A DNA stretch of 64,000 nt, from IMG/VR virus record IMGVR_UViG_3300033233_000006, positions 67,252 to 131,251 of that record. One strand, 5' to 3'. Made by a program: the position numbers and the translations under genes. Shown here in pieces: positions 1 to 64,000 of the stretch; position 1 is the first letter of the stretch; each line of letters starts with the position of its first letter. The notes beneath the pieces are model-generated. The model saw nothing but the letters and a program-made list of their open reading frames with translations, had not been told where the DNA came from and made no database searches. The DNA comes from a virus.

Positions 1-2
1 GG

Positions 3-2510
3 GTCAGCCGAGTCGTTCCCGCCGACGCCGTCGCCGCGTCGGTGCAGGTCGATCCGGTGCCCGGTCCGACGAAGTGGACCTTCACGTCGCTCGGGGAAGG
101 CACCTGGGGCAATTCGACGACGGTCCGCATCCGCGGCAACCAGAACTTCCTCGACCGCACCCCCGGCTCGGTCAAGTGGGACAAGTTCGACCTCCTCGTT
201 CTCCGACCGTTCCCCGTCGATCCGACGATCATCACGGCGGCTGAGACGTTCGAGGCGATCACGCTCACCGACGCGACCGCGACCGACTACCTCGGGACGG
301 TGATGGCCGACCCGTCGCGGCGCTCGACGCTCATCACGGTCACGGCTGGCATCAGCGGCGTGCCGACCGGGCTCCTCGGGGCGAACTACCAGGACGAGGT
401 CAGCGGCGTCGGCACCGGCATCCTGACGAACTTCGTCTTCACGCTCCTCAACGGGAATGTCCTTCCGGGCAACTACCGGCTCGTCGCGGGCGGCACGCAG
501 GTCAACGACCAGGCCCAGACGCCCACCGGCCTGATCAACAACTCGAACATGCTGTTCACGCTGACAGTCCCCGGTTTCCCGATCGCCGACGGAACGCTCA
601 AGCTCTTCTACGCGAAGTTCCCGTCGCTCATCGCGCAGGCGCTCACGGTCACCGGCGCGATCAACGGCGTCAACAAGGACTTCACAGTCGCCATCGGCGC
701 GTTGGGCAACGCCGTCTACCGCGAGGGCACGGTCTTCCGCATCCGCTACGCCGCTGTCGCGGGCGCGTCGCCGCAGCTCCTCTTCACGGTCGGCGCATCG
801 CCCGCGACCTACGACCTCTCGACCACGCCGCTCACGAGCACGCCGATCATGCCCGGCTCGGTCTCGATCGCGGTGACCACGGTCGCGAACGGTGCGCAGG
901 TCATCACCGACGACGGCAACGGGAATCTCACCAACCCGCTCGCTCTGGCGGCACCCGGTACGATCGACTACGTCACGGGCGCGATGACGGGCATCACCCT
1001 CACGCTCACGGCGCTGTCGACGGTGGTCGCGACTTACAACTCCTCGCTCGCGATCACCAAGGGCGCATCGAGCAGCAACGTGGCGCAGGGCGTTGCGCTC
1101 GTCGGCTCGATCGACGGCACCGGCGTCAACACGATCAACCTCACGAACTCGACGACTGCGCCGACCACGAACGGCGCCATCTCGTTCAGAACGTTCGTCG
1201 CCCCGCTCGCCGGCACGACCATCCTCATCGACTACGTGAGGACTGGCATCATCAACTCGTCACTCGCGGGCGTGCTCACGGGCGACGTGAACCTCGTGCC
1301 GACCCACACGATCGACTTCACGACCGGTCTCACCCAGTTCACGACGACGTTCCCGCCGCTCACCGGCACGACGATCGACGCCACCTACCAGACCGGTCTC
1401 GTCATCAGGGACAACGGCCTCGGGCGCCTGATCGGCAACGTCAATCCGACCGGGGTCAACACGATCGACTACGCCACGGGCGCGGTGAACGCCCAGTTCT
1501 CGACGCCGCCGCTCAGCGGAGCGACGCTCTACTCGAACTACGACACGCTCGCGCCGTTCCTCGACTTCCCGCTCACCGGCGGACTCAACGGCAGCGCGAT
1601 CAGCCGGTCGGACATCTCGCTGGCGGGACCGCCGATCACCGGGCTCGAAGCGACGAAGAAGGGCATCTACGCCCTCGATCTCGTCGAGGAGCCGCTCAAC
1701 GTCATCGTGCCCGACTTCGAGGGCTCGCAGTTCGTCCAGTTCGACCTCGTGCAGTTCGGAAAGAACCGGGCCGACAACCGCTTCCTCATCATGGGCTTCG
1801 GCTTCGGCACGACGGTCCCCCAGGCGATCCAGTACGTCCTCGTCACCCAGGCGTGGGACGTGAAGTTCGGAGCGATCTACTACCCCAACATCTACTTCAC
1901 GAACCCGGTGACGGAGCTGGCCCAGCTCATGCCGGTCACGCCGTTCGCAGCCGGCATCTACGCGAAGACGGCCCACAACAAGAACGTGGGCAAGGCTCCC
2001 GGTGGCGTCGAGGACGGAGCCCTGGACGGCGAGGGCACGGTCGGTCCCGAGTTCAAGGTCGAGCTGGCCGACCGCAACGCGCTCTACCAGGCCAAGATCA
2101 ACCCGATCATCTCCTCGCAGGCGACGGGTCTCTCGGTCTGGGGCGTCCGCACGCTCTCCAACGAGCGCCGGTGGCGGTACGTCAACGCCCGCACGCTGCA
2201 CGACTACCTCATGTACGCGACGAGCCTCCAGCTCCAGTGGGCCGTCTTCGAGAACAACGGGCCTCCGCTCTGGGCGAAGATCAGCACCGCGCTCAAGGGC
2301 TTCTACGGGTCGCTGTTCCGACTCGGCTACTTCGCGGGCGATACCGAGGCGCAGGCGTTCGACGTGGTCTGCAACTCGACGAACAACAACCAGAAGACGA
2401 TCTCGCAGGGCAAGGCGATCATCGACATCGGGTTCGCCCCCAACACCCCAGCCGAGTTCATCATCTTCACGCTCAAGCAGCCGGTCGGCCAGCAAGCGTC
2501 GCTGGTCTAA
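3..2510 (+). CDS. Contractile tail sheath protein (5' end outside window)
   Basis: Frame open from base 3. C-terminal sheath motifs (AGIYAKT..NVGKAPGG, INPI, VWGVRTL, WRYVNAR, WAVFENN, IGFAPNTPAEFI). Middle region has repeated TDDGxGxL/TIDYxTG insertion modules. Confidence 0.95.
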   Translation, partial: VSRVVPADAVAASVQVDPVPGPTKWTFTSLGEGTWGNSTTVRIRGNQNFLDRTPGSVKWDKFDLLVLRPFPVDPTIITAAETFEAITLTDATATDYLGTVMADPSRRSTLITVTAGISGVPTGLLGANYQDEVSGVGTGILTNFVFTLLNGNVLPGNYRLVAGGTQVNDQAQTPTGLINNSNMLFTLTVPGFPIADGTLKLFYAKFPSLIAQALTVTGAINGVNKDFTVAIGALGNAVYREGTVFRIRYAAVAGASPQLLFTVGASPATYDLSTTPLTSTPIMPGSVSIAVTTVANGAQVITDDGNGNLTNPLALAAPGTIDYVTGAMTGITLTLTALSTVVATYNSSLAITKGASSSNVAQGVALVGSIDGTGVNTINLTNSTTAPTTNGAISFRTFVAPLAGTTILIDYVRTGIINSSLAGVLTGDVNLVPTHTIDFTTGLTQFTTTFPPLTGTTIDATYQTGLVIRDNGLGRLIGNVNPTGVNTIDYATGAVNAQFSTPPLSGATLYSNYDTLAPFLDFPLTGGLNGSAISRSDISLAGPPITGLEATKKGIYALDLVEEPLNVIVPDFEGSQFVQFDLVQFGKNRADNRFLIMGFGFGTTVPQAIQYVLVTQAWDVKFGAIYYPNIYFTNPVTELAQLMPVTPFAAGIYAKTAHNKNVGKAPGGVEDGALDGEGTVGPEFKVELADRNALYQAKINPIISSQATGLSVWGVRTLSNERRWRYVNARTLHDYLMYATSLQLQWAVFENNGPPLWAKISTALKGFYGSLFRLGYFAGDTEAQAFDVVCNSTNNNQKTISQGKAIIDIGFAPNTPAEFIIFTLKQPVGQQASLV

Positions 2511-2528
2511 GGCGATAGGAGATAGAGC

Positions 2529-3368
2529 ATGGCTCGCGCTGCGGCAACTTGGACCCAAACCGAAAAGGACTTCCTCACGAAGTCCTATTCGTCGTTTGGT
2601 TCCAAGAAGTGCGCCGCAGCGCTGGAGAGGCCCGAGGGAGCGGTTCGGACGATGGCGAACCGCCTCGGGCTCAAGCTCGCCGCAAAGAACGCGACTCACC
2701 GGAAGCTCGGCCACAGCCAGAAGGCCGAGATCGTCGCGCTCTACCGGAGCGATCCGACCATCTCAGCGCAGGCGATCATCGACCAGCTCAAGCTCCCGGT
2801 GAAGGTCGATTGCGTCTACAAGGCGCTCGCCCAGGCCGGAGTCAAGCGCGGAACGACCGGCCAACGCAACCGACGGTGGACCGATGCCGAGGAACTGGTC
2901 ATCGTTGCCGACTACGTCGGAGGAATGTCGCAGCCCGAGATCGCGGCGGCTCACAGCACCCGCCCTGGCGTCATTTCGGGCATCCTCAAGCGACGCGGCG
3001 TGAAGACGCGGCATCAGGAGCGGGAAATCTCGGATGTCGAGTGGACCGAGATCATCCGGCGTTATCAAGCGGGCGACGTAATCGTCGAGGGGATCATGTG
3101 TCGATACACACCCGACTTCGTTTTGACGAGCGCAGACGGAGACGAGACGCTGGTCGAGGTGAAGGGCCGCTGGTTCACGCGCTCACGGCTCAAAGTCGAG
3201 TCGTTCCGTCTGCTTTACCCACACGCCCATCTCGAAGTGTGGGACGCCTCCGTCCTGACGGATCTCGGAATCCTCCGTTCGATCACCGAGCGTAACAATG
3301 AGCGGCGTCGTAAGGCGAGCGCGACGCCAAACAGCTCCCTAATAAGCTCAAGCACACAGGAGTCATAA
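2529..3368 (+). CDS. Free-standing endonuclease with HTH repeats and C-terminal PD-(D/E)XK domain
   Basis: YTPDF...LVEVKG motif; N-terminal WT..E HTH-like repeats; sits between sheath and tube genes. Confidence 0.75.
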   Translation: MARAAATWTQTEKDFLTKSYSSFGSKKCAAALERPEGAVRTMANRLGLKLAAKNATHRKLGHSQKAEIVALYRSDPTISAQAIIDQLKLPVKVDCVYKALAQAGVKRGTTGQRNRRWTDAEELVIVADYVGGMSQPEIAAAHSTRPGVISGILKRRGVKTRHQEREISDVEWTEIIRRYQAGDVIVEGIMCRYTPDFVLTSADGDETLVEVKGRWFTRSRLKVESFRLLYPHAHLEVWDASVLTDLGILRSITERNNERRRKASATPNSSLISSSTQES

Positions 3369-3374
3369 GTCCTT

Positions 3375-3866
3375 ATGGCTAGGGCAGCTGCGACCGACCC
3401 GTACCTCAACTTCCGGTTCCACGTCACGGACCCGGCTGGCGGCAACCTGGACCCGGTCGCCGGGTTCACATCCGTCGCGACGCCCGAGATCAGCATCGAG
3501 CCCGCGCCCTACCGCGAGGGCGTCATGCGCTGGACGCAGAAGTACCCGGGCGTCCAGTCGGTGAGCGAACTCCAGCTCTCGAAGGGCACCGTCCGTCGAG
3601 AGTCGGACTTCTTCGCGTGGGTGCTCCGCGTCATCAACGGCGGCGTGGCGTCGTACCGCACCGACCTCCAGATCGCGGAGTTCCACATCACCGACGCCTT
3701 CGGCATCAACGGCGCCCCGTCGCGCATCATGCGCGTGCGCGAGGCGTGGCCGGGTGCGACGAAGCCGATGGCCGACAAGGACGCGTCGGGCTCGGAAGTC
3801 GCCATGCAGTCGCTCACAATTCAGCTCGAAGAGCTTGAGCTAGAGATCATCCCCTCCCCGGTGTGA
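3375..3866 (+). CDS. Tail tube protein (T4 gp19-like family)
   Basis: DPYLNFRF, AGF..V, YREG, KYPG, L.KG, W, AWP motifs; follows the sheath gene. Confidence 0.92.
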   Translation: MARAAATDPYLNFRFHVTDPAGGNLDPVAGFTSVATPEISIEPAPYREGVMRWTQKYPGVQSVSELQLSKGTVRRESDFFAWVLRVINGGVASYRTDLQIAEFHITDAFGINGAPSRIMRVREAWPGATKPMADKDASGSEVAMQSLTIQLEELELEIIPSPV

Positions 3867-3918
3867 GCCCGGAAGCCCCCGTTTACGGCCCCGTCGGAAC
3901 CTTCTGAGGACCGCGCCC

Positions 3919-4473
3919 ATGAGCCTTTTCGATCGCATCAAGCCGCTGCACGAGTTTGACCCGAGCAAGCATGCAGCGGCGGCTGCAAAGGCGCAAAAGA
4001 CGCTCGGCGCGTTCCAGAAAGCACCGCACGCGCCCACGGGCCACACACCGGCGATGCAAGCCTTCGACAAGCCCATGCAGGCGAGGAACCAGGCGAAGGC
4101 CGACGCGCGCAAGCACGAGGACGCCGGCCCCTCACTCGGTGCTCGCATTGGCGCCCGAGCGCTGACCGAGCAGACCGAGGCGGAGGCCGCGGCCCATCCC
4201 AGGCCGCTCCTCGAAGACCTCGTGGCGGCCCGTTCGGTGCGGTTCTTCTCGCCGCGCGACATCCAGTACGCGATCGAAGACCTCGCTACGGCAGCGGAGC
4301 GGTTCCAAGAGCGAGACTCGCGCTTCAGCTACATGAAGCTCGGTCGTCGCGGGAAGGACAGCTGCGAGGACGAGAAGAAGGCCAAGGCCATGCTGGAGGC
4401 CGCGCTCAAGGAGCTTCGCGAGTCGGCCAACGCCGTGAAGAAGTACGCGGACCTCTGCGACGCCGACTACTGA
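3919..4473 (+). CDS. Hypothetical protein
   Basis: GAGGA RBS; codon bias matches neighbours. Confidence 0.6.
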   Translation: MSLFDRIKPLHEFDPSKHAAAAAKAQKTLGAFQKAPHAPTGHTPAMQAFDKPMQARNQAKADARKHEDAGPSLGARIGARALTEQTEAEAAAHPRPLLEDLVAARSVRFFSPRDIQYAIEDLATAAERFQERDSRFSYMKLGRRGKDSCEDEKKAKAMLEAALKELRESANAVKKYADLCDADY

Positions 4474-4525
4474 GTCGCGCTCGCATCGATGACGTGGCCG
4501 CGGGGTAACACTGGTCGGGAGGTTC

Positions 4526-4795
4526 ATGATGCTGCCAACTCCGCCCGCCGCGGTTGCGGTGGAGATGCCGCTACAACCGCTCATCGCGCCAGCGCAGACG
4601 CACGGCTTGGAGATCGAGCTAGTCGTTCTCACGAACCGGATGATCGAGCGCCTCGTGGACAAGCGCGCGAGCCTCTCCAACGACGAGCGCCGGCTGCTGG
4701 AGCGGACTGCGAAGGCACGCGTGGCCGAGATCCTCAAGCGCACTGCCGTCGATGTCGCCGAGACGATCAACGGTGTGGTGAAGCGGGCGCCTTGA
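4526..4795 (+). CDS. Hypothetical protein
   Basis: GGGAGG RBS; helical 89-aa ORF. Confidence 0.55.
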   Translation: MMLPTPPAAVAVEMPLQPLIAPAQTHGLEIELVVLTNRMIERLVDKRASLSNDERRLLERTAKARVAEILKRTAVDVAETINGVVKRAP

Positions 4796-4823
4796 GCTAC
4801 CATGACGAGGTGAGAACCGCGCC

Positions 4824-5378
4824 GTGGCTAGAAGCGTAAATCAAGATCCGTTCATGTCGCACAATTTTGCCCTGATTGACATCCCGGTGCAGGCCGCCAT
4901 TCCCACGGCCTTCCCGATCAAGCTCCTCCAGTCGGCCATCACATCGGGTACCTTCATCGGCTTCTCCCGCATCTCGATGCCTTCGCTCTCCATCGAAACG
5001 AAGGCGATCAAGGAGGGCAACTGGCCGCCGATTCACAAGGTTCTCATGGGCTTCACCGATGGTGGCGAGGTGACGCTGGAACAGGCGCTCGTGTCGATCA
5101 ATGCCGACATGTACTTCTGGTTCCAGCAGGCGATCTGGGGGCGGATCGCTCCACGCCGCGACTTTCTCATCGTCAACACGCGGGCCGACAAACGAATCCC
5201 GCAGCGGCTCACCCATCTCGAAGGGTGCATTCCGACTGGCTGGAAGCCCAGCTCCGACCTCGTCGGCCTGACCGGCGAGGTGGTCATGGAGAGCCTCACG
5301 ATGGCTGTGACCCGGGTGAGCATCATCCCTCTGCCCATCCCCGTTGCTCCGCCGACAACCATCGCCCCCCCGGGCTGA
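4824..5378 (+). CDS. Second tail tube-like protein (gp19/gp54-like)
   Basis: DPF..HNF, GFSRI, IKEGNWP, VTLE, WF, GCIP..W motifs shared with tube proteins. Confidence 0.8.
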   Translation: MARSVNQDPFMSHNFALIDIPVQAAIPTAFPIKLLQSAITSGTFIGFSRISMPSLSIETKAIKEGNWPPIHKVLMGFTDGGEVTLEQALVSINADMYFWFQQAIWGRIAPRRDFLIVNTRADKRIPQRLTHLEGCIPTGWKPSSDLVGLTGEVVMESLTMAVTRVSIIPLPIPVAPPTTIAPPG

Positions 5379-5447
5379 TCCACAAGCCCCTTGCCAAGTC
5401 AGAGGTGAAGCTAGTATCCTCATCGGAGCGTTGAGGAGCACTACCTC

Positions 5448-5930
5448 ATGGGTCTGGCTGGTCAGGGTCGTCTGAATTTTGTGATCCCGGAAGCCATCGA
5501 GCAGAGGCTCGATGTCTACTGCGATCGCACGGGGCGCACGCCCACCGATGTCATCCGCCAGCTCGTGAGCGAGGTGCTCGAAGGCGATCGCGAGCTGTCC
5601 AAGGCAGCAGCCGAGCATCCCACCGGGCGTCGGACGAACATTCCGCTCGGCTACGGCGCGCTTGCGCGCCTCGACGAGTTCGTGCGCGAGGGGAAACACG
5701 CGTCAGCCGCGGCGGTCATCGCCACGCTGCTTACCCAGTTCCTCGCGAACCGCGTGGACATGAAGGCCGACGAGGTGGTCATCGTCCACGTTCCGCTCCC
5801 GGTGTCGGTCTACTCCGCGCTCACGGCTCAGTGTGCGCGGAACGGAACGCCGATCGAGAAGTTTCTGGCGAAAGAGGCGGCGAGCGCCGCGAACGCCGTC
5901 CACGCAAAGTCCAAGGCGAGGCGCAGTTAG
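5448..5930 (+). CDS. Tandem ribbon-helix-helix DNA-binding protein
   Basis: Repeated RLNF.IP...L...C..TGRT.TDVIR-type RHH units; upstream TTGCCA-18-TATCCT promoter-like site. Confidence 0.6.
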   Translation: MGLAGQGRLNFVIPEAIEQRLDVYCDRTGRTPTDVIRQLVSEVLEGDRELSKAAAEHPTGRRTNIPLGYGALARLDEFVREGKHASAAAVIATLLTQFLANRVDMKADEVVIVHVPLPVSVYSALTAQCARNGTPIEKFLAKEAASAANAVHAKSKARRS

Positions 5931-5942
5931 GGAGGCTGAACA

Positions 5943-6791
5943 GTGCCCGGAATCACCGACGTTCCCGGCGTTGAGGTGTGGGGGGCCGGAAGGGGGCAGT
6001 ACGACATGCCCTGTGGGTGGGTCGACGAGCAGGGCAAGGCCCACAAGAAGGTCGTCCTCCGCGAGATGATGGGCACGGAGGAGGACATGATGGACGACGA
6101 TTCCGTCCCGCGTCACACCCGAACGACCAACGTCCTCACGGCGTGCATCGACGAGCTGGACGGCGTGAAGGACAAGGACAAGATCCGCGACATCGTTGCT
6201 GATGAGGTGAAAGTCGGAAAGGGGATCACCTCGACCGACCGCATCGCGCTCATGGTCTTCCTGCGGCGCGTCTCCCTCGGCGACAACTACAAGTTCGAGC
6301 GCCGGTGCCCGTGCCCGCGCCAGCACCTCTGCAAGAACCGCTCGCTCGACCTGCGGACCATCGGGATCAAGGCGGTCCCTGACGAGCGCGTCCCGAAGCG
6401 CCGCGTCGAGGTCACGCTCCCGCGCTCCAAGAAGAAGGCCGTGCTCCGAGTGATGACAGCCAAGAGCGAAGGTCCGCTCGTGGCCCTCCGGCCCACCTCG
6501 AAGGACTTGCGCTCGGTGGCGATCACCGCACGCGTCGAGTCCCTCGATGGTCAGCTCCTCGACAACCCCAGGATCGCCGTCGACATCGTGAAGGCGCTGC
6601 CGCTCGACGACCGCGAGTTCATCCGGTCGTGCTACGACAAGATGGAGGCCGACGTGGACACCTCCGTCGAGGTCCAGTGCGACCACCCCCTCTGCGCAGC
6701 CGAGTTCTCCTTCCCGCTCGACCTGGGCCAGAGTTTTTTCTCGAAGGGGGAGGAAGATGGGGCTACGGAGAAGGATCTGCGCTGGCTGTAG
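5943..6791 (+). CDS. Tail assembly chaperone / T4 gp26-like baseplate hub assembly protein
   Basis: LREM.G.EED, DR..L...LR..SLG, CPC and C.HP.C zinc motifs, F..PLDLGQSFF terminus; directly upstream of tape measure. Confidence 0.8.
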   Translation: MPGITDVPGVEVWGAGRGQYDMPCGWVDEQGKAHKKVVLREMMGTEEDMMDDDSVPRHTRTTNVLTACIDELDGVKDKDKIRDIVADEVKVGKGITSTDRIALMVFLRRVSLGDNYKFERRCPCPRQHLCKNRSLDLRTIGIKAVPDERVPKRRVEVTLPRSKKKAVLRVMTAKSEGPLVALRPTSKDLRSVAITARVESLDGQLLDNPRIAVDIVKALPLDDREFIRSCYDKMEADVDTSVEVQCDHPLCAAEFSFPLDLGQSFFSKGEEDGATEKDLRWL

Positions 6792-7060
6792 GACCCGCGT
6801 TTCACGCTTTTCTCCCCCTCGGACACCGCGCCAACCTGGAGTTCGAGATCGTTTTCCTCATGGAAGCCTACAACCAGCCGTATGACGCGATCATGTCGAT
6901 GCCCTCGTCTCGGCGGCATCGGTTGGTCAAGATACGAGAGGAGATCGTAAGATCGAGGAACCAGAAACGAGGAGGGAACGAAGGGGGCGGACCGATGGGT
7001 CCACCTCCTTCGGGACCAGGTAGTCCGCCAGCCGGTTGGCGTCCTCCTTCGAGGCCATAA
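6734..7060 (+). CDS. -1 frameshift extension of tail assembly chaperone (G/GT-like)
   Basis: Slippery T TTT TTC at 6734-6740; -1 frame open to 7060 and encodes EIVFLM...YDAIMSMPSSRRHRLV, typical of small TAC-GT domains. Confidence 0.75.
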   Translation, partial: FFLEGGGRWGYGEGSALAVGPAFHAFLPLGHRANLEFEIVFLMEAYNQPYDAIMSMPSSRRHRLVKIREEIVRSRNQKRGGNEGGGPMGPPPSGPGSPPAGWRPPSRP

Positions 7061-7077
7061 GGGATGTAGGAGACACG

Positions 7078-10000
7078 GTGCCCGCTCAGCCTTACAGCCT
7101 TGGAATCGGAGTCCAGGTCGACTACCAGTCGATCGAACGGGCGGCAAGCGCCATCGAGCGGCAGCTTCTCAATGCGTTCCGCGGAGTGTCGCGGGACGCA
7201 TCGAAGTACGCCGGGCAAATCACCGAGTCCTTCGGCGGCAAGGGCGGTGGCGGAGCGCCAGCCAGCGACAAGCTCGCTGGCGCCCTCGGCGGAGCCGTCG
7301 GTCCAGCCGAGCTGCCGATGCTTCCCGGAGCGATCGGCCCCGAAGCGCCCAAGAGCATCGACAAGATGGCGACGGCAATCGGCGATCTCGCCAAGGAGAC
7401 CAAGCCGGCTGTAAAGGAGCTGGCTAAGCTCGACGAGGAGGTGAGGGAGAAGCCGAAGGACGCGAAGAAGGCCGTGGCCGGCTTCGGAGACTTCGCCAAG
7501 GCGATCGGTCACGTCGCGAACGTCGTCTCCGACTTCGCTAACAAGATGCGTCAGGGCTTTGCCTTCACGAAAGACGCCGAACTGCTCGAAGTGGCGACGA
7601 TCCGTATGGCCGTCGGGCTGGGCGAGGGGTGGAAGCGCGCCGATCAGCTCCGCGACAGCATCGTCGACCTCGGTACGGCGACAGGCCAGAACGTTCACGA
7701 GATTACGAAGATGGACGCGGCGCTCGTAAATGCCGGCATGACGTTCACGAACTTCTCGACCGACACCCAGAAGGCGATCATCAGTCTCGGACACAACTAC
7801 GGACTCACCGGCGAGCAGATCGCGACCACAGCGACCACGCTCGACACGTTCGGTCAAGACCTGGGCAACGTGCTCGGCGACGCCGTGCGCTTCCAGAAGG
7901 GCTTCAAGCTCCCCGGCGTCTTCGAGCAACTGCCCGGCATCGTGAACTTCGCCCGCGACTCGTTCCTGTCGTTCAGTGACAAGATCGTCGGCTCCGGCGC
8001 TGACATCGTTAAGACGGCCATGCACACGTCAGGCGTCTTCGCCAAGGCGTTCGGCACGACGATGGCTGATGCGACCAAACGCGCCGAGCAGGCGATGTCC
8101 AGGTTCGCCGAGTCGGCTCAGCAGGACCAAGATGTGTTCCTTGGCCTCGGGACCGAGTTCAGCGGCCTCACCATGTCGCTCATGCAAGCCGGTGTTCCGA
8201 TCCAGCGCGCAATGGATCTCACGAAGGAGGGCTTCACCGACACCGTCGAGGCGGCCAAACATTACCGCGAGGTTCTCGACAAGATGCCGAACAGGTTCAT
8301 GAAGGACCGCTTTATGCGCCAGCTCCAGAAGGAGCTGCCGAGGGACGTGTTCGCGCTCGTCAAGGACACGAAGCTGCTCCAGAAGACGCTGGCCGATCGC
8401 GGCAAGGCGGCTGACATCGAGAAGACGTGGAATCAGGCCGGCGTCGGCGTCTTCAACGACATGACGACGACGCTCCAGAGCGCCACGGCTGAGCTGCGCG
8501 AGATGTTCAACAACGTGGTGGAGGTCGGCAAGGCGATCGGCGGCCAGATCGGGAAGATGCTCGGGCTCGACGAGATGTTCAAGGGCGCGACCGATACCTT
8601 CAAGGACTTCAACAAGTCGATCCTCGCCTTCGTGAAGTCTGAGCGCTTCACGAAGTGGATGGAGACGATCAAGCCCTACGTCGTGAGCATCGGTAAGGTG
8701 CTTCTCCCAATCGGGACCTTGATCGGCGGCATCGGTGGGGCTATCGGGAGCCTCTGGAGCGGAACGAAGGTTGTTACGAAGGGTTTCACGCTCGCTGAGA
8801 AGCCGATCGCGTTCCTCGCCAAGATGTTTCCTCGGCTGGGCAAGGGCGTCAACTTCCTCCTGACGCCGCTCAAAGTGCTCGGCAAGTTCGCCGGCAAGCT
8901 CGTAAGCAAGGCGTTCGGCATCGGTCTTCTCATCGACGGATTCAACGCGTTCAAGACGGCGATCTTGGACATGGGCGAAGTCCTGGGTGATCCGAACGCG
9001 ACCGGTATGGAGAAGTTCGAGGCGATTGCCCGCGGACTGATCAAGGGCGTCGGCAAGTTCATCGACGGCGCACTCCTCGGCATCCCGAGCTGGCTCCTGA
9101 GCAAGTTCTTCCCGGACATGGAGAAGTCGTTCGACAGGGGCATCGCGGGGATCTTCGACACACTCGGCGAGTGGTTCGGCGATGGACCGGGCGGCATCTT
9201 CGACACTGTCGGCGGGTGGGTGTCAAGGCTTGGCGACTACCTGGCCTCGCACATCCCCGACTTGGCCGCGTTCACCAAGTCGTTCGGAAAGGCGCTTGGG
9301 CAAGTGCTCGCCTTCATGGCGAAGACGAGCGTCAAGGGGCTCAAGTTCATCTTCATCGACCTGCCCATCAAGATCATGAAGGCCGAGGTGGGGCTCATCG
9401 TTTCAGCGGTGAAGTCCCTCTTCTCCAAGAGCGCCGATGCCGGCGCGGACGCCGTGAAGGAGTCGTTCACCCTCGATAAGTTTCTCAAGACGCTTGGAAC
9501 CCGGCTCTCGCCCATCACCGATTTCATGGTGGGCCTCGGTGAAGGGATTGCCGGTTCGTTCGGCACCTCGCTGAAAGCCGTCGGCCTCCGCTTCAAGATC
9601 CTATGGGAGACCGTCAAGTACGGCGCCGAGTCGGCTGGCGACTGGATCTACGACGCATTCGCGAACAACTGGGACCGCATGCAGAACGGAATGAGTAAGT
9701 TCGGCGGCCTCCTCAAGAAGTTCTTCACCGTCTCGATTCCTTCAACCGCCGAGCAGGCGATGGTCCTCGTGATCGGCTCGTGGAACTCCGGCTTCGCGGC
9801 GATGAAGGTCGTGGCCTACGAGATGATCGCTGGCGTCGCAAAGGCATTCAGCGACCTCGCCACGACGGCGATCGACAAGCTCAAGAGCGTGGCTGACGCG
9901 CTGCCTGACATGACGCCGGGGATCAAGGATCTCCGGGCCAAGCTCGATAGCGCCAAGGCGACGGTCGGCGGCCTTGCAAGCAGTTTCACCGATATGACGA

Positions 10001-10758
10001 CACAGGCCAAAGCGGATCTCGCCAACTCGCTGGTCGGCACGGCTCAGAAGATCAAGGCGATCGAGGACAAGGCGACTGCTGAAAAGGCGGCGATCGACGA
10101 GGTGACCAACGCCGTCTCCAAGCAGCTCGCCGCTGAAATAGCAGCGCGTGAGGCCGTCTCGGCGAAGAACAGAGAGGCTCACAGGGAGAAGCTCGTCCAG
10201 CTCAACTCGGAGTTTGCGCAGGAGACGAGAAACGTCGAACAGCAGCAGCAGCGGGCGACGGACGCCCGTCGTTTCGCCAAGGAAGCGCGCAAGTTCGAGG
10301 AGGGCACTATCGAGCAGTTTACGAAAAGTGGGAAGGCCCAGAAGATGTGGGGCGCGGAGGGCGTCGATGCCGCGTCGAAAGTCATCACCGACCGGACGGA
10401 GAAGCTGGTCGCCTCGCTCACCGAAGATGTCAAGAAGGGCAGCATCAGCGTCGAGGAGGCCAGAAAGCGCCTTGACGACGACCGATTCAGAACGCTCAAG
10501 GCCGGCGAGGTGGCCGGTCAGGAAGCCTACAAGAAGACGACCGGCGTCGCCGCCGGTGCCACAGCTGCGCGGGCCGGCGGCGGTCCAGCGCCGGGCGGCA
10601 TGAGCGATGAGGCGGTCAAGCAGCTGATGGAGAACATCAACCGCGGCGGTGGGCGGGGCAGCAACAGGGTTACGGTCACGCTCAACGGCGGCGACGCAGT
10701 GTCGCGAGCGCTCGTGAGCAAGTCTCAGGTCGACGCCAAGAACGCCGGTACCGAGTAA
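7078..10758 (+). CDS. Tape measure protein
   Basis: About 1230 aa, Ala/Gly/Lys-rich helical with periodic F/W; position after chaperone; AGGAG RBS before GTG 7078. Confidence 0.9.
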   Translation: MPAQPYSLGIGVQVDYQSIERAASAIERQLLNAFRGVSRDASKYAGQITESFGGKGGGGAPASDKLAGALGGAVGPAELPMLPGAIGPEAPKSIDKMATAIGDLAKETKPAVKELAKLDEEVREKPKDAKKAVAGFGDFAKAIGHVANVVSDFANKMRQGFAFTKDAELLEVATIRMAVGLGEGWKRADQLRDSIVDLGTATGQNVHEITKMDAALVNAGMTFTNFSTDTQKAIISLGHNYGLTGEQIATTATTLDTFGQDLGNVLGDAVRFQKGFKLPGVFEQLPGIVNFARDSFLSFSDKIVGSGADIVKTAMHTSGVFAKAFGTTMADATKRAEQAMSRFAESAQQDQDVFLGLGTEFSGLTMSLMQAGVPIQRAMDLTKEGFTDTVEAAKHYREVLDKMPNRFMKDRFMRQLQKELPRDVFALVKDTKLLQKTLADRGKAADIEKTWNQAGVGVFNDMTTTLQSATAELREMFNNVVEVGKAIGGQIGKMLGLDEMFKGATDTFKDFNKSILAFVKSERFTKWMETIKPYVVSIGKVLLPIGTLIGGIGGAIGSLWSGTKVVTKGFTLAEKPIAFLAKMFPRLGKGVNFLLTPLKVLGKFAGKLVSKAFGIGLLIDGFNAFKTAILDMGEVLGDPNATGMEKFEAIARGLIKGVGKFIDGALLGIPSWLLSKFFPDMEKSFDRGIAGIFDTLGEWFGDGPGGIFDTVGGWVSRLGDYLASHIPDLAAFTKSFGKALGQVLAFMAKTSVKGLKFIFIDLPIKIMKAEVGLIVSAVKSLFSKSADAGADAVKESFTLDKFLKTLGTRLSPITDFMVGLGEGIAGSFGTSLKAVGLRFKILWETVKYGAESAGDWIYDAFANNWDRMQNGMSKFGGLLKKFFTVSIPSTAEQAMVLVIGSWNSGFAAMKVVAYEMIAGVAKAFSDLATTAIDKLKSVADALPDMTPGIKDLRAKLDSAKATVGGLASSFTDMTTQAKADLANSLVGTAQKIKAIEDKATAEKAAIDEVTNAVSKQLAAEIAAREAVSAKNREAHREKLVQLNSEFAQETRNVEQQQQRATDARRFAKEARKFEEGTIEQFTKSGKAQKMWGAEGVDAASKVITDRTEKLVASLTEDVKKGSISVEEARKRLDDDRFRTLKAGEVAGQEAYKKTTGVAAGATAARAGGGPAPGGMSDEAVKQLMENINRGGGRGSNRVTVTLNGGDAVSRALVSKSQVDAKNAGTE

Positions 10759-10769
10759 GGAGGTGACGT

Positions 10770-11090
10770 GTGCCGACCATCCGACGAAACCCGCAGGGTC
10801 CGCTGCGCAACGCCACCCTCGTCCAGTTCAACGAGGTACTGTTCTGGGACAAGACGGCACCGCCGACGATTGCGCCAGCGGACGATGACTCGCAGTACAC
10901 CGTCAAGAGCTTCGACCGTCACGACTTCATAGGCTTCCGCGAGCTGGGGTCGAGCCAGTTCGGCTGGATCATCATGGAGCGGCAGGACCAGGCCGGAGAC
11001 CAGATGCGGCTCTGGCCGAACGACTGGGTTCCGGGTCGGCGCATCGCCATCCCGTCTCGCGACAGTCTCTCGGCGAGGGGGATCGTCTAG
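10770..11090 (+). CDS. LysM-like / gp53-like baseplate wedge protein
   Basis: YTVK..DR.D.I...ELG....GWII...PG..I.IP pattern. Confidence 0.75.
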   Translation: MPTIRRNPQGPLRNATLVQFNEVLFWDKTAPPTIAPADDDSQYTVKSFDRHDFIGFRELGSSQFGWIIMERQDQAGDQMRLWPNDWVPGRRIAIPSRDSLSARGIV

Positions 11091-12682
11091 TGGTCGCCGG
11101 AACCATTGATCCGTTCAAGGGACAGCCGAAGGTCGGCGACTTCTTCGCGCCGTTCTTCACCGTCCGGTTCCTCGCTGCGACTTCGACACCGGCGCTTCAA
11201 GCTGGGCCGTTTGGAGCTGCCGCCAACAAAGCGAACGCCGTACTCGGCGCCATCGCGGACGTGACGGCTGAGATAGTCGTCTCATCCGGCGACACCAAGA
11301 TCAGATTCTCCGAGGACAAACGCACCTCACAGTTCCGTTCCACGATGACGCGTCTCACGGTCACGAATCAAGGCGGCGGCGCGAACTTCGCCGAGGTGGT
11401 GATAGAGCCTCCGTTCGAGGAGGCCAAGAACATCATCGACAACCAGCTCATCCAGTGGAACTCGGTCATGGTCATCGAGTGGGGTTGGGTATCCAACGGC
11501 TCGAAGGACTCGATCATCTCCGATCGACACTACTTCGTGATCCAACAGCCCAAGTTGGAGATGCACGGAACGGACGTAACCATCACGATCGTCGGTGTGG
11601 ATATGTTCGCCTACTCGTCCACCAAGCGAGAGGATCGGCGATCGTGGCCGCGTTCGCAGTACCCCACCGATGCGCTCATCCTCGCGGAGATCGCCAAGAA
11701 GAACAACTTCAAGCTCAACTTCTCGCTGGCCCCCTATCCGACACTTCGCGCGCCGCTGGGTATCTCCGTTCCGCTGATCTCGTCGCCAACCTCGACTGTG
11801 CTGATCCACCGGACGCATCCGATCGACGACAAGGAGCCGACTGTCGTCGAGCAGAACGAGAAGAGCTGGGTCTTCTTCGCCCGGCTCTGCGACATGAACA
11901 ACTGCTCCTTTTTCACGATCGGTGATACGGTTTACATCGTCGACCAGAACATCGCCAAGGTGCAGGAGACCTCCTACCGACTCATCTTCTTCCAACAGCC
12001 GAACGGCCCTCGCGACGTTCCGATGATGAGCTTCTCCACACAGGCCCTTCCCCAGCTCTTCTTCCCGGCTGAATCGAAAGAGATCAAGTACTCCCATCAC
12101 GACATCGACCAGAACAGGGTCGTAACCATCAGCATCGACCCGACGCAGATGCCGGATCAGGTTGCTCTCGGGCAGCGCACGGCAGCTGGAAAGGGGGAGG
12201 CCGACGGGCGGACAGTTCAAGTCGCCGCTGGAGTGCAGACCGTTCCGAACCCGGCTTACACGTCGACCGAAACGGGAAAGCACTTCTCGGTGCCCAACCA
12301 GCAATCGAGTCGCGACGAGATGGCAAAGCGCGTGGCCCGGAACGCGATGATCGTGGCGAACACGAACGCGGAATGCACCGTTCCAGGCGTTCCGCACATG
12401 GTTCCGCAGCAGCTTGTACGCGTCGAAGGCGTCTCCAAGACCTTCTCCGGGGTCTACATGATCCTGAAGGTCGTTCATCGCCTCGATCCCTCCGGCTACG
12501 AGACGGATCTCACGCTCATCCGCGATTCGAGCACTGGTGACAAGGCCACCGGCAAGGGCGAGCGCCCGACCACCGGCGGCAGCGACCCCGAACAAGCGGA
12601 TGGGGCCGGCGAAGCGACTACGGCGGCTGTCGCGGAGGACGAGAAGTTGCCGCAGTTGGACCGGGGGACTGGTGCCGAATGA
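11090..12682 (+). CDS. Baseplate hub protein (gpD/gp27-like)
   Basis: IEWGW, QNE.SW.F..RL, GVP.M.PQ..V.VEGV...FSG.Y.I..V.H motifs. Confidence 0.85.
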   Translation: MVAGTIDPFKGQPKVGDFFAPFFTVRFLAATSTPALQAGPFGAAANKANAVLGAIADVTAEIVVSSGDTKIRFSEDKRTSQFRSTMTRLTVTNQGGGANFAEVVIEPPFEEAKNIIDNQLIQWNSVMVIEWGWVSNGSKDSIISDRHYFVIQQPKLEMHGTDVTITIVGVDMFAYSSTKREDRRSWPRSQYPTDALILAEIAKKNNFKLNFSLAPYPTLRAPLGISVPLISSPTSTVLIHRTHPIDDKEPTVVEQNEKSWVFFARLCDMNNCSFFTIGDTVYIVDQNIAKVQETSYRLIFFQQPNGPRDVPMMSFSTQALPQLFFPAESKEIKYSHHDIDQNRVVTISIDPTQMPDQVALGQRTAAGKGEADGRTVQVAAGVQTVPNPAYTSTETGKHFSVPNQQSSRDEMAKRVARNAMIVANTNAECTVPGVPHMVPQQLVRVEGVSKTFSGVYMILKVVHRLDPSGYETDLTLIRDSSTGDKATGKGERPTTGGSDPEQADGAGEATTAAVAEDEKLPQLDRGTGAE

Positions 12683-14115
12683 CGCAACCGGGCATCACGG
12701 ACCTCTTCGTCAACTTCGCTCGCGATCTGCGGAACCGCGGTGTGGAGTTCGTCTCGGGGCGCTACCTCGGGAAGTATCCCGGTGTCGTTACTGACACCGA
12801 TGATCCCCAAGGCCAGAGCCGCGTCCTCGTAACGTGTCAGGTCGCCACCGGACGCGACACGCCGCTGAATCTGTGGGCCTACCCGAGTTCGCCCTACGCC
12901 GGGCGCAACAAGGGCTTCTACACGCCACCCGATGTGGGAGACGGCGTGTGGGTGTGGTTCGACCACGGCGACGTGACGCAGCCGCGCTTCTCGGGGAGCT
13001 TCTGGTCAAACCCGCAGCTCATCAGAACGAAGGAGACCTCTCACATCCCCTTCGAGTTCAGGAAACTCACGCCGGGTCAGGTGACGACCCGCGGCTTCAA
13101 GACCAAGGGCGGCCTCGGCTGGCTCTTCGAGGACGACAACACGCTCCCTCTCGGACGGCGCTTCGAGCTGTGGACGGGGCAACAACCGCCCGGAGACCCG
13201 GACGGCGCGTCGGAGCGCCACCACCAGCTCGTAATGAGCGACAAGCCGGGCAGCGAGAGCATCGAGGTCTCGTCGAATGGCGGCCAAGCGACCCAGTGGA
13301 TCGACATCGCCGGTCAGGCGGCGATCAGGAACACCACGGTCGGCGGTCTCTTCGTCAACCTCCTCGACTACATCCAGAAGATCGTGTTGGGCGGCCCCCT
13401 CGGGTTCACGGTCTCGATCGACGAGGGGTCGGGCAAGCGGATCGAAGCGAGGACGCCGCTCGGGCTCTTCGCGCGCCTGCTCGAAGCGACCAAGGTCATC
13501 GAGTCGGGCGGGCCGCTCGGCTTCAAGTCCACGATCGACGAGCAGACCGGGGCGATAACCCTGGAGACGCCGCTCGGGAAGAAGCTCAAGATCGACGAGA
13601 CCGGGTCGACGATCCTCATCACGGACGAGCTGTCAAACAGCTTCACGATCACTCCTGCCGGAATCATCGTCGACTCGAAGACGCTCGTGAACATTCAAGC
13701 GCTGGCTGCGCTCCAGATGAGCGCTGGGGCCGCCGCTTCGCTGATCGCGCAGGGCGCCGTTGCGATCACTGGCCTCGGCATCGCCATCGAGAGCACCGGC
13801 GCAGCTCCTATGAGCACGATCGCGGGTGGCGTCTCGAACAACACCTTCGTTGGACTCGTGAGCGAACAATTCCTGGGGGCGCTCACATGGGCCATCACCG
13901 GGCTGTGGCAGGTTGGAGCCTCGATCGTGAACATCACGTCGCCCAACATCCAGCTCGGCACCGGCGGATCGAACTTCTTCCTGGTCGATGAGCGCTTCCT
14001 CACCCTCTACAATGCACATACGCACATCTCCAGCGTTCCAGCTGCTCCGACGGGGCCGCCGCTGGTTCCGGCTGTGATCGCCGCGCAGACGACCACAGCG
14101 GTCAAGGCCAACTAG
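12679..14115 (+). CDS. Central spike / baseplate assembly protein V (OB fold plus beta-helix)
   Basis: GKY.GVVT...DP....RV, PPDVGD.VWV.F..GD...P motifs; C-terminal HTH metal-binding tip (NAHTH). Confidence 0.88.
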   Translation: MTQPGITDLFVNFARDLRNRGVEFVSGRYLGKYPGVVTDTDDPQGQSRVLVTCQVATGRDTPLNLWAYPSSPYAGRNKGFYTPPDVGDGVWVWFDHGDVTQPRFSGSFWSNPQLIRTKETSHIPFEFRKLTPGQVTTRGFKTKGGLGWLFEDDNTLPLGRRFELWTGQQPPGDPDGASERHHQLVMSDKPGSESIEVSSNGGQATQWIDIAGQAAIRNTTVGGLFVNLLDYIQKIVLGGPLGFTVSIDEGSGKRIEARTPLGLFARLLEATKVIESGGPLGFKSTIDEQTGAITLETPLGKKLKIDETGSTILITDELSNSFTITPAGIIVDSKTLVNIQALAALQMSAGAAASLIAQGAVAITGLGIAIESTGAAPMSTIAGGVSNNTFVGLVSEQFLGALTWAITGLWQVGASIVNITSPNIQLGTGGSNFFLVDERFLTLYNAHTHISSVPAAPTGPPLVPAVIAAQTTTAVKAN

Positions 14116-14124
14116 GAGAGCGGC

Positions 14125-14778
14125 ATGAGGATGCCGACTGTGGATCTGACGGGTCGCGTCTTCGGGCGGCTGCGCGTCATCCGCTTCGACGGACGAGGTG
14201 AGCGCCGCCAGGCACGCTGGCTTTGCGCGTGCGAGTGCGGTCGTGAGGTGGGCGTCTTGGGGGCCCGGTTGACCCAACCGACGCGCCCCACCATCTCGTG
14301 CGGATGCGTGTGGAAAAGTCGTGGAGGGAGGTCGCGGACGCCGGAATACGGCGCATGGCTTCACATGATCGGTCGGTGCCACAACACAGACGACCCAGGC
14401 TACAAGAGCTACGGCGGACTGGGAGTCATCGTCTGCCGGCGCTGGCGCCACAGCTTCGACGCCTTCTTGGCCGATGTCGGACCGCGGCCACCGGGAACGA
14501 ACGGCAAGCGCGCCGCCTACTCGCTCGATCGGTTCCCAGACAAGAACGGGAACTACGAACCGGGGAACGTGAGATGGGCGACCTGGCGCGAACAGCAAAA
14601 CAACAGGAGAAACAATCGTCGCCTCACTCTTGGAGCCGAGACGCATACGTTGGCCGAGTGGGCGCGTCGTCTTGGTGTGAGCGGACCAGCTGTCTCCCAG
14701 CGACTCAGGATGGGCTGGTCCATGGCTGATGCGCTTACCAGCCCGGCGTGTAACAATAGCGCGGATCGGGGCACGTAA
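14125..14778 (+). CDS. HNH homing endonuclease
   Basis: DLTGRVFGRL, WLC.CECG, SCGC, YGG.G..VC.RW, SLDR..NGNYEPGNVRWAT..Q.NN. Confidence 0.9.
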   Translation: MRMPTVDLTGRVFGRLRVIRFDGRGERRQARWLCACECGREVGVLGARLTQPTRPTISCGCVWKSRGGRSRTPEYGAWLHMIGRCHNTDDPGYKSYGGLGVIVCRRWRHSFDAFLADVGPRPPGTNGKRAAYSLDRFPDKNGNYEPGNVRWATWREQQNNRRNNRRLTLGAETHTLAEWARRLGVSGPAVSQRLRMGWSMADALTSPACNNSADRGT

Positions 14779-14781
14779 CCG

Positions 14782-15150
14782 ATGGCACGCATAAAGGGAC
14801 TCGCGGTCAACTTCCGGTTCGACACGGCTGGTTACCCGTCGGAAGCCATCGACGTGGAGCTGCTCGGCGACTCGATCCTGACCGTACTCAAGACCATCCC
14901 CGGCGAGCGCCCTTACCGTCCGACGTTCGGCTGCTATGCCGTCCGGCTGCTTTTCGCCAACATGGGTCGTGCCGCCGCGCTGAGGGCCCGTACCGAAGCG
15001 CGCAGGGCCATCGAGACCTGGGAACCGAGAGTGATCGTGGACGACATTCTTCTGACCACGGCGGACAGCACGATTACGCTCACGGTCGTCTGGCGCCCCA
15101 AGGGCAACGCTGAGCAACGGCAGCAGACATCGTTGCAGGTAGCGGCCTGA
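14782..15150 (+). CDS. Baseplate wedge gp25/gpW-like protein
   Basis: T.PGER..RP.FG and AI..WEPRV motifs. Confidence 0.92.
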   Translation: MARIKGLAVNFRFDTAGYPSEAIDVELLGDSILTVLKTIPGERPYRPTFGCYAVRLLFANMGRAAALRARTEARRAIETWEPRVIVDDILLTTADSTITLTVVWRPKGNAEQRQQTSLQVAA

Positions 15151-16760
15151 TGGTCGGCGGCGGCATCTCCCTCAGTACCACGGCACGCGACTTGGTCCGG
15201 TCGGGATTCTTTGGGAAAGACTTCGACACCTACGTCTCCGAGCTGGTCGACTTCATCGGGCTCCGGTTCGGGACGGACGTGGCGAACAACATCGTCGCCA
15301 GCGAGCAGGGCATCGTCCTCATCGAGATGATGGCGTTCGCTCTCTCCACGATGTCGTGGTACGGCGACCGACAGGCCGACGACACGACTCTCCTGAATGC
15401 GAGGCTCAGGGCGGCGGCTGTCGTGATCGCTCGGCAGCTCGGCTACGTTGCGCGAGCATCGGTTCCGCCCGCCGTGACTCTCACCATGACGCTCACGACG
15501 CCGCCACCGTCGCGACTCACGATCGACCAGGGAACGAAGATGAGCGGGCCCAGTGGCCTCATCTTCGAGACGGCGCAGCAACTCATCTTCGACACCGGCG
15601 TCGTCGGTCCGGTGACCTTCGCCGCCCGAGAGGGCCAGACGCTCAGCGCCGTCTTCACGTCCAACGGCGAACCGAACCAGGTCTTCCCGATCACGTCCGT
15701 TCCGACCGGGAAGTCGATCGCCCAGGACTCAGTTCAGGCGTTCGTGTCGACGCTCCAGTGGACGGCCAATCCGATCATCACCTTCGATCAGACGAACCAG
15801 TTCGAGTTCCAGTACGGGTTCAACCCGCCCCGGCTCCTATTCGGCGACGGCATCGCCGGCAACATCCCGCCCAAGGACGCCGAGATCAAGGTCATCTTCT
15901 TCGTGACCGACGGCACGGCTGGTTCCGTTCCGGCCAACTCGGTCAAGTCGTTCTCTGCGCCGCTCGCCGTCGGCACGACGCTCATCGGCACCAGCATCTC
16001 CCAGCCCGACCCCTCGACCCCCGGTTCCGATCCTGAGACGATCGCGTCGATCAAGAACAACGCGCCGCTCGTCTTCCAGGCAGCTCAACGCGCGGTGACC
16101 CAGGCCGATCTCGACGGATGGATCAACGGCTTCATCGACCCGACGTTCGGCGGCGTAGCGATCGGGCGCGCGACCGTTCCGCGCTCCTATCAGCAAGACG
16201 CGGAGGCGCTCTCGATCATCCAGGCGATGATCAACGCCAGTGTGCCGGCGGACGTGGTGACGCGGCTCCAGAACTACTGGAACACCGTCCTCTCGTCGAA
16301 CTGCGCTGCCAATGTCGTCGTAGCCCAGATCCTCTCGTCCGACTCGATCGGGCGCTACGTAAGGGCTCCCGTCGGCCTCGCGCGAGCGCTGGAGACGTTC
16401 CTGGGCGCCAAGACGGAGAGCACGGTCAAGGTCCACGTCGCCGACGGCTCGGTCAATCTGCTCTCGGTCGACCTCGCCGTCGACCTCCACGTCCTCCCGG
16501 CGTTCGCCAGCCAGGAGGCGACGCAGGCGGTCGTGGCCTCCGTCATCGACACGCTCGAACGACAGCTCCTCGGGCGACGCTACGGCGACTCGCTCCGCAT
16601 CAGCGACCTCTACCAAGCGGTCGAGGCAGTGGACGGGGTCGACTACTCGCACATCGCGATCACGAACAACCTGACGCGCGTGAGCGCGCCTGGCGACCTT
16701 CCGATCAACGACTTCGAGGTCGTCACTTTGGGGCAGCTGCCCGTCGTGACCGTGGTCTGA
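15150..16760 (+). CDS. Baseplate wedge protein (gpJ/gp6-like)
   Basis: KDFD, A.QLGY, FGDG..G.IP, GSD.ET...IK.NAP...Q.RAVT..D, V.GVDY motifs. Confidence 0.92.
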   Translation: MVGGGISLSTTARDLVRSGFFGKDFDTYVSELVDFIGLRFGTDVANNIVASEQGIVLIEMMAFALSTMSWYGDRQADDTTLLNARLRAAAVVIARQLGYVARASVPPAVTLTMTLTTPPPSRLTIDQGTKMSGPSGLIFETAQQLIFDTGVVGPVTFAAREGQTLSAVFTSNGEPNQVFPITSVPTGKSIAQDSVQAFVSTLQWTANPIITFDQTNQFEFQYGFNPPRLLFGDGIAGNIPPKDAEIKVIFFVTDGTAGSVPANSVKSFSAPLAVGTTLIGTSISQPDPSTPGSDPETIASIKNNAPLVFQAAQRAVTQADLDGWINGFIDPTFGGVAIGRATVPRSYQQDAEALSIIQAMINASVPADVVTRLQNYWNTVLSSNCAANVVVAQILSSDSIGRYVRAPVGLARALETFLGAKTESTVKVHVADGSVNLLSVDLAVDLHVLPAFASQEATQAVVASVIDTLERQLLGRRYGDSLRISDLYQAVEAVDGVDYSHIAITNNLTRVSAPGDLPINDFEVVTLGQLPVVTVV

Positions 16761-16776
16761 TGGAGAGGACTGACCG

Positions 16777-17763
16777 ATGAGCGACATCACTCCCAGACTC
16801 GGTATCGGGGTGCCAAGCGAGTTCCAAGAGCCCTTCTTCGAGACGGCTCAGGGCTTCGAGCTTGCGGTCGACGCCGGCATCTTCGCCAACGCGGAGAACA
16901 GCCAGCTCATCTTCGAGTCGACCGGCATCGTCGGCTGGAACGCGACGATGGCCGGACCGACCATCGGCGTTCTCTTCTGGGCGGCTGATGTCTTCATCAC
17001 GCCGTCCACGACACCGTTCAAGGCCAAGCTCGCCGGCCCGGCATCCGTCGAACTCCAAGACGGCGAGGTGTTGTTCTTCGTCATGCCGCGGCTCATGTCC
17101 CAGGAGACGCCGATCCAGCTCTTCAAGAGCAATCGCATCTTCCTCCAGGGCACGCAGCTCATCGACCTACGGCTCTTCTGTGAGCGAGTCGGCACCACGC
17201 TCTACTTCTACGACAACAAGAGCCTCAAGACCGGCGACACCGGCTACCTCTGGGGCGGCGGCCTCAACAACGTCTCGGTCATTCCGCCTCACACTCACCT
17301 CGCTCCGCTCATCATCCAGCCGCCCGCCCCGGGCGTCTTCCTGCTCGACGCGCTACTCACCACGCCCCTGCTCATCATGCTCCAGCTCTACCGGAACGGA
17401 ATGCTCCAGGTCGAGCCGGACGACTACTCGCTCAATCCGGTGACGGGCATCATCACGCTCGTCACCCCGACGCTCATCCCCAACGAGCGCTTCGTCATCT
17501 TGCGCGAGAAGCTCGACACGACCGTCATCACGACTACGCACTCGCATCTGATAGCGCTCAAGTACGCCCCGCTCCCCGGCACGACGACGCTCGACGCCCT
17601 CGTGACCACGCCGACGCTGCAAGGGCTCGATCTCTACAGAAACGGACTCTTGCAGGTCGAGCCCGACGACTACACCCTCAACCCGGCTACCGGGATCAGC
17701 ACGCTCGTCATCGCGTCCCTTGCGGGCGAAATCTTCCAGCTGCTCAGGAGGATAAACGTCTAG
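16777..17763 (+). CDS. Virion structural protein with tandem C-terminal duplication
   Basis: Two copies of HxHL...LDAL.TTP.L..L.LYRNG.LQVEPDDY.LNP.TGI; baseplate context. Confidence 0.65.
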   Translation: MSDITPRLGIGVPSEFQEPFFETAQGFELAVDAGIFANAENSQLIFESTGIVGWNATMAGPTIGVLFWAADVFITPSTTPFKAKLAGPASVELQDGEVLFFVMPRLMSQETPIQLFKSNRIFLQGTQLIDLRLFCERVGTTLYFYDNKSLKTGDTGYLWGGGLNNVSVIPPHTHLAPLIIQPPAPGVFLLDALLTTPLLIMLQLYRNGMLQVEPDDYSLNPVTGIITLVTPTLIPNERFVILREKLDTTVITTTHSHLIALKYAPLPGTTTLDALVTTPTLQGLDLYRNGLLQVEPDDYTLNPATGISTLVIASLAGEIFQLLRRINV

Positions 17764-18702
17764 GTGAGCGGTTCGGCACTCGGCTTCGGCCACCAGCCCT
17801 TTGGGCACCCCCACGGCGGGAGCCCGTTCGCGCAGCACGACACGGGACCAGGTTCGCAGCCCTACCTGGTGAACGTCGGCTACGGGATCGGCGACTGGGC
17901 CGAGGAGGTTACGTGGCGCATCCTCCCGATGTGGATGCGCGATGAGGACGGCACCCAAGGAGTCGTGCCCGAGCCGCTCCGCGGCTTTATCGACGCCGTC
18001 AAGCCGCTCCTCAACGAGCTGATCAAGAAGTGGCGGGCGTTCCCGTCGCTATGGGACGCCCAGGCGTGCCCGATCGACCAGCTTCCGGCGCTCGCCGCTA
18101 CGCTCGGTCTCACGCTCGACCCGACGAAGCAGGAAGCCCTGCAACGGTCGGAGACGCTCAACGCGGCGCAGCTCTTCCTCCACAAAGGTGACAACACCGG
18201 CTACTCGATCCTCGCCGCCTTCGAGGATCTCCTGGTCCAGATCATCCCGCTCTGGGCGAGCGACTGCTCTCCGACGGCGACGCTCTCGCCCGACGAGATC
18301 ATGCGGTTCATCCCGCATTTCGACGACGTGGGAGCCGACATGCTCCCGCTCGACTCGGTGTTCGACGACATCTACGCGAAGTGGCCGATCACGCTCTACT
18401 TCGACCAGCAGTGCCGATCGCACTCGCTCCGCCTCATCTTCTTCCCGTCGGCCAACCCGACGCAGGACTTCGACCCAGACACCGTGACGCGTCTCGTGGC
18501 GCGGCTCACGCAGTTCACGCCGATCCACGTCACGATCGACAGGATCACCTTCGACGGCCTTCGCGGGTCGTCCCAGGTGTGGATCGCGCCCATCCTGGCC
18601 GATGCCGGAGCGGCTGGCATGTGGATGGGTCCCGTGGCTGGCGAACAGCGGGCGAGCAGCCAGGTGTGGATCGGGCCAGTGAACGCGGTGCCAACACCGT
18701 GA
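17764..18702 (+). CDS. Baseplate/tail protein, P2 gpI-like
   Basis: LP...R.ED, D...CP...LP.LA..LG, ..HKG motifs; P.HV near C-terminus. Confidence 0.75.
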   Translation: MSGSALGFGHQPFGHPHGGSPFAQHDTGPGSQPYLVNVGYGIGDWAEEVTWRILPMWMRDEDGTQGVVPEPLRGFIDAVKPLLNELIKKWRAFPSLWDAQACPIDQLPALAATLGLTLDPTKQEALQRSETLNAAQLFLHKGDNTGYSILAAFEDLLVQIIPLWASDCSPTATLSPDEIMRFIPHFDDVGADMLPLDSVFDDIYAKWPITLYFDQQCRSHSLRLIFFPSANPTQDFDPDTVTRLVARLTQFTPIHVTIDRITFDGLRGSSQVWIAPILADAGAAGMWMGPVAGEQRASSQVWIGPVNAVPTP

Positions 18703-18719
18703 CGGCAGAGGAGTAACAC

Positions 18720-20138
18720 ATGGCGAAGGCGCTGGCTTTCAACCGCGCGACGCAACAGGTCGAAACGGTCGACACCGTCAACAACGCCGTCACGGCGCTG
18801 GGCGGCGTCATCGCCACGGCTGAGCTGACCAACGCCTTTCCGGGGCGGTCGGAGAACCTCGGGGCGGTCTTCCTCGGGGAGTCCTACTTCCTCTACCGCG
18901 ACAACACGAACGCGATCAAGCTCGCCAAGCTGATCGCTGGTGTCTGGACGAACGTCGTCGGCTTCCCCGGTGTCGCGATTCCTACCGGCGCCGGGCAGCT
19001 CGCCCCGCTCGCGCTCATGGGCGACCGCCAGCGGCTCATCGCCATCGTGGGCCGAAGCGCATCAGCCGCGACCGACGGAAACGCCGTCCGCGTTTCGACG
19101 GACGGCGTGACGTGGACGGCTCCATTCGCCGACATCGCTACGCCGATCCAGCCGACGCCGTCGCAAGGTGGGAACTCGGTCCTCTGGCGCAACACGCTGT
19201 TTTTCGCGCACGCCGCCGGGATCTCGTGGACCTCGCCCACCGCTGCCACGCAGGCGCCCGGGTACGACACCGGGAGCGATGGGCTCCTCGCTAACACATT
19301 CACGCCCTACGGGCACTTCGTCTTCTGGCGCGGCACCCTCTACTTCGTGAAGGCCGGGCCCGTTCCGGCGCTCTACTCGCTCGACCCGAACTGGAATCCC
19401 GCCACGCCAACCGCCGCGCCCGCGTGGACGCGCATCGTTGCGACGGGAATCCCATCCGTCGTGGCTCTTACTCCTGGCCCCGATGTGGGCACACTCCTCG
19501 CCTTCGTCAACAAGGCGGGGAACTTCTGCATTGCCTACTCGGGCTCGGCTGGGTCGAAGCTCGTTCAGACGACATCGGCGTCGTTTCCAGCCTTCACGGA
19601 CCTGACGACGACCGTGCTTCCCGTCGCGATCAACATGGCGGCCAACCTCGGGTTCTCGATCTTCGTCGACGATCGGCGTCGGGTGAACGAGTTGCAGTCG
19701 ATCCTCATCCGCGACGTGCTCAACAACCAGATGATCCTCGCGACCTGGGATGGCGCGGTGACCTTCACCATCCGCGCCACCTTTACCGGCATGCAGCTCA
19801 TGCTCTCCGACGACCGCTTCGGCGAGCTGCGGACTTACACCGCGATCCAGCCCGCCGCTTTCATCACCGCCGAAACGCAGCCGTTCCCTGGCCGCGTCTC
19901 GATCGCCTACACCGTGCGAGACACGCTCTCGCGGAAGGTCGACACGTTCGGCGAGTACTCGGTCACTGGCGATTCGTGGTTGCCGATGACCGAGGGCAGC
20001 GGAGACGATGGCGGCGTGCAGCTCACGTCATCGCCAGCCGGCATCGCGCACACGTTCTTCTGGGACGCGTTCGTGGATTTGGACGGGGATCTTCCGTTCG
20101 TGTTCACTCGAATCGTGGCTCGGCTCTCGGGGGTGTGA
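18720..20138 (+). CDS. Virion structural protein (beta-propeller-like)
   Basis: STDGVTW Asp-box-like motif; beta-rich; paralogous to 20342-21772. Confidence 0.6.
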   Translation: MAKALAFNRATQQVETVDTVNNAVTALGGVIATAELTNAFPGRSENLGAVFLGESYFLYRDNTNAIKLAKLIAGVWTNVVGFPGVAIPTGAGQLAPLALMGDRQRLIAIVGRSASAATDGNAVRVSTDGVTWTAPFADIATPIQPTPSQGGNSVLWRNTLFFAHAAGISWTSPTAATQAPGYDTGSDGLLANTFTPYGHFVFWRGTLYFVKAGPVPALYSLDPNWNPATPTAAPAWTRIVATGIPSVVALTPGPDVGTLLAFVNKAGNFCIAYSGSAGSKLVQTTSASFPAFTDLTTTVLPVAINMAANLGFSIFVDDRRRVNELQSILIRDVLNNQMILATWDGAVTFTIRATFTGMQLMLSDDRFGELRTYTAIQPAAFITAETQPFPGRVSIAYTVRDTLSRKVDTFGEYSVTGDSWLPMTEGSGDDGGVQLTSSPAGIAHTFFWDAFVDLDGDLPFVFTRIVARLSGV

Positions 20139-20140
20139 TC

Positions 20141-20329
20141 ATGGCAAGCTACGCCTTCATTCAGAAGAACGACGGCGGCGACGAGGTTACGCGTCTCTGC
20201 GCAACCGACGCCACACCGCCGCTCCGGCTTCTGTCTGGCGCAACCAAAGTCCCGGCGGCCATCGTGGTCGGGGACCTGATCAAGAACGGCAACTACGCGC
20301 TGCGCGTCGATGAAATCGTGATGGCGTAA
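20141..20329 (+). CDS. Small hypothetical virion protein
   Basis: ATG 20141 fills the gap between two structural genes. Confidence 0.5.
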   Translation: MASYAFIQKNDGGDEVTRLCATDATPPLRLLSGATKVPAAIVVGDLIKNGNYALRVDEIVMA

Positions 20330-20341
20330 GGAGACAACGTC

Positions 20342-21772
20342 ATGGCAAACATCAGTCCGTTTCTCGCACTGAACAGCCGCGGCGCGGCCACGCCCCAGCT
20401 CAAGCGATTCGTCAACGCCACCCCATCGTTCATCGGGGCCACTTTCGGCGTCATCGACACCGACGACGTGAGCTTGGACTTCGCGCGCGGCTACCCAGCT
20501 GTCATCAAGTTCGGCGGCTCGCAAACGTTCCTCGCCACGGTGGGTCTCGACATCTACCGGAGCACGAACGGCGGTACGTCGTGGTCTTCCGTCAAGACCT
20601 TCACGGGCGCGCATCTCAACGCCGCCCGCTCGATCGGGAAGTCGGGGTTGTTCGTTCTACACGTCGCGGGCGTGGCGACGGCCTGCATCGTTACGGCTGG
20701 TGCGGCTGGCACCGCGGAGTACTACGCGCACACGTCCACCAACGGAACCTCGTGGACGACGCTCGGGCCGTTCGTCGCGCCCTTCGCCGATGTCTATGAC
20801 CCGAGCGACTCCGTCGTGTGGGACGGGAAACTAGCAACCATCTGGACCCGACAGCCCAGCACCAGCACCATCTCGTCCCTCTTCGATCCGACGACCGGTA
20901 CCATGACGTTCGCGACGTTCGGCACGTCCAGCGGCGGCAACGTTCAGCGAACATCCGCGCTGTGCGTCTACCAGAACCGGCTGTTCGGGCTCGCGCACGA
21001 ACTCGGCGGTGCGTCCAACACCTACTTCCGAGAGCTGATCGCTGGTGTCTGGACGAACGTGGGAACGGCCCTGTTCGCGCCGTCGCTCACCGACTCGGCA
21101 AAGCACTGTCTGTTCGTGGACGGTGCGAATATGTACGCATTCACTCCGAACGGAACGGGGTGGCGAGCGTGGAAATGGAACTCTGCGCTGACGCGCACGG
21201 AGATCACATCATCGGTGGTCCCGACCGCACTCGCTTCGGGACTCGGCACAAGCCAGCGCATGTCGGTCATCGTGGACGAGCGTGGTGTTCCCGGCACTGC
21301 GCCGACCATCTGGCTCTACCAGTCGGTCGACGGCGCGTTGGCGAGCGCGCTCAACGAGTGGCAGTGGAACGGTGACACCTCGTTCATCGGAACCACGCCG
21401 GGGAGCGCCGGTTCGGGGCCGAACGACTCGGGCGGAAGCGCGCGCGACAACCTCCCCTACGTCAAGCACGCGCAGGGCACAACCTACTGGACGAGCGGAG
21501 AGGACTTCGTCGAACTGAAGGGCATGGCTCCCGCTGTGGGCGGCGTCTCGGTGTCCTTCACGCTCTACTCCGACGCGGGTTCGGGTACTGGAAGTGTGCG
21601 TGCGTGGCACGGCTCGAACACGGCGGCCTATCCGCTCACCGCGGCTACGCTCACAGGCACCCTCACGGGGCTCACGAAGGACAACACGACCGTCTACACG
21701 ATCACCTGGCAGGCCGCAACGGACGGCTATTCGTCGGGACAGCGGGCCAAGTTCGTGCTGGAGAAGTACTGA
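20342..21772 (+). CDS. Virion structural protein with BNR/Asp-box repeats
   Basis: RSTNGGTSW and TSTNGTSW Asp-boxes; AAGGAG RBS. Confidence 0.65.
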   Translation: MANISPFLALNSRGAATPQLKRFVNATPSFIGATFGVIDTDDVSLDFARGYPAVIKFGGSQTFLATVGLDIYRSTNGGTSWSSVKTFTGAHLNAARSIGKSGLFVLHVAGVATACIVTAGAAGTAEYYAHTSTNGTSWTTLGPFVAPFADVYDPSDSVVWDGKLATIWTRQPSTSTISSLFDPTTGTMTFATFGTSSGGNVQRTSALCVYQNRLFGLAHELGGASNTYFRELIAGVWTNVGTALFAPSLTDSAKHCLFVDGANMYAFTPNGTGWRAWKWNSALTRTEITSSVVPTALASGLGTSQRMSVIVDERGVPGTAPTIWLYQSVDGALASALNEWQWNGDTSFIGTTPGSAGSGPNDSGGSARDNLPYVKHAQGTTYWTSGEDFVELKGMAPAVGGVSVSFTLYSDAGSGTGSVRAWHGSNTAAYPLTAATLTGTLTGLTKDNTTVYTITWQAATDGYSSGQRAKFVLEKY

Positions 21773-21775
21773 TCC

Positions 21776-22381
21776 GTGACCCTCAGCGCGCAGGCTGAGC
21801 CGTTTGCGATTGACTCTCCGAGTGCGAGCAGCCTCGGCGCGCTCGGAGAGTTGACGCTCGACTTCGCGCTCAGCAACGCGCTTACGGCGCAGGCCGAGCC
21901 GTTTGTCGATTTTCCTGCGACCAACGCGCTGAGCGCCCAGGACGAGGAGACGCTCGCTTTCCTGCCGCCGCAGAACGCTCTCACAGCTCAGTCCGAGCCG
22001 ATGGTGGACTTCCCGGCGGCAAACGCGCTCGGCGCTCTCGACGAGTTCGCGCTCGACATCGCACGGGCCAACGCTCTCGGCGCGGTCAACGAATCGACGA
22101 TCGACATGGCCCGAGCCAACGCGCTCTCGGCGGAGTTCGATGTCGAAGCGGTTCCGCCGCTGACCGGTGTCGGCGGTCCGCTCTGCGACCACATCGTCAT
22201 GTACGCCCCGCTCATCTCGCCGCTCGATCCGAACGCGGTGAACCCGCCCGAGTCGGCGGTCCCGGTGCCACAGCGTCTTCCCTCCGTGGGGACCGGGCAA
22301 GGCGACCTGAGTCCTGGTACCTTTGGTACTGAGTTCCGCGGTCGAAGTGACCCCGGCGCAGGGGCGGTGCAAGAGCCATGA
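21776..22381 (+). CDS. Acidic repeat protein
   Basis: About 8 tandem 17-aa repeats NAL(S/G/T)A(Q/L)xE.xxD(F/I)A. Confidence 0.6.
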   Translation: MTLSAQAEPFAIDSPSASSLGALGELTLDFALSNALTAQAEPFVDFPATNALSAQDEETLAFLPPQNALTAQSEPMVDFPAANALGALDEFALDIARANALGAVNESTIDMARANALSAEFDVEAVPPLTGVGGPLCDHIVMYAPLISPLDPNAVNPPESAVPVPQRLPSVGTGQGDLSPGTFGTEFRGRSDPGAGAVQEP

Positions 22382-24309
22382 CCCTTCCGACGCTCGCCTT
22401 CGCGCCTACGCAGATCAAGCCGGTCTTCGGGGAGTCGTACGTCTCGGAGGCGGCGAACACGAAGTTCCTCGGACAACCGCGCGGCGTCTATCTCGGGTTT
22501 GTGCCGCAGGTTACGACAGGCTCGCGATTCCTCACACTGGCGGTCGACCCGGTCTACGGCGTCTCTCTCGCGCGCATGAAGTCCTCGCTCGAAGCGACGA
22601 ACGTCGACGTGGTCTCGGACCAGGCGACCACACTCGACTTCACCGGGCACAACTTCATCGCCGACCCGACCGTTTACGTGAAGGTTCACGCCAGCTCGAA
22701 GCTCGGGTCTCCGACGACGGCGGAGGTCTACACAACCGCCGTTCCGGGGTCGACGCCGACCGATCAACTGCTCTGCGTCGTTACGCTCGTTCTCGGCGAG
22801 CTGAGCGTGGCCTCCGATGCGCCGGCCAACCGAGCGACGCCCTACGCCTACGCAACGGCACCGCTTGGCTACGGCTTCATGCGAGATGGCGCCGTCGAGC
22901 AGCTTCTTGCGTCGGTGGCGATGGTCGCCGAGGTGGCGGCGGCCCGAGTCGATCTCGACGGCGTCAACCACCCCTACGTGCCGATCCCGCAGCAAGGCAT
23001 CGCTGACCGCATCGCCGCTGACCTTCTCCCCGCCGCCGTGGCGAGCCGCCTCGGACGCTCTCACTACATCGTCCGCAGCCAGGACTACTTCACCGCTGGT
23101 GCGGCGGACACTTTCCAGGTCTCCAGCTCGTTCGCCAAGGCGGCCAGGACGCGCGCCCCGCTCATCACCATCCCACCCAACGCGTCCGAGCTGGCAAACG
23201 GCGCGATCACCGGTACGAACGACGCAACGAGGAATATCTGCTTCGTCTTTCAGGTGGGCAAGAACGAGCGTCCGACCGATGCCAACAGGTTCGTGGGCTA
23301 TGGTCGCCTCGACGCGTTCGTGATGGTTCTCACCGGCGTGCCCACGTTCAGCAACGTGAGCACGCTGGTTACCGGCGTCGGGACACTCTTCACGTCGGAG
23401 ATCCAGGCGGGCGACATCATCCTCGCACCCGACGGCGAGTTCTACGTCGTGAGCACGATCACAGACGACTTCAATCTCACGCTTACGACGATTCCGACCA
23501 TCGGCGGTCCCGTCGTCTCGACTCGGCGCCGCTTCCAGCTTCGCGTCGTCGTGATCAACCCAACAACCGGAGTCGAGCAACCGCTCGCTCTGCCCGGCGG
23601 CACGACGTTCCGGTTCTTCTTCGGAGCCTTCTTCGACCTCACGCAGTCGATCCACGACTCGACGCTCCTCATGTTCGAGGGCGGCGAGGAGCCGCCACTC
23701 CCCGACTCGGCTGTCGGGGTGAGGGGCAAGGCGCAGGTCAACCCACTCATCACCTACCCCGCCTTGGTCGGAGCGGTCAGAGCGCTCGACAACGGCAACC
23801 CGGTCGGCACCGGACGCCTCGCCTACTCGCTGGGGTTCCACAGCCCTCCCGGCCAACCGGCCATCCCAGGCGCATCGCTCAACGTGACGCCCGGCATCGC
23901 CAACGTGACGGCAGCGGGCCAGGTGGGGCCGATCGGTCCTCCGGGACTCGGACCTGGGCCGACGGGACCGGTCGGACCAGCCGGGCTCGCATTCAACAGC
24001 TTCTCCACACTGTTCACGGCAAGTGCTGACTTCCTTGCGCCATTCGGCGGCTGGTCGCTCGGGCAGGTACTTACGCACGACGTGGTCTTCGCCGGTTCGA
24101 TCAAGTACCTGCACGGCGGCATCTCCCTGTGGGCGATCGACGCTCCCTCGGCTGACAACAACGACAACTTCGACATCACGGCTGTTACGATCACCAACCC
24201 CGGGGGTCTCAACAACACAGGACGCATCCAACTTACGGTCCCGAACGAGACGAGTACCAGCGGACCGCCGATCGGGACCTACGGCCTCTTCCTTAACGCG
24301 GCGGGCTAA
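22378..24309 (+). CDS. Tail fibre-like protein, paralog 1, with collagen-like segment
   Basis: PRGVYLGF.P N-terminus, GT.FT...GD.IL.PDG.FY module, GPIGPPG...GPTGPVGPAG. Confidence 0.7.
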   Translation: MTLPTLAFAPTQIKPVFGESYVSEAANTKFLGQPRGVYLGFVPQVTTGSRFLTLAVDPVYGVSLARMKSSLEATNVDVVSDQATTLDFTGHNFIADPTVYVKVHASSKLGSPTTAEVYTTAVPGSTPTDQLLCVVTLVLGELSVASDAPANRATPYAYATAPLGYGFMRDGAVEQLLASVAMVAEVAAARVDLDGVNHPYVPIPQQGIADRIAADLLPAAVASRLGRSHYIVRSQDYFTAGAADTFQVSSSFAKAARTRAPLITIPPNASELANGAITGTNDATRNICFVFQVGKNERPTDANRFVGYGRLDAFVMVLTGVPTFSNVSTLVTGVGTLFTSEIQAGDIILAPDGEFYVVSTITDDFNLTLTTIPTIGGPVVSTRRRFQLRVVVINPTTGVEQPLALPGGTTFRFFFGAFFDLTQSIHDSTLLMFEGGEEPPLPDSAVGVRGKAQVNPLITYPALVGAVRALDNGNPVGTGRLAYSLGFHSPPGQPAIPGASLNVTPGIANVTAAGQVGPIGPPGLGPGPTGPVGPAGLAFNSFSTLFTASADFLAPFGGWSLGQVLTHDVVFAGSIKYLHGGISLWAIDAPSADNNDNFDITAVTITNPGGLNNTGRIQLTVPNETSTSGPPIGTYGLFLNAAG

Positions 24310-24312
24310 GAC

Positions 24313-26469
24313 ATGGCGATCTTCCCCCAGCAGTACTTTACGAAGGACAACGTGCTCGTGCGGACTGGTCCGCCCGAACTGCGGGAGAACTACGCCTCGG
24401 CGCCGGTCGCAGAGAAGTTCGCGGGCCCGCCGAAGGGCGTCTACCACGGCTTTACCCCAGTCGCCGTAGGCGCCGTGCTTAACCTGAACACCGACATCGG
24501 GGAGGGGCTCTCGCTTCTCAAGGTTCACTCGAATGTCGATCCGGCTGGGATGGACATCATCGTCCCTGGCAATATCTCGATCGACTTCTCCACGGCGGCC
24601 AACCCCGACTTCCAACCGGACGGCGTCCAGGTGATCGCTCGCGCGTCCTACACCAAGGGACAGCCGACTACGGCGATCATCGCGCCGCGGACGAAGACCA
24701 CGACGGCTACGGTGGCAACGATTGGCGCTGTCCCGGCGCCGTTCGACCTCTCAACGCCACAGCTCGACCCGATCTTGCCGGGCACCATCTCGATCTCCGT
24801 AAACGTCTTCGGTTTCGGCCCCGCTGTCATTACCGATGACGGTGCCGGTAACCTGGTCGGTGCAACGGCGCTTCCCGGTGGCGGAACGGTCAGTTACGAA
24901 ACCGGCAAGCTCACTGGAATCACCGCATCGCTCACCGCGCTCTCAGCCGTCGTTCTCGCCTATACCCGAGGCGTTGGTAAGGACGAGGTGCTCATCTGCG
25001 AGCTGACGAACGCGAGTACGAACGCTGCGATCGTCGTCGCCGCAGTTCCAGGTACGACGCGAGACACGCCGCTCGCGTTCCCCGCTGACGAGTTCGGCTT
25101 CATGTCGGCTGGCGCCGTCGAATCGCTCGCTGCGGCGGTCGACATCTTGAACGAGGTGATCGCCGCGCGCCTCGATCTTCAGGGCGTCACCCACCCCAAC
25201 CTCAAGGAGCGCCTCGATGTGGATCTCGGGGCCCCAGCGATGGCGTTTCGGCTGGGTCGCGATCTTCGGCTGCTTCAAAGCAACGACTACTCGGCGCTGA
25301 GCGGGCAGAACGAGATCATCGTCTCAGGCTCGCTTACCGAGACCGGTCGCACCAACGCGCCCGTGCTCACACTGAACGGCGGCGGTTCGGAGACGGTCAT
25401 CGGCGCAATCACCGATCCGCCCGACTCGTCGAGAAACGTCTGCTTCGTCGTCAACACACTCACCGGCGACCGAGTTCTCGCCGACGACACGAGTCGCGAG
25501 GTGGTCTTCGGACGGCTCAAGCAAGATGCCGACTTCCTTCTCGACGGGACGCTCACCTTCACAAACGCCCTCACGTCCCTCAGCGGCGCTGGCTCCCACT
25601 TCGCCTCGCAGCTGAAAGTCGGAGACACGGTACTCGGCCCGGATGGGAAGTTCTACGAGATCGCCTCCGCCGCCAGCGACACGACGGCGACGCTCAAGGT
25701 CGCCTACCAGGGCGGCACAGCCAGCTCGGGCGGACTGATTCGACGGCGCTTCCGGCTTCGGTTCCGTAAGTTCGACGGCGGCTCAGAGGTAGATCACGCG
25801 CTGCTCACCTCGGTCGGGGTTCAGTTCTTCTTCCCGGCCTTCGTCACACACGCCCAGCCCAATTTCGACGGGTCAGTCGCGATGCACGCACCAGGAGACC
25901 GCCCGCCGGTACCGGACGCGACGACGGCGATCCCCGGCAAGGTCGCCCTCGCCAACGCAGGCTCGCCGTACATCGGGTCGATCAATCTCCAACTCGGGGG
26001 TGTCCCGGTCGCTGGTGGTCCGTACCACACGCTCAACTTCACCGGGTCACCCGGGTCGCTGTCCGAGCTGAGCCCCGGCGTCATCGACGTAACCAACATC
26101 GGTGGGATCGGGCCGACCGGCCCGGGGTCGGGCTTCGGACCGCCTGGCGCTCCAGGCATCCCAGGTCCGAGTCTCACGCATATCACGACGTTCGCGCCCA
26201 AGGCGAGCGCCGACAGCCTCGCGACATCGCCGCCGACCAACGTGTCACACACCGTCACCTTCGGCTACCAGGTTCGCTTCCTGAGTGGCGGACAGGCGCG
26301 CATCAAGGTTCCACCTCCGGGCGGACTCTTCTTCGCCGGGCACGACTTCTGTACGATTACGGACATCCGACTCGACTCAGCAACGGTCGGTACGATCACC
26401 GGCACGGGCGGTCCGGCGGCGGTGGCAGCGTCGGTGCTCCTTTACCTTGACGCGGCAGGGACGGACTGA
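24313..26469 (+). CDS. Tail fibre-like protein, paralog 2, with collagen-like segment
   Basis: Same architecture as paralog 1 plus a sheath-type inserted module; GPTGPG..GPPGAPGIPGP. Confidence 0.7.
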   Translation: MAIFPQQYFTKDNVLVRTGPPELRENYASAPVAEKFAGPPKGVYHGFTPVAVGAVLNLNTDIGEGLSLLKVHSNVDPAGMDIIVPGNISIDFSTAANPDFQPDGVQVIARASYTKGQPTTAIIAPRTKTTTATVATIGAVPAPFDLSTPQLDPILPGTISISVNVFGFGPAVITDDGAGNLVGATALPGGGTVSYETGKLTGITASLTALSAVVLAYTRGVGKDEVLICELTNASTNAAIVVAAVPGTTRDTPLAFPADEFGFMSAGAVESLAAAVDILNEVIAARLDLQGVTHPNLKERLDVDLGAPAMAFRLGRDLRLLQSNDYSALSGQNEIIVSGSLTETGRTNAPVLTLNGGGSETVIGAITDPPDSSRNVCFVVNTLTGDRVLADDTSREVVFGRLKQDADFLLDGTLTFTNALTSLSGAGSHFASQLKVGDTVLGPDGKFYEIASAASDTTATLKVAYQGGTASSGGLIRRRFRLRFRKFDGGSEVDHALLTSVGVQFFFPAFVTHAQPNFDGSVAMHAPGDRPPVPDATTAIPGKVALANAGSPYIGSINLQLGGVPVAGGPYHTLNFTGSPGSLSELSPGVIDVTNIGGIGPTGPGSGFGPPGAPGIPGPSLTHITTFAPKASADSLATSPPTNVSHTVTFGYQVRFLSGGQARIKVPPPGGLFFAGHDFCTITDIRLDSATVGTITGTGGPAAVAASVLLYLDAAGTD

Positions 26470-28320
26470 ATGCCCAGTTTTCCGGCTTCTCCCTTCACGC
26501 GCGACAACGTCAAGGTCCGATTCCTCGAACCGACCGTGTCGCAGTCGATCAACCAGCGCTTCCTTGGTCTGCCGCGCGGCGTCTACGTGGGCTACATCCC
26601 ACAGGTCACGCCGGGCTCGCTCGTTCTCGCCCTCGCCCCAGACCCGCGGCTTAGGTTTTCGACGCTCAAGGTCGGAGCAGCCTCGACGGCGGTCCAAGTC
26701 GATGTCTTCACCGGTCAGAGCGTCACGCTCGACTTCACCGGGCACGCTCAGTTTCCGGTCTTCGTGCTCGCCCGCGCCGACTACGCGCCGGGCGCCATCA
26801 CGCAAGCCCAGATCCTCACGCGGCTGACTGGCCCGATCGGTCCGCAGGAGATCGGCATCTGCGTCGTCGACAAGCCCGGTGTGAACCTCGTCGTCTCGAC
26901 GACGATTCCTGGGCAGAGACAGCCGCCGCTCGCGTTCGCTGGACAGGCGTTCGGCTATATGTACGGCGGCGCTACCGACGACATCGCGTTCGCCCAGACG
27001 GTTACGAACGAGGTCATCAACGCGCGCATCGCGCTCGCTACCGGCCTGCCCGCGGCCAACCTCTCGGCCCGCCTCGCACTCGACTTCGCGGGGAGTTATC
27101 TCGCGGGCATCCTCGCGCTTCGTAACGTGACTGTCGCCGGAAACGCTCAGATCGTCCCCGGGTTCGCCGGTTCCGCGAACGTCTCGGCCTCGTTCGGTGC
27201 CATCACCAGGCAGCAACCACCGGCGCTTACGATCCCCGCCGGTGGAACCGAGACGGTCGAAGGAGCGATCACCGCCCCGGTCGACCCGAACGATGAAAAC
27301 GTCTGCTTCATCGTTGACGACACTACGGGACAGCGCATCGTCGATTCGGGGAACAACCCGATCTACGGTCGGCTCTCGTTTCTGGCGGGTGCGATCGCTG
27401 GAACGATCGCTTTCCAGAACGCCCAGACTGCCATCGTCGGCACGGGCACGACCTTCACCGGTCTCCAGGTCGGCGACCTCATACTCGGGGCCGACGGCAA
27501 GTACTACTCGGTTGCGGCAGTCGCGGACAACACCAACGCGACCATCACGCCGGCCTATCAAGGCGCCGACGCGAGCGGCTTCGTCTCATCGTTCCGGCGC
27601 TTCACGCTCAGCTTCCTCACGAGGGGCAGCGGCGCCGAGCTGCCGGCGACGCTCGCCAACACGACGAACCTCCGGTTCTTCTTTCCAGCGTGGTTCAAGC
27701 TCGACAAGGCGGTCTTCGACGCTACTGCTTTCATGAAGCGAGATGGCGAACGCGAAGTCGAGCCGATCGCGTCGACCACCGTTAAGGGTCGAGCGCTGCT
27801 CGCGATCGCCGGTTCGCTCGCTGGAGCGCTGTTCCAGGTCCAGTCGAACCAGATCCCGCTCGGCGCAAACAACTTCCACACCCTCAACTTCGCGTCTGTC
27901 AACGCGGTGGTCACGAACGCTGGCGGTGGACAGGCGAACATCTCGGTCCCCGGCAACCCCGGACCTCCGGGTCCGGGCGCGAACCCGGGTCCTCAAGGCG
28001 CGCAGGGCGGCTACGGCCCCGGAGCCAGGGTTCTCAACGCGTTTCAGCTCTCGCCGACGACCTACGGCCCCGGCGGTACCGGCACTTTCAGCGTGGACTT
28101 CGGTGCGCCCCCCACGGGGCCATCGCTCTCGGGTATTGTGCATCTCGTGGCTGGCTTCGCGATGTACGACGCCGACCCAGCAAACATCGGCTTTGGCAAC
28201 ACGAGCTGGAGAATCACGTCGATCTTCAAGTCGGGTGTCGCCGTTGGCAACGTATCGTTCGACCTCTCCGGTCTCGGCGCCCATGCCAAGGCTCGGTTCT
28301 TCTTGGGAGCGTCTTTCTGA
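26470..28320 (+). CDS. Tail fibre-like protein, paralog 3, with collagen-like segment
   Basis: Same architecture; GNPGPPGPG..PGPQGAQG. Confidence 0.7.
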   Translation: MPSFPASPFTRDNVKVRFLEPTVSQSINQRFLGLPRGVYVGYIPQVTPGSLVLALAPDPRLRFSTLKVGAASTAVQVDVFTGQSVTLDFTGHAQFPVFVLARADYAPGAITQAQILTRLTGPIGPQEIGICVVDKPGVNLVVSTTIPGQRQPPLAFAGQAFGYMYGGATDDIAFAQTVTNEVINARIALATGLPAANLSARLALDFAGSYLAGILALRNVTVAGNAQIVPGFAGSANVSASFGAITRQQPPALTIPAGGTETVEGAITAPVDPNDENVCFIVDDTTGQRIVDSGNNPIYGRLSFLAGAIAGTIAFQNAQTAIVGTGTTFTGLQVGDLILGADGKYYSVAAVADNTNATITPAYQGADASGFVSSFRRFTLSFLTRGSGAELPATLANTTNLRFFFPAWFKLDKAVFDATAFMKRDGEREVEPIASTTVKGRALLAIAGSLAGALFQVQSNQIPLGANNFHTLNFASVNAVVTNAGGGQANISVPGNPGPPGPGANPGPQGAQGGYGPGARVLNAFQLSPTTYGPGGTGTFSVDFGAPPTGPSLSGIVHLVAGFAMYDADPANIGFGNTSWRITSIFKSGVAVGNVSFDLSGLGAHAKARFFLGASF

Positions 28321-28916
28321 TGAAACACTACTTGAGCCACGACACGAACGGAAAGATCGTGGGTGTCCACACGCATCACCACCACCAGACGCAGCTCGGC
28401 GGCTGGCCCGACGACCGACAACTGGAGGACCCTGGCTCCGAAGATGAGACGGTCCAAAGCCTGCGCGGCGCGCAGCTCGGCGGGGCGAACGGAGCGATCG
28501 CCTTCATCGCCTACAACTGCCCGTGCGCCCCCACAGAGACGCGATGCGCGTGCGCGCCAACGAAGGCCGGCAACGCGCGTGTCGCCGAGGGAAAGCTCGT
28601 CGACAAGAAGACAGGGAGCCTCGTCATCGATGGATCTCCCGCCGCATCCGGTTCGACCGTCAAGCGACCCCCGGGCACGAAGATCAAGTTCTCCGTCGCC
28701 TCGGCTGGCGCCGTGGATGGCTCGAAGGTCGTGGTCCAGCAGGGCGGACCAGTGGCGATCATCGACTCGGATAAGCCGGTCGAGCTGGCCTTCGCCGATG
28801 GCATGACGCCGACGTTCGAGGTGGTCGCTCCGACACAGGGGATGACCGGCGGGATCATGGTCAACGGCGACGATTTCGCGCCCATCTACGTCTACGTGCG
28901 CGGATGGGGGGCGTGA
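28320..28916 (+). CDS. Hypothetical protein (possible fibre assembly / metal-binding)
   Basis: His-rich N-terminus, CPC...CAC motif; follows the fibre genes. Confidence 0.55.
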   Translation: MKHYLSHDTNGKIVGVHTHHHHQTQLGGWPDDRQLEDPGSEDETVQSLRGAQLGGANGAIAFIAYNCPCAPTETRCACAPTKAGNARVAEGKLVDKKTGSLVIDGSPAASGSTVKRPPGTKIKFSVASAGAVDGSKVVVQQGGPVAIIDSDKPVELAFADGMTPTFEVVAPTQGMTGGIMVNGDDFAPIYVYVRGWGA

Positions 28917-29551
28917 GCGAGGCTTCGACCGAGACGCACGCGCTCGACACCCACGCAGCCATCACCACCGAGCAGCGGCGCTCGTGCGACTACACGTTCG
29001 ACCAGGACATCCTCGTGGTTCGCGGTGTGATCGACTTCGGGGCCAAGCTGATCGAGACCGCCGAGCGCTTGAACAAGTGGAGAAGAGCGACTGTCGTCAG
29101 CGACGACAAGGCGACCTACGGCACCGAGCGGAACAACGACCTCATCACCATCGATGGCAACGCCCACAAGGAGCTGGCGCCGTTCGAGTGGCTGCTCTGC
29201 CAAGCGCTCCATTCGTGCGCCTACGCCTACCACGCGCTCAACAGACACTTGTGGGTCAGGCGCGACACGGGGCACGAGCTGCTCCGCTACGGACCAGGGC
29301 AGCACTTCCACGAGCACGTCGACACCCTCAGCTCCAAGGGCAGCGCCGACGGGATGCGCGTTCTCTCCTGCGTTGCCTTCATGAACGACGGCTTCGACGG
29401 CGGCGAGCTGTGCTTCCCTCGCCAGAACAAGGCCATCCGCCCCGAGGCGGGAACGGTTGTCCTCTTTCCCTCCGTCTTCACCCATCCCCACGCATCGACG
29501 GACATCGTGAAGGGCGTGAAGTACTCGGTGGCGTCCTGGTTCGTGAATTAG
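28913..29551 (+). CDS. 2OG-Fe(II) oxygenase, prolyl-4-hydroxylase-like
   Basis: LLRY.PGQ.F.EHVD (HxD), N..FDGGEL.F, FPS....PH, G.KYS...W. Confidence 0.88.
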   Translation: MSEASTETHALDTHAAITTEQRRSCDYTFDQDILVVRGVIDFGAKLIETAERLNKWRRATVVSDDKATYGTERNNDLITIDGNAHKELAPFEWLLCQALHSCAYAYHALNRHLWVRRDTGHELLRYGPGQHFHEHVDTLSSKGSADGMRVLSCVAFMNDGFDGGELCFPRQNKAIRPEAGTVVLFPSVFTHPHASTDIVKGVKYSVASWFVN

Positions 29552-29581
29552 TGTAGAGTCCTCGCCGATCGGAGGCGTCCC

Positions 29582-29899
29582 GTGAGGAAGGGCATCATCG
29601 GCCTGGCGCTCATCATCGTCATCGCGTGCCACGCGTGCTGCATCGACGACAAGAACGTCGATCCGACGAACAACGTGAGCGCCGAGTCCTACCGCGCCTG
29701 TGTCGTCAAGGTCCAGTCGAACCTCGTCGGCAACATCATCCCGTCGCTCCAGGCGATGAAAACCGGTGACCTCGCTTCGCCGAGTCCACAGCACACGGCG
29801 AAGTGGTGGGACGCGAAGATCGGACTCATGTCCGACACGGCGACGCTCTGCTCCGACACGCTCGCCGGCTCGAACGTCGGCACCGGTGGCGGCAAGTGA
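29582..29899 (+). CDS. Secreted/lipoprotein-like protein
   Basis: MRK, hydrophobic stretch, then Cys cluster; GGAGG RBS. Confidence 0.6.
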   Translation: MRKGIIGLALIIVIACHACCIDDKNVDPTNNVSAESYRACVVKVQSNLVGNIIPSLQAMKTGDLASPSPQHTAKWWDAKIGLMSDTATLCSDTLAGSNVGTGGGK

Positions 29900-30381
29900 G
29901 CGCCGTCGACCAGGAGAAGGCGCGCGTTCTCATGCGGAGCGCGCTCGAAGCGGCAAAGCCGCAGCTCCTCAATCTCGTCTCGACGGCGAAGGACACGTTC
30001 ATCGCCTCCTTCGGCAACTGGGTCCAGTCCGCGCACCGGAGCCGACTTGAGGAGCTGTTCGTCACCTCGGGGCAGGCCAAGATCGCGGTGCTCATGGCAG
30101 CGTCCGAAGCGGACGCTCGCGAACAACAGGACATCTTCGAGACGACCATCGCCTCGATCGAGACGCTCGGACTCGCCGTCTGGATCACGGCCAAGGCCGA
30201 GGCCGTCGCCGCGCTCAAGGCGACGATCAACCAGATCCTCTCGACGATCGCCGTCGCGGCGGGCGTGGTCCTCAAGATGGCCGTCGAGGCGTTCGTGCCC
30301 GGAGTGGGGGCCGTCATCGGCCCGATCGCCGGAGCCGGTGTCACCTTCGCGCTCAACAGCGCCTTCGGAACGTCGTCGTAG
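29896..30381 (+). CDS. Hypothetical protein with hydrophobic C-terminus
   Basis: GTG overlaps the upstream stop; C-terminal hydrophobic helices. Confidence 0.55.
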   Translation: MSAVDQEKARVLMRSALEAAKPQLLNLVSTAKDTFIASFGNWVQSAHRSRLEELFVTSGQAKIAVLMAASEADAREQQDIFETTIASIETLGLAVWITAKAEAVAALKATINQILSTIAVAAGVVLKMAVEAFVPGVGAVIGPIAGAGVTFALNSAFGTSS

Positions 30382-30431
30382 CTGCGTCCTAGACTGCCCA
30401 TCAAGCACTTACGGAAATCCTCACACAGTGC

Positions 30432-30461
30432 TTGACGCCCAGGCTCTCATCGCGGTAGAAC
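30432..30461 (+). promoter_or_regulatory. Sigma70-type promoter for the intergenic RNA
   Basis: TTGACG-18-TAGAAC. Confidence 0.6.
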
Positions 30462-30467
30462 GTGCCC

Positions 30468-30777
30468 ACTCGATGAGCATCGGGTTGGCGCTGTCGGACT
30501 GAACGCTACTCACGTCGATCAAATGCGGGACGCGTCGAAAGGCGCGTTCAGGAAGTGATCGAAGGTCGTCGACTACGGGTCTCGCGGACCCGGGACGGCG
30601 GCTGACGCAACCGATGCGGTTGCGACTGGGTGCGGGGAGCTTCGACGACGAGAGGGGAAGGGAAACCGGACCAGCTCGCGCGCGACCCGTCGGCTGTGTC
30701 CCTTCGGGACCCGAACCGACAAGGCTCGATGTGCTTCGACTCGGGAGGGCCGCCAGGGAGACCTGTGCGGCCTTTTC
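30468..30777 (+). ncRNA. Unassigned highly structured RNA (~300 nt)
   Basis: Promoter upstream, terminator downstream, paired ends, nested stems (CGATCA/TGATCG, GTCGTCGA/TCGACGAC, TGTCGG/CCGACA), GAAA and TTCG tetraloops. Confidence 0.65.
30748..30777 (+). terminator. Intrinsic terminator
   Basis: GGCCGC...GCGGCC stem followed by TTTTCTC. Confidence 0.65.
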
Positions 30778-30837
30778 TCGTTCTAGGCGCCTGGTGCGCT
30801 TCTCTCGCGCAAAGCATAATGGGTTCGGAGTTGATCC

Positions 30838-31542
30838 GTGCCCAACATCAACCGAGCCGTCGACGCCGGTCTTATTTCGACCTCGGTACCGGCATCGGTG
30901 GTGATGTGGCCCGAGCTTACTCCGGCCCCGCACACCAAGCCGAACCAGGATGAGCTGTTCGTCTTCCAGTACTGGCCCGAGTCGCTTACCGACACGGAAG
31001 CGCCGGACTACGCGGAAAAGAAGATCCCGGGCGGATCGCACCCGCTCTACCAGTGGACGGGCGGCACCGGACGCGACATCAGCTTCACGGCCCACTTCAC
31101 GGCTGAGATCGACATCTCGCCGGCCAGCGACGCGACGCTCGACCAGGTTCGCCTTCTCCCATCTGGTCGTTACACGGTCGACGTGGCCGCTGCTGTAGCT
31201 CGGTTGAAGTCCTTCCTTCGCGGCGATTACCAGGACGGGTCGCTCAACGCCGCGGCCAAGCCGCCAAAGAAGCTCTACCTCGCCCTGGAGAACACGAAGC
31301 TCGGTGGCGATCACGAGGAGATTCTCGTGATTCTCCGCCAAGCTCCGATCGTCTACCAGTCGTGGTTCGCCAACGGCTCGCCGCGGGTGGTCGAGGTAGC
31401 CTGTTCGTTCTCGGAGTGCGTGCAGCGGAGCAACGCCGACAGCGAGAGCACTTCGCAGATCCAGTTCATCGGACGGTCGTCGTTCGAGACGGCTGGGAAG
31501 CGCTACAAGTACCGCGGCGCGGTAGATAGGGCGATCGGCTGA
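30838..31542 (+). CDS. CIS tube-like / tail tube initiator protein
   Basis: FQY.PESL.D, IPGGSHPLYQW.GG..R.ISF, F..G.PR motifs. Confidence 0.75.
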   Translation: MPNINRAVDAGLISTSVPASVVMWPELTPAPHTKPNQDELFVFQYWPESLTDTEAPDYAEKKIPGGSHPLYQWTGGTGRDISFTAHFTAEIDISPASDATLDQVRLLPSGRYTVDVAAAVARLKSFLRGDYQDGSLNAAAKPPKKLYLALENTKLGGDHEEILVILRQAPIVYQSWFANGSPRVVEVACSFSECVQRSNADSESTSQIQFIGRSSFETAGKRYKYRGAVDRAIG

Positions 31543-31886
31543 TGGGACTCAACGACGTTGTCGGAACGACCGGACCCGGACCCGGCGGCACGAAGCAGAC
31601 CTCGGTCCGCAGTTACAGCTTCTACCTCGGCGCGGCGATCCTGGGCGCTGGCACCTACGCGGACAACAAGAACTCGCTCGTCGACGCCGACGGGACGAAC
31701 TTCACCTCTCACAGCATCCAGCTCATCAACGACGCCGCGTCGGACATCTTCTTCTCGTTCGACGGAACGAACGACCACGGGCGGGTGAAGACCGGCGATC
31801 CGCCGCTCCAACAGAATTTCCGACGAGAGAAGACCATCTGGCTCCGTGGCACAGCCGGGGCGGCGTTCCGGCTCTCAGCCTGGTAG
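31542..31886 (+). CDS. Small virion-type protein
   Basis: I.FSFDG..DHG.V..G motif; beta-rich. Confidence 0.55.
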   Translation: MGLNDVVGTTGPGPGGTKQTSVRSYSFYLGAAILGAGTYADNKNSLVDADGTNFTSHSIQLINDAASDIFFSFDGTNDHGRVKTGDPPLQQNFRREKTIWLRGTAGAAFRLSAW

Positions 31887-31964
31887 CCGCGTGCTCCTCG
31901 CATCCGGGTGAGGGCTATAGGCCCGATGGGCGCGACGGGGTAGACTCGTTCACGGAGGCCCGGG

Positions 31965-34055
31965 ATGCCGTCTCCCACTAAGGCGATTCTCGACTCGCAA
32001 TCGGACCTCAAGCGGTCGACCGCTCCGTTCGCCGGAGTCGATGTCACCAACAAGACCTACGTCGATGCGGCTGTCGCGGCAGCGACGATCCCTGATGCGA
32101 CGAGCGCCAACGGCGGCGGCGTAAAGGGCAAGGCGACCTTCGACGATCTCAAGGGTCTCCACGTCACGGCGGGTATTGCCGAGGTCAAGATCGACGGCTC
32201 GACCGTCACGTTCAACGGCTCGGGCCAGCTCCAATCCGCCGCCTCGACGCCGACTGCCACGAGCGCTCCCGGCGGCGGTACGCAAGGCAAGGTCACTGCT
32301 GACGAGAACAAGGGTCTCAAGATCGTCGCCGGCATCATGGAGGTCTTCAACGACCCGAACGGCGGCCTCCAAAGCTCGCCGACCGGGCACGCCGTCAAGC
32401 CCGATCCTACCGGCGGTCTCCAGACGGCGGCGGCTGGTGCCTCGGTCAAACCCGACCCAGCCGGCGCTCTTGCAACGAGCGGAGCCGGTCTCGCTGCCGT
32501 AGTCGACGGCACGCGGGGTATGCAGATCCTCGCCAACAAGCTCGCCGCCAAAGTCGATGGCACGTCGATCGACTTCGACGGCAGCGGAAACCTCAAGGTC
32601 GTCGGTGGTACCGGCGGCGGCACAACCGGGCTCGTCTCGAATCGCGCATCGTTCGCTCGCGCGATCGTCGGCGGTCCGTCGATGCCGCCCTCCACCGTGC
32701 TCGGCACACAGACCAGCGCCGACGCCTACCCCGATGGTTCGACAACCGGCGAACGGTTCGAGTTCACGGTCCCGGACGACTACTTCACCGGCAACCTCGA
32801 TATCCTGATCGTCTACAAGATGAGTACGGCTGTCGGCGGACCGAACAACAAGGTCCGCATCACAACGGCAGCTGAACTCGCCAAGGTCACCGGTCTGATC
32901 GACAGCGCGACCTACCCAACAACGGCGCAGACGATCACGACCCCGACCACCACGAACATCACGCGCATCATCGCCCTCACGCTCACCAGCGGAACGTTCG
33001 AGGCGGGCGATGTGATCACGGTGAGCATCCAGCGCCTCGGAGCCGACGGACTCGACCTCCACACCGGCGATTGGCAGGTCATCGCCTACGAGTGGCGGTA
33101 CACGGCGATCGTCAACTCTCGGCTCGTGACACAGGTCCCGGAGACGTTGCAGAACGCCGCCGGTGAGAACGCGACGGCGTCGGGAGTCCTCGGATCGCAG
33201 ACCGATTTCGCCAGCTTTCCGACCACCCCCGACTCCGGTGCGCGGTTCACCGGGATCGTGCCCGACAACTGGGACGGCTTCTCCGACTGCTTCATCTCGC
33301 TCGTTTACGCGATGTCAACGGCGGTGGGCGGGGCGAACGTCAAGCTGAACAAGTACGGCGAGATCGCCGACGTGGGCGGTGGAACGCTGGCGTCGATCCC
33401 CTCAACCGACTTCACCTTCTCGCCGCCGGGCGACACCGACATTCACCGGGTCGTCGTGGGGCAGATCCCAGCCACGCTGCTTACGAAGGGCGACTGGATC
33501 ACCGCCGTCCTCGCTCGCCGGACCGCCGTGGGCGGCAACCACACCGGCGCCTTCCGCCTGCTCGCCTTCGAGTTCCTGTTCTCGGTTGCACCGGCGTCGG
33601 GTTTCACCCAGAACAACATCACCGAGCGCTACCTCGACAAGCCGGTGTTCGGAAACATCGTCGGAACGATTACGAATACCGACGCCTACCCGCTCTTCGG
33701 TTCGACCTTCGACGAGTTGTTCACGATGTCCTCGACTTCAGCCGCCGGACGGGTCGATGCGGCGTTTGCCGGGCGTCTTGGGTCGTTTCAGACGCAGATC
33801 ACCCAGGTCAGGGTCAACATCATCGGTACCGGTGCGTCACCGCAGTACCACTTGAAGGTCTACGCCGAGGGCACTGGGCTCGTCTACGACAGCGGTCTCC
33901 AGCCGGCGCCGCTCACGCTTACCGAGCTTCTGGTCACGGGTGGAATGCTCTCGGCGCAGCCCACCACCATGAAGCGATTCCACGTCGTCGTCGAGTCATT
34001 CATCGACGCCGGTGAGTCGGTCGCTGTGAGTTACCCCTTCGTGCGACAGGAGTAG
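31965..34055 (+). CDS. Virion fibre/structural protein
   Basis: NKTYVD, DGSTV.F..SG.L and KPDP.GGL repeats; three tandem C-terminal beta domains (F.VPD.Y/W). Confidence 0.65.
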   Translation: MPSPTKAILDSQSDLKRSTAPFAGVDVTNKTYVDAAVAAATIPDATSANGGGVKGKATFDDLKGLHVTAGIAEVKIDGSTVTFNGSGQLQSAASTPTATSAPGGGTQGKVTADENKGLKIVAGIMEVFNDPNGGLQSSPTGHAVKPDPTGGLQTAAAGASVKPDPAGALATSGAGLAAVVDGTRGMQILANKLAAKVDGTSIDFDGSGNLKVVGGTGGGTTGLVSNRASFARAIVGGPSMPPSTVLGTQTSADAYPDGSTTGERFEFTVPDDYFTGNLDILIVYKMSTAVGGPNNKVRITTAAELAKVTGLIDSATYPTTAQTITTPTTTNITRIIALTLTSGTFEAGDVITVSIQRLGADGLDLHTGDWQVIAYEWRYTAIVNSRLVTQVPETLQNAAGENATASGVLGSQTDFASFPTTPDSGARFTGIVPDNWDGFSDCFISLVYAMSTAVGGANVKLNKYGEIADVGGGTLASIPSTDFTFSPPGDTDIHRVVVGQIPATLLTKGDWITAVLARRTAVGGNHTGAFRLLAFEFLFSVAPASGFTQNNITERYLDKPVFGNIVGTITNTDAYPLFGSTFDELFTMSSTSAAGRVDAAFAGRLGSFQTQITQVRVNIIGTGASPQYHLKVYAEGTGLVYDSGLQPAPLTLTELLVTGGMLSAQPTTMKRFHVVVESFIDAGESVAVSYPFVRQE

Positions 34056-34057
34056 CC

Positions 34058-34336
34058 GTGGTGTTCAATCTCGATGCACTTATCGAATCTACCGGCGCCG
34101 AGCCGAATCGGGACTACTTCACGCCGGCCAACGGGAATCCGCCAACCCCGGCGCAGACGGTCTTCCTCCTCTCGACCATGCCTCTTGTCCCAGCCCGCGT
34201 CATCGGCATCCTGAACGGGGTCGAGTACGGTGAGGGAGTAGCAGCGGGTGGTTACTTCACCGTATCCGGTTCGACGCTCACCTGGGCCGGGCCCCCCACG
34301 CTCGGACCGACTGACGAGTTCGAGGTGATCTACTAG
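34058..34336 (+). CDS. Small virion-type protein
   Basis: LNGV.Y.EG...Y.VSG..LTW pattern. Confidence 0.55.
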   Translation: MVFNLDALIESTGAEPNRDYFTPANGNPPTPAQTVFLLSTMPLVPARVIGILNGVEYGEGVAAGGYFTVSGSTLTWAGPPTLGPTDEFEVIY

Positions 34337-34474
34337 GAGCATCCAGGCCCTTGCGCGAATCGGGGCCGACCTGCTCGAATAGGAGTAACTGCCCGATGGG
34401 CGAGTGCCCGATGGGCCAGGAAGATGATGGGGTACGGAACAGGTTACGGGCGGGCTAATCTGAGGAATGCTGGC

Positions 34475-34503
34475 TTGACCCCCACAGGCGGTAGACCTAG
34501 AAT
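34475..34503 (+). promoter_or_regulatory. Near-consensus sigma70 promoter
   Basis: TTGACC-17-TAGAAT upstream of the AAGGAG RBS of 34540. Confidence 0.75.
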
Positions 34504-34539
34504 GACCCGAGTCGAGGCCCCCTCGAAGGAGATAACCAG

Positions 34540-35112
34540 ATGAGCAGCGTTCTTCGCACTCAGGGAATCAACGTCGCGGCGGCTGTGACCCTCGCCGACG
34601 CGGTCGTGACGAGCGTGGACATCCCGCGCCCGCAGACCACGCCCGCGCAGCCCGCCTACGCCGAGAACTCGGACCACGTCACTTCGCCGACCTTCCTCCG
34701 CGAAGAGGAGGCGGGCCACTGCGTCATCGACCTCCCCGCCGTGTTCGTCGCGGCGACGGTCTTCCTCCGCAAGCTCTCGATCAAGAAGCTCCTGCCGACG
34801 GCCCAGAAGGGCTTGCAGGACCCGTCGAGCGCGTTCTTCCCGTCGGGTGCCCCGACGGACACGACGGTCGTCCGTGACCTCGTCGACACGGGCACGGCGA
34901 ACACCCTCGCCACGAACGCCGACGCGGTCCGCGACCTCCTCGGCAACCTCCGGGCCGGCGCCACGGTCAGGTCGTTCCCGGGCATCTCGCTCCGCGCGGG
35001 CGAATTCGTCCACATGGAGTTCTTCCAGAGCACGGGCGCCCCGATCGGCCCGGCGAACATCAACGCCGTCTACAAGCTCGGGCTCAACCAGGGCGACGAC
35101 GCCAAGCCGTAG
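34540..35112 (+). CDS. Hypothetical (probably abundant virion/decoration) protein
   Basis: Strong promoter and RBS; extreme GC3 codon bias. Confidence 0.65.
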   Translation: MSSVLRTQGINVAAAVTLADAVVTSVDIPRPQTTPAQPAYAENSDHVTSPTFLREEEAGHCVIDLPAVFVAATVFLRKLSIKKLLPTAQKGLQDPSSAFFPSGAPTDTTVVRDLVDTGTANTLATNADAVRDLLGNLRAGATVRSFPGISLRAGEFVHMEFFQSTGAPIGPANINAVYKLGLNQGDDAKP

Positions 35113-35202
35113 TAGTCGGCCTTGCTGGGCCGCTCGTAGCAGCCCCGGCAGACACCACACGGGACGCGGACACCGCAACCCAAGGAACAGGAGACACATC
35201 AG

Positions 35203-35661
35203 ATGTACACCGAAGCAAGTATCAAGACCGATGTGGTCGTCGTGGCCCCCACGACGTTCGCCCTCGGCGCGATCGCCGGGTCGCGAGTCGGCTTCTCCGT
35301 CGAGGAGCAGGAGATGCTCACGGAGCTGCACTTCGAGGGCACGATCAGTCCGACGGTCGCGGACACGGCGATCGACGTGACCTTCTTCCTCGACGGCGTC
35401 GACCAGGGCGACCTCGTCGACGGCATCAAGCGCTACACGCCCGGCCTCACGACGGGCCTCGGCGCGATCGGCGTGAGCCTCACGCTCAGGAAGCGGATCG
35501 CCAAGGGCGAACACAAGGCCGAGCTGCGCGTCCGTGCGGCGGCTGGCAACGTGAACGTCCTCGGTCTCCTCCGTCCCGGCAAGATGAGCGCGACGCGGTG
35601 GAGCTTCAACTCCGTCAACGCGCCCGCGCAGAACTCGAAGCAGGTCAGCGGAGCCTACTGA
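35203..35661 (+). CDS. Hypothetical (probably virion) protein
   Basis: AGGAG RBS, strong codon bias, beta-rich. Confidence 0.65.
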   Translation: MYTEASIKTDVVVVAPTTFALGAIAGSRVGFSVEEQEMLTELHFEGTISPTVADTAIDVTFFLDGVDQGDLVDGIKRYTPGLTTGLGAIGVSLTLRKRIAKGEHKAELRVRAAAGNVNVLGLLRPGKMSATRWSFNSVNAPAQNSKQVSGAY

Positions 35662-35700
35662 GCCAGCTACCCCATCCCCAACTCGAATCGCGCTTGGACC

Positions 35701-35726
35701 GAGCCAACCTACGGATAGGTTGGCTC
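35701..35726. terminator. Hairpin between convergent operons
   Basis: Perfect stem GAGCCAACCTA-CGGA-TAGGTTGGCTC. Confidence 0.6.
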
Positions 35727-35739
35727 GCTTCCTGTACCG

Positions 35740-36324
35740 CTACTTGCCGTGGAAGCTGCCGGTGGGGCAAACGGACTGGAGTGCCTTCGTGCGGCGTCCG
35801 ATCTCGCGCGTGTACTTCTTGATCTTGGTCTGGGCGAGCTTGAGCTTCCGACACCAAAAGACGAGCTTCTCCTCGGCCTTGGCGATGCGCGCCTTCTGGA
35901 GATCGGTGCCGACGAGGCGCTCCTTCTTCGGCTCGACCTTGGGCCGGAGGACAAGCCCCGCGGCCCACGGGCGCAAGGCGTCCCAGTTGAGATGCCGGTC
36001 GTTGATCCCCAGGCAGGAGAACTTGACGCCCCATTCGATCGCTGCGCAGACGTGGGCGAGCTGCGCCCCCGTAAGCGTTCCGCGCGGGTAGTCACCGGCC
36101 TTGGCGAGCGCGGAGACGGCGTCGTCACCGAACTTCTCGGAGACGCCGACCTTGAGCGTGAAGCCGCGATCGCTTGCCCCGCCTATCGCGGCCTTGGTTC
36201 GCCCGCGGAAGGTCTTCACCTTCACAACCCTCTTGCGAAGGGAGGCACCTTCCGCGCGCGCACACGCGAACACAAGCGCGCGCACGTCGTCGCCGTCCCA
36301 CCGCGAGTCATTGACGAGTCTCAT
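35740..36324 (-). CDS. Hypothetical protein
   Basis: MRLVNDSRW start overlaps the upstream stop; basic coiled C-terminus. Confidence 0.6.
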   Translation of the reverse strand: MRLVNDSRWDGDDVRALVFACARAEGASLRKRVVKVKTFRGRTKAAIGGASDRGFTLKVGVSEKFGDDAVSALAKAGDYPRGTLTGAQLAHVCAAIEWGVKFSCLGINDRHLNWDALRPWAAGLVLRPKVEPKKERLVGTDLQKARIAKAEEKLVFWCRKLKLAQTKIKKYTREIGRRTKALQSVCPTGSFHGK

Positions 36325-36836
36325 GCCTTCTTTTTGCCTTCGGGCGCCAGGGTGCCCTCGGCGTAGAGCTTTCCGAACTGCTCCCGCCACGAGACGAAGT
36401 TGGTCGCGGCGAATGCCGACGCCTCCTCTTTCGCGTCCGTCTGGGCATCGGTGGCGACGGCGGGCGTTCCAGCTGCCTCGCGGATCGGGCCGCTCGGGTC
36501 CCTCGCGAACTCCTTGACGACCTCGGTCGGCACCTCGACGACCCTTCCCGACTCGGTCGTCGTTTCCGTCACCTCGGTCTTGGCCGGCGCGCTCTGCCCG
36601 AGGCAGATGGCGCGAATCCGGTCGAGCGCCTGTCCCATGCGCCCACCCTCGCCGTGCGAGTCGAGAATTGCGGCGATCGCCTGGGACTCGGGCGTGTTGG
36701 GCTCGACCACGAAGGCGACCTCCTGCGCCCGGATCTTGGCTCCGGCCTCGACCTTGGCGACCAGATCGAGCCGAGCGCCGAGCTTGGCCTTGAGCGTGTC
36801 GAACGTGTTGCGCGTCGTACGGATCATCTCGGACAT
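36321..36836 (-). CDS. Hypothetical protein
   Basis: AAGGAG RBS; part of the minus-strand operon. Confidence 0.65.
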   Translation of the reverse strand: MSEMIRTTRNTFDTLKAKLGARLDLVAKVEAGAKIRAQEVAFVVEPNTPESQAIAAILDSHGEGGRMGQALDRIRAICLGQSAPAKTEVTETTTESGRVVEVPTEVVKEFARDPSGPIREAAGTPAVATDAQTDAKEEASAFAATNFVSWREQFGKLYAEGTLAPEGKKKA

Positions 36837-36845
36837 GGTCTCTCC

Positions 36846-37412
36846 TTAGTTCCCTTCTTCGTCGAGTGCGGCGATCTTCTCGACCACCGTGGGCTCGACG
36901 CTCACCATCTTGATACCCATCTCTGCGGCACAGGTCGGCCCCAGGCCGGTAGCGATCGACTCCGGGACTTTGAGATCGCGGCTGCAACGCCCACAAAGAC
37001 CGACATGCCAGATGCGGACCTTGTGGGCGTTGGACTTCTTGGCGCGAAGGTCGCGCAGTATGTCGCCGAACAGGTTGACGTTCTCGGCGGTCGCGAGCTG
37101 GTTCTTCGCCGTGCCCTTGGTCGTGCGAAACGACTGCGGGTCGATCACGCCGAGGTAGATCGGCTTCGTGTCGCCGATCGCGCCCTTCACGAGCGAGACG
37201 AACCAGAAGTCGAACCGCTTGACGATCGTTTCGACCTTCCGCCCCGGGTGCTTCGGATCGTCCACGAGCCCGCGCTCGACCTTCTGCTCGACGAAGTAGG
37301 TGTGGCGCACGCCGTCGGCGATCTGCTCCAGGGTGACGTAGCACCGGCCAGCGAGCAGGAACGCGAGCGTCGTATCGTTGTGCTGGAGAATGTGCTGTTC
37401 GTGCTTCGCCAT
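36846..37412 (-). CDS. Zn-finger protein (DUF6011-like)
   Basis: WH.G.CGRCSR.L..PESI..GLGP.C motif. Confidence 0.7.
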   Translation of the reverse strand: MAKHEQHILQHNDTTLAFLLAGRCYVTLEQIADGVRHTYFVEQKVERGLVDDPKHPGRKVETIVKRFDFWFVSLVKGAIGDTKPIYLGVIDPQSFRTTKGTAKNQLATAENVNLFGDILRDLRAKKSNAHKVRIWHVGLCGRCSRDLKVPESIATGLGPTCAAEMGIKMVSVEPTVVEKIAALDEEGN

Positions 37413-37433
37413 GTTCGCTTCCCTTCGACTCGT

Positions 37434-37459
37434 CAACACCCGACCACGGAGGAGTTGCA
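37434..37459 (-). promoter_or_regulatory. TGCAAC-N14-GTGTT motif copy 1
   Basis: TGCAACTCCTCCGTGGTCGGGTGTTG on the minus strand, upstream of 37412. Confidence 0.7.
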
Positions 37460-37568
37460 GGTCGCGAGTTGAATCTCTCAAAGCGTTCTACCCCGGCCCC
37501 CTAAGAGTAGAACGGGTGAGTCGAAGGAACCTGACAGAGAGGTAGAACGGTGGAGTGGAAGTAAGGGA

Positions 37569-37594
37569 TGCAACTCCTCGGCGTTCATGTGTGA
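37569..37594 (+). promoter_or_regulatory. TGCAAC-N14-GTGT motif copy 2
   Basis: TGCAACTCCTCGGCGTTCATGTGTGA upstream of the glycohydrolase gene. Confidence 0.65.
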
Positions 37595-37613
37595 GGAGAG
37601 CGGAGGTCTCACA

Positions 37614-39806
37614 GTGATCGAGAAGTGCTTCGGAGTGGTCGCGGGGCTCGCGTGCGGCGACGCGTTGGGTGCCCCGACCGAGTTCATGCGGGTGCCGGAG
37701 ATCCGAGAGCGCTATGGCGCCAAGGGGATCACCGATCTCTCGCAAACAAACGGCAGATTCACCGACGACACTCAGATGGCTGTCGCGCTCGCTCTCGGGC
37801 TCCTCGACGCGGCACAGGAAGCGGCCAAAACGAACGCGACCCCGATTGGGACGCGAGCCACCATGAACCAGTCGGCTTTCGTCATGCCACACGTCGCGAA
37901 GCGCTTCGCGGAGTGGTCGGGCTGCTACGACGATCAGACCGAGGTGCTGACCGATCGCGGATGGTTGCTCTTCAAGAATCTGACCAAAGAGATGCGCGTG
38001 GCGACTCTCAACCCCGAGACGCACGCCCTGGACTACGAGCACCCCAAGTTGATTCAGGACAAGGTCGGACCGCCCGAGATGATCCAGTTCAAGCACGCAT
38101 CGCTGGATCTACTCGTTACGCCGAATCATCGCATGTACGTGACCCGTCCTTCGGACAGGTCTCGGTTCCACTTCGTCGAGGCGGGCGACGCTCCTGGCAC
38201 TTGGGTACGGGCCAAGCGCGACGCGGCTTGGCGACACGACGATGTCGAGTGGTTCGAGCTGCCGAGCGTCGCGTGGGAAAGCAAGTTGAAGCCGGAGCCG
38301 CCACGCCTCCTTCCGATGGACGACTGGTTGGAGTTCTTGGGCTATTGGCTGTCCGAAGGTCACGTCTCGGGCTATAAGCCGCGTGGCGACGGGTTCGACT
38401 ACAAGGTTGGCATCTCGCAGTTGGCCGGTGAGAGGTGCGAGGCGATGACGGCGTGCGCGGAGCGGATCTTCACGGCCAGAACCCGTGCGCTCGCTACCAA
38501 GACTGGTTCCATCCGCCGCATCCAGATATGCAACAAGCAGCTGCATCGTTACCTCTTGCAGTTCGGGAAGGCGCGGTCGAAGTTCGTTCCCGACTACGTC
38601 AAGAACTGCTCCGCGAGGCAGATCAGCATCTTTCTCGACGCGCTGTGGGACGGCGACGGCTCTCGCGATGTGAACGGGCGTTGGGAGCGCTACTCCACGA
38701 CATCGGTGCGGCTGGCCGACGACGTTCAAGAGTTGCTTCTAAAGGTCGGCCTGGCCGGTCGAGTCACCGGCTACGCCGCACGGGTGGGTAAACCGGCGTG
38801 GCAAACGGCCTACCGAGTCGGGGTTTACCGAGAATCGCATCTCCGACCGTGTCTCTGGAGCCAGGCTTCCCCGCGCAAGGCGTGGCGACCTGAGCGCGTT
38901 CCCTACACGGGGCGCGTCTACTGCTGCACCACGACAAACGGCATCCTCTACGTCCGAAGGAACGGCATCCCAGTGTGGTGCGGGAACTCTCCCGAGAACA
39001 ACCGGGCACCGGGCAACACCTGTATGGCCGCGTGCCGGCAGCTTCGGGCCGGCGTGCCGTGGGACAGGGCCGGGATCGAGGGCTCGAAGGGGTGCGGGGC
39101 GGCGATGCGCGTGGCTCCGATCGGGCTGCTCTACTCCGACTTCGTCGCGCTCGGTCGTGTGGCTCGGGCGAGTGCTCTCTCGACGCACGGGCACCCCGTC
39201 GCGGCGCAGGCGGCGCACGCAGCAGCGCTCGCCGTCCGGCTCCTCGCGCTCGGCTTCAACCCGGAGTTCCTCGTCGGAACCCTGGTCTTCGAGCTGAAGA
39301 TGAACGGCGGGATCGACGACGACTTCGAGATGCTGCTCGGTCGCATCGAACACGCGGTGCGCCTGACCCTCCGGGGTGTCAAGGCGCCGGAGGAGATCCA
39401 GGTGCGGGTGGGAACCCACCCGGGTGCGCTTGGCGTGGCGTGGGTCGCCGACGAGGCGGTCGCGTGCGCGCTCTACTGCTTCCTGCTCGCCCACGCCCGC
39501 GACGAGGGCTACGTCGAGACGGTGCGCTACGGCGCCAACACCGATGGCGACAGCGACAGCATCGCATGTATTGCTGGGAGTTTTGCCGGGGCGCGCTGGG
39601 GCATGACCGCCCCCAAGGGTGTGCCCGAGGCGTGGGCTACCGGAGTCGAAGACGCGGAGAAGCTCAGTCTTCTCGCCACGCGGATCTACGCCGTAAGTCT
39701 TCTCATGGACAGCACTTCGACTCCCGCGCTTCCCGATGCAACTCCGGCCAACTCGGGTGTTGACGAGTCGAACCGTTCGACGGGAACGGACACGATCAAG
39801 GAGTGA
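37614..39806 (+). CDS. ADP-ribosylglycohydrolase (DraG/ARH family) containing an intein
   Basis: G.A.GDALG.P.EF, FTDDTQM, G.GAAMRVAPIG, THGHP, GDSDSIA..AG...GA motifs; GGAGG RBS before GTG 37614. Confidence 0.92.
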   Translation: MIEKCFGVVAGLACGDALGAPTEFMRVPEIRERYGAKGITDLSQTNGRFTDDTQMAVALALGLLDAAQEAAKTNATPIGTRATMNQSAFVMPHVAKRFAEWSGCYDDQTEVLTDRGWLLFKNLTKEMRVATLNPETHALDYEHPKLIQDKVGPPEMIQFKHASLDLLVTPNHRMYVTRPSDRSRFHFVEAGDAPGTWVRAKRDAAWRHDDVEWFELPSVAWESKLKPEPPRLLPMDDWLEFLGYWLSEGHVSGYKPRGDGFDYKVGISQLAGERCEAMTACAERIFTARTRALATKTGSIRRIQICNKQLHRYLLQFGKARSKFVPDYVKNCSARQISIFLDALWDGDGSRDVNGRWERYSTTSVRLADDVQELLLKVGLAGRVTGYAARVGKPAWQTAYRVGVYRESHLRPCLWSQASPRKAWRPERVPYTGRVYCCTTTNGILYVRRNGIPVWCGNSPENNRAPGNTCMAACRQLRAGVPWDRAGIEGSKGCGAAMRVAPIGLLYSDFVALGRVARASALSTHGHPVAAQAAHAAALAVRLLALGFNPEFLVGTLVFELKMNGGIDDDFEMLLGRIEHAVRLTLRGVKAPEEIQVRVGTHPGALGVAWVADEAVACALYCFLLAHARDEGYVETVRYGANTDGDSDSIACIAGSFAGARWGMTAPKGVPEAWATGVEDAEKLSLLATRIYAVSLLMDSTSTPALPDATPANSGVDESNRSTGTDTIKE
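37923..38987 (+). mobile_element. Intein with LAGLIDADG homing endonuclease
   Basis: Starts CYDDQTEVLT, block B LLVTPNH, LGYWLSEG and LWDGDG endonuclease motifs, ends WCGN followed by Ser(+1). Confidence 0.92.
39737..39762 (+). promoter_or_regulatory. TGCAAC-N14-GTGTT motif copy 3
   Basis: TGCAACTCCGGCCAACTCGGGTGTTG; shares downstream ACGAGTCGAA with copy 1. Confidence 0.7.
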
Positions 39807-39810
39807 AGCC

Positions 39811-49270: not shown

Positions 49271-49665
49271 TCTTCGCCGAGATTAACAACAAGCTCGGAA
49301 CGATCGACGACCTCAACTGGGAGACCTACCTCCGGGGCTTCCAAGACTTCCAGACTTACCTCCCCGAGCCGGACATCTACGTCTTCCTCGATGCGTCGCC
49401 CGAAGAGTGCTACGCGCGCGTGAACAGGCGCGCACGACCGCAAGAGAAGGGCTCGGGCTTCGACGAGAAGGAGGAGGGCATCCCGCTCGCCTACCTCCAG
49501 ACACTCCACGCCGGATACCAGCGCTGGATCGAGAAGGTCGCGCCGAGGATGCAGCTCGTGAAGGTCGACTGGCAGGAGTACCGGCCCGTCGAGGAGACGT
49601 GGGCCGAGGTCGAGCACCGTTTCGAGGAGCGCAACCGCTTCACGCGCAGCCTCGTCGCTCCGTAG
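49264..49665 (+). CDS. C-terminal half of a second deoxynucleoside kinase (no P-loop)
   Basis: IFA....G......W.TY, PD.YVFLDASPEEC..R..RRAR..E....IPL.YL..LH..Y..W; AAGGAAG upstream of GTG. Confidence 0.75.
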   Translation: MLIFAEINNKLGTIDDLNWETYLRGFQDFQTYLPEPDIYVFLDASPEECYARVNRRARPQEKGSGFDEKEEGIPLAYLQTLHAGYQRWIEKVAPRMQLVKVDWQEYRPVEETWAEVEHRFEERNRFTRSLVAP

Positions 49666-49712
49666 AAGTCGCGCTTCGGGCTTCCGCGGTGTGGTAGCCT
49701 TATCCGCACGAG

Positions 49713-50528
49713 GTGACTGTGCGAGCTGGGCGACTCGTTGCGATTCTTGCGGCCACGCTCGTCGCCACCGGCTGCACCTGTGGCGACGCGACCCGCGACC
49801 TCTCCTACGACCCGACGAGCGTCCCGATGGGCGTCTTCGATCTCCACAAGCCGAAGACGGCTCCCAGTGGCAAGCCGCTGCCGTGCGTGCTTCTGGTGCA
49901 TGGGGGCGGTTGGATGAGCGGCGACAAGCGCGACATGGACGACTACGCCGACTGGCTCAACTGCCGCGGCTACGCCGCCGTCTCGATGAACTACCGGCTC
50001 TCGACGATGAAGCCATGGCCGGCTCAGTCCGATGACGTGCTCAGCGCCTTCAACCACCTTCGCGCCCACGCCGCCGAGCTGGGGATCGACTCCGACCGTA
50101 TCGCCGTGAGTGGGATCTCGGCTGGCGCGCACCTCTCGATGATGCTCGCCCTTCGCGGCATGGGCGTTCGTCCCAAGTGCGCCATCGCGCTGAGCGGCGA
50201 GACGGATCTCGACAGGCCGCCGGCTGAGGTGATGGACAACTACAACGACCTGATGACCAAGATCCTGGGTCACGGGCCACCCTTCGCCCACGGCGAGCTG
50301 CAAGCGATGTCGCCGATCAGCTACGTCCGGCAGGACGTGGCGATTCTTCTCGTTCATGCCGATGGCGACACGAACATCTACGTGAAGCAGGGCGATGTCA
50401 TGGCCGCCGCGCTGTTGAGCGCTCACGCCAACTCGACCTACCTCCGACTCCACAGCGATTGCCACGGGCAGTGCTGGAAGGAGATCGGAGACAAGATCGA
50501 AGCATTCCTCGCCGCCAACCTGCGGTAA
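49713..50528 (+). CDS. Exported alpha/beta hydrolase (HSL-like esterase), probable lipoprotein
   Basis: Signal peptide with ATGC lipobox, HGGGW, NYRL, GISAG nucleophile elbow, H..GD, terminal His. Confidence 0.88.
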   Translation: MTVRAGRLVAILAATLVATGCTCGDATRDLSYDPTSVPMGVFDLHKPKTAPSGKPLPCVLLVHGGGWMSGDKRDMDDYADWLNCRGYAAVSMNYRLSTMKPWPAQSDDVLSAFNHLRAHAAELGIDSDRIAVSGISAGAHLSMMLALRGMGVRPKCAIALSGETDLDRPPAEVMDNYNDLMTKILGHGPPFAHGELQAMSPISYVRQDVAILLVHADGDTNIYVKQGDVMAAALLSAHANSTYLRLHSDCHGQCWKEIGDKIEAFLAANLR

Positions 50529-50549
50529 GAGGAACCACCGAGGGCACCG

Positions 50550-51095
50550 ATGGCGACGAACAACGGCACGAAGCAGAGCGGGTCCACTACGATCAAGGGC
50601 AAGGGTGGCGCGAGTCCGTTCGTGATCAGCTACCGCCGGATCACGAAGCGACCGGTCTACGAGCGCGTGCGGAACTTCGTCGGCTTCCGTCGCATGTTCC
50701 TGAACGCCATCGTGAAAGCGCTCGACATCGTCGAAGACGTGTGCTTCGAGACCCAGAACGAGGTGGTCGATCCGGGCGAGCACACGGTCGTTCACTGGGC
50801 GATCGAAGTCGATGACCCGTGGGGCGTGAACAACGTGGCCGAGCTGACCGCCCGGCGCGTCCCGGACAAGCCCGGCTGTGGCGGGCACTTCGAGGTGATT
50901 CGCGTCATCGACGAGAAGGCCGAACGCGAGACGGCGTTGAAGCAAGCCCAGCCGGACGAACGCCCGACAGTCGCGCCCGCGGTCCTCGCCAAGCATCGTC
51001 CAGCTCAAGATGCGATCCGTCAGCGGATGCGCGAGCGACTCATCCAAGAGGGCCACTTCGACCCCGAAGCGGGGCCGCCCCCCAAGGACGACTGA
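50550..51095 (+). CDS. Hypothetical protein
   Basis: Consistent codon bias; GAGGG RBS. Confidence 0.6.
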   Translation: MATNNGTKQSGSTTIKGKGGASPFVISYRRITKRPVYERVRNFVGFRRMFLNAIVKALDIVEDVCFETQNEVVDPGEHTVVHWAIEVDDPWGVNNVAELTARRVPDKPGCGGHFEVIRVIDEKAERETALKQAQPDERPTVAPAVLAKHRPAQDAIRQRMRERLIQEGHFDPEAGPPPKDD

Positions 51096-51097
51096 TC

Positions 51098-51334
51098 ATG
51101 CGAGAGGTCTTCAAAGTCGACGGGACCGGTAACCGCCGAGTCCGCATGGCTGAGCTGCGCAAGGGCGACAAGTTCAAGATCGTCACCGACGATCCGAGGG
51201 ACGGCCTCTACGGGCTCGGGCACGTCGTCTACACCGCCGGCAGCGACGCCTACGAGAGCAAGTACGCCGACGTGTGGGAGGTCGAGGTGGCGAGCGAGTT
51301 CGACAGCACGGCCACACGCCTATGCGCGAGCTGA
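51098..51334 (+). CDS. Hypothetical protein
   Basis: ATG 51098 follows the upstream stop. Confidence 0.5.
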   Translation: MREVFKVDGTGNRRVRMAELRKGDKFKIVTDDPRDGLYGLGHVVYTAGSDAYESKYADVWEVEVASEFDSTATRLCAS

Positions 51335-51900
51335 TCGTCTTCACCGGGCCTGTGAGCGGTGGAAAGTCCACCCGCGCTGCCGCGGCGGCGGGACGGCTCC
51401 AGCGTCTCGGCTTCCACGTCGTCCTACTCAGGCCAACGCGATCCGTCCGCGCGCACGAGAAGCCCGGCCTGCTCGTCACAAAGACCGGAACCTCATTTCC
51501 GTCGGTCGAGGTCGACACGGCGGCTGAGATCGTTGACCGAGCCCGCGGCTACGATGCGGTGTGGATCGACGAGCCGATGCTGTTCCCCGACGAGCCTCTG
51601 GTCTTCGATGCGATCCAGACGATCCGCCGCGAGTCGACCGTCATCGTCTCCGGGCTCTCCGCCACGAGCGAGCTGGAGCCGTTTGGCGAGTCGATGCCCA
51701 AACTGCTCGCGGTGGCCGACGAGGTGACATCCCTCAAGGGAGACTGTGATGCGTGCGGCGCGTTCGGAACAGCAACGCGCTCGGTCTGCCTCAAGCCCAA
51801 GACGGGTCAAGTGCTCGTCGGCGGCTCTGATGTTTACGAAGCTTGCTGTCCGGCATGCTGGCGAGCACGCGTCGAATCTCCAAAGGCCGCCGTCACTTAG
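51322..51900 (+). CDS. tdk: Thymidine kinase (type II, TK1-like)
   Basis: TGPVSGGKST, IDE, V.VSGL....PF, LLA.AD.V..L...C..CG..A, VGG...Y...C..CW. Confidence 0.9.
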   Translation: MRELIVFTGPVSGGKSTRAAAAAGRLQRLGFHVVLLRPTRSVRAHEKPGLLVTKTGTSFPSVEVDTAAEIVDRARGYDAVWIDEPMLFPDEPLVFDAIQTIRRESTVIVSGLSATSELEPFGESMPKLLAVADEVTSLKGDCDACGAFGTATRSVCLKPKTGQVLVGGSDVYEACCPACWRARVESPKAAVT

Positions 51901-51940
51901 GGTCATGCGGTCCGCTCGAAAGTTTTCCTCTCGTAAGACC

Positions 51941-51966
51941 TGCAACTCCTCCTCGTTCTCGTGTTG
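51941..51966 (+). promoter_or_regulatory. TGCAAC-N14-GTGTT motif copy 5
   Basis: TGCAACTCCTCCTCGTTCTCGTGTTG upstream of the AAA+ gene. Confidence 0.7.
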
Positions 51967-52049
51967 GGTGAGCGAGGTTCGAGACGGTCTCGACCGAGCG
52001 ACAAACACGAGTCCAGGGTAGAAGATCCCTGTGTAGGAGATAGGTTCCC

Positions 52050-53144
52050 GTGAAGTTTAGCGAGTTGTGCCGCCTCATTCCGACGCTCGACGCGAGCGTT
52101 CCGATCTTCTTCCTCGGTCGTCCCGGCATCGGCAAGTCCGTGCTCTCGCGCACGATCGCGAAGCTCATGGGGCCCGAGGCGCGGATCGTCCGGCGCGAGC
52201 TGACCGGCCACCTCCCGGAAGACATGAGCGGTCTTCCGTTCCGTGAGGGGTCGTTCACGCGGTTCTGCCCGCCCGACTTCCTCGCCCGGCTCCAGAAGGG
52301 CTCGGGGCCGAACGGGAGCGACCCGGTCGGCGCTCTGATCCTCGAAGACATCACGCAGGCGCAGCGCTCGGTTCAGGTCGCGTGCTTCCAGCTCGTGCAG
52401 GAGCGGAGCATGGGCGACATTCAGCTCAGCCCGCACGTTCGGATCATTCTCACGGGCAACCGAACCTCGGACAAGGCCGGCGCCCGCGAGTTGCCCTCTC
52501 CGCTCCGCAACCGGGTGTGCGTGCTCTCGCTCGACCCGGACCTGGAGGAGTGGATGAACTGGGCGGGCGCCGAAGGGCTCCCGGGCGTGCTCGGCGGCTT
52601 CCTCCAGTACAAGCCGCAGTTCTTCTCGCAGCTCCCGTCCAACGCCGACAAGGCGAACGGCCAGTTCTCCACGCCGCGCTCGTGGGAGAACGTCGGGCGG
52701 ATCATGCTCACGCTCGATCCGAAGGCCGACCCGACGGGGCCGCTCTACACGCTCGCCGGTGGTCTGATCGGCGAGGGCGTCGCGACGGAATTCGTCGCCT
52801 TCGTCAAGCTCCAGAAGGAGCTGCCGAACCCGAAGGCGGTCCTCGACGACCCGGAGAAGGCCATGCCTTCGCCGCCGACCGAGCCGGACCGTCTCGCTGC
52901 GCTCGTCACGGCGCTCGGCGAGTACGCCGCCCGCCACCAGAACGACGACAAGAAGCTCTACCTCAAGCTCCTGATCGCGCTCTCCCACGTCTCGGGGAAG
53001 ACGCGCGAGGCGTGCGCCGCGGGCCTCACGGTCTTCCAGGCGAACGGAGGCAACGTCTCGAAGCTCTTCGACGCCGCTGCGGCGAATAAGAGCGATCCGA
53101 GGATTCTCGCAATCATAAAGCATTTTGCGGCTTCGGTTTCCTAG
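52050..53144 (+). CDS. MoxR-like AAA+ ATPase
   Basis: GRPGIGKS Walker A, D..GLP, LILED (Walker B variant), TGNR..D.AG, L.NR, TPRSWE. Confidence 0.88.
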   Translation: MKFSELCRLIPTLDASVPIFFLGRPGIGKSVLSRTIAKLMGPEARIVRRELTGHLPEDMSGLPFREGSFTRFCPPDFLARLQKGSGPNGSDPVGALILEDITQAQRSVQVACFQLVQERSMGDIQLSPHVRIILTGNRTSDKAGARELPSPLRNRVCVLSLDPDLEEWMNWAGAEGLPGVLGGFLQYKPQFFSQLPSNADKANGQFSTPRSWENVGRIMLTLDPKADPTGPLYTLAGGLIGEGVATEFVAFVKLQKELPNPKAVLDDPEKAMPSPPTEPDRLAALVTALGEYAARHQNDDKKLYLKLLIALSHVSGKTREACAAGLTVFQANGGNVSKLFDAAAANKSDPRILAIIKHFAASVS

Positions 53145-53172
53145 TTCTAACAAGATCGGACTAGGCAAACCA

Positions 53173-53201
53173 TTGACTCCTGGGACGAGTAGTCGTATAA
53201 A
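53173..53201 (+). promoter_or_regulatory. Sigma70 promoter of HNH gene
   Basis: TTGACT-17-TATAAA followed by GGAGG RBS. Confidence 0.7.
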
Positions 53202-53219
53202 CTCTTCTTGGAGGTCGAG

Positions 53220-54443
53220 ATGAGGGGCAAGGCTTACCCGACGATTCCGGTCGGTTCGATCATCGGACAACTTACGGTGATCGAACCGACCGAACAGCTC
53301 AGGGAGCGGGGACGAAAGCGGTACGGCTACAACTGCCGCTGCGAATGCGACAGGGTCGTGTTTGCGCAAGCGACGAGTCTCATGAACGGCTCGACGAGGC
53401 GGTGCCGAGAGTGCGCTGACGCCAATCGCGGCCACCAGGCGGTGACGCATGGCATGAGCGGAACACCCGGCTACTCGAACTGGCGACAGATGATCCGTCG
53501 GTGCCAGAACGACCCGCGTTACGTCGGACGCATCTCGGTGTGCGAACGCTGGCGTGTCGAAACGCCCAACGCCGTCCAAAACTTCTTCGCCGATCTTGGG
53601 CCGAGGCCAAGCCCAAGTCACTCCCTCGACCGCTACCCAAACGGTGCTGGAAACTACGAACCGGGCAACGTGAGGTGGGCCACAGCCAAGGAACAGGCGA
53701 ACAACCTCTCGACGAATGTCCTGCTCACGGTGGACGGCGTGACGCTCCCGCTCGGTGCGTGGGCGGAGAGGGTCGATATGGACCCGCAGACCCTCTGGGC
53801 ACGCCACAAGCTCGGGATGGACGACAAGACGGCGGTGACGATGCCCGTTCGCGCGCAGATCACCTCGCTCACCATCGACGGCGTGACTTGCACGCTGGAG
53901 CGATGGGCGCACAAGGCCGGAGCGGACGCGGCGGCGGTTACGCGGCGTCTGGAGAACGGCTGCGAGCCTAAGCTGGCGGTCTTCGCCGCCGGTCAGACGG
54001 TGACGGTCGGTCGCGACGGGCTTCCGAGCGCGATCATCAGCAACGATGAGGTCGTCGTCGAGACCCGGGCCGCGACGCCTCGCCGCTTCATTGCCAGGAA
54101 TGGCTACCCCATCACCATCGACGGTGTGACGCGCAGCCAGAGCGAATGGGCGCGCATCGCCAACGTAACGATCGGAACGATCCGGCGCCGTCTGGCGCTC
54201 GGTCTCGATCCGAAGGCGGCGGTCTTCGCCAGGCCGGACCAGGGGCACGCCCTCGACGGCGGGATGCGCAACCAAAACCGAGCCGATTGCGTGCGGCTCA
54301 CGGTCAACGGGGTGACCAAAATCCTGAGCGCCTGGTCGCGCGATACGGGCCTCTCGGAGAACTGCATCCGCAACCGGCTCAAGGCCGGTTGGACGCCGGA
54401 TGAGGCTGTTCTCACCCCGTCACGAAAGGCCGGTGCGGTTTGA
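53220..54443 (+). CDS. HNH homing endonuclease with four C-terminal DNA-binding repeats
   Basis: SLDR..NG.GNYEPGNVRWAT..EQ.NN; repeated LT.DGVT..L..WA units. Confidence 0.9.
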   Translation: MRGKAYPTIPVGSIIGQLTVIEPTEQLRERGRKRYGYNCRCECDRVVFAQATSLMNGSTRRCRECADANRGHQAVTHGMSGTPGYSNWRQMIRRCQNDPRYVGRISVCERWRVETPNAVQNFFADLGPRPSPSHSLDRYPNGAGNYEPGNVRWATAKEQANNLSTNVLLTVDGVTLPLGAWAERVDMDPQTLWARHKLGMDDKTAVTMPVRAQITSLTIDGVTCTLERWAHKAGADAAAVTRRLENGCEPKLAVFAAGQTVTVGRDGLPSAIISNDEVVVETRAATPRRFIARNGYPITIDGVTRSQSEWARIANVTIGTIRRRLALGLDPKAAVFARPDQGHALDGGMRNQNRADCVRLTVNGVTKILSAWSRDTGLSENCIRNRLKAGWTPDEAVLTPSRKAGAV

Positions 54444-54655
54444 GCGACGGTGGCGGCGGCAAGCTCGATCCGAGCGAACTTCTCGCGTCGCTGCGGTGGG
54501 GCGTAGACAGCCTCATCACGAACTACGACGGCGAGCGTGTCTGGCTCAAGGCGAGCCTGGACGCCAACGGGAAGCGGAACGGTATCACCGACTGCTGCCT
54601 CGCCGAAGCCCCGTGCGAGCATCACGCGAAGGTCGCGGTCAGGGGCGGTAACTAA
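54440..54655 (+). CDS. Small hypothetical protein
   Basis: TTGA overlap; G.TDCC....PC.HH motif. Confidence 0.5.
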   Translation: MSDGGGGKLDPSELLASLRWGVDSLITNYDGERVWLKASLDANGKRNGITDCCLAEAPCEHHAKVAVRGGN

Positions 54656-54705
54656 GCGAAGGGTCGGTCGGGGTAGAACGACGGCTGGTCCGCGCGAAGC
54701 GCGGG

Positions 54706-55584
54706 GTGGGAGTGGTGGCGATCGTGACGACCATGGAAGACTTGACGGTGGTCGACGCGGTCGCCCTCCGTCGTTTCAACGAGGCGACCATGATCCGGGT
54801 GCTCGCGGCAGCTCACCGTCGCGAGACGGGTTACGGGCCGATCACCAAGAAGCGCGCGCGAGAGATCGCCCGGCGGGTCGCTGGCGATCGCTCCCTCGCG
54901 CGGGTCACCGACGCGCTCGTCGCCGAGGTGGCCCGGCAGAACGACGTACTCGATGCGCGGCTCATCGTCCGCGCGGAATGCGAAGACCTCGACCACTACG
55001 ACCCAGTCAAGGCCAACGAGCGGAACGAGGGCGACTACTCCAACGACGGCCACTTCAGGTCGTCGCGGCTCGGCGCGATCTTCGACCACCGCATGAGCCG
55101 CGACGGCTTCGAGAAGATCCTGCCGAGCAGCTACAGCTACTCGACGACCAACATCGACATCGCGATCGTCGCCAAGCAGGTCGTCGCCCTGATCGAGCCG
55201 CAGTGGCGATGCGACGCGAACGGGAAGACGCAGCGCCGGAAGGTGACGCGGTTCCTCGTCGTGGCACCGCGGACGCCGAGAGGTAAGCCGCGCGCAGTCA
55301 AGGTCGCGCCCGAGACAGAGTCGGTTGACGACGCGATCGAGTCCGTCATGCCGTCAGCCGTGGTTGCGGCGATCAACGCGCTCACGCTCGGATTGGGGCA
55401 CCCGCCCCACCTGTACTCCGGGGTAGAACTGGACTGGAAGGGGCGGCGCTTCGGCGTCTGGCACATGAAGATGCGCAAGTGGCACCCCTTCCGAAAGGTC
55501 GGAATCACGCCCGAGGGTGCGAGTAAGTTGGGCTGGGCCGTCATTCGATTCGACGGCCCGGAATGGCTTCGGGTGCTCGCGTAG
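54706..55584 (+). CDS. Hypothetical protein
   Basis: Long ORF with matching codon bias; start uncertain (54706/54733). Confidence 0.6.
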   Translation: MGVVAIVTTMEDLTVVDAVALRRFNEATMIRVLAAAHRRETGYGPITKKRAREIARRVAGDRSLARVTDALVAEVARQNDVLDARLIVRAECEDLDHYDPVKANERNEGDYSNDGHFRSSRLGAIFDHRMSRDGFEKILPSSYSYSTTNIDIAIVAKQVVALIEPQWRCDANGKTQRRKVTRFLVVAPRTPRGKPRAVKVAPETESVDDAIESVMPSAVVAAINALTLGLGHPPHLYSGVELDWKGRRFGVWHMKMRKWHPFRKVGITPEGASKLGWAVIRFDGPEWLRVLA

Positions 55585-55590
55585 CGTAGG

Positions 55591-55616
55591 TGCAACTCCT
55601 CGACGTTCGAGTGTTC
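55591..55616 (+). promoter_or_regulatory. TGCAAC-N14-GTGTT motif copy 6
   Basis: TGCAACTCCTCGACGTTCGAGTGTTC upstream of the VWA gene. Confidence 0.7.
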
Positions 55617-55638
55617 TAGAGGCGGAGGTGAGGTAGTT

Positions 55639-56970
55639 ATGACCGCAACATCGAGCTTCGACTTGATTTACGAGATCAGCAAGGCTCGCACGCGGCTCGT
55701 GTCGCGGGCGCCGTTCTTCGGCTACCTCGCCATGCAGCTCCGTCCGCGAGCGGCCAAGCCCGAAGACGACGTGCCGACGGCGGGCATCTCGCCCGACGGC
55801 ACCGTTGTCGTCAACGTCGACTTCGCGTCGAAGCTCAAGCCCCAAGAACTCGCCGGGCTCCTCGCCCACGAAGTCATGCACCCGGCGCTTCACTTCTGGG
55901 GCCGGAAGGGGAGCCGCAACCACCTCCTCTTCAACATCGCGCACGACCTCTCCTTCAACTTCATAATCACCGAGATGGCGAAGGGTGAAATCGAGCTGCC
56001 CGATGGCGCGCTCCTCGACAAGAGGTTCGAGGGGATGTCGGCGGAGGAAATCTACGGGCACTTGCTCAAGGGGGACAAGGGCACCGGCAAGACGAAGATC
56101 GCCTGCAAAGGCGGCGGTTCGATCACCGTGGACGTGAACGGGAAGGGCGGCGACGACTACGGCGACTGCCGTGAGGATCTCTCCGACAGCGCGATCGGTC
56201 AGAAGGCGGCGAAGGGCGACGACGCGGCGCAGCGCAAGCTCGCGAACGATTGGAAGCTCTCGATCGCGGGCGCGGTCCAGCAGCACGAGGCGCGGAAGAC
56301 GCAGGGCAAGCTCCCCGCCGCGTTGGAGCGCTTCATTCAGGAGTTGCTCCACCCGAAGCTCGATTGGGCCGAGCAGCTCCAACGGTGGTGCGGCGAGAAC
56401 GGACGGCGTGAGGAGTACTCCTACGCGCGCCCGAACCGCCGGTCGGAGTCGGTCGGCGCCTATCTCCCGTCGCAGTGCGCGGGCGGCTACGCGGACGTGA
56501 CGTTGTTCGTCGACACGTCCGGGTCCATGGGCCAGGATCGTCTCAAGCGAATCCTGGGCGAAATCTCGGGGATCTGCGAGGAGATGGGCTCGGAGATCCG
56601 CGTGATAATCATCGACGCGGACGTTCACGAGGATCTCACCGTCGAAGACGCTCTCGAAGTGGCGCAGAAGCTCAAGGGCGGCGGCGGCTCCGATCTCAAC
56701 CCGGGCTTCGCGCGACTCGACGAGGAGGGCTACGACGGAGCCGTGATCGCCTTCACCGACGGTCACATCTCGGTGCCGGAGTCGATGCCCGTCGGGCTCA
56801 AGGGAGTCCTCTGGGTGCTCGAAGAAGGCTCGGGCGACAAGCCGCCGACGGACAAGTGGGGCGACGTGTTGTGGGTTCCGACCGAAGACAACACGAACGG
56901 CGACGTGCCGATCCCGGTCGGACCGCAGGACGCGGACGACGATGGCGACGACTCGGACGACGACGCGTGA
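55639..56970 (+). CDS. Metallopeptidase-like plus VWA domain protein (DUF2201 family)
   Basis: HEVMH (HExxH), N.A.D...N, DTSGSM MIDAS, GGGGSD, FTDG. Confidence 0.9.
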   Translation: MTATSSFDLIYEISKARTRLVSRAPFFGYLAMQLRPRAAKPEDDVPTAGISPDGTVVVNVDFASKLKPQELAGLLAHEVMHPALHFWGRKGSRNHLLFNIAHDLSFNFIITEMAKGEIELPDGALLDKRFEGMSAEEIYGHLLKGDKGTGKTKIACKGGGSITVDVNGKGGDDYGDCREDLSDSAIGQKAAKGDDAAQRKLANDWKLSIAGAVQQHEARKTQGKLPAALERFIQELLHPKLDWAEQLQRWCGENGRREEYSYARPNRRSESVGAYLPSQCAGGYADVTLFVDTSGSMGQDRLKRILGEISGICEEMGSEIRVIIIDADVHEDLTVEDALEVAQKLKGGGGSDLNPGFARLDEEGYDGAVIAFTDGHISVPESMPVGLKGVLWVLEEGSGDKPPTDKWGDVLWVPTEDNTNGDVPIPVGPQDADDDGDDSDDDA

Positions 56971-57212
56971 GCATCTTCGGACAGAAGAAGCCCGAGGAGA
57001 AGCGCTTCGATCGCGCCTTCCCGGTCGACTACCAGGTGCTCGTCCAAGGCCGGGGCTTCGTCCCGGCCAGCGACCTCCGGGTGGGCGACAGGCTCAAGTC
57101 GGCGAACGGCGTCGCGACGATCGCGAAGGTCACCGTCGAAGGATCGCGAATCATCGCATCGACCGACCTGCCGCCGCCCGAGCCGGTCGAGTTCGAGGAT
57201 GACTACTCATGA
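56967..57212 (+). CDS. Small protein resembling a truncated Hint domain
   Basis: AFP.D.QVLVQGRGFV.ASDLRVGDRL matches the N-terminal Hint block pattern. Confidence 0.5.
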   Translation: MSIFGQKKPEEKRFDRAFPVDYQVLVQGRGFVPASDLRVGDRLKSANGVATIAKVTVEGSRIIASTDLPPPEPVEFEDDYS

Positions 57213-57619
57213 GCGCCAAGGCCGCTCGGCTCCTGCTCGACAAGGGTTCCCTGCCGGACGAGGTTCCGGCGGGAACGCCCGCGTCGAAGGTCCCGGAGGG
57301 GCTCACCAAGGAGCAGCTCCGGGATCTCGCGTGGGAGGTGATCGTGCTCCTGATCGAGCGCGCGGGCGATTACAAGCTCGACTCGCCCGAAGCGACCCGA
57401 GTTGCCGAAGACTTCGTCCGAGCGGCGGCCAAGATCGGCACCCGGAGCTTCGTGCTCGGAGCCGCCATGCTCACCCGCTTCTCCTACTTCGGCCCCTCGT
57501 GGGGCGCCGAGGCAGTGCGCCGGGCAATCGAGACGACACCCGGCGGCGATGCGCTAAAGACGGCGCTCGGCTCGGCCAAGGCCGACATCGGTAAGGTAGA
57601 CCGCCTCGCCGGAGTGTAG
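57209..57619 (+). CDS. Hypothetical protein
   Basis: ATGA overlap; codon bias. Confidence 0.6.
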   Translation: MSAKAARLLLDKGSLPDEVPAGTPASKVPEGLTKEQLRDLAWEVIVLLIERAGDYKLDSPEATRVAEDFVRAAAKIGTRSFVLGAAMLTRFSYFGPSWGAEAVRRAIETTPGGDALKTALGSAKADIGKVDRLAGV

Positions 57620-57649
57620 GATGCCTCGCGGCCCCACCGGGCGATTGCC

Positions 57650-57964
57650 ATGTCCGACGCCGCCAAAAAGACTGCACTCTACGAGGCGGCGGAATGGTTG
57701 GCGCGTTCTCGTGTCAGGCTGGATGGGCTCGTCAAGGCGGTAGACGAGAACCACACGATGCGCGTCGAGGAGCAGCGCATCTACGACGAACGTCGAGTCG
57801 GGTTCCTAGCGCTCTACGCCGAGTCCGGGCTCCGATTCGACCGTGACGAGTTGCTCAAGGAGATCGCTCCGGTCGATGACCCGCAGACCCGAGACGAGAC
57901 GGTGCGCGCGCTCATGGTCGCCTTCCTTCTCGAAGCGTCTTCGGCCCGACACAAAGAAATCTGA
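57650..57964 (+). CDS. Hypothetical protein
   Basis: 104-aa helical ORF. Confidence 0.55.
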   Translation: MSDAAKKTALYEAAEWLARSRVRLDGLVKAVDENHTMRVEEQRIYDERRVGFLALYAESGLRFDRDELLKEIAPVDDPQTRDETVRALMVAFLLEASSARHKEI

Positions 57965-58032
57965 ACACCGCTGACAGCCTTATCCAAGCGTCGCGTCCTG
58001 CAAGAGCACAACGCCACCGAGGAGGGTAAGTT

Positions 58033-58488
58033 GTGGCTGAGGTTGCGGCTGCGGTGTCCAAGCGCTGCGGTCGATGTAAGCGCCGAAGGAAGCTCGCTGA
58101 GTTTTATCCTGGGGCGCGCAAGAAGCGCTGGTCCTATTGTCGAGACTGCATGAATGACTTGCGCCGCGCATACCGGAAGAAGAAGCGAAAGAGCAAGAGC
58201 TATCGTCAGAATAACGTTCGCGTGGCCGCCGGGCTTCGGCGTCGACTAGCTACCGAAGTGGCTGCGATCAAAGCCAAGACACCATGCGCCGATTGCGACC
58301 ACACCTTCAACCCGTGGCAAATGCAGTTCGATCACGTAAGGGGGAAGAAGCTCGGCAACGTGTCGTACTTCGTCGGACTCGGGATGCGGCGGATGGCTCT
58401 CGCTGAGATGGATAAATGCGAGCTGGTTTGTGCGAACTGCCACGCCAACCGCAGCCAAGTCCGATACATGAAGACACGAAACCCGTAG
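58033..58488 (+). CDS. HNH endonuclease
   Basis: PCADC...QFDHVRGKK...E..KC.LVCANCH; N-terminal Zn finger. Confidence 0.85.
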   Translation: MAEVAAAVSKRCGRCKRRRKLAEFYPGARKKRWSYCRDCMNDLRRAYRKKKRKSKSYRQNNVRVAAGLRRRLATEVAAIKAKTPCADCDHTFNPWQMQFDHVRGKKLGNVSYFVGLGMRRMALAEMDKCELVCANCHANRSQVRYMKTRNP

Positions 58489-58504
58489 AGTGGAGGGGTT
58501 CCAG

Positions 58505-64000: not shown

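Follow-up and report, generated by a model that had tools for sequence, protein, structure and literature searches.

A promoter-to-terminator unit ahead of a tail-tube gene in an uncultivated giant phage: a candidate gene for a lineage-specific non-coding RNA

The 64 kb of DNA analysed here (the window) form the right-hand part of G000, a viral record of 131 kb that is estimated to be 46% complete and has a G+C content of 64%. Its source is an uncultivated giant phage, because a 287.5-kb contig encodes a tube protein 98% identical to the window's and one of the related records is a complete genome of 275 kb that has terminal repeats. Among 50,697 records of cultured phages, neither the DNA of the gap described below nor the tube protein found a match. 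All credible genes surrounding this gap are on the + strand. Its upstream neighbours comprise a 2OG-Fe(II) oxygenase and two proteins that match tail-fibre PHROGs, while downstream (30838..31542, + strand) is a tube-fold gene of 234 aa with a GTG start and a GGAG at 30827-30830; the gap thus lies inside the virion gene cluster, as the first-pass annotation of the window had proposed. The window's tube protein itself has no Pfam or PHROG match; among 13 aligned relatives, nine match Pfam CIS_tube and four P2 GpU (E≤0.01).

The gap (30382-30837, 456 bp) separates the + strand genes at 29803-30381 and 30838-31542, and none of its frames carries the GC3 signature of the genome's coding sequence. 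Stop-to-stop frames of 69-133 codons span it, run through the terminator described below and enter the next gene out of frame. Five such frames were searched against Pfam and gave no match at E≤1; tblastx between homologous gaps revealed no protein-level signal and no amino-acid conservation, and tblastn with the neighbouring proteins found no trace of these genes in the gap. The original description of some 450 bp devoid of a credible ORF is therefore borne out by its length, GC3, Pfam and stop-to-stop frames. At the homologous loci L007, L019, L021 and L025, a gene of ~125 aa (N-terminal MAE(V/W)T..., DDGFQ motif) lies between the homolog of a glycine-rich 192-aa gene and the counterpart of the gap's RNA; this gene is missing in the window (on the 29803-30381 side) and in L027, with no detectable remnant.

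Within the gap, a sigma-70-like promoter, TTGACG-18-TAGAAC, occupies 30432..30461 on the + strand (-35 at 30432-30437, -10 at 30456-30461). The sequence is found where it had been reported, and its designation as a promoter rests on conservation in homologs: read by eye, L007, L019, L022, L027 and L028 have TTGAC, TTGAA or TTGCA, a spacer of 16-18 nt and TAnAAn, 3-6 nt before the first hairpin of the RNA. The last base of the -10 is not the canonical T in several family members, and both the window's promoter, with TAGAAC in place of a -10 ending in T, and the bulged terminator escaped a simple consensus scanner. Just past the upstream stop codon, an inverted repeat, CAAGCACT-N17-AGTGCTTG (30402..30434, + strand), overlaps the -35 element with its second arm; it is possibly an operator or a 3' hairpin of the upstream mRNA. 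The 9-mer CAAGCACTT also directly follows the stop codon in L007. Promoters of the RNA's type occur twice in the 131 kb of the record, and the RNA's first hairpin, P1, is found together with its promoter once in the record and in none of four related genome records. A free-standing HNH endonuclease gene lies at G000:C1:35600-36771, 31.5 kb to the left of the window; it comes after a 627-codon ORF and a terminator hairpin, and has a near-identical promoter, TTGAC...GCGGGTAGAAC.

With its 5' end placed from the -10 and its 3' end from the T-tract of the terminator, the predicted non-coding transcript covers 30467..30784 (+ strand, ~318 nt), which agrees with the earlier proposal of a non-coding unit of ~300 nt with its own promoter and terminator. 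It opens with P1 (30467..30487), a 5'-terminal hairpin whose core, ACUCGAU/AUCGGGU, encloses the loop GAGC and covaries among homologs. The remaining + strand elements are H3 (30515..30562), in which CGAUCA/UGAUCG closes an internal loop and a 9-bp GAAA-capped stem; H4 (30564..30603), a predicted pairing of GGUCGUCG with CGGCGGCU around GGGUC..GACCC; H5 (30606..30624), GCAACCG-AUG-CGGUUGC; H6 (30650..30677), predicted to carry a GAAA tetraloop and purine-rich 3x3 internal loops; H7 (30688..30721), GUCGG/CCGAC around GUCCC-UUCG-GGGAC; and an intrinsic terminator (30743..30784), a bulged GC-rich hairpin followed by UUUUCUCGUUCU. L007 has a hairpin that by eye is built similarly to H6. Most of these local elements had been read directly from the DNA by the first-pass annotation, and the computed ensemble retains them: CGATCA/TGATCG around GACGCGTC-GAAA-GGCGCGTT, corresponding to H3, has pair probabilities of 0.88-1.0, GGGTC/GACCC 0.99, GCAACCG/CGGTTGC (H5) 0.87-1.0, GTCCC-TTCG-GGAC (H7) 0.86-0.87, and the terminator GGCCGC/GCGGCC with its TTTTCTCGTTCT 0.99-1.0 at -27.1 kcal/mol.

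The three long-range helices of the same annotation fared differently. Its 5'/3' closing helix, TGTCGG/CCGACA and GTCGTCGA/TCGACGAC are all complementary on paper, but each has a probability of ≤0.01 in the ensemble of the 30462-30785 transcript, and TCGACGAC as the alternative partner of H4 reaches 0.01. The best fold that contains all three is 18 kcal/mol worse than the minimum free energy (MFE) fold. The closing helix needs the 3' strand of P1, and P1 is the sole helix backed by comparison; when the RNA is started at 30467, a closing-type pairing does show in the MFE fold. Two 5'-3' pairings that looked compensatory by eye were rejected across the homologs: a long-range helix after P1 (Fisher p 0.93) and a pairing of the P1 3' strand with the 3' tail (Fisher p 0.58).

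As a whole, positions 30460-30790 fold on the + strand to -164 kcal/mol (z -3.27), with 1 of 100 shuffles as good; on the - strand z is -1.57, with 9 of 100 as good. No run of 5 or more unpaired nt is predicted in the window RNA, and a search for antisense targets within the 131 kb gave a longest complementarity of 14 nt (E 0.13). Among public runs, no RNA run was found to contain the gap sequence; two DNA runs contain it as contigs, and the second, a sediment run, has a 194-nt contig that is identical to 30427-30620 and adds no variation.

A separate promoter, TGGTGC-N17-CATAAT (30792..30820, + strand), lies between the terminator and the tube gene's ribosome-binding site (RBS). It belongs to the tube-fold gene, is not part of the RNA and is conserved in most of the relatives shown. 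In the form TGGYGC-N17-CATAAT(GG), it precedes the tube-gene RBS in L002, L004, L005, L007, L020, L022, L025, L027, L031 and L034, by ~5-12 nt and always just 3' of a strong terminator; it is not evident in L019. CATAATGG has one exact occurrence in the window. The -35 part of this promoter is unlike TTGACA and may be read with a phage-specific factor. Because the tube gene has its own conserved promoter between terminator and RBS, the RNA is unlikely to be the tube gene's leader.

Homologous loci were collected through the tube protein, 7 from viral contigs and 28 from metagenome contigs; an alignment query gave a further 16 viral-contig loci, mostly in the same records as the first 7. The tube protein's relatives on record include one at 98% identity (P0001) and four at 66-70% (P0002-P0005), the set P0001-P0006 spanning 98-58%. 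A like-built unit sits at the identical position in six other distinct contigs, which encode tube proteins with 42-57% identity to that of the window: L007 (321 nt), L019 (228 nt), L022 (420 nt), L027 (468 nt), L028 (195 nt, with an identical sequence in L021) and L036 (551 nt, with L035 identical). L031 corresponds to the L027 RNA in the latter's 3' half only (65% identity over 269 nt), without promoter or P1, while L020 and L034 are RNA 3' ends cut by the contig ends.

Most relatives have no RNA-bearing gap, among them L002-L006 (48-50% tube identity), L030, the low-GC loci L054 and L056, and the distant loci; L006 is the locus in the complete 275-kb genome, G002, which has no RNA. At the distant loci, the tube gene directly adjoins a small ORF together with a long one (about 530-680 aa) on its upstream side. 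In RNA-less relatives that do have a gap, it holds a terminator and TGGYGC-N17-CATAAT before the RBS, and nothing else. At L025:1130-1393, in the RNA's place, there is an ORF remnant with a weak match to the N-terminal part of a TnsA-like nuclease (E 0.0022, short of the Pfam cut-off). The terminator and tube promoter of L025 closely resemble those of L007. The presence of the remnant in L025 where L007 has the RNA suggests that the position ahead of the tube gene is a hotspot for insertions.

Across the family, conservation is confined to the promoter, P1 and the terminator. P1 (7-8 bp) is present in all promoter-bearing members, and in an alignment of seven sequences 54 of 56 cells are paired and 4 of 8 pairs have changed on both sides. 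None of 500 shuffles matches its paired share or covariation score, and controls slid along the sequences are 16-49% paired; P1 was also tested on six sequences. The terminators consist of a long hairpin and a pyrimidine-rich T-tract, at the same place in the family and in the RNA-less L002, L004 and L005. A second, two-tier hairpin, P2, is limited to L007, L022 and L027 (28 of 29 cells paired, three double changes, 37 of 500 shuffles as good), and the window has no P2-like hairpin.

Between P1 and the terminator, little is held in common. The RNAs, 195 to 551 nt long, can hardly be aligned, and their whole-length pairwise identity is about that of shuffled sequence, compared with 52-72% for the tube genes (over the longer gene's length). 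Nhmmer linked the window gap to no homolog. The window/L007 alignment gives no sign of a consensus fold (z +0.77, with 150 of 200 shuffles scoring as well), and a covariance model of H3-H5 (113 nt, 43 pairs), searched unfiltered over 12 loci, missed the syntenic L007 RNA at E≤10, its best match (E 0.14) being coding noise; this search thus gave no homolog support for H3. The comparison that the first-pass annotation had called for, of homologs and their covariation, therefore succeeded in part: homologs exist and P1 covaries, but no other helix does so across the seven full-length members. The suggestion of a large structured RNA or ribozyme is not supported, since P1 alone covaries, the window/L007 alignment lacks a common fold and the H3-H5 model misses L007.

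Pattern searches beyond the collected loci added no members. The pattern GCGGGAC...GGGAAACC...GCGCNCGAC in viral contigs matched L007's contig and one coding chance match (L018), and a P1/P2 pattern matched L007's contig and two low-GC coding chance matches. In genome contigs, a protein scan gave no match, and the P1/P2 pattern gave 116 scattered matches, of which 111 failed a crude promoter-or-P2 filter and the remaining 5 were unlike family members. A search of viral contigs with the upstream protein found no relatives, and BLAST of the RNA against the related genome records returned short chance matches only.

The bodies of the RNAs, taken without P1 and the terminator, were also folded one by one. 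On the + strand, all seven fold better than dinucleotide shuffles (z -3.11, -0.85, -1.12, -2.50, -0.93, -1.67 and -1.51), the excess being weak in five of the seven; on the - strand, z runs from -0.84 to +0.74, with one body at -1.82. All seven RNAs also have more G than C (skew +0.03 to +0.21), as against -0.01 to -0.09 in five flanking genes, a bias that could come from mutation in unconstrained spacer.

Within one subgroup, the body itself is conserved. L027, L031 and L036 have in common a hairpin with three compensatory pairs and conserved loop and linker motifs; in these three (and partly in L034, L007 and L022), a hairpin with a GGGUCA-type loop is accompanied by a UUCAC(C) motif downstream, features with only vague counterparts in the window. 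For L027 and L031, the consensus fold of the whole region has a z of -6.46, with 0 of 200 column shuffles as good; for the body only, z is -2.47 (4 of 200), and for the reverse complement -1.48. A conserved motif, GAUUCACCUC(C/U/G)U, was seen in the 3' part of L027 (~960-990), L031 (~410-430) and L034 (~10-30), with UUCUUCACC in L036 (~1945-1960). It resembles the anti-Shine-Dalgarno end of 16S rRNA and could pair with ribosome-binding sites; its core varies.

Searches with Rfam 15 agree with the earlier statement that hallmarks of RNase P, SRP, 6S, group I and group II RNAs are lacking. Over the whole window at gathering score, the one match is a full-length tmRNA gene at 61138-61593 (RF00023, 117.9 bits, E 1.9e-45); ARAGORN reported zero tRNA or tmRNA in the window, despite this gene. 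Searched at E≤10, the gap gave four matches, all at chance level (10-12 bits, where the cut-offs are 37-191), and within the RNAs of seven homologous loci nothing was found at E≤1 except one match in L036, which scored 16.9 bits where the cut-off is 55. The scan that had been asked for thus produced no strong match to speak against novelty. A sponge of the CsrB/Rsm type was considered and rejected: GGA is not enriched among the seven RNAs, and 19 of 49 GGA are mostly unpaired in the MFE folds. In the trinucleotide counts, made on the RNAs of the window, L007, L019, L022, L027, L028 and L031, GGU is over-represented (76 versus 53 expected, z 4.5) and UCC depleted (17 versus 35 expected, z -4.0) relative to dinucleotide shuffles.

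Several known systems resemble the unit in part. The '6S' RNA of lambda pR'-tR' is a short terminated phage transcript ahead of the late genes, and here too virion genes are immediately preceded by a sigma-70-type promoter, a few hundred nt of RNA that lacks an ORF, and a strong intrinsic terminator; in contrast to lambda, the next gene has its own conserved promoter and the RNA opens with a covarying hairpin, and no Q-like factor or binding element was identified for the window RNA. HK022 put RNA is a hairpin pair at the start of a phage transcript running towards terminators. Two 5' hairpins likewise occur in L007, L022 and L027, but not in the window, so the pair that would mark a put-type element is not common to all members. 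Giant phages have a few stand-alone RNAs, with roles almost all unknown. GOLLD (RF02032), ROOL (RF03087) and cow-rumen-2 (RF02947) are similar as promoter-to-terminator structured RNAs in large phages, but the gap and the seven homologous loci matched neither these nor any other family in cmscan and have no conserved multi-helix core. The PeSLs (promoter-early stem-loops) of T4-type phages are short, sequence-conserved and numerous in each genome, with the stem-loop serving as a terminator (PMC2839356). They share with the present unit a sigma-70-like promoter joined to stem-loops, set in a region of a large phage genome that is plastic, and a like promoter belongs to the mobile HNH gene of this phage; unlike them, P1 with its promoter is single-copy in 131 kb and leads into 200-500 nt of RNA, and many near-identical copies flanking variable genes were not found. 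In the cultured jumbo phage PA5oct of Pseudomonas, four ncRNAs were found by RNA-seq (PMC7318152), and the likeness is that of a giant phage with a few stand-alone ncRNAs of unknown role.

We conclude, with modest confidence, that the gap holds a stand-alone gene for a folded ncRNA of an uncatalogued, lineage-specific family confined to a single clade of uncultivated high-GC giant phages. The unit has the features of an sRNA gene, namely a predicted promoter of its own, no ORF, an intrinsic terminator and conservation in relatives. The cassette is kept at the same place in six contigs, P1 covaries, the bodies fold strand-specifically and the tube promoter is retained in relatives with and without the RNA. 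On the other side, the window RNA has nothing measurable in common with its homologs beyond P1, and the locus is plastic: G002 and others lack the RNA, L031 lacks promoter and P1, and L025 has a nuclease remnant. Building on the promoter-to-terminator structure and P1 as observed, we infer that the sigma-70-like promoter, of the same type as that of the HNH gene, would be read by host-type polymerase, probably early in infection. The transcript would open with P1, whose most likely role is to shield the 5' end or to act as a handle for a protein, and would go on into a fast-evolving body of stacked hairpins before the strong intrinsic terminator frees it, shortly before the promoter that belongs to the tube gene. 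The RNA probably acts in trans. As no open stretch of at least 5 nt is predicted and no long antisense match was found in 131 kb, we lean weakly towards a role for the window RNA, by prediction almost fully base-paired, as a protein-binding or decoy RNA rather than a base-pairing sRNA.

The main rival, which we regard as unlikely, is that a mobile early-promoter cassette landed before an existing terminator, so that the RNA is a functionless by-product of the intervening spacer or of the decayed remains of an inserted gene, for instance a homing nuclease. A promoter of this type does drive the free-standing HNH gene, which likewise follows a structural gene and its terminator, RNA-less relatives have just the terminator and tube promoter, and L025 has its TnsA-like remnant (E 0.0022, below the curated cut-off) at the RNA's spot; bodies of 195-551 nt that cannot be aligned and the varying content of adjoining genes, such as the absence of the DDGFQ-motif gene from the window and L027, also fit. 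Such a by-product would sit poorly, however, with the compensatory changes that keep P1 in seven sequences, with retention of the cassette where tube proteins are only 42-57% identical, with strand-specific excess folding in 7 of 7 bodies and with the L027/L031/L036 body, conserved with compensatory pairs; nor was a protein remnant detectable.

A special form of the ncRNA-gene reading, to which we give rather little credence, is that the RNA is an early-made hypervariable decoy. P1 would be the stabilising or loading handle, and the fast-changing body would mimic or soak up a host factor or defence sensor; an arms race over the decoy would therefore make the bodies differ from lineage to lineage while cassette and place persist.

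Slightly less probable again is a cis-acting leader, either a put-, nut- or Q-like element for processive antitermination, whose promoter-proximal hairpins would modify RNA polymerase or recruit a factor and so carry transcription past the terminator into the tube operon, or a riboswitch-type attenuator of the tube gene. The order of promoter, promoter-proximal hairpins, strong terminator and late genes would by analogy recall lambda pR'-tR' and HK022 put, and L007, L022 and L027 have P1 and P2 as a two-hairpin unit at the 5' end. Against this, TGGYGC-N17-CATAAT is conserved between terminator and RBS, in RNA-less relatives as well, P2 is confined to these three loci with no matching hairpin in the window, and no conserved aptamer-like core was found; for a riboswitch or attenuator, the intervening promoter and the unconserved bodies both count as negative findings.

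It is very improbable that the RNA is a ribozyme, self-cleaving or otherwise, or a large RNA whose tertiary architecture is conserved. The fold of the window RNA is unusually good (z about -3.1 to -3.3) and includes GNRA and UUCG tetraloops, and no Rfam family is matched; yet no ribozyme family matched at E≤10, the long-range helices are unsupported and the conserved, covarying multi-helix core expected of this class was not found, P1 being the only such helix (the H3-H5 model misses L007, z is +0.77 and lengths run from 195 to 551 nt). The RNA does not look like a ribozyme with a conserved core. About as improbable, and if anything more so, is a primer transcript of an origin, for which T4 and ColE1 origins are the comparators: a promoter-driven G-rich RNA would form an R-loop, as the G-rich non-template strand in all seven RNAs and the ORF-free, promoter-driven unit would allow, but a strong intrinsic terminator frees the RNA, the cumulative GC-skew minimum lies ~5 kb away, near the - strand ORFs with coding GC3 at 36321-37487, and close relatives including the complete G002 do without the unit. 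A missed small protein-coding gene can practically be set aside, given that the frames of 69-133 codons across the gap have no coding GC3, no Pfam match and no amino-acid conservation, and overrun the terminator.

Taken together, the results favour, on balance, a lineage-specific phage ncRNA gene, an element that is uncatalogued yet of an ordinary kind, and a new principle would follow only if diversifying selection were shown to act on the variable body. As such a gene, the window RNA would define an uncatalogued family built of a promoter, a covarying 5' hairpin, a variable body and a terminator. Its position ahead of the tail-tube gene is fixed, and the clade that carries it is known from metagenomes only; both the mining of metatranscriptomes and the building of a new RNA family model thus gain a concrete target.
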